A stretch of 64,000 nt of DNA from Hydrolagus affinis (lineage: Eukaryota), in assembly GCA_012026655.1 (NCBI GenBank), contig JAAILG010000309.1, forward strand, positions 1 to 64,000. Direction: 5' to 3'. The position numbers and the translations under genes were made by a program. Under the pieces are notes generated by a model. It did no database searches. It was not told the origin of the DNA and worked only from the letters and a program-made list of their open reading frames with translations. This document shows positions 1 through 64,000 of this stretch, one piece after another. How positions within the stretch are numbered: the stretch's first letter is position 1; each line of letters begins with the position of its first letter.

Positions 1-330
1 CTCCCTCTCCCCTCCCTCTCCCTCTCCCTCTCCCCCAATTTCCTACCGATTGTTGTGAATGTCTCTTTCTCTCTCTTTGTGTTTTAAACACACACATACA
101 CACACACACACACATGTTTTCTCTCTGGTGGCTTTTACCAAATGAACTCGATGGTTGCTTTTTTTGCTATATTAGAGCAAGGGACAAAAACTACATTTGC
201 GTCGGTTGGGGTTCAGGCTGAAATGCGTCTGTCTGTGTGAGTGTGTGTCTGTGTGAGTGTGTGTCTGTCTGTCTGAGTGTGTGTCTGTGTGTGTATCTGT
301 CTGGGTGTGTGTGTGTGTGTGTGTCTGAGT
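1..330. repeat. Microsatellite cluster (CT-rich, (CA)n, (GT)n/(GTCT)n)
   Basis: Simple repeats visible at about 1-35, 89-113 and 230-330. Confidence 0.9.
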
Positions 331-2136
331 GTTAGGGAAATGGAGGCTGGGGTGGGGGGATTTACTAGGGTTTTGGTGGAGTTGGTGGTATATGGTTAAG
401 ATGGATTACTGGGTGGTGGGGGGTGGTGGGGATCTTGGTGGGGTTATGTCCTGGTGTGATGTGCTGTGAATTGGATCTGTCGCTGTGTGTGTGTGTGTGT
501 GTGTATGTAGGGCTTTCCTTATTTCCCAGGGGTGGTGGAAACTAATGGCCAAATATTTATGTGTTGTATCTGCGTTTGAAAGCCAGCCTTCCAGTGTGTT
601 GCCCTGTTGTCCCAGTGTTCAGCCCAGGAGAGCACAACCCTTGCAGATCTGCCTCCCTCGAGGAGAGAATAATAACATTAATAATAACAGGCGAGTTGCT
701 GTGTTGTACGGTGGCTTTTTATTGTAAACCCGTCAGAGTCAATGAGGGAGAGAAAAAAAAATCACTTCCTTAAGCAAGATTTGAATGACAGTACAGTGTT
801 TTATACTGGGTCTGCTCTTGTCTGTGTGTGTGTGCCTGTGTGTGTGTGTGTGTAAAAAAAATAGAGCTGATGGTTAAATACAGAAGTACTGAATGTAGAG
901 AGCTGAAGCACTGTATTTTAAGACCACAACAACAAAATTATATTTGTGTAGCGCCTTTCACGTCGAACACACGAACAAGAAACGTACAAAGATCGAAAGG
1001 CCATTATAGGGTTTCCCTGTTTCTTTGCACCCTCCCCCCCCCCCCCACAAAAAAAACTAAAGGCGAAATAATATTCTTTTGGAGTGGCCTTTGGCGATGA
1101 CTGGCCATGAATCCATTTGTGGTTCCATTCATGTGTGCTGATGTGCGGATGGAGGTTCTATTATAAAACTCCTGAGGCATTCATGATGTGTGACATTTTG
1201 CAATATTTCCCGGGTTGGGTCAGTGCTTTGCTGGGAACTGAGTGGTGTGGATTATCGAGTCATGTTCACGTGTCATGTACCACCAGGACTATTTTTCCAA
1301 ATCGCCCGCAGCCCCCTTTTGACAGTGAGATCGAAAGGGAGCATTTTCCCTGTTTTTTTTTTGTTTGTTTTTGGCTTCCTTGTTTCGCTTTCAGCGGAAT
1401 TGCCTCTTGAGTTTATGCCACACTGTAGAGGCATAATTTCCCAATAGTGGATTGAATCATTCTTGTTACAGGACAAACCCACCCGCAAAATTATAAAAAT
1501 GAATGAATGCCTCATGTTTGGCCCACAAACTACCCAGTCAATTCACTTTGGAGTATATTCTTTGAGATGCCTGAAGTATGCGATAAGGCACTACTGTATA
1601 TCAAACGCAGAAATTATTACTACTGTATTATGCCTCACTCAACGATTCCATTACGTTGAATGACTCGCACATCATGTGAATACTTATGATGTTAACTTTT
1701 TGTGTAACTTGTGTAAGTGGCAGTCACCAAAGTTTCCTCATTTACGACAGTGAATGTGCAATATTACATATTTGTTTAGCGTGCGATTCAGTTGTCAAGT
1801 GACTCAGGCTCCACTATCATCTCTTCATCTCCGTTTGTTGCTTCAGCCCTGCAGTATGTGTGAGCAGTAATGTTGGTGTTGTGGGTGGGGTGAATTACTG
1901 TTTTTGTCTCTTTTATCCGCTGATCTGAAAAGCCTTGTGCGTCCAAAGAATGTTGCCAATTTAGATTCCTTTTATTTGTTTTTAAAATGCACTATTTACA
2001 TCAGTTTATTTGGCAAAATAATTATTTGTTTGTAGGCTGGTTGATGGAACTGATCCCCTTTTTGCCCTTATGTATAGAATCACACAGTTTGCCCCCACAC
2101 GCACAGACCATTTGGCCCTCCTTTGCGGAATGCACC

Positions 2137-2434
2137 GTGGAGTCCTGTAGCTCAGTGGTTAGAGCACTCGCCTTACAAGCGAGAGACTTGGGTTGGATTC
2201 CAGGCAGGGCGAACCTTGGGCAAGTTTCCTCACTCCACACATCTGATAATAATCCGTCAAGGAAAAAAAGAATAAATCGGTCATTTCAATCCACGACTGT
2301 TTGTGTGGGACGCTGCTGTGCGCAATTGGCTGCCGCATTTCTCCCAAAAATATAGTCAATTCATTTTACAGTATATTCTGTGAAGTGCTTTGAGACGTTT
2401 AGAAGACGTGAAAAGCGCTATATCATTATTATTA
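2137..2434 (+). mobile_element. tRNA-Deu-L2 SINE, full-length copy of the dominant young family
   Basis: tRNA-like head with A box (TAGCTCAGTGG) and B-box-like GGTTGGATTCC; Deu core TGTTTGTGTGGGACGCTGCTGTGCGCAATTGGCTGCCGC; L2-type tail GTGAAGTGCTTTGAGACG...GTGAAAAGCGCTATATC; (ATT)n end. About 20 related copies in the window. Confidence 0.9.
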
Positions 2435-3167
2435 CTCTCCGCCCCACAATCGTAAAGCAACGATTATAATTAATAGTACAGTATCACATTTTTTCTATTG
2501 TCCTGTCTCTTTATTTCTCCCTTCCCCCCAAAAAATCTACTTCCCTCTGACTTTCCGTGAATTGGTCTTCTGCTTTCTTCATGCTGAATTAGTTTACAAT
2601 CGGTGTCTTGTCTTCCGACTGCATTTTTTAAAAAGAAAATCATGATCAGAAAAGTTTTGTACAGATGAAATAGCACTTTAATCATTATAGCTTCGGACAA
2701 GTTTTCAGTTTCTAGATCCTCGACATGCTCAAGTACAAATGACTTATACAGGATATATTCCTTCCTATCTCGTGATGCTAACAGCAACCTCATGTGCTGC
2801 AAATCTATCATCTGAGGGTTGATAGCACGACAGGAGTCTACAGTAACATTTTTGATGATGTAGTAAACATATTTTTACAACTTAATCGAAAAATTTCACA
2901 CCATCGAAAAGGATAATTTTGAAGGATAATAACAAACAGTATTAATTAGCAGTGTCTGTCTTCCCGTCCTCCCTTAACCCCTCTCCCTGCAAAGGTGCGA
3001 GTTTCACAGTATTATTGTTTGAATTATTGGGCCTTTGCACTTCAGATTCTCAGCAAAATAAAATTGTTTCAGTGGTCATACATGAGGCTTTCACTGTTAG
3101 AAATGCAATGAGCCTCAGAAAGAGTTACTTGGACTTTTACTTAGAGTTCACTTATGCAAATCGTGCT

Positions 3168-3510
3168 TCAACAACAACAACTTTGATTTATATAGCGCCC
3201 TCCACGCCGGACGGCGTCTCGGAGCACTTCACAATAGCGGATCCCGGGACCGAGCCAGGGGCAGGGGGTAGAAAGGTGACCAAAGGCGCGGTCGAAGAGA
3301 AAGGTCTTTATCTGTGACCGGAAACTGGGAAGAGAGGGGGGCGAGGCGAAGGGAGTGAGGAAGGGAGTTCCAGAGCCTTGGAGCGTAGTGGCTGAAGCGA
3401 ATTGACTGTATTCCGTGGGCAAAATCCGGCAACCAATTGCGCACAGCAGTGTCCCACAAACAGTCGTGGATTGAAGTGACCAATTTTTTAAAAAGGAATT
3501 ATTATCTCCC
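3168..3510 (-). mobile_element. Chimeric Deu-SINE core fused to an L2 LINE 3' end
   Basis: On the minus strand the Deu core is followed directly by an L2 ORF2 C-terminus (FSHYAPRLWNSLPHSLRLA), a 3'UTR and a (GTT)n tail. Confidence 0.8.
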
Positions 3511-4210
3511 AGAAAATCCTGCAGACTACAATGCATAATTTAACAGTGTCAATTGTTCCAATTTAACGTTGCAGATTTTAGGTGAACATTATTGCTTCAC
3601 ACTTTTTGACATTAAATTGTATTTCAATTTTACTCTGTTACTGGAATAAGCATGTCATCACTATAGACTAAACACTTAGTTTGGGATTCCATATTGGACT
3701 GGTGGATTTCATCTATTGAAATAATTGCTTACATATGAATTGATTTGAGTGGTTTCCCAAATGGAGAATACTGTACACAGTAATATCAGATGATTTGAGA
3801 TACAATAGTCACCTCAGTAAATTTTAGGACTGATTTGCACAGCACAGTTAAATCACAGGTTTTGCATTTTAGTGACAGCAAAGTCACATTGGCTTGAGTT
3901 CAAACTCTGGGATAACTAGATTGAAAGAATCACGTTGGCTTAAGGGAAGTGATCAGACTATCCTTGAGTGGTAATACTTTATGGCTTTGGTAATGCACTG
4001 GCTAATTCAAGTTGATATGATGTGATCGTTTTAAATTTCCACTGGACTGTCTTTACATTTTTAATGCAAGTAAAGCGTCAACCACCTGCTTGGCATTCGG
4101 ATGTAAATAGAGTTGTGTGCATGTTTCATTCGAGCCTCCTGTGAACCCAGCAGCGTACGTAAGGCTTATTTGCCACAAAGAGAACTGTGACATCCTCCCG
4201 ACGTGACCCC

Positions 4211-4368
4211 CCTCTTCGACGGTCCCATCGGTCACCCCAAATCCCTCCCTTTCCCCTCCACCCGCCCCGTTCCCGACCCCAGCTTGGGTCTGAAACAATT
4301 ACTGTCCAGCGCCTTGGGATGTCCTCCTGACGTGAAAGGCGCTATACAAGTGTAATTTTATTGTTGTT
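4211..4368 (+). mobile_element. L2 LINE 3' end fragment
   Basis: CAGCGCCTTGGGATGTCCTCCTGACGTGAAAGGCGCTATACAAGTG tail with GTT repeats, shared with the longer L2 fragments at 20370 and 59055. Confidence 0.8.
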
Positions 4369-5314
4369 ATTAATGCAACCATTACATATATAAACCTCAT
4401 TGATATTCACCTATTTTTCTTCATCTAACTTTCATTCTTCTCTCTCTTTCCAACACCCCCCCACCCCCCCAATTTTTTTAAAAAAATCACTTAAGGGACT
4501 ATGAACATCTTGGTAAAATAACATATATACTGTTTGCACCAGGTCATTGATGTAAATGCATTATATGAATCATTCTGTCACTTATGTGCAACATGTAATT
4601 GCAACGGAAAAAATAAAATGTAATCAGTAATAATTTTATCCTTGCACTTCATAAGTACTTTTGAAGTTAAAAGGGCGTTGAAAAAGCACACACACACTTA
4701 ATTGAAGTTAATTGCGTAGTTGAAGTTACTGTAGTTAATCAGAAAACAAAATACAGTACCCTTCAATCTGTCGTTTATCAAATTGAGAGAAGCAGTGAAA
4801 CAATGTCAGTTTGTTTTTCCAGGTGGAATAAGAAACCCGGAAGGGAATGTTTCATTGTGTTTGCCTCTGCTTCTTGTTATTTGCTCGAGCCCTTCTGTAA
4901 ACGCTTTCATCCTGCGCAGATCTGTGATTCCTTGGTCCTTTCAAGTTGTTGAAATATTGAAAACACATGGAGAATATTTATGAGAACCTGCAAACTCGGG
5001 TTCGCTTTTGAGCGCTTGCCATTTGGACCTGTTCCTCTTTCTTACATCCTTCTGTTTTCCTGGCAAACCTAACTGGTCAGTATTCAACCCTGGCTTTCAA
5101 TCAATAATTGCGTATTAATCCTTTCTCGATTTGCAATAAAATAACCATTACTTGCATTGGACTATATCTGGAGAAAAATATAATAAGTAACTACAATTAT
5201 CGCTTTCATCCACACCTGTTTTTCCCCCCTGATGATCAGTATTACTACAATTACAGTGGCTCCCTGATGACCCTGGGTGAGATGATGATTTTATAGACTA
5301 GCAAACTCAGGTTA

Positions 5315-5600
5315 GGTTAGCTCAGTAGTTAGAGCACTCGTCTTGCAAGCAAGAAACCTGGGTTCAATTCCAGGCAGGACGAAACCTTGGGGCAAGTTTC
5401 CTTATTCCACATGCCTGATAATAATCCCTTAGGAAAAAAAAATTGGTCTTTTCAATCCACGACTGTTTGTGGGACACTGCTGTGCGCAATTGGCTGCCGC
5501 TTTTCACCCACAAATATGCAGTCAATTCACTTTACAGGCGCGTTGAGACGTCTAGAAGACGTGAAAAGCGCTATATCAATATTTGAGGATTATTATTATA
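5315..5600 (+). mobile_element. tRNA-Deu-L2 SINE
   Basis: Same head, core and tail as the 2137-2434 copy. Confidence 0.88.
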
Positions 5601-7254
5601 GTCTGCGCTCAGACTTCTCGTCTCGGCTAAAAGGAATTGAAATTGATCAGCCAGGGTTTATGTTCTTATTTGCTTCCCAGGAAATCCTTCTCGAAGGTAC
5701 GATACAGTATAGGTAAAGGGTCCATGGAGCAGTTTAGAATTGAGCTGCAACAACAAAATTACACTTGTAAAGCACCTTCCAGTTATGATTTGATTTGCTA
5801 CTTATAACAATAGTAATCCTGCCATCAAGTGAATGCCAGGTGTAGGTGGGATGCATGGAAATGGTTTGGATACTACAGTGTATTAAGCACGGTGATGGGC
5901 ATCTATCAGACACCCAGCTGACCACCAAAAAAAGAGGAGAATTGCTGTGAACTGCACCCAACTACTTTTAAGGGAATAGGGGACAAATTTGCAGCATTGA
6001 CACAAAGATAAGATTTGCATGAGAACGAAAATACATGAGCATATGAGAGGGGGGGGAAAAAAAGGTGGGGCGAGGCTCACAAATGTGCTGAGGAATGAAT
6101 ATCTTTATTCACAATTCAGTGTGACAGACAACGCCTTTGAATTTGAGAGCCTTGGGAGACCTTTAGCAATACTTGCCTTCACGCTCGGGTACTGAAAGGT
6201 TAAACAGTGATCGCCATCCCAAATTAAATATTCATGAAAGTGTCTTTGCTCACCTCGAGTGTTTTGTAGCGCCAATATGATACAGGTTTGTTATGTCCAG
6301 GTCACAGGGTGCTCAGGTCTCTTCACTGACACTTAATCTGGCCACTTGTCATTAACCTCTACCTATAGTGTCCCGACGTGAAAGGCGCTCCATCAATGTA
6401 ATTTTGCTGCTGTTGTTGTTGTAGTGTGTGTAAAACTGATTAGAATTAGCCACAGTGAAAGTGTAGTTAATCATTATTTTACTCAGCTCACGCTGTGTCA
6501 ACGCTAACCTGTTAATTGTTCAGCTATTTGATTCCTCTGTTGAAAACACTGGGATTGTTGGCTGTAACAACTCAATGTTCTCTGTGAGGACTTAACTTTT
6601 GTAGCCCTAAGTGCAGTGAGTGAAAGGTTGAGCCCGAGACCGGACCTGTTCACCTTGTGTGTTGAGTCTTCACTTTAGTCAGTTTGGGAATCCACTGAAA
6701 TTGCGAAGCGTTTATTTATACTTGCGTCTGAATAATCCTTCAGTATTATGGAGTTTGTCCAGCGCTAAAGGTAACAGCACATCTGTCCTATTAATGTAAC
6801 AACCACATTTTGTAATCTACTGGGTAAATGTTGGAAATCTAACCCAAAGTACAAGAGACTATTGATATGACTGGAATGAATCTCTCCTTTTAAATTCACT
6901 TAAGATACTAGATAGCTTTTAGGCAAACTATTACACAAGGCATTATGTATATATTGGAACATTGCCTCAAATTGACAAGTTGTGACTGGATTTTTAAAAA
7001 TGAAAACCACACAATAGATTGCTTTTATAATACTGCTTGCATTTAATATAGCACTGTTTTACAATTGGAGCATATCTCAAAGTGCTTCACATGATTACTG
7101 CATTACTATTATTTAATTTGGCAGGTCAACTATAAACAAAATAGTGTATAAAATTCCCTTGACCATACAATGGAGACTTTTATGTTAATGTAATAGACTG
7201 GATCCAGACACATGACTTGTAGGATTTGTGGGTATGAATGCGTGATATAAAAGC

Positions 7255-7572
7255 ATAGTAATAATAATAATATGTGCATTTAATATAGCGTCTTATCACG
7301 TCTTCTAGATATCTTAAAAGTGCTTCACAGAATATACTGTAAATGAATTGACTGTATATTTGTGGGTGAAACGCGGCAGCCAATTGCACACAGCAGTGTC
7401 CCACAAACAGTTGTGGATTGACATGGCCCAAATTATTAATATTTTTTGTGGGATTATTATGATTAGGCGAGTGGAGTAAGGAAACTTGCCCAAGGTTGCG
7501 CCCTGCCTGGAAATGAACCCAGGTCTCTCGCTTGTACGGCAAGTGCTCTAACCAGTGAGCTACAGGACTTCA
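7255..7572 (-). mobile_element. tRNA-Deu-L2 SINE
   Basis: Reverse complement of the family consensus, including the tRNA head. Confidence 0.88.
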
Positions 7573-8017
7573 TGGTATTGGAGTAAGTCTTCTTCACGGT
7601 ATCATGGTAGTGATATTAATGCTATAGGTGAAAACCCCAAATAATTTTCAATCTCAATCACCCTTGTCTAGTAGAGAAAATAAGAGGTAAATTTTTGGTG
7701 GCTGCTTTTGCTGCTATTTTTCAGCTTGGTTTGTGGCTTTTGCTGCATGTGTTGTGCCTAAATGGCACTGCTCATTGATGTGATAACTTAATGGAGTTCC
7801 TTAAATGGTCATTTCACTGCTGCACTAATAATGAGTGCAGTTGATTGGGTTTATCGTAGTGTTTGTTGATTTAATTGACGTTGCAAATGTATTGATTGTC
7901 GTTTGAAGATTAAATTTGCTTTTGAATGGCGCCAACAATCCTGCATTCATATTAATTCCGGAGCCTCTCAGCATTTGTAGTCCCAAGAGCTTAGCATAAA
8001 ATCTTTTTTGTAAAGTA

Positions 8018-8190
8018 AAAACAGAAGTCACGAGGAACACTCAGCGGGTCAGGCAGCATCTATAGAGAGAGGAAAGTGAGTTAACATTTCATATGGAGCA
8101 TTAACCCACGTTCCCCCCTCCGTAGATGATGGCTGACCCTTTGAGTGTTCCCAGCCATTCTGTTGTCGTTTTCAGATTTCCATCATCTGC
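8018..8190. repeat. Imperfect fold-back repeat, probably derived from a Penelope-like or MER6-like shark repeat
   Basis: GAACACTCAGCGGGTCAGGCAGCATCTA...GTTAAC pairs with TTAAC...TAGATGATGGCTGACCCTTTGAGTGTTC. It resembles, from memory, a common cartilaginous-fish palindromic repeat. Confidence 0.55.
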
Positions 8191-9534
8191 CATAAAATAT
8201 TTTGCCATATTGTGTTGTTTTTAAAGTTACCTGCCTGAAAGGATGTCCTTTCTTTGCCTCCTTGGATAAACATAGCATGCCATTCACACCCGATTAGAGC
8301 AGCCCAATCTTTCTTTTAAGTCGAGCCAATTTAAAGGTTACGAATTCATTACCATTGACTTATTATTTCAGTAAATAATGACAGTGTGCCATTTTATATT
8401 GGTATTTAGCTGTAAAAGGAATCAATTGGCATTTTCACCACTAAGCAACTGGGCTTCTGAACCCGGTAGAGCCATTGTTTACCTCAACAACAACAAACCT
8501 TGCATTCGGTATAGCGTCTTATTACGTCTTCGAGACATCTCAAAGTGCTTCACAGAGTATACAGTACTGTAAAGTGAATTGACCACACAAACTGGGAAGC
8601 TCTTGTGTTCCATCTGTGCTAAATGAACTGAAGTCAGCAAATTCATCAGTGCAAAGCTGTAGCACAATTAGCTTCAACACTCTGGCCTTAAGTGGGGTTG
8701 ATGGATTTCAGGTAAGAACAGAATTTTAGCTGTGTACTCTGCTATGTGCCACTGACATTCTCTATTGAGGCTCATACATGAAGAAGACTTACTTTGACAA
8801 GTCATTGAGTTGATTAGCACTCAAGGAACTAATATTGCAGCAATGTCCCGCAGTAAGGAATTCTTTTTCATTTATGGACCTGAATGGGGAGTGTTTGCAG
8901 CCCAAGGCAGTGTAGGCAGCAAACACACAGTTGAGGAAAAAACCTGTCCTTGACAGAAATTCTTAAAACTGTTCCTTCCTCTTCCTATTCCACCTACTCT
9001 CATACCTATCCTAGTAAGGCGGAGGCAAATTGAAGTACAGCTACCGAATCTGGTGACTGTGCGTAATTAGCATAGAGCATGGATTAGCATTGAGTTCTTT
9101 GTTTGCAGGAGAGCATATTAAAAGAGGGTGGAAAAAGAAATGCAAACTAACTTGTTACAATTTGTATAAGTTAGAAGCTTTAAAAATAAGCTGGGAAAAC
9201 TCCTAAATTGTCAACAGATCCCTTGTCTTTTGCACCTCCCTTTTGCTATCTTGTGATATTTCTTTTCAGACAATAAATAAATCAAGGGCGCTGTTTGTTA
9301 ATCAACACTGTCTTGAGTCATGTTAACATGGTTTCTAGGTACTGTGTGTGTACCTGTCACAGGTACACACAGTGTTGCTAGGAGCAAGAGAACAATTTAA
9401 ACGTGTGATAGGTAAGCGCTGCTCTGCCTGCAGGGCACTATATCAATGCAAGTTGCAGATGTTGAATTGAAAACCTCAACAGTCAAATTACATTTGTATA
9501 ATGCTGTGCACATCGGCAGGCCATCCCAACTGCC

Positions 9535-9802
9535 CGACTGGCTCCAGGCTCCTGAATGTCCTTCGTGACCTCTGTTCCAACATTGGTGGCCACGCTTTCA
9601 GCAACTACGCCCTAAAACTCTGGAACGCTCTTCCGCTATTGCTCTGCCTTTTCCCCATCTTCAGGCTGCACCTGGAGACACTCCCCCCCCCACCCCCACC
9701 CCCCACCCCCCAAAGCTCGGTTTCGTGTCCGCCACAGTCAAGCGCACTGGGATACTGCCCTCCCCGTATATAAATGCGTGATATAAATACAAGTTGTTGT
9801 TG
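9535..9802 (+). mobile_element. L2 LINE 3' fragment
   Basis: IGGHAFSNYALKLWNALP is an L2 ORF2 C-terminal motif; ends in a GTT tail. Confidence 0.75.
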
Positions 9803-10591
9803 AATTTAGACTGTAATGCTTCTGTGAACAGCAATAGGCTGTTTTACAATTCATTTCTCTTTAGATACATTTAATCCTTTTGAGGACATTCGGATTTGTT
9901 TCCAAAATAAAGTTAATCCAAGTTACTGCATCATTTAATGTTTGTTATCTTCATCTCATAAGATTTGTTGCCGGACATCTGTCTTCTTCAAAATGTTCTG
10001 CTCTTTATAAAATTGGAATTTATTCAATAAAACCAATGAATAGTACAGTATTGAGCTGGCTATAAAATTTATAGATTATACTCGCTAATAAAAACAATGT
10101 GTGCTGTGTGTGTGGACTGCTTATCTTGTATAACATTTTAGAATATCTTAATTATTTTTATGTGTATATATGTAGGTGTAGGTTTGATAGGTCTATATCT
10201 GGTTTAAGGAAACTCAAGGTTTCTTGTTAAATTTTGTTGTATACTCTTGTATACTACAGGCTTGTTCTGATTTACATTTTAACTAATTTGTGTCAGTGCT
10301 TTGCTTAGGGGTTTAACAGGATTTGGAGGGATGAGACTTTAATTTTATCAAAGGATAATCCTTGGCTCCCTTTAAGCTTTACGTACCAAGTGGATTTACA
10401 TTAGAATGCAGTTTTCAGTGTAATAGTTCGTAAAAGTTGTTTGAACAAAATTTGGGCTTTGAAACATTTTTGCTATTATTCGGAGACAATATAAGTCTTT
10501 AAAAATTGACATTTTAAATGTTGTAATTTGTAAAGAGGAGTGCACAATAAAAAGTGCATTTAGCATGGTTTGAGTTATGAGCTGTAGATTA

Positions 10592-10956
10592 TGATAATAA
10601 TAATAATACTTGCATTTGATATAGCAATTTTCATGTCTTCTAGGTGTCTCAAAGGACTTTACAGATTGTACTGTAAAGTGAATTGACTATATATTTGTGG
10701 GTGAAATGTGGCAGCCAATTGCACAAAGCAGCGTCCTACAAACTGATGTGGATTCAGTGAGCAAATTATTATTATTATTTTTGAAGGATTATTATCCTCG
10801 GAAAAGCAATCCGCCAATTGTCTAACGTCTGGGTTTTGCTACGTACCGCCACGTAAGCAGGGGCATGTGGAGTAAGGAAACTTGCCCTTCCGGGAATAGA
10901 ACCCGGGTCTCTCGTCTGCGAGGCGAGTGCTCCAATGTCTGAGCTACAGGATTTCA
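10592..10956 (-). mobile_element. tRNA-Deu-L2 SINE, subfamily with an extra ~70 bp internal segment
   Basis: Family head, core and tail plus an insert at about 10795-10865 that is shared with the copies at 22395 and 43618. Confidence 0.85.
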
Positions 10957-11039
10957 CAATGTCTGCTGATCTTAAAAATTGGTTATCAGTGCTGCTTTAA
11001 ATTTGATCTTGTGTAACATTCTAGTAAGTTTTTTGTGTT

Positions 11040-11100
11040 TATGTGTTATATATATATATGTATATATTATATATATATATGTATATATTATATATATATA
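11040..11100. repeat. (TA)n microsatellite
   Basis: Directly visible. Confidence 0.9.
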
Positions 11101-11109
11101 CAATCGATC

Positions 11110-11732
11110 AATAATTACATTTATATAGCACCTTTCACGTCGGGAGGACGTCCCAAGGGCGCACTGACTTCTGTCACAAAACTGACTTCATTGTTGCACG
11201 AGACGTCTCAAAGACACGATAAGGCACTACATCAAATGAAAGGATTATTATTATAGTGCCTTTGACATCAGGAGGACATCTTGATATGATGACCACAAGC
11301 GTGGTCGATAGGTAAGTCTTGAGATAGGCTTTGGTCGTAGAGGGACTCTAGAGGATGGGGTTGCATTGAGTGGGGGGCAGAATTCCTGAAAGCTCGCCTG
11401 TTAATTAGTGGTGTAGAAAATAACGGGGGACATAAATCAGCCCAGTTTTCACTGAGAGTAGAGAGCGGCCTGGTCTGTAAAGATAATAATAATCCTTGCA
11501 TTTGATGTTGGAGAAGCAGGGATTTCAGTGCGAGGATGAGGATTTTGAATTTGATTCTGGGCGCATGGGGAGAAGCGATTTGGGGAACCCGGTGTGGGAG
11601 AGGGCTACAGAATTTGCCCAAAAATATACATTCGATTCACTTTACAGTATATGCTGTGAAACGCTTAGAGATGCCTAGAAGACGTGAAAAGCGCTATATC
11701 AAATGCAAGGATTACTATTATTTATTATTATA
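11110..11732. mobile_element. Cluster of L2 fragments (minus strand) and SINE tails
   Basis: Minus-strand RIKFKILIL and RRAFRNSAP motifs typical of L2 ORF2, interleaved with SINE tail sequence. Confidence 0.65.
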
Positions 11733-13543
11733 ATCTGGAGCTGTTTTTGGAAGAATCTGGGTAGCTAGTCCCTGGACATAATGAAAGAGTGTTGCAATTT
11801 ATTCCACCCGACCTAACTCTTATAAGTGCTCAATCTGTTGTTCTGTTAAGATAATATTTTAATTGTTCTCTCCCGACCCCAATTTCCCTCAGCCTATATT
11901 TTTCCACGGTTGTCACTGTTGCACTTCACTCTACTTGTTCTCTTTTTGATTGAGATTCTCCGTGTATTGTTACGTTGATTGTTTTTTTCGTTGAAGCCGT
12001 GAAGTAATAGATACGCCAGGCAGTCACTGCTCTGTAATTTTCTTCTTGCAATTTACTGGTGAAAACTTGGCTTTGACCAGTGCCTCTATTTTGTTTGAAG
12101 CTTAACAGATAAAAGAGATCTGTTGGATACGTGTATTACTTTGTGTAAACTGTTCTCAACGGAAAGGAACCAGGATGAGGGATTGCATAGTATCCTCTTA
12201 AGGGAACTACCATTACTGGGAATGAATAGGGAGAGAGCAATGGCTATATTTCAACCTATTTCTATTTATTTTAGATGTATTAAAAGATGAGACTGAAGGA
12301 CATCAGTTGAGATTTTTTTTTGGTGAGGGCTGGTGGTGGGGCAGAAATACAAATAAAGTACTGTACAGTTAGAATAGTCTAACATAGCCAAAAGGCAACA
12401 AGTCATTGAGGTGATTTGAGAAAGGGGCTTTAGGATAGTATGGACGGACTTTGGAACTGAATGTTCTTTTGCAGGTGTTGTGAATCTAAAATAAGACTGA
12501 TGTGATGGGATGAGTGATTCATTTCAACAGCACTTGGGTGTTAGCCACGTATTTTCACTTATCTTGTAAAGTCCCAATGACACGAAGTTAAGTGATTGGA
12601 ATTGTACGGATTGTTGCTGTTGCCAAACAACAACCTCCTAGCTGATGTGAGTTTTGAAACCACAAATAATAAGAGTCCTTGCATTTGATTATAGTGCCGT
12701 ATCACCTCTCGGAGACTCACAAAGCGCTAAAGGAATTGACTGTATATTTTACGGGCCAAACAGAAGCACATTATTTATAGCTTTGAAAGTTTATAAAGTG
12801 GTGAATTATATTTGGGTTTGACTTTGATGGCGTAAGGTGCTTTTTTTAAAAACAACAGTCGGACATCTGCTAACTTTCATGATTTGTCTTTGAATTGCTG
12901 CAAGATTAGAGAAATTGAACAAAGCTATTTTTAGTAGCAACAGAATACTACAGCAAAGATGTTCTACTAAACCCAGGTGCAAACCTCCAATTGAGAGACT
13001 TAACACGTGTGTTACAGTAAAAACCCTGTTAATTTTTAAGACTCTTTTTAGTGAAACGAGACATTGTTCATTGATCACCCAACACTGAAAGAGGGGTCCG
13101 GTGTGGAGGGCGCTAAATAAATCAAAGTTGTTATTGTTGTTAACTTCATTCTGTGGTTGCATTGCCTGATCAGAACGGCCCTCCCCCCAAGATAATTCAC
13201 AGCAGATTAATCCACATCTGAATGTGAACCAGTGTAAATTGTCTGCTTAACGAGAAGCCCTTGGATGGGTCACCTCTAAATGAAGATTGAAGAGCAAAAT
13301 TTAATGATGCATCTTTCTCTTTCACATACTGATAGACCTGCACTGTAATGATCCAATTCCATTTAAAATGGTTCACCAGTTGTATTTTGGTTATTGTGGG
13401 ATGATTTTAGTTGACTGGAATTGGTGTGAAGTTTGGTATTGTGATAGAATTGGACTGATTTTTTTTAAAGTTTGAGCCAGTCCCAAAGACCTTGATTCAG
13501 TCAAGCATGAAATTCAAATGCCTTTTGCTTGGATGCCAATGTA

Positions 13544-14005
13544 CAGTAGAAGTCATGGCTCGATGCACCGACACTTCCGTATAACCAGCCAGCCAAAAAA
13601 AAAAGTCCCCATTTGATAAACCGGAACTTATCCAGAACATTAGCGGAGGAGCATTTGTAAATGCATAAATAATAACAATAACAAAATATTATATTGGTAC
13701 TTATTGTTAAAACTACTCTCTTGCGCTTTTTACCTTTGCTGGTAGATGCTGCGCTTGAAACCTATGATCCTGTGGTTGAGGTTTGTAGTCCAGCGATTCT
13801 TTTAAAAATGGAGCGGGTGAAAAAAATGGAGCGCATATGACTAGCGGCAAGCCGATAACGCTAGCCAATAACCCACATTATCGCACAGGTGCAGTATTTC
13901 GGTTTGCCGCTAGTAGAGTCGAGGGCTTCGGCTTGCAGCTAATAAAGTCACGCGACTTTAAAATTGGCCATGTCCCGCGGGTGCTGGATAAACAGACTTC
14001 TACTG
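13544..14005. mobile_element. Tc1/mariner-superfamily (pogo/Tigger-like) non-autonomous element (MITE)
   Basis: Perfect 11-bp TIRs CAGTAGAAGTC / GACTTCTACTG, each flanked by TA; both ends are homologous to the element at 18953-19163. Confidence 0.8.
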
Positions 14006-16007
14006 TACTAAAGTAATTTTTTAACCTTTGTGGGGGCTATAAAACTGTGTATGAAAGTTCGAATGCTGAGTAAGGTGGGTTTTCCATTAACTTCAGTACT
14101 TAATCCAGTATATGATGTTCAATCCTGAAGCCTTCTATCTGTGGATTATTGAGTGTAACCTGTGTAATTATTGCAGATTTTTTTTTCTACCTTTTAAATT
14201 TCTTTCCCACTAATTTTATTTCCTCATCCGTTTGTGATTTTGTACCTCCTAACGTAAATAAATTAATTTTGTTTACTTTCTACCGCTGTGATTAATCAGT
14301 CACTAAACTTGCCTTCCAAATTGAACTCAGTTAACTTTAACGCATTACATCAGCCATAATGGACCATGGAAATCCTCTTCCTTGGATAAAGCCATTTTAC
14401 TCATTGATTCAGCAATTGTTGTGGGGGAATTCAATGACTCGCCGAATAATTAGTGAATGGGCCTTGGGCATGTGAGTTTCATTTGTCATTGGCAATTAGT
14501 TGGTTTTCCAGTAGGTCACAAAGTCTCAACTTGTATCCATTCATCAGTTGTGACCTTAAATTGGAAAGTTGCACTTGCACAGGGATTGCATAAACCTGCT
14601 CCGAGTCGCAGGCTTCTGTCAGAATTTCACATTGTCTTTTTAAGTCAGTCAATCAATTTTACAGTATATTCTGTGAAGCGCTTTGTGACGTCTCTATTGC
14701 GCGGTATCAGCGTGGGTGAAGTGCTTTGAGATGTGATAAAGGCGCTATATTCAAATGCAATTATTATGGATCTTGTACTAAATGATCACACAAAGTATTC
14801 AGCGATGCTGATTCCTGAAATGATTTATTTTTGAAAGCTTTTTGTTCACTGATTATGGAATTTGGTGGCGGTTTGCTTTGCTCTGATCCATTAGAATAAA
14901 CTGTTTTCGAGCAGGTGAAGAGGTTAAATCGTGTAATTTCTGCATTGTTTAGTCCAAACTCTTGCAGCAGTGCTCGTTGTGACCGGAATGTGTTCCACCT
15001 GTAGACAGGGCATTGAAAGTTCTGTGTTTTGTAATGTATCTGCCATAAGAGAAGATCCCATACACAAGCAGTCTCTGCAGCTGTTTGATATTTCCATGGC
15101 ATGTTTTTTGTTAAACAAGCTGTCGTTGGGTGGGGAGAGAGAGAGATAAGTGATGATGGTAAGGACTGTCGGAAGGGACTTTTATTATGGCTTTCATTGC
15201 TTCAGCCTTGATTCTGTGTTCTGTCGAGAGAGTCAAAGTTCGTAAACAAAGAGTTTTAAAAACCAAAGCTGCCTGTGACGGATGAATCTTAAGAGAGAAT
15301 AGCAACAGGTAAACCAAATGAGAGTGAGTGGCCATTTTTAGATAGCTTCCTGAATCTGCTTTCATTTCTGGTTTACGAATATTTTGTGTCCCACATCTGT
15401 GGTTGTATTGACTTTACAATGTGAAACGTTTTGCTAAACTATTCCACCAGTTCGAGTGGTTTAGACCAGACTGAAACTTCAATCTGGCACATTGACTTTC
15501 AACTTCCGATTCAGGCCCACACGCAAGACTGCTTCTGTAACCACAAACTCCTTTCCTGTATCAGGGTACTTTTTTTTTCCCCCCTCACGTATCAATAAAA
15601 GTCTGAAAACTAACCTGCAGACAAGCATCTGATAGAATCAAATACGGTGGATTTTCAGCGGGAGGTTGACTGTTTGGCTTGTACGGTATATGGCTTCTAT
15701 AGCCTTAATGGCGCTGCAGAGAATTTTGGAAATGCACTTCCTGGATTCCCTCGAGCACTCCAAAAAAAAGTGAGAACAATGAGCTTTTATGCCAGAAGGC
15801 TTATATAACTTTGTGCGGAATACGTATACTTCTGCACTGGTGAAATGCCTTTCAAAACTAGGTCATTACAGTAGTTTATTTTGGATGGTTAGCTGCAAGT
15901 TCCGTCATGCATACTCACTGCGACCGAAATTCCTGCGTGTTTATTTTCACCACAAAATTCCTGTTCTTAGTTGGTCTCATTGCATACTCCCGCTCTGGTC
16001 GACAACA

Positions 16008-16225
16008 GTAACTTGCATTTACTGTAAATAGCACCGTTCGTGTATGGTAACATCTCAAGGACGATTCACAATGGGACGGTTAGGCGCAAAGCATAGCGGG
16101 GGTGGCCCTATAAGCACGGTAGGAGAGGTAGGTTTTCAAAGTGAGATTAGATGGAGTGGATGAGGTGGAAGGATAGAGGTAGATCATTCCAGAGGTTAGG
16201 AGCAGACTGACTGGCATTTTAAGCC
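16008..16225 (-). mobile_element. Old L2 3' fragment
   Basis: Degenerate L2 C-terminal coding sequence (LWN-like and LKTYL motifs) and tail on the minus strand. Confidence 0.55.
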
Positions 16226-18844
16226 TGCGTCTAGTGTAGAATTGTAGAAATATGCAACACAGAATGAGGCTATTGTAGACCAATTGTAGCACAATTGTCC
16301 GGTGAAGTAAATTTCCTATTTCACTGCATTGCCAAGAAATCCTGCCTCGCATTTCCCGCTGAGCACATCAAACCTGTTCACGCACAGCATTTCTTTGAAA
16401 ACTGCTGCGGCGTTTTTCACATGCACCAAACAGCTGGAGGCAGGTTGCAGTCGTAGGCAGGAATCTCACCTTTCTTTATACCCCGCTCTACCTTAATTTG
16501 TCAAGGGCAGAGGACACAAACAAAATTGACAGTGTGCGACTGACAAGTCTTGTGTTGCAGTGTTCTTACCTTGACCTTTTAATGCCTCTTTCTCCACCAC
16601 CACCCCAGCTGTTAAGCACGATTTAAAGAGTGTGGGTATTGTAGGTCACATATGGCAGTACACCTTGCAGTGTTATGCTGCTAAATGAATATAATGGATA
16701 GGGTTTTCCTTATTAAAAGAGATTTCCCCAGAGTCAAATTTGAAATAGATCCAGAAACACCAGTTAAAATATTATTTTGCGTGTGGTGAGGGGGGGGGTG
16801 TGGGGTGGGGGGAGATGCGTGTGTGCATGTGGATGTATGACGAAGGTGTGTGGGTGGGCAGGTGCATGTGTGGTTGTGGGGTGACTGTGTGGTTTCTTTG
16901 CATGCTAAGTACATCAGTCGCTTTCGCAAAAAAAACTGCTTCCAAATGAGAAACTGAGCCGCGTTGGAGTCAAAGTGTCAGCGGTTTCAATTCTCTGAAT
17001 CCCTGCAGGGCATCAATGACCAAATGATCAGCGAGTGAGACTGCGCCTTGGAATGCCCATCTGATGTGAAAGCCACTATATAAATCAGATTTTTATTGAT
17101 GGGGCGGGTGGGGCAATATTCCAGACTGTCTACGTCAGTTTCTCGACGCTTATCTCGGTTTGTAACGTGCTTGCGCAAGAATATTGGCAAACGGGCTCAA
17201 ATAGTGCCTTTTTTAAAAAATTTCCTCCCAATGCTCTCCCATTGTTGTAGTTTGGCAAAAGTTACTGCCTGGACTTTTAACAATGCTTAAGATGCCTGGC
17301 CAAGATACTGCAGGGCAGGATGTGCCAATGGAATCGTATCCGAGCATGAGTCAGTGCCTTAAGAAGTCGCAGAAGCAAATCATTATTTCCATGATACAAT
17401 GACATTTTCTATTATAAATGTAGGTCGTGTGAATCCCTCTTGGGTGCGAATCAGTCACTCGGATCTCTTTATTGATTCAACATTTCAACCGAATCATTTG
17501 TTGAGCAACGAGCAGGCAAATTTTATACGCGTTTCTACAAGTTCTCTGGCATACACTGCAAGGGTGGTGCTTTTTCACATGGCTGTTTTATTATTCAGCT
17601 TGTGTGGGTCACTATCAGTCACTGCCTGGTGAACTTTAATATTGATACAGTACTCGAATTAGAATTCTCTGGACGTATATTGGATAAATTAGTTTAGTAT
17701 TCTCCCACTGATAAAGGCTTGACTTATCTCCTAAATTGCCGTGTTTCCACGCCTTAGATATATTTTAAAAAAATGAATTGGTCAACTCAATCTATGTCTG
17801 TTTGTGGGACACCACTGTGAGCAATTGGCTGCAGCCAGTTCAGTTCACTTTACAGTATATTCCGTGAAGCGCTTTGAGACGTCTAGAAAACATAAATTCA
17901 TAAGGACAAGGGAGGAAGAATAGAACTGCAGATGTGTGAGGGAAATTGAGATTATGAAGAGATTTGCATAACAGATTAAAGGTTGTGAGTTGGGATTGAG
18001 CCATGTTCCGTTGCAGACTTTAATTTTTATTGCAGGAAATTGTACTATACCTGCGGTCATAACTGACTTACTGTGACTTCAGATTACACCAGCTAACTTT
18101 CAACATGTTGAATCGCGCAATTTCTCTTCCTCTTTTACTTGTGCATAGCAATATCCCACAAACAATTGAGAAGTGAATGACAAATTGTGTTGGGGGATTG
18201 CTAGAGGGAAGCAATGTTGCTTCCCTTACCCCCTACCCTGCCCCTCCCCCATGCTCAGTTCCTGACTATTCAGCACCTTGGGACGTGAAAGGCGCTCGAT
18301 AAAGTTTGTTGTTGTTGGCTCGCAGAAACGCCTTTGTCTTTGCTAATAGTGCCATAGTATCTTTAGCACCCAACTGAATGTGGGACCTTGATTCCAGCAG
18401 ATGGGACCTTGATTCAACAACATTGTATTGTCTGTCACGTTACTAGTGTCATCCTAGAATTCAGAGTCCTTTGTGGGGTTTGAACCCACATCCTTCAGAC
18501 TCAAGAGCAAGTGTGCTCCCAAGTGTGCCAACCCTGGCCTATATTTATGGTCTATATTTACTAATTCTAAATAGACATTCATCCGATTCCTGTTTAGAGG
18601 CGTTACAACATTGCTTTCCTTTAACCTTGGAGTTTTCCATACATGTATCTAGCGCTGCTTGTTTTTTGATGACGTGAGATAAATTTTTAATACAGTAATC
18701 TCTACTCGCACTTAACATTGGCTGTTCTTTTTAAAAGAAAGCCTGCTACATTTTAAACACTTCCACTATTTAACGCTGAATTGTAAACTTACCCATGGTA
18801 AGTGGGAACCTGGTTGTTAGTCAATTGGGGGATTGCTTTTTGTG

Positions 18845-19275
18845 GGGTAATAATCCCTTGAAAGAAAAACTAATTATTTTAGTCAGTTATTGCATGACTG
18901 TTTGTAGGACACTGCTGTGCACAATTGGCTTCCACATTTTGCCCGTGAAGTAAAGAAAAGCCCGTTTATCCAGCACCCTCGGGACCTGGCCAATGCCGGT
19001 TAAAGCGCGTGTCGGATATTCGGGTGAAAACGCAAAAGGATTTTAAACAAAAAAAAGCATGTTTTCGGATAATTTCCGGTTAATCGAATGCAGACTTTTT
19101 TTGCGGTACCGGTTATACGGAAGTTATGGTTGATCGGGTCACGGATAAACCGGCTTTTTACTGTATATAGTTAATTCACTTTACAGTACATTCTGAAGCG
19201 CTTTGCGACATCTCAAGGATTGTTATTATCTCAAAGACCTGATAAGATGCAATATCAAATGCAAGGATTATTATT
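18845..19275 (+). mobile_element. 5'-truncated Deu-L2 SINE interrupted by a MITE
   Basis: Deu core at 18895-18950; tail resumes at 19166 after the insert. Confidence 0.75.
18953..19163. mobile_element. Short MITE of the same family as 13544-14005, in opposite orientation
   Basis: GTTTATCCAGCACCCTCGGGACCTGGCCAA matches the reverse complement of 13965-13995; right end GGATAAACCGGCTTTTTACTG followed by TA; TA on both flanks. Confidence 0.8.
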
Positions 19276-20369
19276 GTTCACCTACGCTTTGGAGCAGAAT
19301 GTGAACTAGCCCCAAATCTTTGCAGAAATTTGGAATGAGCACATTTCACCCAAACACTACTTCGTGTACGAAAGTTGAGACGAGTCATTGGAAACCTGTG
19401 GCCTGTGGGCTGAAAGTGGACTGCAAGACTCGAGAAGCAGCACAACTCTCTCTCCCTCACCCCACCACTGCCGAACATTTACACAAGCCTAGATACGTCT
19501 ACGTTCAATCTTTCATGCGTAGTCAGTTTTGCCTTGATTGAATAATTCAAGTGTTACGGCAAGAATTATTCAAGTCAAGAAAACGTATTTTGTTGGTCAG
19601 CCATGAAGGTTTTCTTCTATACCAAGGTATAACTCCTCAGACTCACTGATGTCTTGAAACTGATATTCTCCGTCATTCATTTTTTTTATAGCGTTAAATA
19701 GTCAAAAAGATCATGCATGGAAATGCTTATTTTCTAATTCTCACCCACACATGATTGAAGTCTGTATTCGATAATGCTGTATCTTTAAAATCTTAATGTT
19801 TAACACATTTTGAACAGTCCAATTGTTGTGCACATCAGTGGAAACAGTGTAAGTTTTCTAATTGGGTAAACCCGCAATGCAAATACACTTGGAAATACTG
19901 TAGATACATTTTACCTTCAACACACTTGTGTGGTGTCTAACTTTAATCAAATGGGGAAGTACTAGTCTATACCAGTGGGAGAAGTCACTAATTGCCCAGT
20001 AGAAATAATTTCTACCAATTGAAACCTCATAATTGTGCGGATCTCAGCCCGATCTCCCCGGGCCTTTCTCTGAATCATCTGGTGGCTTACTGTGCTTCTT
20101 ACGTTCTCTTATACAACAAACAACAAAATTACACTGCCTTTCACGTCAGGAGGACGTCCCAAGGCGCTAATAATGTTGATAGTCAATCTGATGCTCTAAA
20201 AGTCAGCAATTTACTTTTTGTCTTTCTCTCTTAGCCCCTGGGAAGGGTTAGGGCTGTTTGGTGTTCTTGGGAAGGTAAAAGCATCACTTCTTATGCTCTG
20301 CTGCTGTGCACAGCAGGAAATGATATTGACACATATTTGATGATCTAGAAGTGAGATGTTTTTGTGCAA

Positions 20370-21180
20370 CGATCTACCTCTACCCTCGATTCCAGGACCA
20401 CTGTTATCTTATCAGATTGCCTGCCAGACACCAAGTCTTGGATGAGAGCTAACTTTCTTCAGTTGAAAGTCAACAAGACCAAGGGCCTCCTTAGCTTGCG
20501 CCAGCACCTTCACACATCAGCCACTGGCAGTACCAACCTCCATGGTTGCACTCTCCACCTCACTAAGCCAGTCAGGATCCTAGGTGGCTCATTCGATCCT
20601 CAACTGTCTTTCTTTCCCCCACATCCAAGCCATGACCCGTGCTACCTTCCCTCACCTCTGCAACATTGCCCGACTCTGCCACTACCTCAGCCCTCAGGTC
20701 GCTGAAACTCTCATTCATTCCTCTGTAGCTGATGTTTTCCACTGTTCCAAGCTCTGTGACCCCATCTCCCCCATTCTCGTCCGAATCCATTGGCTCCCCA
20801 TCACCCAGAGAATTCAATTCAAGATCCTGGTTCTCACCTTCAAAGCATTCCACGGCCTTGTCCTATCCTACCTTTGTGACATCCTTATCCCCCTACCAAC
20901 CTGCTCGCTCCCTCTGTTCAGTGGGCTCTAGCTTGCTCCATGTCCATGTCCCCAGACCCATCTGCCCCACCATTGGCACGCGGACCTTCAGCCACTCTGC
21001 CTCCAACCTCTGGAATTCCATCCTGCAGTCACTCCACCTCCCTAGCCCCCTTCCAGTCCCGCCTCAAGATCCCCCACTTCGACCGTCCCATCGGTCACCC
21101 CAAATCCTCTCCTTCCCTCCAGCTTGGATGTCCTCCTGACGTGAAAGGCGCTATACAAATGTAATTTTGTTGTTGTTGTA
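20370..21180 (+). mobile_element. L2 LINE 3' fragment (degenerate post-RT ORF2 region plus tail)
   Basis: SDCLPDTKSWMRANFLQLKVNKTK, HWLPITQRIQFKILVLTFKAFHGL and RTFSHSASNLWNS are L2 ORF2 motifs with frameshifts; (GTT)n tail. Confidence 0.9.
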
Positions 21181-21862
21181 CTTCGACCAGAGCATCTGGT
21201 AGCAATAATAACAATAATATTTTTCATATAATATTCTTGTATCTGTTATAGCACTTTTCCCGTCTTTTAGATGAATCAAAGCACTTCATAGAATATACTG
21301 TAAAATAAATGGACTATTTTTGGGTAGAAAGCGACAGCCAATTCCGCACAGCAGTGTCCTGGAAACAGTGGTGGAACGAGTGACCAAACTATTATTAGTA
21401 AGTTCTAAATTCTCACCTCACTCTATGCAAAGAGGTTCCTCTTAAACTCTCTTCCATGATTGAACCAATGAACTCGGGTGATGTGCTGTTTAGTCAGGAT
21501 TTGAAACTTCTCCCACTGGTATAGATTAGTACTTCCCCATTTGATTAAATCGTTCTATGTTTCGTTGGTTCCCCCCTCTTGTAAGGTTGAACTCCACCAA
21601 TGTTTGTTCACTTTGTATAATTCATGACTGTTAATTATTCAAAAGCCTAATTTGGAGCCCACTGAAATTTTCCAATTAAAATATGCTCCACATTTTAATC
21701 CAGCTAGTTTTACATTTTTATGTACCTTTTGGAATAATAGTCCAGTATTGACTACTGTCATTGTGTGTTTCAACAACAACAACAAAATTACATTTATAGA
21801 ACGCCTTTCACGTTGGGAGGACGTCCCAAAGCCCTGCACAATCAGTTTCATGCTAAAGTCCT

Positions 21863-22210
21863 GTGGCTAAAGCTCCTGTGGCTCAGTGGTTAGAGCACTT
21901 GTCTTGCAAGCTGGGGAAACCAAGCTGGGGAAACCTGTGTTCGAATCCAGGCAGGTCAGGGCGAAACCTTGGGCAAGTTTCCTTACTCCACAAGCCTAAT
22001 AATAATCCCTCCAAAAAAAAAAACAATAATAAAATTGGTCATTTCAATCCACGACTGTGTGTGGCACACTGCTGTGCGCAATTGGCTGCCGCGATTCGCC
22101 CACAAATATATACAGTCAATTCACTTTACAGTATATTCTGTGAAGCGCTTTGGGGCGTTGATAAGATGTGGAAAGCGCTATATCAAATGCAAGGATTATT
22201 ATTATTATTA
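21863..22210 (+). mobile_element. tRNA-Deu-L2 SINE with a 14-bp tandem duplication in the head
   Basis: Family consensus; CAAGCTGGGGAAAC occurs twice at about 21907-21934. Confidence 0.88.
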
Positions 22211-22394
22211 AAGTCGCTGCAAATGCTGAGGTGGAAACCAGTTACTGTATGTGTATTGTAATCGACCAAACCTTAAGGTAGTTTATGTACTGATCATACA
22301 TACTAATATGAGAATGTTGTTAATAACTAAGAACTTGGACCTCCAGGGCAGGGAGAAACTTTGAACCATAGTTTCCATACTTAATGGGCCTCTA

Positions 22395-22646
22395 TTTACC
22401 TAGCAGTACAGTATATAGGAATCCAGTTGCTAGTCGATTGGCAGATTGCTTTTCCAGGAACGATAATCCTTTCAAAAAATAATAACAATAGTACTACTGA
22501 ATCCACCAGTGTTTGTGGGCCATGGCTGTGTGCAATTGGCTGTCGCATTTCGCCCACGATGTATAGTCGATTCATTTTGCAGTATATTCTGTGCAGCGCT
22601 GTGCAGACATGATAGGGTGCTATATCAGATGGATTATTATTATTAT
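22395..22646 (+). mobile_element. Truncated SINE of the insert-bearing subfamily
   Basis: GGAATCCAGTTGCTAGTCGATTGGCAGATTGCTTTTCC insert, then Deu core and tail. Confidence 0.7.
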
Positions 22647-22809
22647 CTGCTAACGACTGTGGCGTGATGCAAACAAAATGTGTGACTGGCTGCAAACTGT
22701 AAATGAATGACTAATTATTGTATTGTGATGCATCACAAACCACAAGATTCAGTCATTGCAGATGGTGGTATGGACACAGCTTGTTTCACCATAGACATGT
22801 CAGGTCTTT

Positions 22810-23090
22810 GAGCTCACAGTCCAGTCTGACACCCCAGTGCAATACTGGAGGATTGTTGTAGTGTTATAATAATAATATTAATAATAATAATTGTCAGATA
22901 ATATATTTAAACTAAGGTCCTTTCTGCCAGTTCAGGTGAAATTAAAGTTCCTGATTTTGTTATTCAAAGTCAAGGGTTGTTGTGCACCAACCATCTTGCA
23001 ATTGCATCTACCAACAAATAGTCACTAAAGTCTGTGAAGCACTTTGAGATGTTATGACAATATAATAAGCTATGAGAGGCAAGGTTTATT
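22810..23090 (+). mobile_element. Old long-Deu SINE (SacSINE1/AmnSINE1-like)
   Basis: CTGACACCCCAGTGCAATACTGGAGG...AAACTAAGGTCC...TTCAGGTGAA resembles the extended Deu domain; degenerate L2-type tail. Confidence 0.55.
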
Positions 23091-23794
23091 TTTAGATCTT
23101 ACTAATTAGCAATCTTAACATGAATTTTAAATGCTGAAATACTTAGATTTGCAAGGCTATTTTAGTTCTACATCTGGTTATATTGTGAAAATGCTAGCTT
23201 CTTTTTAAACCTTAATCCATGAAACCTGGTTCTGCATTCTATACAATTCAGTATAATGAACTGTTCTTGCTTTTAATTGGCTTTCTGATTTGCTTAGTGG
23301 TACTCTTGAATAGGGCAATTCATGCATGAAATCTGTAAATTCCACATGATTTTCTCATGCTGAAGGTCGCATGATGCCGTACAATATCACAGGACAGAGA
23401 ACCTTTGTGAAACTAAATGACCAGCTATAAAAAGAAATCATTTTCAGATTCTGAATTCTGTTCAAGGCTTGGCAATTTACTCCCACTTTCTGCAGTGCTT
23501 CAATCACAGAATGTTTTTTTTAACCAAAATAGCCTTTTCCTTTTGACCTTGCTTCTGTGATGATTTGAGTGCCCCACTTGGCTGTGTTTCACCATAAATC
23601 AGTTCAAATTGCAGAATATGTAGCTTCTTTTCAGCCAAAGGATTTCCTTTTTGTAGATGAATTTTGACTTGATCCATTTTTAACTGTGCATTTTAAAAAT
23701 ATCATTGTTTTATGATATTAACGATATATAAACTGGGTGGGATGCTGTTTTGCGCGGTTATGGGGAGAGAGCTAGGGAGTGGGATTAAATTTAA

Positions 23795-23860
23795 AATACT
23801 GGCACAGACTCGATGGGCCAAATGGCCTCCTTTTGAGCCGTAAGATTCTATGATTCTATA
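23795..23860 (+). mobile_element. CR1-type 3' tail fragment
   Basis: GACTCGATGGGCCAAATGGCCTCCTT...ATTCTATGATTCTAT octamer tail. Confidence 0.6.
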
Positions 23861-25058
23861 ATTCCCCAGAGATGAGCTATTCTCAAATTTCGTTTCCCAC
23901 ATGGTGTGTAGATACGTTCAGAGAGTGGATCCAGAAAATCACAGTCTAATGGAGCTACCCTGTATGTCAGTCAGTCCGCATGAAGTGTTGAATGGAGCTA
24001 TATTGGGATTTCTTTTTTGTTAAATTTCACTCATTTGGGAAAAAAAATTATTCTAATGAGTGTTGCATTCTGACCTCACGTAACCTGGGATACCCGCCTG
24101 CCTGACTGTCACCCAGTCCTGTCCATGGCCGGTATATGTTTGTTCCTTGGGACTAAGGGGAATGTCTGGCTCCAGGATGAAACTGTCCAGGTAGCTCTCC
24201 CCATCCCTTATACTGCGCAGCGTCTCTCCCTGAGACTCCCATTTATTCTGTGTATATTCTGTGCAGCGCTACAGATGTCTAGAAGACGTGAAAACAACAA
24301 CAAAATGTCATTTATAGAGTGCCTTTCATGTTGGGAGGACGTCCCAAGGCCCTGAAAGTGCTTTATCATATGCCGGGATTATTATTTTTTAATTTTAGAA
24401 AAATCTACCAATTGCTTCAATTTTTGCAATTGCAAACTGCAGAGACGCTGAATAACATCCAATGTATCCTACTGCTGTGTCGGGGTGTAATTAAGCTAAC
24501 ATGCTGCCCTTCCTACTTCCAGTTCTATTCCCATTCCTTTTCTTCCTCCTTTTTAATGAATTGGTTTCTTTAGTCAGACCTTTTAGTTTCCTGCCCTTTC
24601 ATTAGGACCTCCTATTTGCGTACGTTCAACTACAAAGTGAGATTGTCACCAAAGAGTCGACTGCCGCGGTTCTGCGATGTTACGCTATCATAAATGTGAC
24701 CTTGTGTTCAAAAGACCTAATGTGTATTTCAGACTGGTTTAAAAATAGAAGAATAACTGGTCAACAGCTAGCATTTCGGAGCCCGGTTAGGTATTCTTTC
24801 AGTAGGGAAATGACTCCAGTCATAATGGAGTAGCCTTAGCCTTATTAGTTCTGAACTTAGCAAAGCCATTGAAACATTTTGAATTCTACGTGGAAAAAAC
24901 TGTACTTGCAGATGGAAATGGTTTCAATTTAAGCAGGCCTCAGCATTCTCCTTTTGATTAGACTGTATGATGTCAGCCCAGTGTTGTAGCCAACATTTCA
25001 AAAAAAACATTACAGGTGGCTTTTTTTCACATCATTGCTGCAACTTGTTTATTAATAA

Positions 25059-25380
25059 CTAGCTATACACCCGCGTAACATATGCGCCCTAGTGTTTTTG
25101 AACACGTTTATTCATACATTTCAAAACTTTTTTTAAAATAATGTATGGGTTGTTTACAAAAGAAAGGGTGAGCTTCAATCACTGGGTTGTTTTTCTTTGT
25201 TTTTTTTAAGCTTTATTGGTTTTTGTTTTCCTGTTAGAAGTTCATTGTTACAATTGCGGAAACATACCTAAGGCTTTTATATATAATATATATTTAGAGA
25301 TTTATAAATAGAAGATAGATTTGACACAGCACCATCCGCGTCAGGAGGCCACAATTGCGGAAACATACCTAAGGCTTATG

Positions 25381-25414
<34 letters not shown>

Positions 25415-25427
25415 GTATATAGATAGA
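25059..25427 (-). mobile_element. Non-autonomous Helitron-like element with a duplicated 5' terminus
   Basis: Minus strand: A|TCTATA... start, GC hairpin GCGCATATGTTACGC about 11 nt before the terminal CTAG|T, no TSD. ACAATTGCGGAAACATACCTAAGGCTT occurs twice. Confidence 0.65.
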
Positions 25428-25820
25428 TAATAATAATCCTTGCATTTGATACGGTGCTTTTCACGTCTTCTAGACGTCTCAAAGCGCTTCTCAGAATATA
25501 CTGTGAAGTGAATTGACTGTATATGTGTGGGCGAAACTCGGCAGCCAATTGCGCACAGCAGTGTCCCACAAACAGGCGTGGATTGAATTGACCAAACTAT
25601 TATATATTTTTTGAGGGATTATTATCAGGCGTGTGGAGTAAGGAAACATGTCCAGGGTTTCGTCCAGCCTGGAATCAAACCCAGATCTCTCGCTTGTAAG
25701 GCGAGTACTCTAACCAGCGCCTTGGGACGTCCTCCTCCAGCACCTTGTTCTCCTGACATGAAGGGAGCTATACTAGTGTAATTTTGTTGTGGTTGTAACC
25801 ACTGAGCTACAGGATTCCAC
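25428..25820 (-). mobile_element. tRNA-Deu-L2 SINE with an L2 tail nested in its tRNA head
   Basis: Family consensus interrupted at 25717-25795; TAACCA is duplicated on both sides of the insert. Confidence 0.88.
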
Positions 25821-26573
25821 TCACTTGACTTTAGGATTCATTGTGAACTTTGTTAATGCTGGAAATTTTTGTGGACAGCTAGATGGGGACATTTCCCACT
25901 TGGTGGAATGGAATGTCTCTCTTCACCTAAAGAGTTGTGCTTGCTTAATTCAGGGAAGTTGCGGGCATTGGATCGGCAGAATTCAGTGCTGTGCGTTTGG
26001 AATATAGAACATTTTAATTTTTTTTACCCAATATTGCGTTCAGGCGCACCCTGGTCTGGGAGTGGATGATGAGCCAATTTCGTAGCCAGTTCCCGAGCTA
26101 CTTGACGTTGGCTGGCTCTAGTACTGCAATACATTTCCAAGCATGTCAAAATGTCTCAGTTGGTTTATTTAATATTTAGATTTTAGATGATTCAGACCTT
26201 GAGGTAGACCTTTAATGGCTTGTATTTCTATGCATTCTGTATGCCTTCCCCCCACCACCCCACTTTGTGTAGTTTGCTCTGAATCCTTTGCCTCTGTGTG
26301 AGCAATTGTTGTGCGAGCTTCAGCTTCCTCTCCACCTCCTTTATTTGGTGTCCATGAAATTCAGGAATGCAATATGTAGGAAGGCTTAAGTTCAAACCTA
26401 CGCCTGCTTTGTTTCACCGATACCAAGAAATGAGTTTTATCTCTATGGCTCTATTGATATGATCATGAAACCAGTCTGTTCATGAATCACATTGCCAAAT
26501 CTAATGCGCTCATGAATGCCGCATGCGGATCTTGTGAGCGATGTGTTAATTGGACAATTCTTTTCTTTTTCAG

Positions 26574-26708
26574 TGAACACCTACCTGTTTATGATGCAAG
26601 CCCAGGGCATCATGATTAGAGAGAGCGTGAAAACAATAGGATCCCAAGTCTATGAACAAGTGGTTCGAAGCACTTATGCAAAGACAAACGGCAGCCTGAA
26701 TGGTACAG
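26574..26708 (+). CDS. B4GALT5: Beta-1,4-galactosyltransferase 5, coding exon 2
   Basis: cag|TG...ACAG|gt, 135 bp; (V)NTYLFMMQAQGIMIRESVKTIGSQVYEQVVRSTYAKTNGSLNGT matches the B4GALT5 stem region. Confidence 0.95.
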
Positions 26709-27089
26709 GTAACTACACAGTAATCAGGTTACCTCCTTTAATAGTAATATTAATAATAAGATGCAGATTATGTATCCTGCGAATTCAGACTGACTGGCTA
26801 CTGTTATGTTTATATATCAGAGAAACAATATCCATTTGGTTGCCCATGTATGATACCTGGAGGAAAGCATTTTCACTCGCACACTTAACAATTCTCTTCC
26901 CGTTGGCAAATTGGTTAAAGACACATACAAGACCAAGTAAACCTTTTAATGTAAATCTCCCAACTGCACAATGCAAATCTTGTGCGGGAGGGATTCAAAT
27001 TGAGCAATGCTTGTATAGTTAATCTGTGTACAGTGCCTTTGTACACGTTGCTGATTTGAATCTACAGCTTTCAGGCTGCAGGGGTTAAA

Positions 27090-27330
27090 TACATAGGAAC
27101 CATAGAAACATCCATAGTTCTGATGAAGGCCATTGGGCCCATTGTGTCTGTGCTAGTGACCTCGAACAATCCTTTCAGTCCCATTTACCTGCCCTTTCCC
27201 CATACCCCTGGAGCTGACTCTTTTGATGATCTCTGTCTCGTTCCTTCTTCAAGACCAACATGGAGGTTTGCCTCAATTACAACTATTTTGTGCATGAAAA
27301 CATTTCTCCTAACTCTGCAATTCGCTCTCT
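27090..27330 (-). mobile_element. CR1 3' fragment
   Basis: Minus-strand ATGGGCCCAATGGCCTTC followed by TTTCTATG-like tail repeats. Confidence 0.5.
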
Positions 27331-29036
27331 AGTTACTGACTCATTCAAATAATTTGCTCTGGAATATCCGGGTTTTGAAATTTACTAACATTAAAAAGCA
27401 ACACCCAGCATTAATAATTAATAAGTATAATAAATGGAATTAATAATAATTCGAGGAGTATTATTATTACCATTTCCTTTTCATTGAAGAAAATTGGAAA
27501 ACACATTACTCGTTTCATAATCAAATTGGTAGAAAAAAATCCCAATGTTGTATTAAAGCTAAAGTACACACTCATTATTTGGTTAATAAAATACTTTTAT
27601 TTGGTTTTTAGGATAAACATTTTAAGATGATTACTCTAGTCATTACTAGAAACATTATCTACAGTCTGATTATATAGCAATATGATTACTGCAATTGCTG
27701 TATTTCTATATTCAGCTTGACATAAGAAAAAGTACGGCAGAGCAGTATAGGGAGGGATTACTGGAGCCAGATGCAGAGATTTTTACTGTTCATCCGCAAG
27801 AATAAAGTCCACTTCGGAGACTGCACTAACAGCTCCAATGCTTTGTCATGCAGATTTCCTTGGTACCCAGTAACCGATTCTACTGCAAACCTGCCTTGAC
27901 TGAAGAGGATGATTGATGTGGTGGGGGGTGGGGCTTGGTGGAAAAAGGCAGGAAGGGAAAAAATTGAGTGTTAAATTCAACTCTATTTTAAACTAAGTCT
28001 GACATTGAGAAAGAATGCAATTAATAATCCTGATTCATTAGGTCAATGCTGACTTTTTACCCCTAACCTCCCCCCTGCCTCAATTATTTTAACCTGATGG
28101 CTTAAAATTCAGGTCATTCCTTTTGTGTAGTACTGTTAGCCACTGCCTGTGATTTTTAACGAGTGAAATTTCAATTGAAAGCGTATGGGAAAGCACCTGA
28201 TGCGTTAAGTTATTTTTTAATTGATTGTTGCGACGCAAATATTGCTAAGCTTCTATGCAAGACACTATACTACAAAAACAAAATTACATTTTGTTTTTGT
28301 AATTTTCACGTCGGGTGGACGTTCCCAAGGTGCTGAACAGTCAGGGGTAGGGAACCAAGCACGGGGGAGTGGGAGGGTGGGGAGGGGAGGGAGAGAGGTG
28401 GGAGTACACTGTGGGAGCACGGCATATACTACACTAAGACGCTATGTGAAGTGAATCGGAGTTAAATGACGCGCAAACCATTTTGGGGACATTCTGTGCC
28501 TGAGTGATCCAAAACGTGAGGCATTTTGAAAGGCGCCAGCCAGTCATTATTTTAATTCTGCCTCACATTGTCGTACTGTATACGTACAAAACATCCAACC
28601 AGCACACTGATCACAACTGAAAATGTTGGTGTGTGTGTGTGTGTTTGGGAGGGGGTGGAACAACGACAACATTATTGTCACCCAATGATTTGGGTCTGGT
28701 GAACTCGAGGTGCGTTACAACTGATCCGCGAAACAAATTGATCCACTTTTGGGGTCACCTAGTCTCTGTTTACGATGTGGCTGACCCCTTCGGGCACTCA
28801 GCCTACAGGGAGCCAAGCCAGCCAGGGTTCAGCGGCTGTTAGACACGAGCTAAAAGCACTAGCGAGTGCTGGCCATGATTGGAAGAATGCTGCACTTCTG
28901 GTAACCTTGGTGACCAGGATGGATACCCGTTCTTGTAAGTGGGCTCGTGCTCCGGCCGAGAGTGTTGTGTAATGGTGTAATCCTTTCTGTACCTGTTTAT
29001 CGAGTCTCCTATGCTCCGTCTCTCTTATGCCCTCAG

Positions 29037-29150
29037 ATTATCCGGATGATTTAAATCGCAGTGAAACTATTCTACAAGCTACGACGTTTCTTCCGGAGGA
29101 TTTTACCTACCTTCCACACCTACTCTGCCCTGAAAGACTCCCTTTTATGA
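29037..29150 (+). CDS. B4GALT5: B4GALT5 exon 3
   Basis: cag|AT...ATGA|gtgagt, 114 bp; (D)YPDDLNRSETILQATTFLPEDFTYLPHLLCPERLPFM. Confidence 0.95.
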
Positions 29151-29324
29151 GTGAGTGTTGTGAAAAGTCATGTCACTGTTTTTGTTAAAAAAAAATCTGT
29201 GCTAAAATTAACCCGAACTGTAAGAATTTGCTTCGTCCTTTTTGAAGCTGTAGCTGGAATATTTTACAGTGCAGGAATGAAATCCACTCAAAATTGGAAA
29301 CTGCTTTAGAGATGTGTTATGATA

Positions 29325-29419
29325 CGGGGTGACCAAAACGTTATTAATTTTTTTAAATCATAATTTCTTTTAAAACGTGTTAGACATTGTAATGTTATCA
29401 CGACTATTTGGTCACCCAG
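29325..29419. mobile_element. Tiny mariner-like MITE
   Basis: TA-CGGGGTGACCAAA ... TTTGGTCACCCAG-TA: 13-bp TIR with one mismatch and TA on both flanks. Confidence 0.65.
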
Positions 29420-31397
29420 TATAATAAACAAACCAATGGAAAAAGGGAATCAAAAGTCATTGATACAAATACACTTTCAATAATAGAAAACCTTTTAGTT
29501 TGGTTGTTTTGTCAGTTGCTCTATGTTCTTGCGCTTGGAAGAATGTTGTGACGTACTCTACAGTTAAATTGGAAGGGTTTGTTCAGCCTTGCGGAAGTGC
29601 GGGTTTGGAGGTAATCGTCTCGATTTAGCAACTACGAAACATCGACAGGGATCAGATGATTCCAGTTATGTAAGACTTCTTAAGTCTGCCCTGAAGAATT
29701 TATTTTTGTTTTGCCTGGAGCTTCTGCACAAACCAGTACCTCACCTGTTAATTGAAGCCTTGATTGTCTACCTTGGGTTCGATTGCCGACAGGGTGAAGT
29801 TTCCTTACTCCACGCAACTGATAATTATCCCTGAAAAAAACCAAAAACGCTAATAAAATTGGTCATGAAATTTTAAACAGGAAAGAAAAAGTAAAGTCTG
29901 AAAAATACTTTAGGGTGCAACATGACAGTGAAATGGTTAGACATAGGTTTACAGTATGTTCTGCGATGAGCTTTGAGACGTCTTAAAAACATGAAAAGTG
30001 CCATATCAAATGCAAAGATTATCGTTATGTCTTATAGGATTGTATTGCAATCTTTCTATTCCACCAAACTCCCCCCAAATACACCCATTTATGATGCCCG
30101 CATTTTTATTTCTTGCACGTTGGAAAGTAAGCTTAACGAAACAATCACATTTAAGGGGAAATAAAAAAAATGGAATATCACTTCTGCTGTGTAAACAAGA
30201 CTCCCATCACATCTCGGAAGCCACTTGCAGTAACCTATCCCCATGCCCCTTTCTCTTTTATTCAAACAAAAATCAAGGAATTTGGTCTTACGTTAGTTAT
30301 TTTTCCTTCCTTTCCCACTCTGAAAACAAACGACCTGGAATGTTAACGTGCGTGATAATCTTGCTTGCACCACACTGGCCGAGGGCCTACTTACTGTGCA
30401 TATAAACGGTTTAAATGAATCTTAAACAAGTGAGTCCTTTCAGTTAAATAGTTGGACTTGATTGCCTCCTGTTCCAGCTGTTCTCGCCACCTTCCAGGTG
30501 AGCTGAGGTGGCAGACACGATGGGGAATCCGACTGCATCTGTCACTGCTTCATATGCTGCTTGGGCAAGTAGGTCAGGCCCGAGGTGGAAGGGGTTGGGG
30601 GAAAGCAGCTGCAGTGTGTGGAACCTGCTCTCACTCAAGATAGTTCAAGGGCTGATTAGCACAAAAGCTACTTCTACGAACTGGCAGATGGCAGAACTAC
30701 AGGATCAGCAATTCCACTGTTTAAAGTGCTGTTACTGAAGGTGTATTATGTATTTTTTTCAGTCTGTCTTCAGGGAACTGTCAGTAGAAGGGTAATAGTG
30801 TAAATGGAGCGTTGGGAATTAGGAATGCAAATTTATCACTGTAGTCTCACTGCTCTTAAACTGTTAACTAAATAACAGTACATCCTGCCTTTTCATTAGT
30901 ACTGTCAGGATCTGGTATAGTGTAATGTTATGCATGGTGTCTTTTATTAACTCTTATTTCTACATGACACCCACAATTAGCATATCAAAGTAGCAGCATC
31001 TCTGAGCGCTTGTATAAACTATGAAACTCTGCAAGTTTAGATATTGCTTTTCTGAGTATATTTTCTTTGTTGGAGTGATGGTGTGTGTGTGTGTGTCTCT
31101 CTCTCCAGTTTCCCTGCAGGAGTCAGCAATCCTCTAGTTTCAAGCCACTCAGAACAAAAATAATCTTGATGTAACAAACGTTATCTGTACGAAAGGAGTT
31201 GATCAAATGCATTAGGAAAGCCACCGGAAATTGTATTTGTTTCCTCCTTGTTCCCTGAACACTTAAAGCCACTATGCTTTTTTGATTGTAGTTTCCACGA
31301 TGTGATTTCTAGAATTGCTCAGTGCTGCGCTCAGCATTTCATGCGCTGACAACATTTAACAAAACCTGACCTTTTCATTCCTACTGTTTCCACACAG

Positions 31398-31522
31398 AAG
31401 GGCCAATTGATGTAAACATGACTGAACTATCACTGGAAGAGATTCATCAGTACTTTTTGAAGGATCCCTATATACAGCTGGGTGGTCACTGGAAACCTAA
31501 AGATTGTATTCCTCGCTGGAAG
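31398..31522 (+). CDS. B4GALT5: B4GALT5 exon 4
   Basis: 125 bp; (K)GPIDVNMTELSLEEIHQYFLKDPYIQLGGHWKPKDCIPRWK; AG/GT boundaries. Confidence 0.95.
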
Positions 31523-31893
31523 GTACACAATTATTGCCTGCTTTACAAACAAAAATGTTTTTGCCCTTCCTGTAGTTTGTTAAGTTCTAAATGAGTATTG
31601 TGTGTGTCTTTCTTTTTAAAAAAATGTAGATTTCACATTGGGTTTGGCCTGATTGTTTCTTTGTAAATGGAGTTCCTGTGTGATATTACCATCAGGCAAT
31701 TCTTTGTACGATTATCACAACTTCCCCTTCTATTATTATTTTATACGTATCAAATCAACTTTCTCTGCAGCAATAACCTAGGTAACCATGAACCAACTTC
31801 ACAAATAATTAAAAGAGTCCCTTACCGAATGCCATTGACGGTTCCAGTCGGATCTACTGACTCTTATGGATTTGAACTATTACCTTGTTTCAG

Positions 31894-32010
31894 GTGGCGA
31901 TTTTGATCCCATTCCGTAACCGACATGAACATCTACCGATCCTCTTAAGACATTTGATTCCAATGCTGCAGCACCAGCGCTTGCAATTCGCTTTCTACGT
32001 AATTGAGCAG
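31894..32010 (+). CDS. B4GALT5: B4GALT5 exon 5
   Basis: 117 bp; VAILIPFRNRHEHLPILLRHLIPMLQHQRLQFAFYVIEQ, with the GT7 PFRNR motif. Confidence 0.97.
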
Positions 32011-32102
32011 GTAAATAACATTTTCAATGCCTGCAAACATGTATCATCACAGGCAGATTCAGGATCTCGCCTCATTCTGCAATGTGCGTTCTCTCCTATT
32101 AG

Positions 32103-32290
32103 GCCGGAATGCAGCCATTTAACCGCGCTATGCTGTTCAACGTTGGATTTATGGAGGCATTGAAAGACGAGGATTGGGATTGTGTCATCTTTCATGATGT
32201 CGATCATATACCTGAAAACGATCGCAACTACTATGGGTGTGGAAACATGCCAAGACACTTTGCTGCTAAACTGGATAAGTACATGTACCT
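32103..32290 (+). CDS. B4GALT5: B4GALT5 exon 6
   Basis: 188 bp; AGMQPFNRAMLFNVGF...IFHDVDHIPENDRNYYGCGNMPRHFAAKLDKYMYL, with the DVD metal-binding motif. Confidence 0.97.
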
Positions 32291-32708
32291 GTAAGTCCTG
32301 TTCTATGAGTTGCAGTCCACTATGCTTTCCATCCCCCCCTAACTCTAAACCTTCTCTAACACTATACCATGAGCGTCACTGGAAATTGTGGTCTGAGGCT
32401 GCTTTTCTTTGTATGCAAGAAATCATCCAGAGATGCACGAGTGGACAAGGTTCACTTACGACTTGCATTCATTCTGTGATTTTTAACTAGTTTCCAGCCA
32501 CACTGCTGCCTATTAAATGGTGCACATTGTACCTGATATTGAGCAACAAAAAGTTTAAACACAAATATGTAAAATTTAATAATAATACTTGCAGTTATTA
32601 TAGCACCTTATCATGTTGTCATCTTATGTTGAAGCGCTTTACGGAATATAACATAAAGTGTATATTTTGTGAGCAAAACTGAGTTTGTATGTTTTTCTTT
32701 TTCTACAG

Positions 32709-32831
32709 GCTTCCTTATAACGAATTTTTTGGCGGTGTGAGTGGATTGACAGTGGAGCAGTTTAGGAAAATTAATGGTTTTCCGAACGCTTTCTGGGGTT
32801 GGGGAGGTGAAGATGATGATCTGTGGAATCG
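32709..32831 (+). CDS. B4GALT5: B4GALT5 exon 7
   Basis: 123 bp; LPYNEFFGGVSGLTVEQFRKINGFPNAFWGWGGEDDDLWN(R), with the WGWGGEDDD motif. Confidence 0.97.
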
Positions 32832-34067
32832 GTAGGTCACGTTTCATTAGCAAATGGAGCCTTGGTTTATGGATAGAATTCTGTGTAGAGTCACATTTGT
32901 TGAACAAAGAAATATCAGTCCCGCTTCACATTCCTTACAGTATTATTGACAGCCAAGCTTTTAGACACTACGTTCTCTGGAACAAAAATGTACTTCCCTC
33001 TCTCTCGGACACTCCTTGTTCCCAATTCTTTTGACTTTCTTTTAAAAAAAAATACCTTATGGGTAATTCTCTCAGTTACCCTTGTTAACCCCAGTGCTAT
33101 TTATCCCACTTTACTTGATGATCCACATTCTTGTAAAGCACTTCGGAAAAAGCTATCCTACCGGAAAGGCACTTTGCAAATACACTTTGCAATTGAGAAA
33201 ACCACTGGTAAATTAAAATAAGGGCAGAGGGGAAAGGCTGTAAATGGTGTGGCCGTTATTACATCAGTTGTTCAAAAATTAATATATTGATGCAGAAACA
33301 CAGGCTATTTTGCAATAAAAATAGTGTGTATGTGTGTAGCTCTCCCTCTTCCACATCATTAAGATCAATTTTTTTGATGCAACAAAGAGAATATTCTTGC
33401 GCATTCTTAAGTCGAAAACCGTTTTACCTCAGATGCTGTTAAGGTGACTTCCCGTTCCTAGACTGTATTGCTCGTTAGCAAAGGGAGGCTAATAAATGAG
33501 TTGCGTTACTTCTCCAATTCTCCCATTTATTTCCTCTTCCTCACCGGTTTGGAACAGAGCCCAGTTACGCAAGTGATCTGGCACGATTAAAAGGTCAGCA
33601 GTCAGTGTTGGGGAAACCTTTCTCAATTCCACTTACTTCCTCCCATTTTATCAGGGCTTTTATGCTGGTTATCTTCCGCCACTTGGTATACAGAAGCTGG
33701 GGATAAGGGAATACATCAGTGGTGGAGAAACTGAATCACATTAACTGTTTTATGGAACGATTATTTGGAAACGGAATATTTAGATTTACGTTTAACCGAT
33801 AAGTTGTCAAGGCTATTTGTTGTCAGTTTAAACCCTACTGTACCTCAGAGGCGAGTAGCGTCTGTACTATCTTATTATTTGGCCTGTAATCTTGTTGAAG
33901 CTTACTGATCTTGCTGAAAATTCGGTGTTGTTATAATTCAAAAACCCCATCACCATAGGAAGATGAATAAACATTTCCCTTGTGGTTTCATTGCAATTGT
34001 GTGAGATTCACAAATCTTGCCATCGGGAATACTTGTTAACTAGTTTTATTTTTGAATAATAACAACA

Positions 34068-34245
34068 TTAATAGCAATAATCCTTGCATTTGATGTAGCG
34101 CTTTTCACGTCTTCTCGATGTCTTAAAGCGCTTCACTGAATATACTGTAAAGTGAAGTAACCGTATATTTGTGGGTGAAACAAGGCAGCCAATTGTGCAC
34201 AGCAGTGTCCCACAAACAGTCGTGGATGGAGTGACTCAATTATTT
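34068..34245 (-). mobile_element. Truncated Deu-L2 SINE
   Basis: Core and tail on the minus strand in B4GALT5 intron 7. Confidence 0.85.
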
Positions 34246-34302
34246 TTTATTTAAAAATACATTTTATATAATGCATCTAAATAGTGATTATTTTTCTTTC
34301 AG

Positions 34303-34404
34303 GGTTCAGTATGCTGGTTTTACTGCAACAAGACCTGATGGTGATTTAGGAAAATATAAATCTATCCCCCATCACCATCGAGGGGAGGTACAATTCTTGG
34401 GAAG
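34303..34404 (+). CDS. B4GALT5: B4GALT5 exon 8
   Basis: 102 bp; VQYAGFTATRPDGDLGKYKSIPHHHRGEVQFLG(R). Confidence 0.96.
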
Positions 34405-34643
34405 GTGAGTGAAAATGTCATTGTCGCGTGTTTGCTTGATATGTTTCTTTCAATCCCGATAGAATCACTGGGGTTGGAGTGGAAAACCTACTTGAACCAG
34501 TTTTTGGTCCCTGTTCTAATGGCTCTCAGTGCGTCTTGCTGATCAAAAATCGCACGACTGATTTGTGACTCTGAAAAAGTCCCATTTCAATTCTGGCTTG
34601 GGTGCTGCTGCAATCTAATCAGTCCTGTTAATTTGGAATACTG

Positions 34644-34970
34644 TGTGGTGTCCTGTAGCTCAGTAGTTAGAACACTCACCTCACAAGTGAGTGTAAGACC
34701 CGAGTTCAATTCCAGGCGGAAACCTTGGGCAAGTTTCCTTACTCCACACACCTGATAATAATCCCTCAAAAAAAAAAAAAAATTGGTCATTTCAATCCAC
34801 GATTGTTTGTGGGAGACTGCTGTGGGCAATTGGCTGCCGCGTTTCGCCCACATATATACAGTCGATTCACTTTACAGTATATTCTGTGACGCGCTTTGAG
34901 ACGCCTAGAAGATGTGAACCGGGCTATATCAAATGCAAAGATTATTATTATTTGATCATTATTATTATTA
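34644..34970 (+). mobile_element. tRNA-Deu-L2 SINE
   Basis: Full family consensus in B4GALT5 intron 8. Confidence 0.88.
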
Positions 34971-35163
34971 CTCACCTGGCTCGGGAACTAGACTACTGAG
35001 ACCGCCACAGAAGATTGATTCTATTCTGATATTCTGTTGCCAAGCACGTCAGCCTAGAACCAGCTCAGTTTATCTTTTTAATCAGAGGTTGAGGTAGAGA
35101 GAAAGAGAAGAAAATTAACTCTTTTTGATGTGCCTTGTTTTGACACTATTTTCTTGTTTGCAG

Positions 35164-35311
35164 ATATGCTTTATTGAGACACTCTAAAGAGAGGCAACAG
35201 GTCGATGGCCTCTGTAACTTGAAGTACTTTCCAAATATCACAGTTGACGCCTTGTTTAAAAACATAACTGTGAAGTTGACACCGGAGCTGGCTCCAGTGA
35301 ATGAATATTAA
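35164..35311 (+). CDS. B4GALT5: B4GALT5 exon 9 (last coding exon, stop TAA)
   Basis: YALLRHSKERQQVDGLCNLKYFPNITVDALFKNITVKLTPELAPVNEY*; the C-terminus resembles B4GALT5 (TPELAQVNEY) more than B4GALT6. Confidence 0.95.
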
Positions 35312-36215
35312 GTTATAACAGACATTAGGGTCTCTTGCCAAGAGAAAACATGATGGATGGATGGACTTTTGGAATTTTTACTGGTAAAGATCTGCAGCAA
35401 TCCAAGCAAAGGGCAGTTCGACCTTGAGGAAGAAACGAGAGGTTAGATATAACTTCAGAAATCAAGTTGTGCCATAGTCCTAAAAAGGACTATGTAGCGG
35501 AATTGATGGTTCCAAACAAAGTCTAACAAGGACTTCAGCGCCACTCGGTAATGGACTCCCCATCAGTGTATTCCTTTCCTCCCTCCTTCCTCGTGGATGA
35601 CAGTGCCACTGATAATCAAGAAGGGAAAAAAATGAATCTCAAGCAACCCATGTCGTAGGAACGAATTGAAACCTGCCCCAAGGCCACAGACCTGTTTGAA
35701 CTCGCTGTACTGTGTGTTATCTTGGTGTAGGATGCCGAGTGCAAATGGGCATCCGCCTTTCCAATCACTGAAGACTCAATTAAACTTACTGAAATTTTTT
35801 TTTAATTCATTATCAATGAATGCACTTATTCCGGAAGATATCTTATTTGTAAATAACTTATGTGAATTGCCTTTTTTTTACAGTCTGCTGAACCATAAGT
35901 CTTTACATGTTGAGATTACGGAAGGCAAGTGTTTGTGCATATGTAAGGCATAGAACAAACTCAAAATAATACCCTCAATTTTTTCAATACCATATCACGA
36001 TTTTGCCATGTTTTACTGCTACACTCTGATGTTGATATGGTTTATGGATTGCTTGTAGAATGTTTTTCCCCCCACCCACCCCTGACGTCTTATTTGAAGT
36101 GTTGCCTCACATTGCTCGGTGTATATGATTATATCTTTGCATTCTGACTTATTTTGTTAAGCGAATGGGTGCGTGTGCCAATGTTAGATATTTAGATGAA
36201 TTGAGATGAGACATT

Positions 36216-36523
36216 GTGGAGTCCTGTAGCTTAGTGGTTGGAGTACTCACCTTACAAGTGTGAAACTTGTGTTTGAATCCTTGCAGGGCAAAACCTTGGG
36301 CAAGTTTCCTTATTCTATATGCCTGATAAAAAAAAAATCCCTCAAAAAAAATGTTATTCGTCATTTCAATCCACAACTGTTTGTGGGACCCTGCTGTGCG
36401 CAATTGGCTGCTGCATTTCACCTAAAATATACAGTCAATTCACTTCACAGTATATTCTGCGAAGCGCTTTGAGACATCCAGAAGACATGAAAAGCACTAT
36501 ATCAAATGCAAGGATTATTATTA
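36216..36523 (+). mobile_element. tRNA-Deu-L2 SINE inside the putative B4GALT5 3'UTR
   Basis: Full family consensus. Confidence 0.88.
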
Positions 36524-37512
36524 TACAGAGGCATTTCTATTCCCTTATTGCCAGCTCAAAGGTGCAAGACTGAGGTGCAGGAAGTAAGTCAGAAGATTAT
36601 GGTATTTGCGTCTCTTCTGAGCAGGGTCAATGAGGACTTCCAGATGTTGTACAACCACTGAATTAATTTATTTTTTAAGTTTCTGAAAAGTTTTTCCTAA
36701 TGTTCTGTATTCAGAGGTCCAATTGTCTTCTAGCTGATTGTTTTTTGTTATCGGGCTGAACTTGTTCCCTGTCCCCAAAACCCTTCCACTTCCCGATGAA
36801 CAACTGGACTGATCAAACCATTGTTAAACTTGACTGGTATAAAATAGTAGTGTTTTTTTTTGTTGGTTACCCTGTTATGCTAGTGCTCTTCAACACAGAA
36901 TAAGATGTGGGATGGCATCTAGGATTCCCTCAGCAGAGCTCAGTAATGGGATGAGATGCTTTTCAGTTGGGGTTCAAGATACTGTTCTTTGACAAACTTG
37001 CTCGCAAGCCACTGTCACGGATCTATTAGCAGAGCCCCAGCAAGTAGGAAGAAATAAATATAAATATATATAATGTATATGATGTCTATTTTTATATTCA
37101 TCTGTAGTTTACATCTGGTATGACTATCCCATGATACCCATCCAAATGTGCTGCGGTGGTGAAATGACACACAGATCCTGCTGTTTACAGAGGGAACAAC
37201 CCAATTTCAGTAGACGTTAGATTTGTGGCAACGTAATTTTCACAGCCAAGATGAGAGGGCGTCCGCGAGGATTGTCCTTGAAAGGCTGGTGACTTTAGGC
37301 TTCTCGAATGTTACTGTGGGATGTTAAGGCAATGTTTCATGAAGGACCATTGCATGCACTCTTCAGAAGACCGGATATGAGGCAGTAAGAGTGTAAGGTC
37401 AAAAAGAGAACATCTAAGTGTTTTTTTTTTCCTCCACCTAATTTTGTGATACTGCTGACTCTGGATTATTTTAAAAAACTTAGCTTAAGTTGCTATTTCG
37501 CTTTAGTGCAAC

Positions 37513-37518
37513 AATAAA
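37513..37518 (+). terminator. Candidate proximal polyadenylation signal of B4GALT5
   Basis: AATAAA downstream of the stop codon. Confidence 0.35.
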
Positions 37519-38462
37519 CTTGTGAAATGTACACCTTATATTTTGAAATCATACTTCCTGTGATGACATATTTTATCATCTTTTCCCTCTCCCAGCTTTC
37601 ATGAAGCACTTAAATATTATACATATAGATATTTGAATATTCCAAGCAGGTTGCGTTGTGTACTATTTGTATAAAACAAATTGTTAGTGTGCGCGTCTTA
37701 ATGCAGTAAAATACGTGTTATTTTTGTTATTTTAAAAGAAAAAAAGAATGCAGATAGCAATTGGAAAGCTGGTCACACACACACACACAATCTAAATTCC
37801 TCATGTTTTGAATGTAACAGTTCACACTAAAGTTTCATTTCTATAGTAAAAATTCCCTCTCCCTCCAAAGATACATGTCATAGCCTTTCAATATCAACTC
37901 AGTAAAGTGCCACTTGTCAGGAACAAAAGTATTACAGCAGTTGATTTGGTCACTTGTATCGATCGACACAGAACCTGTCCCATACACGTATACCCATATG
38001 TGTATATATGTTCCAAATCGGGGGCGTTGACTGCATCTAGGACTTGCTAATGATAAGAAAAGAGAAATATCTCACACTTTTAATCTGACGACGGTGGTCA
38101 CTGATGCTATCAAAGTATGACAATAACAACTTCGATTTATATAGCGCCCTCCATGCCGGTCGGCGTCTCAGAGCACTTGTACAATAATCCTCTTCGTGAT
38201 AAACTGCGGTACTGTTTTTCTCACAGGTTGGCATGAATTATTTGTATAAAGTTGTCTCCCAACTTTATATTTCTGTCTAGTTTTTTTGTTGTTGCATGTT
38301 TTCACGATCAACTTGGCAAGATTAGCGAAGTTCTAGGTCTGTGCACTGAGAAGAACAAAGTATTTCGAGCCCCAATTTGGTATTTCACCTCAAAGCCTTC
38401 TGTCCTATCTTTGAAGCCTATGTTTATACATTTTTGTATTAATTTATGAATGATTTTTTTTC

Positions 38463-38505
38463 AATAAAAAGTTCCAAGACTCTATAAATTGCTGTGTGTG
38501 TTTAA
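38463..38505 (+). terminator. Candidate distal polyadenylation signal of B4GALT5
   Basis: AATAAA with upstream TTTGTA/U-rich elements and a downstream GT-rich tract (GCTGTGTGTGTTT). Confidence 0.5.
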
Positions 38506-38529
38506 TTGCTGTGAGCCTGGACATAGACC

Positions 38530-38835
38530 TGGAGCCCTGTTGCTCAGTGCTTAGAGCATTTACCTTGCAAGCGAGAGATCCGGGTTCGATTCCAGGCAGG
38601 GCAAAACCTTGGGCAAGTCTCCTTACTCCACACACCTGATAATAATCAAACAAAAAAAAATGAATGAGTCATTTTCAATCCATGACTGTTTGTGGGATAC
38701 TGCTGTGTGCAATTGGCTGCCACATTTCACCCACAAAATATACAAATGAACTTTACGGCATATTCTGTGAAGTGCTTGGAGGCATCTAGAAGACGTGAAA
38801 AGTGCTATTCCAAATGCATTATTTGATATATTATT
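38530..38835 (+). mobile_element. tRNA-Deu-L2 SINE
   Basis: Family consensus. Confidence 0.88.
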
Positions 38836-39435
38836 AGATCGCAGTTTATCCGCTTGATTTGAGGGTTGATTTGGGTTGCAGAGAATCGAATGGGAGAAAA
38901 ACATTTTAAATGTTCTTAACAAATTGCTGTCTATGAACCTCCTAACAAGGCAATCAAGCCACAAAATATACGATCATTTCACTTTACAGTATATGCTGTG
39001 AAGCGCTTTGAGACGTCTCAAGGAAGTGAAGCCCCGGCTTAACTTGGAGCCTGATCTACGCACCATTCTACCTGACATGATAGCTGCTGTATTATACACA
39101 ATGATTATTTGAACTGGAACTAAGCTTGAATACAGAACAAATATTATGGCCATTTCTCTTGCTCTCACCACTCTCCCATGGCATTTTGGTCAATTCTGAA
39201 AACGTTAAAAATAAAGTATTTATATTATGGTAAGATTCTGATCTGTGCTTATGTAGACCGAAGGGCCTTTTCTCAACCAATCTTGTCTCTCGAATCTAAT
39301 ATCAATACTATTCATGTTACTGAATGATTTATTTATAAAACAGGAAATGCAGTTAACAATCAGTACAAATCTCTTTGAGATAAGACTTAAAACATTGCTC
39401 TTGAAGGCCCGCTTGGTCTCTGATTCCTGCTTTAG

Positions 39436-40330
39436 CAACAGCAACAACAAAATTACATTTGTAAAGCGCCTTTCGTGTCAGGAGAATGTTCCAAGGTGCT
39501 GAACGATGAGGGATTAAGTAGGTGGGGGGCGGAAAGGGGACAGGGTTGGGATGAGTCAATGCAGAGAGATAGGAAAGCAGTTGAAGGCACACGAGAAAGG
39601 AGGGTCTCGAGTTGTGCCTTAAAGGAGGCCAGGGAGGGAACAAGATAGCATGGAGTTCCAAAGCTTGGGGACAGAGAGGCGGTCAGGGCAACAGTGCTCC
39701 TAGAAGCGAGTGCGGAGGCAGAGAGATAGAGTTGGGTATCATCCCTGCACATGTGGAAGTTGACCCTACATCTGTGGATGAAATCACTAAGCGGGAGCAT
39801 GTAGAGGTTGAAGAGGAGGGGGCTGAGGACATAGCCGTGAGGAACACCGCACAAGGGGGTTGGGAGAGAGATACTGTTGACGGAGACAAATTGGAGACCA
39901 TGTGAGAGATAAGACCTGAACCAGTCAGGGACAGAACCTTGAAGGTTGAACTGAGAGTCGAGGTGGTGGCGGATAATGGAGCGGTCCACGGTATCAAAAG
40001 CAACAAAACGGTCGGAGAGGACGAGGAGGCAGAGGGAAGCCTGGTCAGAGACGGACAGGATGTCTTTTGCGACCTTGACCAGAGACGGTTGTTTTCTGTG
40101 CTGCGATAGGGAGAGATCGACGGTGTCAGAGAGCAGTGGGGCAAAGGAGGCAAGGAGAGGGGTGGGGATAGGGTCAAGGGAGCAGGTGGTGTGGTTCATG
40201 CTGGATATGGTGGTGATGAGAGATGAGGGGGAAGACAGGTTCGAAAATGTGAAGGGATGGATGGGTAGGGGTTGGGGTGTGCGGGGTAGATGGCGAGGGA
40301 GGGAATGGCGGTTGGGAGGGTGGCAGCAGC
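39436..40330 (-). mobile_element. L2 LINE fragment with a decayed, internally deleted reverse transcriptase
   Basis: ORF 39453-40430 has TCSLDPIPT, AFDTVD, GVPHGYVLSPLLFNLYMLPL and FHMCRDDTQLYLS (YADD mutated), then jumps to the L2 3' end and (GTT)n tail. Confidence 0.92.
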
Positions 40331-41589
40331 TGACTGCATTAACTGCAGTAGCTGCAGTATTATTCTGCCACCTGCTGGTAGCCTCTAGTGAAATTTTTTT
40401 TAAACGTCTATCATTCGATGTTTTGCCCACAAAACATGCAGATAATTCACTTTACGGTATATGCTGTGAAACGCTTTGAGATATCTCAGCGACGTGATAA
40501 GGTGCTATACAAATGCAAGGGTTATTATTATGATATTTATAGTTTTTAATAAGAATTATTACTTTAATAAAACTCGCCTGCATTTTAATTTATGAGTTTG
40601 GATTTTCACTGATTTTTTTCATACAGTTAGAAATTCTACATACACCAAAGAACCCTTACTCGGACGCCAGCCTTACACAAAGGCATCTTGGGTGTGTTCA
40701 CGGAGTGGTTGATGAAAATAGGTTGGGCTGTGCTAATATTTACTGCCATGAGAGATAAGGTTACTCAGAAAAGTGAAGGGTTATTTATCTTGAGCCTAAT
40801 CAACCTTTTATCTGAACTGCGTCCAGTGCTCTATGCGATGAAATGAGAAGCGAGTTCCAGTGCAGGAAGTTGATGGCTATAGGATCCCATTATATAATTC
40901 ATCATCTAGACTCGCCCAAAAGAATACTGGAGATATGAAATGATTTACCTCCAGAGAATTACTCTTCCCGATAAACCTTTCTGCTCTGACTGCCGGCGAA
41001 TTGATCATTTCATAAAGTGACCAAATGTTCAGCGCTGAAGAGATATTACAGTGGGATCTTCTTGGAGGTTGGAATGAATCGTAATGTGGTTTGTGACGTC
41101 ATTTAAATTGAACGGGGGAGACCAAAAAGGCTCTCAACTGTGCCCAAGTGAATAGAGTTAGAATAGGCATTGTGCTCTTTGCAGATAATATCCTCACGGG
41201 CTCATGGTGATTATGCAGCTAATACAACAGGTAATATGCAGGTAATACAACAACAACAAAATTACATTTGAATCGCAGCTTACATGTCGAATACATCTGC
41301 AATTTGTGAATTAAACCATCAGAAAGTGGCACTGCTTAACCATAATGCTGCTCATTTTGGTGCTGTTTCCTCAAATGATACATCAAACTCATTAAGGCAC
41401 ATTACTGTGGCTATCTGGCTGCCATTTTTCTCTCAAGAGGTACCCAGCAACTCCACATTACAGCGTATCCTATGAAGCGCTTTGAGACATGTCGACGACA
41501 CGAAGGGTGCTCCATCAAAGGCATTTTATTATTAGTAGTAATATTATTATTATGCCTATGATTTGGATTTTTTACTTTCTCGCTTTGAT

Positions 41590-41794
41590 ATGGGGAAACT
41601 GGCATGGTGTATGGTGCTGAAACTGGTGTCTCGGGCTAGGAACCAATTGAAGAGATTAACCAAGATAGACTGGAACTCAACGGACACAGAAGAGTTTGAG
41701 AAGAGCTGGCCGCTGCTCTCCGATATCAACATCAAGGCGGGGAAGTTTGATCTTGCGATTAAATTGCTCAAACGTTGCTTTGCAGTACAATCAG
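41590..41794 (+). pseudogene. Orphan TTC21 (IFT139)-like exon fragment, frameshifted
   Basis: [56 protein letters not shown], then (+1 frame) LQYNQ|gtgagc. Resembles the recalled TTC21B segment [61 protein letters not shown]. Confidence 0.8.
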
Positions 41795-41844
41795 GTGAGC
41801 TGGCTTGTGACCCAAAACAGCTTGTATTTACTCAGAGCCTGTCA

Positions 41845-42248
41845 TGGAGTTCTATAACTCAGTGGTTAGAGCACTCGTCTTACAAGCGTGAGCGCTGTGT
41901 TCGATTCTAGGCAGGCTAGGGCGAGACCTTTTCCTTACCAGAATCATTATTTCGCCCCCTCCTAGAGAGAGCTTTGTGTCTCTGCCACTTCCAGTAACCT
42001 AAATAGAGGCAAGTTTCCTTACTTGACCTGCCTAATAATAATCCGTCACAAAAAAAACCACAATGATAAAAATTGGTCATTTTCCATCCACGACTGTTTG
42101 TGGGAGACTGCTGTGCGCAATTGCTGCCACGTTTCGCTCACAAATGTACAATCGAATCACTTGACACCATATTCTGTGAAGCGCTTTGAGACGTTGATAA
42201 CATGTGAAAAGCACTCTATCAAATGCAAGGATTAGTATTTTTTATTAC
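41845..42248 (+). mobile_element. tRNA-Deu-L2 SINE carrying an 85-bp insert copied from nearby DNA
   Basis: Family consensus interrupted by 41928-42012. Confidence 0.85.
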
Positions 42249-42682
42249 TATAAACAGTTGAGATGACTCGGTTTATAGGGCAGAGAAATTTGCTGTTTCA
42301 TCAAAAACGACATTCAAGACCCACCTCTTTCCTACCACCTGATTGTGCCATTTCAACTCTTACTGATTCCAGAGAAGGGAGTGGAGTTGTTAATGGATTC
42401 CTTGTTAAGCAACATGTTTTAGCAGAAAGGTCCTATCATGTAACAAGAATGTGAACACAATGGAGAGGTCAAAAGATGTTAAATATAAATTTCAGCAATG
42501 GGAAAATTACATTTTTGGATGTGTAACTTGATTTACACTTTTTCTAAACTTTCTCCCACCCTGTTATTGGACCTGGGTTAGTTGGGAGAGCAAGTTGCTT
42601 TTCCTTACCAGAATCATTATTTCGCCCCCTCCTAGAGAGAGCTTTGTGTCTCTGCCACTTCCAGTAACCTAAATAGAGGCAA
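41928..42682 (+). repeat. Exact 85-bp direct repeat (41928-42012 = 42598-42682)
   Basis: Identical base for base on direct comparison; offset 670 bp. Confidence 0.95.
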
Positions 42683-43049
42683 CCAGTTGGATTTGTAGAT
42701 TCCTGTCTCTGCTCTGTGTGGGCTTCATCTAAATGTCAATGCTTTGTGGGAATCTCTATAAGATTGTAAGCTTCGAATACTTATTGGTGACCGTCCCTTT
42801 GGCTGATCGATCTCATCCTTCCAACAGTAATAGTCCCTCCGTTCAACTGCATCAAGCCACTTTTTTTTTTAAATGTGACTAACCTCTTGGCTTCTCCCAT
42901 TTTTCTGAGAAACCTGCATCAGGAAAAAAAATGAGAAAGAAGTGGGAACGATGTGCTGTGACTTGATCTTGTGCATCATCATCCAGCACTATTGTACTCT
43001 TTCCCTTGTTCAGTCACTATTGAAATCTCAATCAGCCTCTTGGCTTCGC

Positions 43050-43322
43050 TGGCCAGGCTTTCAGCCTCTCTGCTCCCACACTAAGGAACTCCATCCCGCA
43101 ATCCCTTTACCTCACCCCCACTCACCCCCACCCTTTCCTCCTTCAAGGCCGGTCTCAAGAACTTCCTCTTCAATCGTGCCTTCTGCTCCCTTCCTAACTT
43201 TTCCCCCTACTCCGACCACCCACCTGCTTGGGTCCTGACCTGATTGTTCAGCGCCTTGGGACATCCTCCCAACGTGAAAGGCGCTCTAAAAATGTAATTT
43301 TGTTGTTGTTGTTGTTGTTGTT
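43050..43322 (+). mobile_element. L2 3' fragment
   Basis: GCTTTCAGCC...CCTTCAAGGCCGGTCTCAAG...CAGCGCCTTGGGAC and a (GTT)n tail. Confidence 0.8.
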
Positions 43323-43617
43323 CGTGCCTTCAAATAATAATAATCCTTGCATTTGATATGGCTCTTTTCACATCTGATCGACTTCCCAAAGAGCTTCACA
43401 GAATATGCTGTAAAGTGAATTGACTGTATCAATTGACTGCGAATCGCCCACAAATATATAGCAACTGGTTGTATTGTGAAAAAAACATTAATCTGCACTT
43501 AAAATTGTGTTTTAATGTAAGAGAAATATTTGAAATATTCACAATGTGAATCGTTGTCTTCCTAATATATTCAAAGTATTTGTATATTTTTCATTCTGTT
43601 ATAGCGACCAGTGAAAA

Positions 43618-43978
43618 CAATAAAATAATCCTTGCGTTTGATATAGTGCCTCATCTTGTCTTCGAGATAACACAAAGCACTTCACAGAACGCATAGCAAC
43701 GTGAACTGACCGTGGGTGAAACACGGCAGCCAATTGCACACAGCTGCTCCCCACAAACAATTGTGGATTGAAGCAACCAATTAAAAACATTATTTTTTAC
43801 GGAGTTATCACTCACGGAAAAGTGATCTGCCAATCGACTAACAACTGGTTTCCTACATACCTACCGCTAGTTAAACCGAAACGTGTGGAGTAAGGAAACA
43901 TTTCACTCTGCAGGGAATCAAACGCAGGTCTCTCGCTTGCAAGGCGAGTGCTCTCACCACTGAGCTGCAGGTCTCCAC
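43618..43978 (-). mobile_element. tRNA-Deu-L2 SINE, insert-bearing subfamily
   Basis: Head, core and tail plus the insert at about 43808-43882. Confidence 0.85.
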
Positions 43979-45086
43979 ATAAGAGCATCCTACGTGAAGG
44001 TCACTGTATAATGCAACCTATTGTTCAAATATGATTTGTCTTCTGTGCAGTTTAGTTCCCTCTGTGACTGTGCTAACCAACCATGCAATGTCAGCATGCA
44101 CCTCTGCTAATCTTACACTTTTGATATCGGTGTTTTCATCTTTCTCTGATTTTAGCAGACAGTAAAAGTATAGATTTTTGAAGATAATAACAATGATAAT
44201 CCTTGCATTTGATATCGTGCCTTATCAGTTCCTCGAGGCGTCTCAAAGCGCTAAATAAGTCTCACTGAGGGGAATGAACCCGCAATGTACTGACGCCAGA
44301 GGCTAGAGAGCTATCAACAGCCACCCTAAAAAGATGTTAGGCTGCTTAAATTGTTGTTGATCTTTTACACAGAGTCCAAAAAGGAATAGTATTAGCATTT
44401 CACAGCAATGACATCCTTCATCGTGGCGATCACGAGGATGGGGGAAAAAATTATCAAAACGATAATTTTTTTTAAAAAAAGTCACGTTTCCAAACTGTAA
44501 GAAAAAATTATTTATAGAAAAAGGATGAAAAAAACTGCTATGAAAAAAAAACACATTGCAAAACTGAGGTAGCAAATGTACCACTTTCAGGAGACTTTAT
44601 TTATTGTTAAACTTAGCAAATCTTCATGTGATCTAGGATTACTCCACCCCTAAAAAAAATGGATTTATATTTTGATCATCACTCCGATATGCTATTCCAT
44701 GTGAAGCGTGTGATATAAATCTAGGTTGTTGCTGTATTATTCTAAAATCTTCAACAATGAACTTCTATTTCTCAGGTTTCACAATTTCTGGGTGTTGGTG
44801 TGTTAACTCAAGGAATCGAAATGTCATATGGTTTGTGTGGGAGGTTTCCAACTCGATCTTGGAAATAACTTGTTTTGGCAGCAAAAACAAAACCTGTCTG
44901 ATGCCGTTTGATCCAAACATGAAACTTGATCTGATCTTTGGCTATGCCCAAAATGATCTGGCGATAATAATAATGGCACAGTCAGTGATTTATTTTGTCC
45001 GTAAAAGGCTGTACAGTGTTTTACTTCCAAGTTGAAATAGACAGTTCCTATTCAGTGGACTGACTGAAGCCAAACAAGATAGCAGT

Positions 45087-45122
45087 ATGGAGATGGAAAT
45101 CTACGTGTTTATCCTGATGACT
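45087..45122 (+). CDS. CDH26: Cadherin-26-like exon 1 (start of signal peptide)
   Basis: AGTATGG Kozak context; MEMEIYVFILMT|gtaagt, phase 0; joins exon 2 to form a hydrophobic signal peptide. Confidence 0.7.
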
Positions 45123-46117
45123 GTAAGTAATATATTAGTATATTTTGAAGGAATATACATTAGCCTCAAAATGCTCTTGGTAAGACTCCGTCAACATTGT
45201 TTCGGGATATTCATAGCCATAACAATAATAATCCTTGCATTTGATATAGCCACTGTAATGTCAAAATCATTAACTTACTGATCCCTGGTGATCTCGTTAC
45301 GCTTTTCAATGAGCATAGAGTTCTCCTGAGTGAACCAAGGCAAAACAAAAGCACACATCGGTGGCTAGCTTCTGAAATGAGGCACAACAGCAATTAAAGC
45401 AATTGTTTCAAAGTACATAACCAGGGCACATCAAATTTTTTGAGGCTAGTTGCATAATTATCTCCTAACTAGTAAACTATATTATCGATAGTGCCAGGAA
45501 TGTGTTATTAGTGATGAATAAATTGCAATATTATTGCCAGAAGATTATTGCCAATTGGTAAGCATGGTGTTCAAGACAATGTGCACTTGGAACTTACAAA
45601 GTTATACTTTTGCACGAGACAACACTGTAATGATTATATAATAAAAAGGTTTAACTTTAAATAATTCTATCGATCTGTTTGAAAGAGTACAGAACAGAAC
45701 AGAGCAGTGGTGAGAATTTTGGCTTGGTTCCCATCGGTAGCTCATGGCAGCTCATGGCACAAATTGAGTTGTTTAAACATGATTGAAAAGTAAATCCAGA
45801 ACCTACTATAAGATGCACCTTTAAGACAGTATTATTAATGTTATATAATCCTAAATGAAACTTGCGTTTGATATTAAATTGCCATCTCAAAGGTTCACAG
45901 CAAAGTGCAGTGACTTGCCTATTGTAGGCAAAGACCCGTTTGCCCACAACAATATCCCACAAACATAAATGTGAGAGGAATGACCAATTTTATTTGGAGT
46001 ATTGTTGGTCATTTTAAGGTTAGCACAATTAACTACATATATCGCCCTAAGTACAATCTTGCATTGGTGCATATTGCTGCTGCTCAGTGATAATAAATTT
46101 GTCACTCGTTTGATCTA

Positions 46118-46418
46118 TGTGGAGTCCTGTAGCTCAGTGGTTAGAGCACTCGCCTCGCAAGTGAGAGACCCGGGTTTGATTCCCAGCAGGGCGAAACCTT
46201 GGACAAGTTTCCTTACTTCACATGCCTTATAATAATCCTTAAAAAAAACAATAATTTGATCACTCAATCCATGACTGTTTGCTGGGCACAATTGGCTGCC
46301 ACGTTTCAGCCACAAATGTAAAGTCAATTCACTTTACAATATATTCTGTGAAGCACTTTGAGACATCTAGAAGATGTGAAAAGCGATATATTAAATGCAA
46401 GAATTATTATTATTATTA
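46118..46418 (+). mobile_element. tRNA-Deu-L2 SINE
   Basis: Family consensus. Confidence 0.88.
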
Positions 46419-46575
46419 TGGGACCAGAAAGATTTAGCAACAGTGTATTCTGTCTGGAGTATTCTGAGTTTTGAGATAATTCCAGGAACTATTTATTTTC
46501 AATTTTATTGTAGTATATAATTATAATTTTTGCGTGACTTTCTAAGTTTAAGGATTATGATTTCCTCCCTCCAAG

Positions 46576-46629
46576 GGTACTATGGTGATATGTGCAACCC
46601 ACAATGAAACAGACATTCAGCTAGTTCAG
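46576..46629 (+). CDS. CDH26: CDH26 exon 2
   Basis: Polypyrimidine tract + aag|GTMVICATHNETDIQLVQ|gtacgt; 54 bp, phase 0-0. Confidence 0.7.
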
Positions 46630-46881
46630 GTACGTATGACCTTCTACTGACTCAACTCAGAAGCATTAACTTTCCTACTACAGTATAGTACTACATTATC
46701 TGTTTATTCATTCTCATAACATGAACAATATCAAGGTTGTATCCCAGCAATGTGCAAGGGTGCTAAGAGGATAAGGTACTTTCTATTTTATTTGCGAGCG
46801 GTTTCAAATGTCTTATGTCTTTATATAATAGTATACAGTATATATAAACTGTGGATGTATGTGTGTGTGTGTGAGTGTGTT

Positions 46882-47223
46882 GTGGAACTCCTGTAGCTCA
46901 GTGGTTAGAGCACTCGCCTTACAAGTGTGAGACCTCTGTTCGAATCCAAGCAGATTAGGGCGAAATCTTGGGCAAGTTTGCTTACTCCACACACCTAGCA
47001 ATAATCCCTCCCTCCCACCCCCAAAAAATGCAACAATAAAATTGGTCATTTTCAATCTATGGCTGTTTGTGGGGACATTGCTGTGCGTAATTGGCTGCCG
47101 TGTTTTGCCCACAAATATAGTCAATTCACTTTACAGTACATTCTGTGAATCGCTTTGAAACATCGTTAAGATATGAAAAGCGCTATATCAAATGCAAGGA
47201 TTATTATTATTTATTATTATTAT
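46882..47223 (+). mobile_element. tRNA-Deu-L2 SINE
   Basis: Family consensus. Confidence 0.88.
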
Positions 47224-47224
47224 C

Positions 47225-47716
47225 CTCGAGAGGGTACAGAGGAGGGCAACCAGAATGATTGAGGGAATGGTGGGACTGGACTATGAGGAGCCACTAAGTA
47301 AATTGGGCATGTTCACATTGGAAAAGAGAAGATTGAGGGGAGGCATGATTGCTGTCTTTAAGACTCTAAAGGGACTAGACAATATACATCTTCACTGGCT
47401 GTTTCAACTTACTGAAAACAAAAGCAGAAAATAAAAGCAATGCGATTGAGGGGAGGTAAATTCAAAACAGATCTATAGATATACTATTTCAATGAGTGAA
47501 TAGTAAACCTGTGGAACAGGCTCCCCAGGAAGATGGTTGAACAAGTAAGTGTCCAAACACAGATTAGATCATTTTCTTTCGGGAAATAACATTACGGGAT
47601 ATAGTACATGGGTAGTTTGGGGACGTATGTGTTTGCCACTGGCAGGAAGGTGGAAGGCGAACTAGATGGATGGACCTTCGTCTTCTTTTCATCTAGCATT
47701 TCTTATGTACTTATGC
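47225..47716 (+). mobile_element. CR1 LINE 3' fragment abutting the SINE tail
   Basis: LERVQRRATRMIEGMVGLDYEEPLSKLGMFTLEKRRLRGGMIAVFK is the CR1 ORF2 C-terminal signature; TTCTTATG-type tail. Confidence 0.9.
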
Positions 47717-48221
47717 TTTGTACCTGGATGCTCTATCAAGTCGTATGACACGAGCTTGTGTGTGATTTCCTCGTGTAACAAACTTTCATTGATGTAATGT
47801 TTCTCCCGGGGAAGGGAAGCGTTCTTTTTACTCTATCCCATTGGTGTGAGTCCAACTGGTCCGATTTGAACCAGCACAGTAAATGTTACGTTATGTTTCT
47901 GTAAGGGATACAAAAAACTAATGCTTACGCTGCCCTTATGCTGTGGATATTTCTCAAATACGGCATCCGACCCTCAGCAGCCAAAAGGTTGGGCAATCCT
48001 GATGTAAGGAATTATTCCACACACCAAGTTAAAGTGTTTATTTTATCTCAGCCTGAACCAAAAGGAGGGAGGACTCCCACTTTGCTTCCAGAGTTGGGCA
48101 TGTACAAACCTTTAACTGTTCCCTGGGCTCAACCACCACAAGATGGTGCTGCTGTCCACACTCTTACCAATATCTCCGGAAATACAGAGACATTACACCA
48201 GGGATCACAGAAATTATCATA

Positions 48222-48534
48222 ATATAATAATAATCATAATAAGCCTCGTGTTTGATATAGCACTTTGCACGGCTTCAAAGCGCTTCACAGAATATACTGT
48301 AAAGTTAACTGACTATATATTTGTGGGCGAAACACAACAGCCAATTGCACACAGCAGCGTCCCACAAACAGTCATGGATTGAAATGACCAATTTTATTAT
48401 TTTATTTAAAGGATTATTATTAGTCGTTTGGAGTAAGGAAACTTGTCCAAATTTCATCCTGACCTGCCTGGATTCGAAGACAAATCTCATGTTTGTAAGG
48501 CGAGTGATCTAACCACTGAGCTACAGGACTCCAC
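48222..48534 (-). mobile_element. tRNA-Deu-L2 SINE
   Basis: Reverse complement of the family consensus. Confidence 0.88.
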
Positions 48535-48666
48535 AAAATGATGCCAAGTTTGTTTAAATCATCGAGTTAAATTATGACTGGCGTATTGTATGCAGTTCTG
48601 GGCGCCACATCTCTGGGAGGATTTGAAAATGGATATAGTTTAAATAACAAAATAGCTTTATTTTAG

Positions 48667-48795
48667 GAACCGATACCACGATATGCTGAAGAGCCGAAGC
48701 CTATTCGCTTGGTCCGCAAGAAGAGAATGTGGGTTCTGGCGCCTTTCCAAATTAAGGAAGAAGATGGAGGCAGGTTTCCTAAATTTGCGACAAAA
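48667..48795 (+). CDS. CDH26: CDH26 exon 3 (short propeptide, furin site, start of EC1)
   Basis: EPIPRYAEEPKPIRLVRKKR/MWVLAPFQIKEEDGGRFPKFATK; RKKR convertase site followed by Trp2. Confidence 0.9.
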
Positions 48796-49313
48796 GTAAG
48801 TTTATTTTAAACTTTTGAATGTCTCGGTTTAGGGATATATGTAGAAAAGTTCAGAAATTCCAACTTTCCCAACTCTGCTTATAGTAATATTAAATAATCT
48901 TTGATATTAAATGTGTCTCATAGCTTATTACTTCAAAGTGTAATGCCTGCATTTTGTAGGTGAACAAGGCAGCCTATTTGCTAACAACAACAAAATTGCA
49001 TTTACATAGCGTCATGCACAAACATGCGAGGAATGATCAACGTTCTCTGGTGTATTGTTAGCCAGGACAATTTAAGATTAGCACAAGTAACTACACACCC
49101 TGCTCCAAATACAATCTTACATTCCATATTAGAGTATTCTGTCCATATTCTCCATTCGAGTTTGGCTTGGCAGATTCTGAGCTTTGTTTTACAGGGTTAA
49201 TGGGAGCTGAGTGGAAAGAATCCCCGCTCCTAGTGACTGGTCTGCCCCTTAAATCCTGCGCATGAGCCAGGCCGGTCCGAGATAACCGTTGAGATAATTT
49301 TTTCTTTTGGCAG

Positions 49314-49469
49314 ATCAACCATGGCAAAAACAAAGACGGTAAAATGAAGTTTAAAATAAGTGGAACCGGAGTGGAAATGCCCCCAGAGATAGGCTTATTT
49401 AAACTTGACTCAGAAGGCATGTTGTGGATTCTACGCAAAGTCGATCGTGAGAAAGTACAAGAATTTAGG
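49314..49469 (+). CDS. CDH26: CDH26 exon 4 (EC1)
   Basis: INHGKNKDGKMKFKISGTGVEMPPEIGLFKLDSEGMLWILRKVDREKVQEFR; PEIGLF is characteristic of CDH26. Confidence 0.93.
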
Positions 49470-49679
49470 GTAAGCTTCGTATTGTCGAGCATCCATGCGT
49501 CATTATTAAATGTGGATTACCAAATTGTTGTCCTATTTAATAATATAGCTCGATGGATTTTACTGTCTTACATTCAAAATACAGGCATCGAGTAGAAGTA
49601 AAATACAGTATATAGTTTTTCCAATTTCCTCAAGTGAATAAACAATTTTATCGCCACGATATCCCTTTTTATTTTGATA

Positions 49680-49872
49680 GCGGCAATGAGATCATTAACG
49701 TCCACCTGTCAAAGGAGGTGGGACTTCTACTTAATTTAATGTGAAGGACAGACTCTTTGACAATGCAGTACTCCCCCACCACTGCGCTAGAGTGTCAGTC
49801 TAGACTATGAGAAGGGGGTTGAACCCCAAAAATATTTACCTCAGAGAAGAAAGTACACCTAAATGAGTCAAG
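49680..49872 (-). mobile_element. Old long-Deu SINE (SacSINE1/AmnSINE1-like), 5' part
   Basis: Minus-strand tRNA-like head, GACTGACACTCTAGCGCAGT...GGGAGTACTGCATTGTC and CAGGTGGACGTTAATGATC. Confidence 0.6.
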
Positions 49873-49958
49873 TAATAAATGGATCATCAGAATTTCTGTT
49901 AGGTCCTGGAGAACACATATTGATTCCAGCCCTTCTGTTTCTCTCAATTTCTATCCAG

Positions 49959-50100
49959 GTGAAAGTTGACGTCTTGAATGATGGAATACACATCGATAAA
50001 TCTCTCATCTTTAGTGTTCAAGTAATTGACATAAATGATAATAAACCGATTTTCAATCAATCATTCTACACAGTCAATGTTCCTGAAAACACTCCTGTCG
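49959..50100 (+). CDS. CDH26: CDH26 exon 5 (EC1-EC2)
   Basis: VKVDVLNDGIHIDKSLIFSVQVIDINDNKPIFNQSFYTVNVPENTPV, with DxNDN and PEN motifs. Confidence 0.94.
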
Positions 50101-51036
50101 GTAAGAATTTATTCTGAGGCATGTTTTGATAATAATAATAATGCTTGCATTTGTAATTGCACCGTATCTCATCTTCGGGACATCTCAAAACACTTCACAT
50201 AATATACTGGTAAGTGAATTGACTGTATATTCTGTGGACAAAATGCCCACAAAATGTACATAAATTTGAATTGCATTTTGAAAATGTAACTAATTAAAAG
50301 TTCACAAGTTCTGTCTGTGTGAAGAAAGCTTATTTTCTTTTGTTCCACTGTCTTGATACATCTTAAAGTACGGATCAAGGTTTACTTTGGCTATAAAAAG
50401 AACACTTGTTCTAAACTGAACACAAGTAGATTTGTATGAACATACAAGAACAAGGGCGGTCAAAATAGCTGCGCCACTAAACACATTCGTTCTTCATTCA
50501 GGAACCTGTCTCAAATCATTTTGAAATGCAGCACAGCCTCATTACAATACATTTCTTTGTAAAACTCAGATTAAATTGTAAAGTGGTTAAGATGTAGATC
50601 ATATGATCATGAATGCCCACAGCCAGCTGGCATTTTTCCTGCGCACTGACCAACCCGTCGTAGGCCATAAATGTCTGGGTTCCTTGTCATTGGGATTTTG
50701 CCAGCGTCAATTTTGGCTTTGTGCACGTGGCGCACGAAGGAAGTGATACCGGTAGTGACCCAATGACTTAGTTTCCCTTTTACGTAGTGCAGGAGTGAGT
50801 CAGTTAGTTGCATCCATGTACGGTGAAAAACAGCTGTTACGCCTCATTGGATCCAATCACCACATTATACCGGTTCCACTATACTGTGGAAACGCTTTGA
50901 AGCACTTTTCATAGAAATCCGTAACATTTCTCTGTACAATTTGTTGCACATTAAGGGCACATCTCAACATACCCCGGTACTAAGCCTCAATTCTTGTGTT
51001 AAGCCTTGGTAGGGATATTCCAACATAAATAATAAT

Positions 51037-51420
51037 AATCAATCAATCAATCAATACTTACATTTATATAGCGCCTTTCATGTCGAGAGGAGGTCCCAAG
51101 GCGCTGTACAGTTAGGTAGGGACAAGAGCAGATGGGGAGGGGTCGGGGCAGGATGAAGAAGAGTAGGAAAATTGACTGTATACTTGTGGGCAAAACGCGG
51201 CAGCCAAATTGCGCACAGCAGTGTCCCACAAACAGTCATAGAAATAGGATTAGAAGAAAAAGGGGGGAAAGATGGCAAGGGGAGGGTTTGGGGCAGGGGG
51301 AAGGAGAGCAGGAAAGCCGACTGTATATTTGTGGGCGAAACGGGCAGCCAAATTGCGCACAGCAGTGTCCCACAAACAGTCGTGGAAATGAGGCCAGGGG
51401 AGAAAGGGGGAAAAGAGGTA
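51037..51420 (-). mobile_element. Headless dimeric Deu-core element with an L2 3' tail and (ATTG)n end
   Basis: Two Deu cores (about 51172-51245 and 51319-51390) separated by purine-rich spacers, then the L2 tail at 51055-51110. Confidence 0.7.
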
Positions 51421-51574
51421 ATAATAAGTGTACGTTACAAGTGACGAAGGGAAAATAAAAGAAGAAGTTCAAAATGATTGATGCAAATTGTAATTAGAAA
51501 CTTTAACACACTTTCCACATTAAATAATGGCCGCTAACACTGTAAATATTTTGAATATTCTGTGTTTTGATCAG

Positions 51575-51732
51575 ATCAAATTTTTTTCAACGTTACCGCC
51601 ACTGACGCAGATGAGGAAAATACCCCCAATTCGGAAATTTCATATTGGTTGGATCCTGAGGCAACACCATCTAAATATTTTAGCCTTGATCAGTCCGGAT
51701 CATTGAGTCTTAAAACCTGCCTGGATTACAAG
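51575..51732 (+). CDS. CDH26: CDH26 exon 6 (EC2)
   Basis: (D)QIFFNVTATDADEENTPNSEISYWLDPEATPSKYFSLDQSGSLSLKTCLDYK; DEENTPNS and CLDY match CDH26. Confidence 0.94.
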
Positions 51733-52514
51733 GTATAATATTTGTGTGAAGAATAATAATCCTTGCATTTGGTTTCATGTCGAGAGGATGCTTTGAAGCA
51801 CTTCAATGATATGTTGTAAAGTGTAATGACTGTGCATTTTGTGAATGAATTCAGCAGCCAATTGGCAGTCAACAATGTCTCCAAAATATCAATCAGGTGA
51901 ATGAGCAATTTTATTTGGAGGATTGTTTGCAGGGACATTGGGGAGTCACCCCCTAACTCTTTTCAAATAGTACTTTAGGATGTTTGACATCACAGGAGCT
52001 ATACCAAATACAAGCATCATTATTAGAGTAGCTGTACACTGATGTAATATATGTAATACATCCCTACTGTTAATTAGTATTAGAATTGGTTCAATTGTAT
52101 TACTGTATTAAATTCAATATATTAATTTTTATATACTGTATATTATAAATGATATAAACACACCACAACAACTTACACTTATATAGCGTCCTCAACACAG
52201 GAAAGCGCCTTTGAGTGCATAACAGTGGCGGAGACACACACATAATGAAACTAATAAATGTTGTAATTTAATTTAATCTCATGATTTAATCTCAGATATG
52301 TACAGTACATTGAGTTGTACGGAAATTAATCAACTGCCTTGAGCAGTCAAACTTTTGACAAGTCAGTGTTAACAAGTCATTAATTTTACAATCTTATTCG
52401 AAGCGTTCTCCCTCCTTATTATGTTTGTTGACATTTTCAATTTTTTTGATCGAATTAAACATTTGAAGCACAACTTTTGTTCACTGTTCTAAATTGGAAT
52501 CGTTTATGTTTTAG

Positions 52515-52643
52515 AAGGAGAAATCTTACACTATTATTGTTCATGCAAGCGACAATGGAAGTCCAAAGTTGTCCTCCTCCACAATTGTGCACATTAACGT
52601 TCGAATGGCTAATAAGCATCTCCCCGTTTTTACACAAACCAGT
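52515..52643 (+). CDS. CDH26: CDH26 exon 7 (end of EC2)
   Basis: KEKSYTIIVHASDNGSPKLSSSTIVHINVRMANKHLPVFTQTS|gtgagt. Confidence 0.92.
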
Positions 52644-52810
52644 GTGAGTATTTCTTTCTATGCACGTTGTTGTAATCGTGTCCTGCTAGATATAACATAT
52701 TTATTATTCCACTCTTCCATTAAGGTCCTATTCGTACCAAGGTTTACCTGCTCATTCTCCCTGTGTCTACAAATGTTGAGTCTCTAACACTGGCTTATCG
52801 CAATCTTTAG

Positions 52811-52996
52811 TTTACAGGTAAAGTTTCTGAAAACAATACAAATGTGGTTATAGTAAGGTTAAGCATTACTGATGCTGACATGCCCAGTACACCAGCCTGG
52901 CGGGCGAAGTATAGAATAGTGGAAGGCAATGAAAGAGGATTCTACAAGATTGAAACTGATACAGAATCGAATGATGGAATTCTAACCCTTATAAAG
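52811..52996 (+). CDS. CDH26: CDH26 exon 8 (EC3)
   Basis: FTGKVSENNTNVVIVRLSITDADMPSTPAWRAKYRIVEGNERGFYKIETDTESNDGILTLIK. Confidence 0.94.
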
Positions 52997-53132
52997 GTAA
53001 GCATTTAAGTTGTGGGTGGTTTTTAATTTATTGTCAAATAAAATAACAGCCAATGACTCCTGACCAATTCTGGAGTTCGGCAATTGTGAAAAGGGAATCG
53101 TAGAAAAATTGGTTTCACAATTGAGGCTGCAT

Positions 53133-53406
53133 TTCAGTCTCTCTGCCCCCCACACTCCGGAACTCCATCTTGTATTCCCTTTGCCTTGCTTCCTCCCTTT
53201 CCTCCTTCAAGGCCGGTCTCAAGACCTTCCCCTTCGACCGCGCCTTCTGCTGCCCTCCTAACTCTCCCCCCTTTCCTACTCTCCGTCCCACCTCCCCTTC
53301 CCCGACTCTTCCCCACCCTGACTGTTCAGCGCCTTGGAACGTCCTCCCGACGTGAAAGGCGCTTTATAAATGTATTTTTGTTGCTCTTTTGTTGTTGTTG
53401 TTGTTG
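53133..53406 (+). mobile_element. L2 3' fragment
   Basis: SSFKAGLKTFPFDRAF motif, L2 tail and (GTT)n. Confidence 0.85.
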
Positions 53407-54102
53407 CATTTAAGAATTTGTCCAATTCTTTTCCTGGCTAACGATCCCCAATTGAAGTGGATCATTCACTTTGCGGCTGTTTGCGGGGCATTGCTGTGAA
53501 TGGTGTGCCGTACGCGCTTCGAGATGTAGGCCCACATGAAAGGTGCTCCGTTCCTGCAAGTTGCTCTTGTCGTTAGCAAAATTGGATGTTGCGTTTACTT
53601 ACAAATACACAGACTCTTCACTTTTACAGTAGTTCCTGAGATGTTTTGCTGATGCAATCAGCGAGGATTATTACTGGTTTTAATTCTGGATGGATACTTT
53701 AAAATGCTACATAAATAAGAATAAGTCTAGACCTGGGGGGGTGGTGGGGGGAATGTCAGAATTTGGATGTCCAAAACTGAGCTTCCTGTCCAGCAACTAA
53801 TCTGGGTTGGAAGGTGGTAGAAGGAAATTCAGTTGGATGACTGATGGAAAGTTCACTGCAAACGCACTCAGCTCAATAGTCATATTCCCAAGCTTCAAAT
53901 GAAAATAGCCAAGTAGATAGCAATATCATATGAAGTAGGAGAGCTGGTGAACAAATGTGTTTACCAGTGAAAAAGTAAAGGGTATTCCCTCTGTTGGGGT
54001 TAACATCTACCCGCCTGGGTACATTGGGGAAAGAAAAAGCCTTTACCATCAGCTGGTTTAGCTGATCACACTCAGTGCGGATATATTCTTATCTATTTAC
54101 AG

Positions 54103-54362
54103 CATTTGGATTTTGAAGCTGGTGAACTCGGTCAACTGAAGATTGCGGTTGATAATGAAGAACCTTATCGGACTTGTCGACGTATGTCAAGGAAAGCAAT
54201 TGATTTCGCACGTGTAACAGTCACTGTGGACGATGCGAATGATGCCCCTGTAGTCATCCCTCCGCAAGCACGTGTAGTCAGAGAGGAAGGTCTCAGCCCG
54301 GGAAATAAATTGTTTCAATTTACTGCCAGGGATCCCGATAAATTATTTAAAAATAAAATCAG
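54103..54362 (+). CDS. CDH26: CDH26 exon 9 (EC3-EC4)
   Basis: HLDFEAGELGQLKIAVDNEEPYRTCRR...VTVDDANDAPVVIP...REEGLSPG...ARDPDKLFKNKI(R). Confidence 0.94.
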
Positions 54363-54680
54363 GTAAGAAAGAGCAAACAAATGTGTGTCAAACAATTTTG
54401 AACAAGCGTATTCATATTAGAAGGCTGACATTTTGGGGGGGTGGGGGGGTGGGGGGGGGGAGCCACAGCAGACGCAGCCTCTGAATGGCCTCCTGTGCGG
54501 TAAGATTGTATGATCCTATGATTTAATATTCATCACAAATCACACCATGCAACACGATGAATATCTCTACCAGTGCACGTGAACCTATGGATGATTACTC
54601 AGTGAGGAGGGACAAGTCACTCTCTGTGAATTGCGTGCTGTGGGGGCAAAGTGATTTGACAATTGACTTTTGTTTGAAAG

Positions 54681-54826
54681 GTTTGTCATCGGGTACGATC
54701 CCGAGAGTTGGGTTACCGTGGACCCAGAGACGGGTGTGGTGACCAACATCAACGTGCTGGACCGAGAATCGTCCCATGTGAACGGGAGTGGGTTTTATAA
54801 AGTCATTGTGCATGCAGTTGACAATG
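54681..54826 (+). CDS. CDH26: CDH26 exon 10 (EC4)
   Basis: FVIGYDPESWVTVDPETGVVTNINVLDRESSHVNGSGFYKVIVHAVDN. Confidence 0.95.
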
Positions 54827-54861
54827 GTAAGTTCCTACTGTCTTTAATGTGATTTAGCGGC

Positions 54862-55163
54862 GTCCCGTGGCTCAGTGCAGTCGCCTCGCGAGTGAGAAAG
54901 CTGGGTTCAATTCCCAGCAGGGAAAACCCTTGGGAAATTCTCTTTATTCCACATGCCTGACAATAATCCCTCCAAGAACAAACAGTAATAAATTGGTCGC
55001 TTCAATCCACGCGACTGTTGTAAGATGCTGCTGTGCACAATTGACTGGCTCGTTTCGCCCCCACAAATATGCAGTCAATTCACCTTGCTGTATATTCTGT
55101 GAAGCGCTTGGAGACATCTAGAAGATGTGAAAAGTGCTATATCAAATGCAAGGATTATTATTA
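54862..55163 (+). mobile_element. tRNA-Deu-L2 SINE (diverged)
   Basis: Family consensus with a small deletion in the head. Confidence 0.82.
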
Positions 55164-55724
55164 GTGTCTATTAAATTAAATGAAATGCTTGTGTGATTTT
55201 TCACGTTTCAAATTTAAATGGTGGTTCGACTGGATGAAGCTGTGGTCTGAAGCGATGAAGTTGATTGCCTTGGGATGTCCTCTGGACGTGAATGGCGCAA
55301 TACAAATTTAAATTGTTGTTTTTGGTAAGGATGTGAGAAAGACAATGGAATCACTTCTAGCAGCAAGAGTCACGTGCAACCAGTTGAGCATTTAGAGACA
55401 AACCTACTTTGCTCAGGACAACAAGAATTTAACCTTAAAAGACCGGGTAACACTGGGTTCCTTAAATAAATGCTCAATTTTCCTTTTTTCTTCTTTGAAG
55501 TTTGCAAACGAATATGTTTCGGAAGCAAACAACTTCAAAGTTGCGCCTGAGTTCGACAATTTGCCAAATTCTGGAGGCTCTAAAATACAAATTCAAGAGA
55601 GTAATTCAGGACCTGTTTGGAATTTCTACCCTTTGATTTCTGAACTGTGTCGTCAATTAGAGCCAAAAACCATCAAGCGTCCATTTAACACAGAGGCTGT
55701 GTTAATCCCTTTCTCTCTCTCCAG

Positions 55725-55949
55725 CTACACCTCCATTAACAGGGACCGGCGTTTTGAATATTTTGCTGGATGACATTAATGACAACAAGCCGTACTTGGT
55801 ATCTTCGAAAGAAACGATGTGTGATGAAGGAGACATGTGGGCTGTCACTCTGAAAGCAGCAGATAGTGACTTGCCTCCATTCAGTAGCCCATTTACCTTT
55901 GAGCTTTTGGACAATGCAAAGGAGAAATGGAAATTGGGAAAAACGACCG
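55725..55949 (+). CDS. CDH26: CDH26 exon 11 (EC4-EC5)
   Basis: (A)TPPLTGTGVLNILLDDINDNKPYL...CDEGDM...ADSDLPPFSSPFTFELLDNAKEKWKLGKTT. Confidence 0.95.
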
Positions 55950-56263
55950 GTGAGTTGTAACGCATTGACTTTGCTCAGATTTAATTGATACCCGAGCCTC
56001 AGACAAGTTTGAATAGTCAACCAATTGGATGAACAGTCATTCAACGCCTCCCTTTCTTTGCCTGCCCTAAGACCTATCTTTTCAACCACATCCCCCTCTC
56101 TCGGGTGTCCAGTCATCTAGTAAAGCACTTTGATACATCTTGCCATTGTGAACCCATTGTTGTTGAAATAACTTCGCAGAAATACATCATATGTGATGCA
56201 TCTGTACTTAGTCACGTGCAAGCAACCTAAAATTTATCAAATGTATTTTGTTTGTCACATCAG

Positions 56264-56485
56264 ATAAAACTGTTGAATTGATGAGGATTTCAAAAGTTGT
56301 CATTGGAAATTACACCATACCTTTAAATATACGTGATCAACAAGGCTTGGGTAAAGAGAGCATTCTAAACCTACATGTCTGTCATTGTGACCATAAAAAC
56401 ACCTGTCCTGGTGCAATGACCCCAACAGCTATCTTGGGAACTTCTGCGATAATTGCTCTCTTTGCTGGCATCTTGGTTTTACTAA
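56264..56485 (+). CDS. CDH26: CDH26 exon 12 (EC5 and start of transmembrane helix)
   Basis: (D)KTVELMRISKVVIGNYTIPLNIRDQQGLGKESILNLHVCHCDHKNTC...ILGTSAIIALFAGILVLL. Confidence 0.94.
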
Positions 56486-56674
56486 GTAAGTATACGCAGT
56501 CATGGGCGCAAACATTACAGGGACTCTGCGGGAAATAGTTTTGTAATTTTTTTTCAAACTAATTAAACACAAATTGAATATTATGTTTAAAGTTCTTTTA
56601 ATCGCACTCCCCCCACCACCACCCACCCTCACCCCCTCCTACACATAGCTTCAGCCCCATAATTGTTAGCTCAT

Positions 56675-56912
56675 ATTCTAGACTGCCACTCCAGTGCAGT
56701 GCTGGCAGAGAGTTGCATTGTTGCAGATGCTATCTATCAGATGAGGTGTTAAATCGAGGCCCTGTCTGCCTGTTCAGGGGATATTAAAGAGCTCACATTA
56801 CTACTCGAAAAGAGAAAGGCGTTTCTCCTGGTGTCCTAGGCAACAATTTTTCAGCTGAAATTGTTTTTCACTTCAAAGCTGTTTGATGGACATTGTGGTC
56901 GCAAATTGTCCA
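56675..56912 (+). mobile_element. Old long-Deu SINE (SacSINE1/AmnSINE1-like)
   Basis: ACTCCAGTGCAGT...GATGAGGTGTTAAATCGAGGCCCTGTCTGCCTGTTCAGG...CTCCTGGTGTCCTAGGCAAC, the extended Deu domain. Confidence 0.75.
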
Positions 56913-57219
56913 CTGGACAAACAATCCAGCAATCCAGATTCCCATTTGGATTCAATCATAGAAAAACCTATTAGTAATCACACACTATTAATGTTCTTTT
57001 AAATGAAACCCTTTTTAATTAAAAAAATTGCAGTAAATGTTTTGTTGAATAATTCACAATTTTAATTTGCAGTGTTATTTCCTGCATAATGCAATGTTTT
57101 CTACAGAACTTAACATGTTTATTTTTTCTGTCGAAAAATTTATTTCGAATGCAACTTGTGGGAAAAGGCAATAAAGAATGGTTCTAATTCACCTTGTCTC
57201 TCTTTTTTTTAAAAAAAAG

Positions 57220-57338
57220 TTGGTACCTGTTTGCTCTTCCTCATGGATGAAAAGCACTTTGAGCCAATGTATGACAACCAGGAACTCAAAACCTCACTAC
57301 GAATGTATAATGAAGAAGCAGGGTGCTCTGAGGATAAC
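57220..57338 (+). CDS. CDH26: CDH26 exon 13 (end of TM and juxtamembrane region)
   Basis: (I)GTCLLFLMDEKHFEPMYDNQELKTSLRMYNEEAGCSEDN|gtaagt; YNEEAG resembles the p120-binding YDEEGG motif. The acceptor is unusual (T8A8G). Confidence 0.8.
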
Positions 57339-57489
57339 GTAAGTGACTTCACAACACTTAAAACAATCTGATTTACTTGGAACAGCACACATATTTGTTA
57401 AACTATGTAATAAATGGGGAGAAATGACACACGCATTGAGCTTTAGCCAATGAATATTCATATAGTACTTTTCATGACCATGGAGGAAA

Positions 57490-57937
57490 TCTCAAAGCAC
57501 TTCACAATGCTGGATATGCACCAGAGCTGGATGGGCACAGTAGCCAAGGTGGGTGGAGAGGGGAAAGATGACCAAGAGGATGATCAAAAATCCATATTTT
57601 AAGACATGCCTTGAAAGTGGGGAGCGAGGGATTGGGTTGGAGGGACTCCAGTTCTGCAGAGCAGCAGCAGAATGGCTGAACGCCCTGGCAGCGCAAATCC
57701 TTGGGAAAGTTTCCTCACTCCACATGCTTAACAATAATCCCTCGAAATAAAACAACAATAATTTTGTCACTAAATCCACGACTGTTTGTGGGACATTGCT
57801 ATACAGTACGCAATTGGCTGCTGCGTTTTGCCCACAAATATACAGTCAATTCACTTTGCAGCATATTCTGTGAAGCGTTTTGTGACCTCTAGAAGATGTG
57901 GAAAGCACTATGTCAAATGCCACGATGATTATTATTA
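57490..57937. mobile_element. L2 fragment (minus) joined head-to-head to a truncated SINE (plus)
   Basis: RAFSHSAAALQNW and PTFKACLK motifs on the minus strand up to about 57690; SINE body from about 57692. Confidence 0.75.
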
Positions 57938-58485
57938 AATTCTGTACGCTTCAAAGTTCTTTAAAGCTACACCAGGTATTTTTTCCCTGCACAATGAATT
58001 TGCCTTTTCGGTGAAAGTTGGTGAAATTTATTATATTTTTGAGGCAGTAACCCACTTAGTTAAGTCACACCCTTAATTCGTAAGACAATTTGTATTACTA
58101 TCAATAATTCATTTCCACTATGTCAGGGATTTTAATGAAACAACAACCACAACAATAACAAAATTATACTTGTATTGCGCCTTTCCCGTCAGGAGGACGT
58201 CCCAAGGCGCTGGACAGTCATTATTTCAGATTGCAAAATCCACAAAGAGGATGTATGTTAGCTGTTTCAGTTAACAATGATCAAACTGGGGTGTTATTTG
58301 CAGTTATTGTGTTTTTGATGCAGAATTATAGCTCAAAATTCTAACCAAACTGGTCTTTGCTTTTTATTTTGCACATGAGCCTCTGCATCTCCTATTCCAC
58401 TCTTAGTATTTTGTCTCTTATATCTGCGTCAAGTGTGTTCAATGCATTTTGCATTAATTTTTCAATTTTTGCATTGTAATTTCAG

Positions 58486-58575
58486 ACCATTATTTTCAAA
58501 GCTATTTCACAGACAAAGGGAGAGAGTGGAGCTGGGAACCCAAGTCAGTCTGGGTCACAGATGAGCCAATATAAA
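58486..58575 (+). CDS. CDH26: CDH26 exon 14 (cytoplasmic, low complexity)
   Basis: ttcag|TIIFKAISQTKGESGAGNPSQSGSQMSQYK|gtaagt; 90 bp, phase 0-0. Confidence 0.7.
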
Positions 58576-59054
58576 GTAAGTACGTAGTTAATGTCTTTAA
58601 CATCTCTCCTCTAAAAGACACGAAGAGCTGCTAAAGAATATATTTCACCTACTCGAAATAAATGCAACTTTCAGATACATTAATATTATTGTTGTGAATA
58701 ATCAGTTAATATTTGTATTGGTGCAAAATTGGAAACTTGATGTCTCTTTAAACATGTTTTAATTTGTCTCCGTGCCACATTGTTTATACAGTACATCTTA
58801 CTGGCTTGATACCTGACGTTTGAGCTCAATCTCAGATCCACACAATAAAAGTTATACCCTCACATTTAGCTCATATTGCAGACATGTATTTCCAGGTCTT
58901 AGTATAAATATTTTAAATAAGTCTGAATAAAGCTATTCAAATTCAGTTTCAGTTCAGCCCAATGACATATGGTAAGTTTGGGACAGATTAGCCCTTTAGA
59001 GTTTTGGTATTGTTTATCTTAAATAATAGTAATCCTTGCATTTGGTACAGCATG

Positions 59055-59518
59055 TCCTCCGCTCCAAGCTCTGCAACCTTCCCCATTCTCATCTGACAAC
59101 ATTTGCTCTCCATCACTCAGAGGATTCAATTCAAGATCCTGGTCCTCCCTCAACTTCAAAGCCCTCCATGGCTTCGCTGTAACCTATATTTTCGACCTCC
59201 TAATCCTGTACTACCTGCCCATTCCCTCCTCTCATCAGGCAGGAGCCTCATCAGTGAGCAAGAACGTCAGCCACTCTGTCCCTAACCTCTGAAATTCCAT
59301 CCCACAATCCCTCCGCCTCACCCCCTCCCTAGCCTCCATCAAGTCCCGTCTCAAGACCCTCCTCTTCGATGGATCCATCAGTCACCCCAATTCGCCTCCT
59401 TTCCCTCCACCCTCCCTGATCCCGACCCCAGCTTGGGTCTGAAACATTGACTGTCCAGTGCCTTGGGACACCCTCCCAATATGACAGGCGCTATATAAAT
59501 AGAATTTGTTGTTGTTGT
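59055..59518 (+). mobile_element. L2 3' fragment
   Basis: ITQRIQFKILVL motif, L2 tail and (GTT)n. Confidence 0.85.
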
Positions 59519-59744
59519 AGCATATTTCTCATCACGGGGATGTTAAAACCACTTCACTACATTTACTATGAAGAGCACTCGATAGCGTTGAGGAATTGTG
59601 ATGGTTTATCCATATATCTTTTTGTCTAAGTATTAATGAGACTTTCTCATTGATGTGCATTCCCATACAAATGAATCAATGGTTGTTCTTGTCTGAGCCC
59701 ACGCCCGTCTCCAAAACCTAATTGTCACTGTTGCATGTGTTGAC

Positions 59745-60092
59745 TGAGGTTTTTAAAATAATAAAGGGTGTAATAGGGTGGATGCAGAGCAATTATTTTC
59801 TCTGGTGGGGGAATGCAAACAGGGCATCATCTTAAAATTAGCGCTAGGCCGTTTAGAAGTGAAATTAGGAGGCAGTTTTTCACCCAAAGGATAATGGAAA
59901 TCTGGAACTCTCCCAAATGGCTGTGGATGTTGGATCCATTCACATTTTCAGGTCGAAGGTCAGCGAATTAAGGATTATGGGATAAGGGTAGCTAAGTGGA
60001 CTTGAGGTACAGATCAGCTATGATCTTATAACACGGTGGAATAGACTTGAAAGGTTGACTAGCCTAGTGTTTTTTCTATCTTTTCTATGTTA
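59745..60092 (+). mobile_element. CR1 3' fragment
   Basis: GGGCATCATCTTAAAATTAG...TTTTCACCCAAAGG...TGGAACTCTC...GATCAGCTATGATC, then a TTCTATG tail. Confidence 0.75.
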
Positions 60093-60379
60093 TGAATAAT
60101 TCTATATTACATGATGCATACGTGTGTATGTGTGTGCGTGTTCTTTGAGACATCCTTCTGACATGAAAAGCACTTTACCAAACACAAGGATTACCATTAT
60201 TATAAGTTACAATTCTGCCACTTTGGTGGACATTTTCACTCCTAGAACAAACTGTCTGTTTCTAAATGCATCAATGTTTAGTTCTAACGAATCAAGCGTT
60301 TATAATAATCTGTCCTCTGGAGGGCGCTTCCTGCTCACCTAATTGAAGAGAGCAAAATCCAATGTTGGGGAAACGTGTA

Positions 60380-60590
60380 TATATATAAATGGGTGAAACG
60401 TGGCAGCCAATTGTGCACAGCAGTGCCCCACAAACAGTCGTGGATTGAAATTACCAATTTATTATTGAGGGATTATTATCAGGTGTGCGGAGTAAGGAAA
60501 TTTGCCCAATGTTTCACCCTGCTGGGAATCTAACCCAGGCCTCTCACTTGCAAGGCAAGTGTTCTAACCATTGAGCTACAGGATTCCCAC
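60380..60590 (-). mobile_element. tRNA-Deu SINE lacking the tail
   Basis: Head and core on the minus strand. Confidence 0.85.
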
Positions 60591-60977
60591 TCCCGCAAGG
60601 ATCGAAGTCCGAAGTCATCTAAACATGAAAGATCATTAATGCTACATGTGACAGACTGTCCATCATTTACCAAGACAAACAAGTGTTTCATCAAAAGATA
60701 CCAGGAAACTTTTCCTTCCTGCATGTATCTAGGATTTGAGTGATGAATCTCATAGGTCTAAGCAAAATTCACCATATATCCGATATTAATTAATATGGCT
60801 TCTACTCACCCAAGTTGAACTTATAAAATGGCGGAATAGATTTGAGTGACTGAATAGCCTACTCTTGTTTCTATATTTCTATGCTATCAATAATTCTGTA
60901 TTATATAATGCATATGTGTGTGTAGGGGGGGATGTGCACATGTCTAATATAAAAAAAAATTAAATCTGTACTATCAG

Positions 60978-61058
60978 AATTCGAGATCTAATCAAACAGG
61001 AATAGTGGTAATCAAGAAAAACAGTTCAACTGATATCAACAATGCTTGGAGAAAATCT
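60978..61058 (+). CDS. CDH26: CDH26 cytoplasmic exon A, copy 1
   Basis: cag|NSRSNQTGIVVIKKNSSTDINNAWRKS|gtaagt; 81 bp, phase 0-0. Confidence 0.65.
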
Positions 61059-61269
61059 GTAAGTAATTATTTCCCTCTCTCCATTTAGACTGTTCTATAG
61101 AAGTAGAATAAATTTCAAGTTATAATGTTGGTACCACTGTAATGTAATTGTTTCCAAAGTACAATGTAGCATTTAACTAAATGCATTATGTTGCTCAGAG
61201 AAGTGTGTCTGGTTTAAAAAGTAGGACAAAACATTTACTGAATTCTTGATTTTGTGTCAAAAGTATTAT

Positions 61270-61800
61270 AATCCCCGCATTTTGTTTGGAGACAGTGCAT
61301 GACGGATCACACTGTAATTTTTCACATAGCAACGTCCTACAAACAGCTGTGGAGTGAAGGACCAATTTTATTTGGAGGATTGTTAAACAGTCAGGACACT
61401 GGGTGAAAACTCTCTTCTCTTTTAGAATGGAGCCATGGGTTTGTTTAATATCCAGCTAAACGAGCAGACAGCTTATCATTTCATCCGAAGGTTGTGAGTT
61501 CAAATCTCTCATCGGGACTTGAACGCACATGGTCTAAGATGACAATCCAATGCAGTGCTTGGGAGGTGTGCTGGAGGTGCCATCCTCCGCATGAAACATC
61601 AGACTGGGGTCTTATCCGTTTGTTCAGGTGGACGTCAAAGATCCCAAAGTACCATTTGAAAAGAGAAGGATGTTTCTCATGGTTTGCTGGCCAACAATCG
61701 CCTGAATACAATTGGTCATGGCTGGAGGTTATTATCGTGCTTGACAGTGCTGACGTTCTGTCTCCATTTCATAGTAATTCCTGTGAAGTTCTTTGAGACA
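61270..61800. mobile_element. Two old long-Deu SINE fragments in inverted orientation
   Basis: Minus-strand Deu at about 61270-61490 and plus-strand Deu at about 61485-61800 (TTCAGGTGGACGTCAAAGATCCC). Confidence 0.65.
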
Positions 61801-61810
61801 TTGTTCCAAC

Positions 61811-61910
61811 NNNNNNNNNNNNNNNNNNNNNNNNNNNNNNNNNNNNNNNNNNNNNNNNNNNNNNNNNNNNNNNNNNNNNNNNNNNNNNNNNNNNNNNNNN
61901 NNNNNNNNNN
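61811..61910. other. Assembly gap (100 N)
   Basis: Run of n. Confidence 1.
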
Positions 61911-62121
61911 TAAAATTCTATGAATCTATGAAAGGCACTATGTCAATTGCAAGGATTACCATTATTATAATTCTGCCACCTGGGTGTTGTGGACATTTCC
62001 ACTTGAGAACAAACTGTCTAATTTCTAACTTTACTATAAGCTCAGGTGAATATCATTCATATTATAGCATTTGATCAAGGAAATTATTTAGTTCCAAAAT
62101 ATGTTCAACTCTCTCTTCCAG

Positions 62122-62172
62122 CCTGGTTACATGTACCACAACAGGACACAATATGAAGGTTCCCTCCAGAAT
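62122..62172 (+). CDS. CDH26: CDH26 cytoplasmic exon B, copy 1
   Basis: ctctctcttccag|PGYMYHNRTQYEGSLQN|gtaagt; 51 bp, phase 0-0. Confidence 0.7.
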
Positions 62173-62817
62173 GTAAGTGACTTGATAAAGCAGGAAAAAG
62201 CTGTATTGTCAAAGTATCATATAAGTACTAGTTCTATTTAATGGATCAAGCATTTATTACAATCTGTGCTCTGGAGAGTATTTCCCCACTCATTTAGTTA
62301 AAGAGAGCATTAGGTCACAGGATTGCAAAATCCAAGGTTGGGGACTTCGAACGCCACAAATCTCTGCAATGGTAATATTAGCGATGTTAATTGGAGGAAG
62401 TGAGTTAAGAGGGCATTTTATAATTGGAGAGACACAGTATTGAAGTCTGCAAATCATCAAAACATGCACCAGAAAGATCACTAGTGCTATATGTGTGACA
62501 GGCCATCCATCATTTACCGAGAACAAACAAGTGTTTCTTCAAAAAATACCAGGAAACTGCCTTCCCACATATTTCTTGGAATTGAGTGATGAATCTCAAA
62601 TGTCTAAATAAAATTCACCCTAGATCCAATATTAATGAATATGGCTCCTTATAAAATGGCGGAATAGGCTTGACAGTCTGAAAAGCCTACTCTTGTTTCT
62701 ATGTTTCTATGCTATCAATAATTCTGCATTATACAATGTATACGTATGTGTCTGTATGTGTGTGTGGATATGTGCACATGTCTAATTTAAAAAATATATT
62801 TAAATCTGTACTATCAG

Positions 62818-62901
62818 AATTCGAGATCTAATCGAACAGGAATAGTGGTAATCAAGAAAAACAGTTCAACTGATATCAACAATGCTTGGAGAAAATCTGT
62901 G
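62818..62901 (+). CDS. CDH26: CDH26 cytoplasmic exon A, copy 2 (altered donor)
   Basis: NSRSNRTGIVVIKKNSSTDINNAWRKS(V); the donor changed to GTGGTAATT, so the exon ends at 62898 or 62901. Confidence 0.5.
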
Positions 62902-63235
62902 GTAATTATTCCCTCTCTCCATTTAGACTGTTCTATAGAAGTAGAATAAATTTCAAGTTATAATGTTGGTACTACTGCAATGTAATTGTTTCCAAAGTAC
63001 AATGTAGCATTTAACTAAATGCATTATGTTGCTCAGAGAAGTGTGTCTGGTTTAAAAAGTAGGACAAGACATTTACTGAATTCTCGATTTTGTGTCAAAA
63101 GTGTTATAATCCCTGCAAACTGTCTGTTTGTACATGCATAAAAGTTCATATAGGCTCAGGTGAATATCATTCATATTGTAGCATTTGATCAAGAAAATTA
63201 TTTAGTTCCAAAATATGTTAAACTCTCTCTTCCAG

Positions 63236-63286
63236 TTTGGCTACATGTACCACAACAGGAGTCAATTTGAAAGTTACCTCCAGAAC
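63236..63286 (+). CDS. CDH26: CDH26 cytoplasmic exon B, copy 2
   Basis: ctctctcttccag|FGYMYHNRSQFESYLQN|gtaagt; joins in frame to the catenin-binding exon. Confidence 0.78.
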
Positions 63287-63467
63287 GTAAGTGACTTGAT
63301 AAAGCAGGAAAAAGCTTTATTGTCAAAGTATTCGTATAATGATAAGTACTAATCACTGTGTTTGTTGTGCCAACTATACAGAGTAATTTATTGAAACCAT
63401 AGGTATCTATTGATCACTTCATTGATCAATTTAACTATTAACACTATTCTTGAGTCTTATTTTAAGT

Positions 63468-63789
63468 AGAGCTCCTGTAGCTCAGTGCTTAGAGCACTCG
63501 CCTTACAAGCGTGAGACCTGTGTTCAGGTCAGGCAGGTCAGGGCGAAACCTTGGGCAAGTTTCCTTATCCACACACACTCCTAATAATAATCCCTCCAAA
63601 AAAACCACAATAATAAAAATTGGTCATTTCAATCCACGACTGTTTGTGGGACGCTGCTGTGCGCATTTGGCTGCCGCGTTTCGCCCACAAATACACAGTC
63701 AATTCACTACAGTAAATTCTGTGAAGCGCTTTCAGATGTCGATAAGATGTGAAAAGCGCTATATCAAATGCGAGGATTATTATTATTAT
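63468..63789 (+). mobile_element. tRNA-Deu-L2 SINE
   Basis: Family consensus. Confidence 0.88.
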
Positions 63790-63864
63790 CTGTGGGTCAG
63801 ATTTTTTTGTTTCTGAAGAGAAAGATCCCATGTTAATATAGCTTCTGCTCATCTAATTTTTCAG

Positions 63865-64000
63865 AGAATTGAATTCCAAAGTAAAATAAATTATGTGGAT
63901 TACGAGCCTCATGTTTACCATCATGAAGATGAAGACAACACAGCGCTATCTCTTGATGATCTCAAAGTGGTTGACGATATTGTGGACTTCAAATACTTGG
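63865..64000 (+). CDS. CDH26: CDH26 last coding exon (catenin-binding region), truncated by the window end
   Basis: RIEFQSKINYVDYEPHVYHHEDEDNTALSLDDLKVVDDIVDFKYL...; DYxPHVY matches the CDH26 tail. Confidence 0.88.

What the first reader, a model, noticed from the sequence alone, without database searches (positions are those of the whole stretch)
60600..63340. Tandemly duplicated symmetric exon pair (A-B-A'-B') in the CDH26 cytoplasmic tail
Seen: exon A (81 nt) at 60978 and 62818 and exon B (51 nt) at 62122 and 63236 are all phase 0-0 and lie between the p120-type motif and the catenin-binding exon. A and A' differ at 1 of 81 nt, and their downstream intron is nearly identical. B and B' differ at 9 of 51 nt with 5 amino-acid changes (PGYMYHNRTQYEGSLQN vs FGYMYHNRSQFESYLQN), yet both keep perfect splice sites and no stops. 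B' (FESYLQN-RI) best fits the helix before the catenin-binding region. Inference: a lineage-specific modular tail in which any exon combination stays in frame, changing spacer length and the number of Tyr motifs. The mosaic divergence suggests gene conversion around A and diversification of B. Inverted SINEs at 60380 (-) and 63468 (+) bracket the whole cassette.
Basis: partly seen in the sequence, partly recalled or inferred. Interest (0 to 1): 0.75.

Follow-up and report, generated by a model that had tools for sequence, protein, structure and literature searches.

The report
Exon turnover in cadherin-26 tail
The inner tail of a cadherin-26 gene, likely from a chimaera, holds three head-to-tail copies of a short stretch, two with predicted frame-neutral exons and one stripped of them, which likely reflects the copying and loss of spacer pieces also seen in many cadherin-26 tails, not a special switch.

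Summary
The duplication is real, and the coordinates and differences (1/81, 9/51, 5 aa) are right. The gene is the orthologue of Callorhinchus cadherin-like 26 (70% identity). An artefact is unlikely. The gap lies inside one unit, before a LINE-type tail. A roughly 2%-diverged relative has separate contigs for both copies.

- A' has lost its 81-nt donor (GTGGTA). Only a shifted, in-frame 84-nt donor remains.
- A has weak splice sites and only modest homology support.
- A third unit (60025-60810) has lost both exons.
- Exon C (58486-58575) was missed.
- The inverted SINEs are chance (12 of 27 neighbouring pairs are inverted).

B' keeps the ancestral state and B is the derived copy. B differs more than its flanks (9/51 vs 4/123, p=0.002) but no more than older intron copies.

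Unrelated tandem repeats occur in 11 of 26 cartilaginous-fish and 10 of 87 other CDH26 tails. The best reading is birth-and-death of symmetric exons in a loosely constrained spacer. No RNA covered the gene, so splicing is untested. The scan noted similar tails in other shark and ray genes, none in CDH26.

The parts
57220..57338 (+). First cytoplasmic exon (phase 1-0) with the YNEE juxtamembrane (p120-type, label recalled) motif
   Evidence: tblastn to the Callorhinchus orthologue 51% identity, E 3e-6
58486..58575 (+).
   Evidence: splice-site rank 3 of 187; no significant homologue in 9 relatives
60025..60810 (.). Unit U0: exon-less remnant. Keeps the pre-A intron (60025-60141), x (60140-60280) and y (60281-60378, 60598-60800); A with its downstream intron and B are deleted
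   Evidence: self-BLAST hits E 1e-21, 5e-14, 2e-7; 14-20% divergence from the other units; three-way alignment
60390..60583 (-). SINE copy inside segment y of U0, absent at the matching place in U1
60816..62647 (.). Unit U1: pre-A, A, z, inserted repeat, gap, x, B, y
60978..61058 (+). Predicted exon A, 81 nt, phase 0-0, weak acceptor and donor
   Evidence: rank 33 of 187; its last 12 aa resemble the W-bearing segment before B in 3 sharks (73-127 of 2000 shuffles each)
61811..61930 (+). 100-N gap, then a LINE-type (CR1-like, label recalled) tail at 61915-61930; likely hides one retroelement inserted into segment x of U1
   Evidence: two marker words occur only twice each in the window, 48 nt apart in U0 and on either side of the gap in U1; the same tail follows repeat ends at 23845 and 54505
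62122..62172 (+). Predicted exon B, 51 nt, phase 0-0, derived copy with the strongest splice sites
   Evidence: rank 1 of 187; scores below B' against 10 of 10 relatives
62648..63339 (.). Unit U2: pre-A, A', z, shortened x, B', 50 nt of downstream flank
62818..62901 (+). A': original donor after 62898 degraded; alternative in-frame donor after 62901 (84 nt, adds Val)
63236..63286 (+). Exon B', 51 nt, phase 0-0, ancestral-type copy, orthologous to the single Callorhinchus segment before the last exon
   Evidence: score 46, 0 of 500 shuffles (B: 35, 1 of 500)
63467..63789 (+). SINE copy 128 nt beyond the end of the duplicated DNA
63865..64000 (+). Last coding exon (runs off the window), with the PHVY..E..SLD segment equivalent to the catenin-binding region (equivalence recalled); lacks the YEG word
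   Evidence: tblastn E 7e-5 to the Callorhinchus and Carcharodon proteins

Best explanation
The cadherin-26 tail region holds three diverged head-to-tail units, two carrying copies of two short frame-neutral predicted exons (A and B) and one stripped of both, which likely reflects near-neutral birth and death of exons in a loosely constrained spacer. SHOWN: three units; deletion of both exons from U0; loss of the original A' donor; an intact frame; B' closest to relatives; unrelated tandem repeats in many other CDH26 tails. INFERRED: (1) an older duplication (about 14-20% divergence) and a later one (about 11%) of a unit whose left end lies in a LINE tail at about 60025; (2) later conversion between U1 and U2 over A-z and the flanks of B (about 3%); (3) the copies are tolerated because every exon is phase 0-0 and encodes a predicted disordered linker between the juxtamembrane motif and the last exon; (4) B', next to the last exon, keeps the hydrophobic pattern of the helix that precedes the catenin-binding segment, while the upstream B has drifted into extra linker. 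PREDICTED: the main mRNA runs C-A-B-B'-last, with A' skipped or included as 84 nt, and any isoform variation is leaky and not regulated.
For: Three units and exon loss in U0. A' donor at random-GT level. B' beats B against 10 of 10 relatives; at position 14 relatives have F/I/L/V/Y (B' Y, B S), and none has B's P1, Y11 or G13. B/B' divergence (9/51) matches older intron divergence (13/120, p 0.22; 44/285, p 0.68). Tandem repeats of period 18-60 aa in 11 of 26 cartilaginous-fish and 10 of 87 other CDH26 tails, 10 and 5 of them with score 80 or more. The units are unrelated, and at least 5 separate events fall among the 11 rows of the orthologue clade (count inferred). Public models of Callorhinchus and Hyperolius differ by whole repeat units. 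All five exons together give a spacer of 144 aa, within the family's interquartile range of 102-147 (73 of 124 proteins measurable). FoldIndex-type scores are negative for all five exons and positive for two extracellular exons.
Against: B differs from B' far more than its immediate flanks do (9/51 vs 4/123, Fisher p 0.002; vs 13/386, p 0.0003). A neutral model therefore needs conversion or constraint on both sides of B while the exon escapes. B keeps the best splice sites in the region. The mutation that damaged the A' donor left an in-frame replacement, which may be selection to keep A'. The family comparison rests on predicted gene models and on proteins, so exon boundaries in relatives are inferred. 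The one non-CDH26 control tail also beat 30 shuffles (score 42 vs 32), so the weaker repeats may be false.
Confidence: 0.58

Rival explanations
1. Regulated combinatorial splicing: the four exons form a modular cassette whose combinations tune spacer length and tyrosine content.
For: Every combination stays in frame. B and B' have strong sites, A and A' weak ones, as skipped exons often do (established knowledge). The A' donor moved by exactly 3 nt. Public models of relatives differ by whole spacer units.
Against: One unit lost both exons and A' lost its original donor. The arrangement is not shared with Callorhinchus. The SINE bracket is at chance level. No function is known for spacer length.
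Confidence: 0.17
2. B was driven apart from B' by selection and is kept distinct against gene conversion, giving the tail a new motif.
For: 9/51 vs 4/123 in the flanks (p 0.002). If the flanks date the split, 5 or more changes on B have probability 0.002. The changes that can be polarised (positions 1, 11, 13, 14) favour B as the derived copy. In the sawshark protein three 19-aa B-like copies also differ most at their ends. B's changes spell YEGS, like the DYEG word of classical cadherins (P0061).
Against: Two of the nine differences are plainly synonymous on about 8 synonymous sites, a rate as high as the replacement rate. There is no excess over older intron copies (p 0.22, 0.68). The changes remove hydrophobic residues, as drift would. 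YEGS lacks the upstream P-x-V-Y context and was noticed after the fact.
Confidence: 0.12
3. A and A' are not exons; only B is a duplicated exon and the A region is copied intron.
For: A ranks 33 of 187. 13 candidates in the region, and 2 in 6,633 nt of other introns, are as strong on both sites. No significant local match in 9 relatives. A is not better conserved than the intron after it (1/81 vs 13/386, p 0.48).
Against: Three sharks have a W-bearing segment directly before their B-equivalent that resembles A's end (73, 127 and 78 of 2000 shuffles; 5 of 5000 when anchored on the W, a post hoc and inflated test). Homology-supported exons of this gene have acceptors as weak (down to -7.6).
Confidence: 0.1
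4. Assembly artefact: two haplotypes or overlapping contigs joined at the gap.
For: A and A' lie on opposite sides of a 100-N gap and differ at 1 of 81 nt. None of the 16 pieces shown bridges the gap.
Against: B, A' and B' all lie right of the gap. The units differ by 11-20% over much of their length. The gap flanks are collinear halves of one segment, with a LINE-type tail between them. Run X11 (organism B, about 2% diverged) has separate contigs on 60631-60988 (14 differences) and 62476-62942 (9 differences), which are homologous stretches about 81-86% alike, plus one on 62117-62479.
Confidence: 0.03

Closest known systems
Callorhinchus milii cadherin-like protein 26, XP_007909979 / XP_007909975 / A0A4W3JHB7 (P0003, P0265, P0266, P0267)
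   Same: Orthologue: sister row at 100% SH-aLRT, 70% identity over 549 columns (quick tree). It has the same juxtamembrane exon, one B-equivalent and the last exon, and its spacer varies by whole units between models (0, 1 or 2 copies).
   Different: Only one B. Its 23-aa spacer unit is unrelated to A or C and matches the antisense translation of the SINE (14 of 21 identical, E 3e-6 within the window), so it is likely an exonised SINE, not a duplicated old exon.
Repeat-expanded CDH26 tails of sharks, rays and tetrapods (Pristiophorus 19 aa x3, Mustelus 23 aa x2, Hypanus/Mobula 27 aa, Scyliorhinus canicula 30 aa, Heptranchias 54 aa, Hyperolius 23 aa, Antechinus 28 aa)
   Same: Tandem repeats in the same spacer, between the juxtamembrane motif and the last-exon segment. 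The sawshark repeats look B-like and the Mustelus repeats A-like by position.
   Different: Different unit sequences and lengths. Here a two-exon unit was copied and a third unit was emptied. Exon structure of the relatives was not seen.
Consecutive symmetric exons encoding disordered regions, grown by internal tandem duplication (Schad et al. 2013, PMC3632108; passages read)
   Same: A run of same-phase exons, similar to each other and predicted disordered.
   Different: That study covers human genes in bulk. CDH26 or a recurrent hotspot did not appear in the passages seen.
Tandem exon duplication-derived substitutions / mutually exclusive homologous exons (PMC8373072, passages; Dscam arrays, PMC3236188, passages)
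   Same: Homologous exons from tandem duplication. The Dscam paper argues that lack of conversion between exon copies may reflect selection.
   Different: Those events swap one homologous exon for another and are often ancient. Here the copies alternate (A-B-A'-B'), are young, show conversion-like tracts and have no transcript evidence.

Membership tests
CDH26 (cadherin-like protein 26) | Extracellular cadherin repeats, one transmembrane segment and a cytoplasmic tail in one frame | tested here: met
   17 exons, no stop; all extracellular exons match the Callorhinchus protein at 63-82%
CDH26 (cadherin-like protein 26) | Groups with proteins annotated CDH26, not with E-cadherin-type | tested here: met
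   best full-length hit P0003, 67%, E 9e-29; named; tree of 36 rows, inside an 11-row clade at 98% SH-aLRT (quick tree, careful search unfinished)
CDH26 (cadherin-like protein 26) | Binds catenins and integrins | not testable with these tools
   Human data conflict: binding reported (review PMC8703627, section 3.3); no co-immunoprecipitation with catenins in airway cells (PMC5809386 passages)
Tandemly duplicated symmetric exons in a disordered region | Consecutive exons of one symmetric phase | tested here: met
   C, A, B, A', B' all 0-0 as predicted exons
Tandemly duplicated symmetric exons in a disordered region | Exons and flanking introns homologous, head to tail | tested here: met
Tandemly duplicated symmetric exons in a disordered region | Encoded segment disordered | tested here: met
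   rough FoldIndex-type score -0.05 to -0.26 vs +0.07 and +0.09 for two extracellular exons; a prediction only
Tandemly duplicated symmetric exons in a disordered region | Copies are spliced into mRNA | tested here: inconclusive
   the two RNA runs laid did not cover the gene
Mutually exclusive homologous exons (tandem duplication-derived substitution) | One copy replaces the other in transcripts | tested here: inconclusive
   no transcript data; the copies alternate and nothing blocks joint inclusion
Mutually exclusive homologous exons (tandem duplication-derived substitution) | Both copies conserved over long time | tested here: not met
   Callorhinchus models hold one B-like and no A-like segment
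Exon skipping or circularisation driven by an inverted SINE pair (Alu-pair type, recalled) | Inverted pair specific to the cassette | tested here: not met
   12 of 27 neighbouring SINE pairs inverted; 7 of 12 exons bracketed; arms 77% alike
Exon skipping or circularisation driven by an inverted SINE pair (Alu-pair type, recalled) | Skipped or back-spliced RNA exists | tested here: inconclusive
   gene not covered in the RNA laid

The most novel reading that the evidence does not exclude
The CDH26 cytoplasmic spacer is an unrecognised hotspot that jawed vertebrates have rebuilt many times by different routes: duplication of old exons here and in sharks, and SINE exonisation in Callorhinchus. 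In this lineage the extra B copy was pushed to a new sequence and is kept distinct against gene conversion, so splicing gives tails that differ in the segment next to the catenin-binding region.
Probability: 0.17. Interest if true: 0.62.

Novelty: new member of a known kind. Interest (0 to 1): 0.3.

Why it matters
As a single locus this is ordinary: duplicated symmetric exons in a floppy tail. Its use is as a readable snapshot of exon birth and death, with an emptied unit, a shifted donor, a drifting copy and a conserved copy side by side. The wider pattern is more interesting. CDH26, unlike the short conserved tails of classical cadherins (recalled; only one control here), has had its spacer expanded independently many times. 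I found no paper on this in five searches, though most subscription papers on cadherin evolution are outside the library. If splicing of these units is regulated, it would give a natural series for testing how linker length affects catenin binding, which is disputed for human CDH26.

Tried and rejected
- No whole genome is held for the window.
- No RNA holder listed. The two single-cell RNA runs of organism B (about 27% and 30% read) gave zero depth in the bin holding exon 52515-52643. No exon-to-exon joint was among the 15 joints shown of 11,642; what was laid was mostly SINE reads. This is uninformative about splicing.
- Base-level states of the A' donor and of B in relatives were not obtained and stay open.
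- Protein searches with the last exon and the juxtamembrane exon found no transcript-derived relative (weak evidence).
- Pfam gave nothing for the tail exons; A's PTPase hit (E 0.098, below cut-off) was rejected.
- Homology of A or C to relatives by local alignment: none significant in 9 proteins each. C vs A, C vs B and A vs B at DNA level: chance.
- B derived from the juxtamembrane exon: 49 and 11 of 2000 shuffles, largely the shared donor consensus; not accepted.
- SINEs as breakpoints or as a splicing device: rejected as chance.
- A single unequal crossover between two old units: rejected by reasoning, since it predicts near-identical U0/U1 in y, which differ by 14-19%.
- Repeat scan: 113 of 122 proteins tested; 9 dropped for tail length or cadherin repeats after the membrane segment. 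P0194 was left out as an isoform. For Callorhinchus the two-copy older model P0266 was used; the current model has one copy. Rows are related and not independent.
- Control with non-CDH26 classical cadherins: only 1 of 150 proteins was usable.
- No structure or complex was predicted, since the informative chains span several exons.
- Look-alike windows in the scan: none.

Full report
SETTING. The window is SINE-rich vertebrate DNA with one 100-N gap at 61811-61910. A cadherin gene runs on the + strand. Seventeen AG/GT-bounded exons from 48667 to 64000 give one open frame. A search of 1.84 billion representatives with one extracellular exon gave P0003 as the best full-length match (67%, E 9e-29), named Callorhinchus milii cadherin-like protein 26. 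In a tree of 36 extracellular regions the window is sister to it at 100% SH-aLRT with 70% identity (quick tree only). The organism is therefore likely another holocephalan (inference).

OBSERVATION. Coordinates, lengths, phases and difference counts are as reported. Three things were missed. First, the 81-nt A' no longer ends at a usable donor: it scores -6.85 against 1.3-7.4 for the gene's other 15 donors, while a new GT three bases on gives an in-frame 84-nt exon scoring 2.17 (approximate recalled matrix). Second, another phase 0-0 exon, C, lies at 58486-58575. Third, the duplicated DNA is three units, not two. The stretch 60025-60810 repeats the intron before A, the segment before B and the segment after B, but lacks A with its downstream intron and lacks B. 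In the pre-A intron U0 stands alone at 17 of 116 columns, U1 at 5 and U2 at 7, so U0 is the older split.

ARE THEY EXONS? Among 187 open phase 0-0 candidates between the juxtamembrane and last exons, B ranks 1, C 3, B' 4, A'(84) 16, A 33 and A'(81) 84. B' is supported by homology to the single Callorhinchus segment before the last exon (0 of 500 shuffles). A has no significant local match in 9 relatives. Three sharks have a similar W-bearing segment just before their B-equivalent (about 4-6% of shuffles each), which is modest support. No RNA evidence was obtained: the two single-cell runs of a relative did not cover the gene.

ARTEFACT? Unlikely. B, A' and B' lie on one side of the gap. Two marker words occur only twice each in the window, 48 nt apart in U0 and on either side of the gap in U1, and the gap is followed by a LINE-type tail seen also at 23845 and 54505. 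The gap thus likely hides an element inserted into U1. Runs X2 and X11 differ from the window at about 2% of sites. X11 has separate contigs on 60631-60988 and 62476-62942, each 96-98% like its own copy although the copies are about 81-86% alike, plus one over B (16 of about 200,000 pieces shown, none across the gap). Extra units inside the gap cannot be fully excluded.

MOSAIC. U0 vs U1 differ by 14-19%, pre-A of U1 vs U2 by 11%, A plus its downstream intron by 8 of 300, and the B flanks by 4 of 123. The drop occurs near 60950-60970. This fits old duplications with later conversion (inferred). B vs B' (9/51) exceeds its flanks (p 0.002) but not the older intron copies (p 0.22 and 0.68). Two differences are plainly synonymous on about 8 synonymous sites, so there is no replacement excess. 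B' scores above B against all 10 relatives, and B has lost a hydrophobic residue that all 10 keep. Drift in a released copy explains this. Selection keeping B distinct remains possible, because both flanks are homogenised and the exon is not.

SINES. There are 28 hits in 64 kb. 12 of 27 neighbouring pairs are inverted, and 7 of 12 exons tested are bracketed that way. The minus copy sits inside U0, not at a breakpoint. No role is indicated.

FAMILY CONTEXT. Of 113 CDH26 tails tested (122 given, 9 dropped), 11 of 26 from cartilaginous fish and 10 of 87 others hold a tandem repeat above all 30 shuffles with z over 4; 10 and 5 score 80 or more. The one non-CDH26 control also beat its shuffles at score 42, so only the strong cases should be trusted. 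The units are unrelated: 19 aa three times in sawshark, 23 aa in Mustelus, 27 aa in Hypanus and Mobula, 30 aa in Scyliorhinus canicula but not in the S. torazame models, 54 aa in Heptranchias, 23 aa in Hyperolius, 28 aa in Antechinus. In the 11-row orthologue clade six rows carry repeats, at least five events (inference). Callorhinchus models carry 0, 1 or 2 copies of a 23-aa unit that matches the antisense translation of the SINE in this window. With all five exons the window's spacer is 144 aa, inside the family's interquartile range of 102-147 (73 of 124 measurable). These are predicted models, and related rows are not independent.

MECHANISM. Most likely (0.58): near-neutral birth and death of symmetric exons in a predicted disordered linker, with B' retained next to the last exon, B drifting, A' skipped or shifted and U0 emptied. 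Rivals: regulated combinatorial splicing (0.17), selected divergence of B (0.12), A not an exon (0.10), artefact (0.03).

LITERATURE. Schad et al. (PMC3632108, passages) describe disordered regions built from symmetric exons by internal tandem duplication; this is the known kind. PMC8373072 (passages) and PMC3236188 (passages) cover swapped homologous exons and Dscam arrays, which differ. For human CDH26, PMC5809386 (passages) reports an 18-exon main form and no catenin co-immunoprecipitation, while a review (PMC8703627, section 3.3) reports catenin binding from a primary paper I did not read. Searches (listings only) showed no paper on repeats in CDH26 tails, and one search showed none on SINE exonisation in this gene. 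Subscription journals and supplements were not seen and may hold such notes. An earlier scan note gave the lead to the Schad paper.

VERDICT. Real, partly misread, and a new member of a known kind. Interest 0.3; the family-wide recurrence is the part worth following.

Noticed in passing
P0266/P0003 (Callorhinchus) vs window 25619-25681 (+), 38645-38583 (-), 60473-60535 (+): The 23-aa spacer unit of the Callorhinchus orthologue matches the antisense translation of the abundant SINE (14 of 21 identical, E 3e-6): a likely exonised SINE, present 0, 1 or 2 times in public models. An antisense SINE also sits in the matching intron here, but with GC in place of a GT donor.
   Followed up: partly
window 41542-41907 (+): Uninterrupted frame matching Pfam ARM_TT21_C (TTC21 C-terminal, E 6e-17), running into a SINE; possibly a retrocopy fragment.
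   Followed up: no
window 39453-40448 (-): Degenerate LINE reverse transcriptase fragment (RVT_1, E 1e-7).
   Followed up: no
window 58193-58252 (+): Open phase 0-0 candidate ranking 2 of 187 by splice score, overlapping an antisense repeat end (58149-58230); a possible repeat-derived cryptic exon. Exon C also has an in-frame inner acceptor at 58513.
   Followed up: no
window 62152-62163 and 63865-64000: B's changes spell YEGS, like the DYEG word of classical cadherins, while the last exon here and in Callorhinchus lacks YEG, which shark orthologues keep. Probably coincidence.
   Followed up: partly
P0151 (Pristiophorus): Three 19-aa copies of the B-position segment, with the last copy keeping the hydrophobic end: a parallel to B and B'.
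   Followed up: partly
window 57336-57349 vs 63284-63297: Fourteen identical bases around the donors of the juxtamembrane exon and B' (11 of 2000 shuffles, mostly splice consensus).
   Followed up: partly
P0003, P0073, P0108 (Callorhinchus): Three CDH26-like paralogues are listed with the same longest contig length; the window holds only the orthologue of XP_007909979.
   Followed up: no
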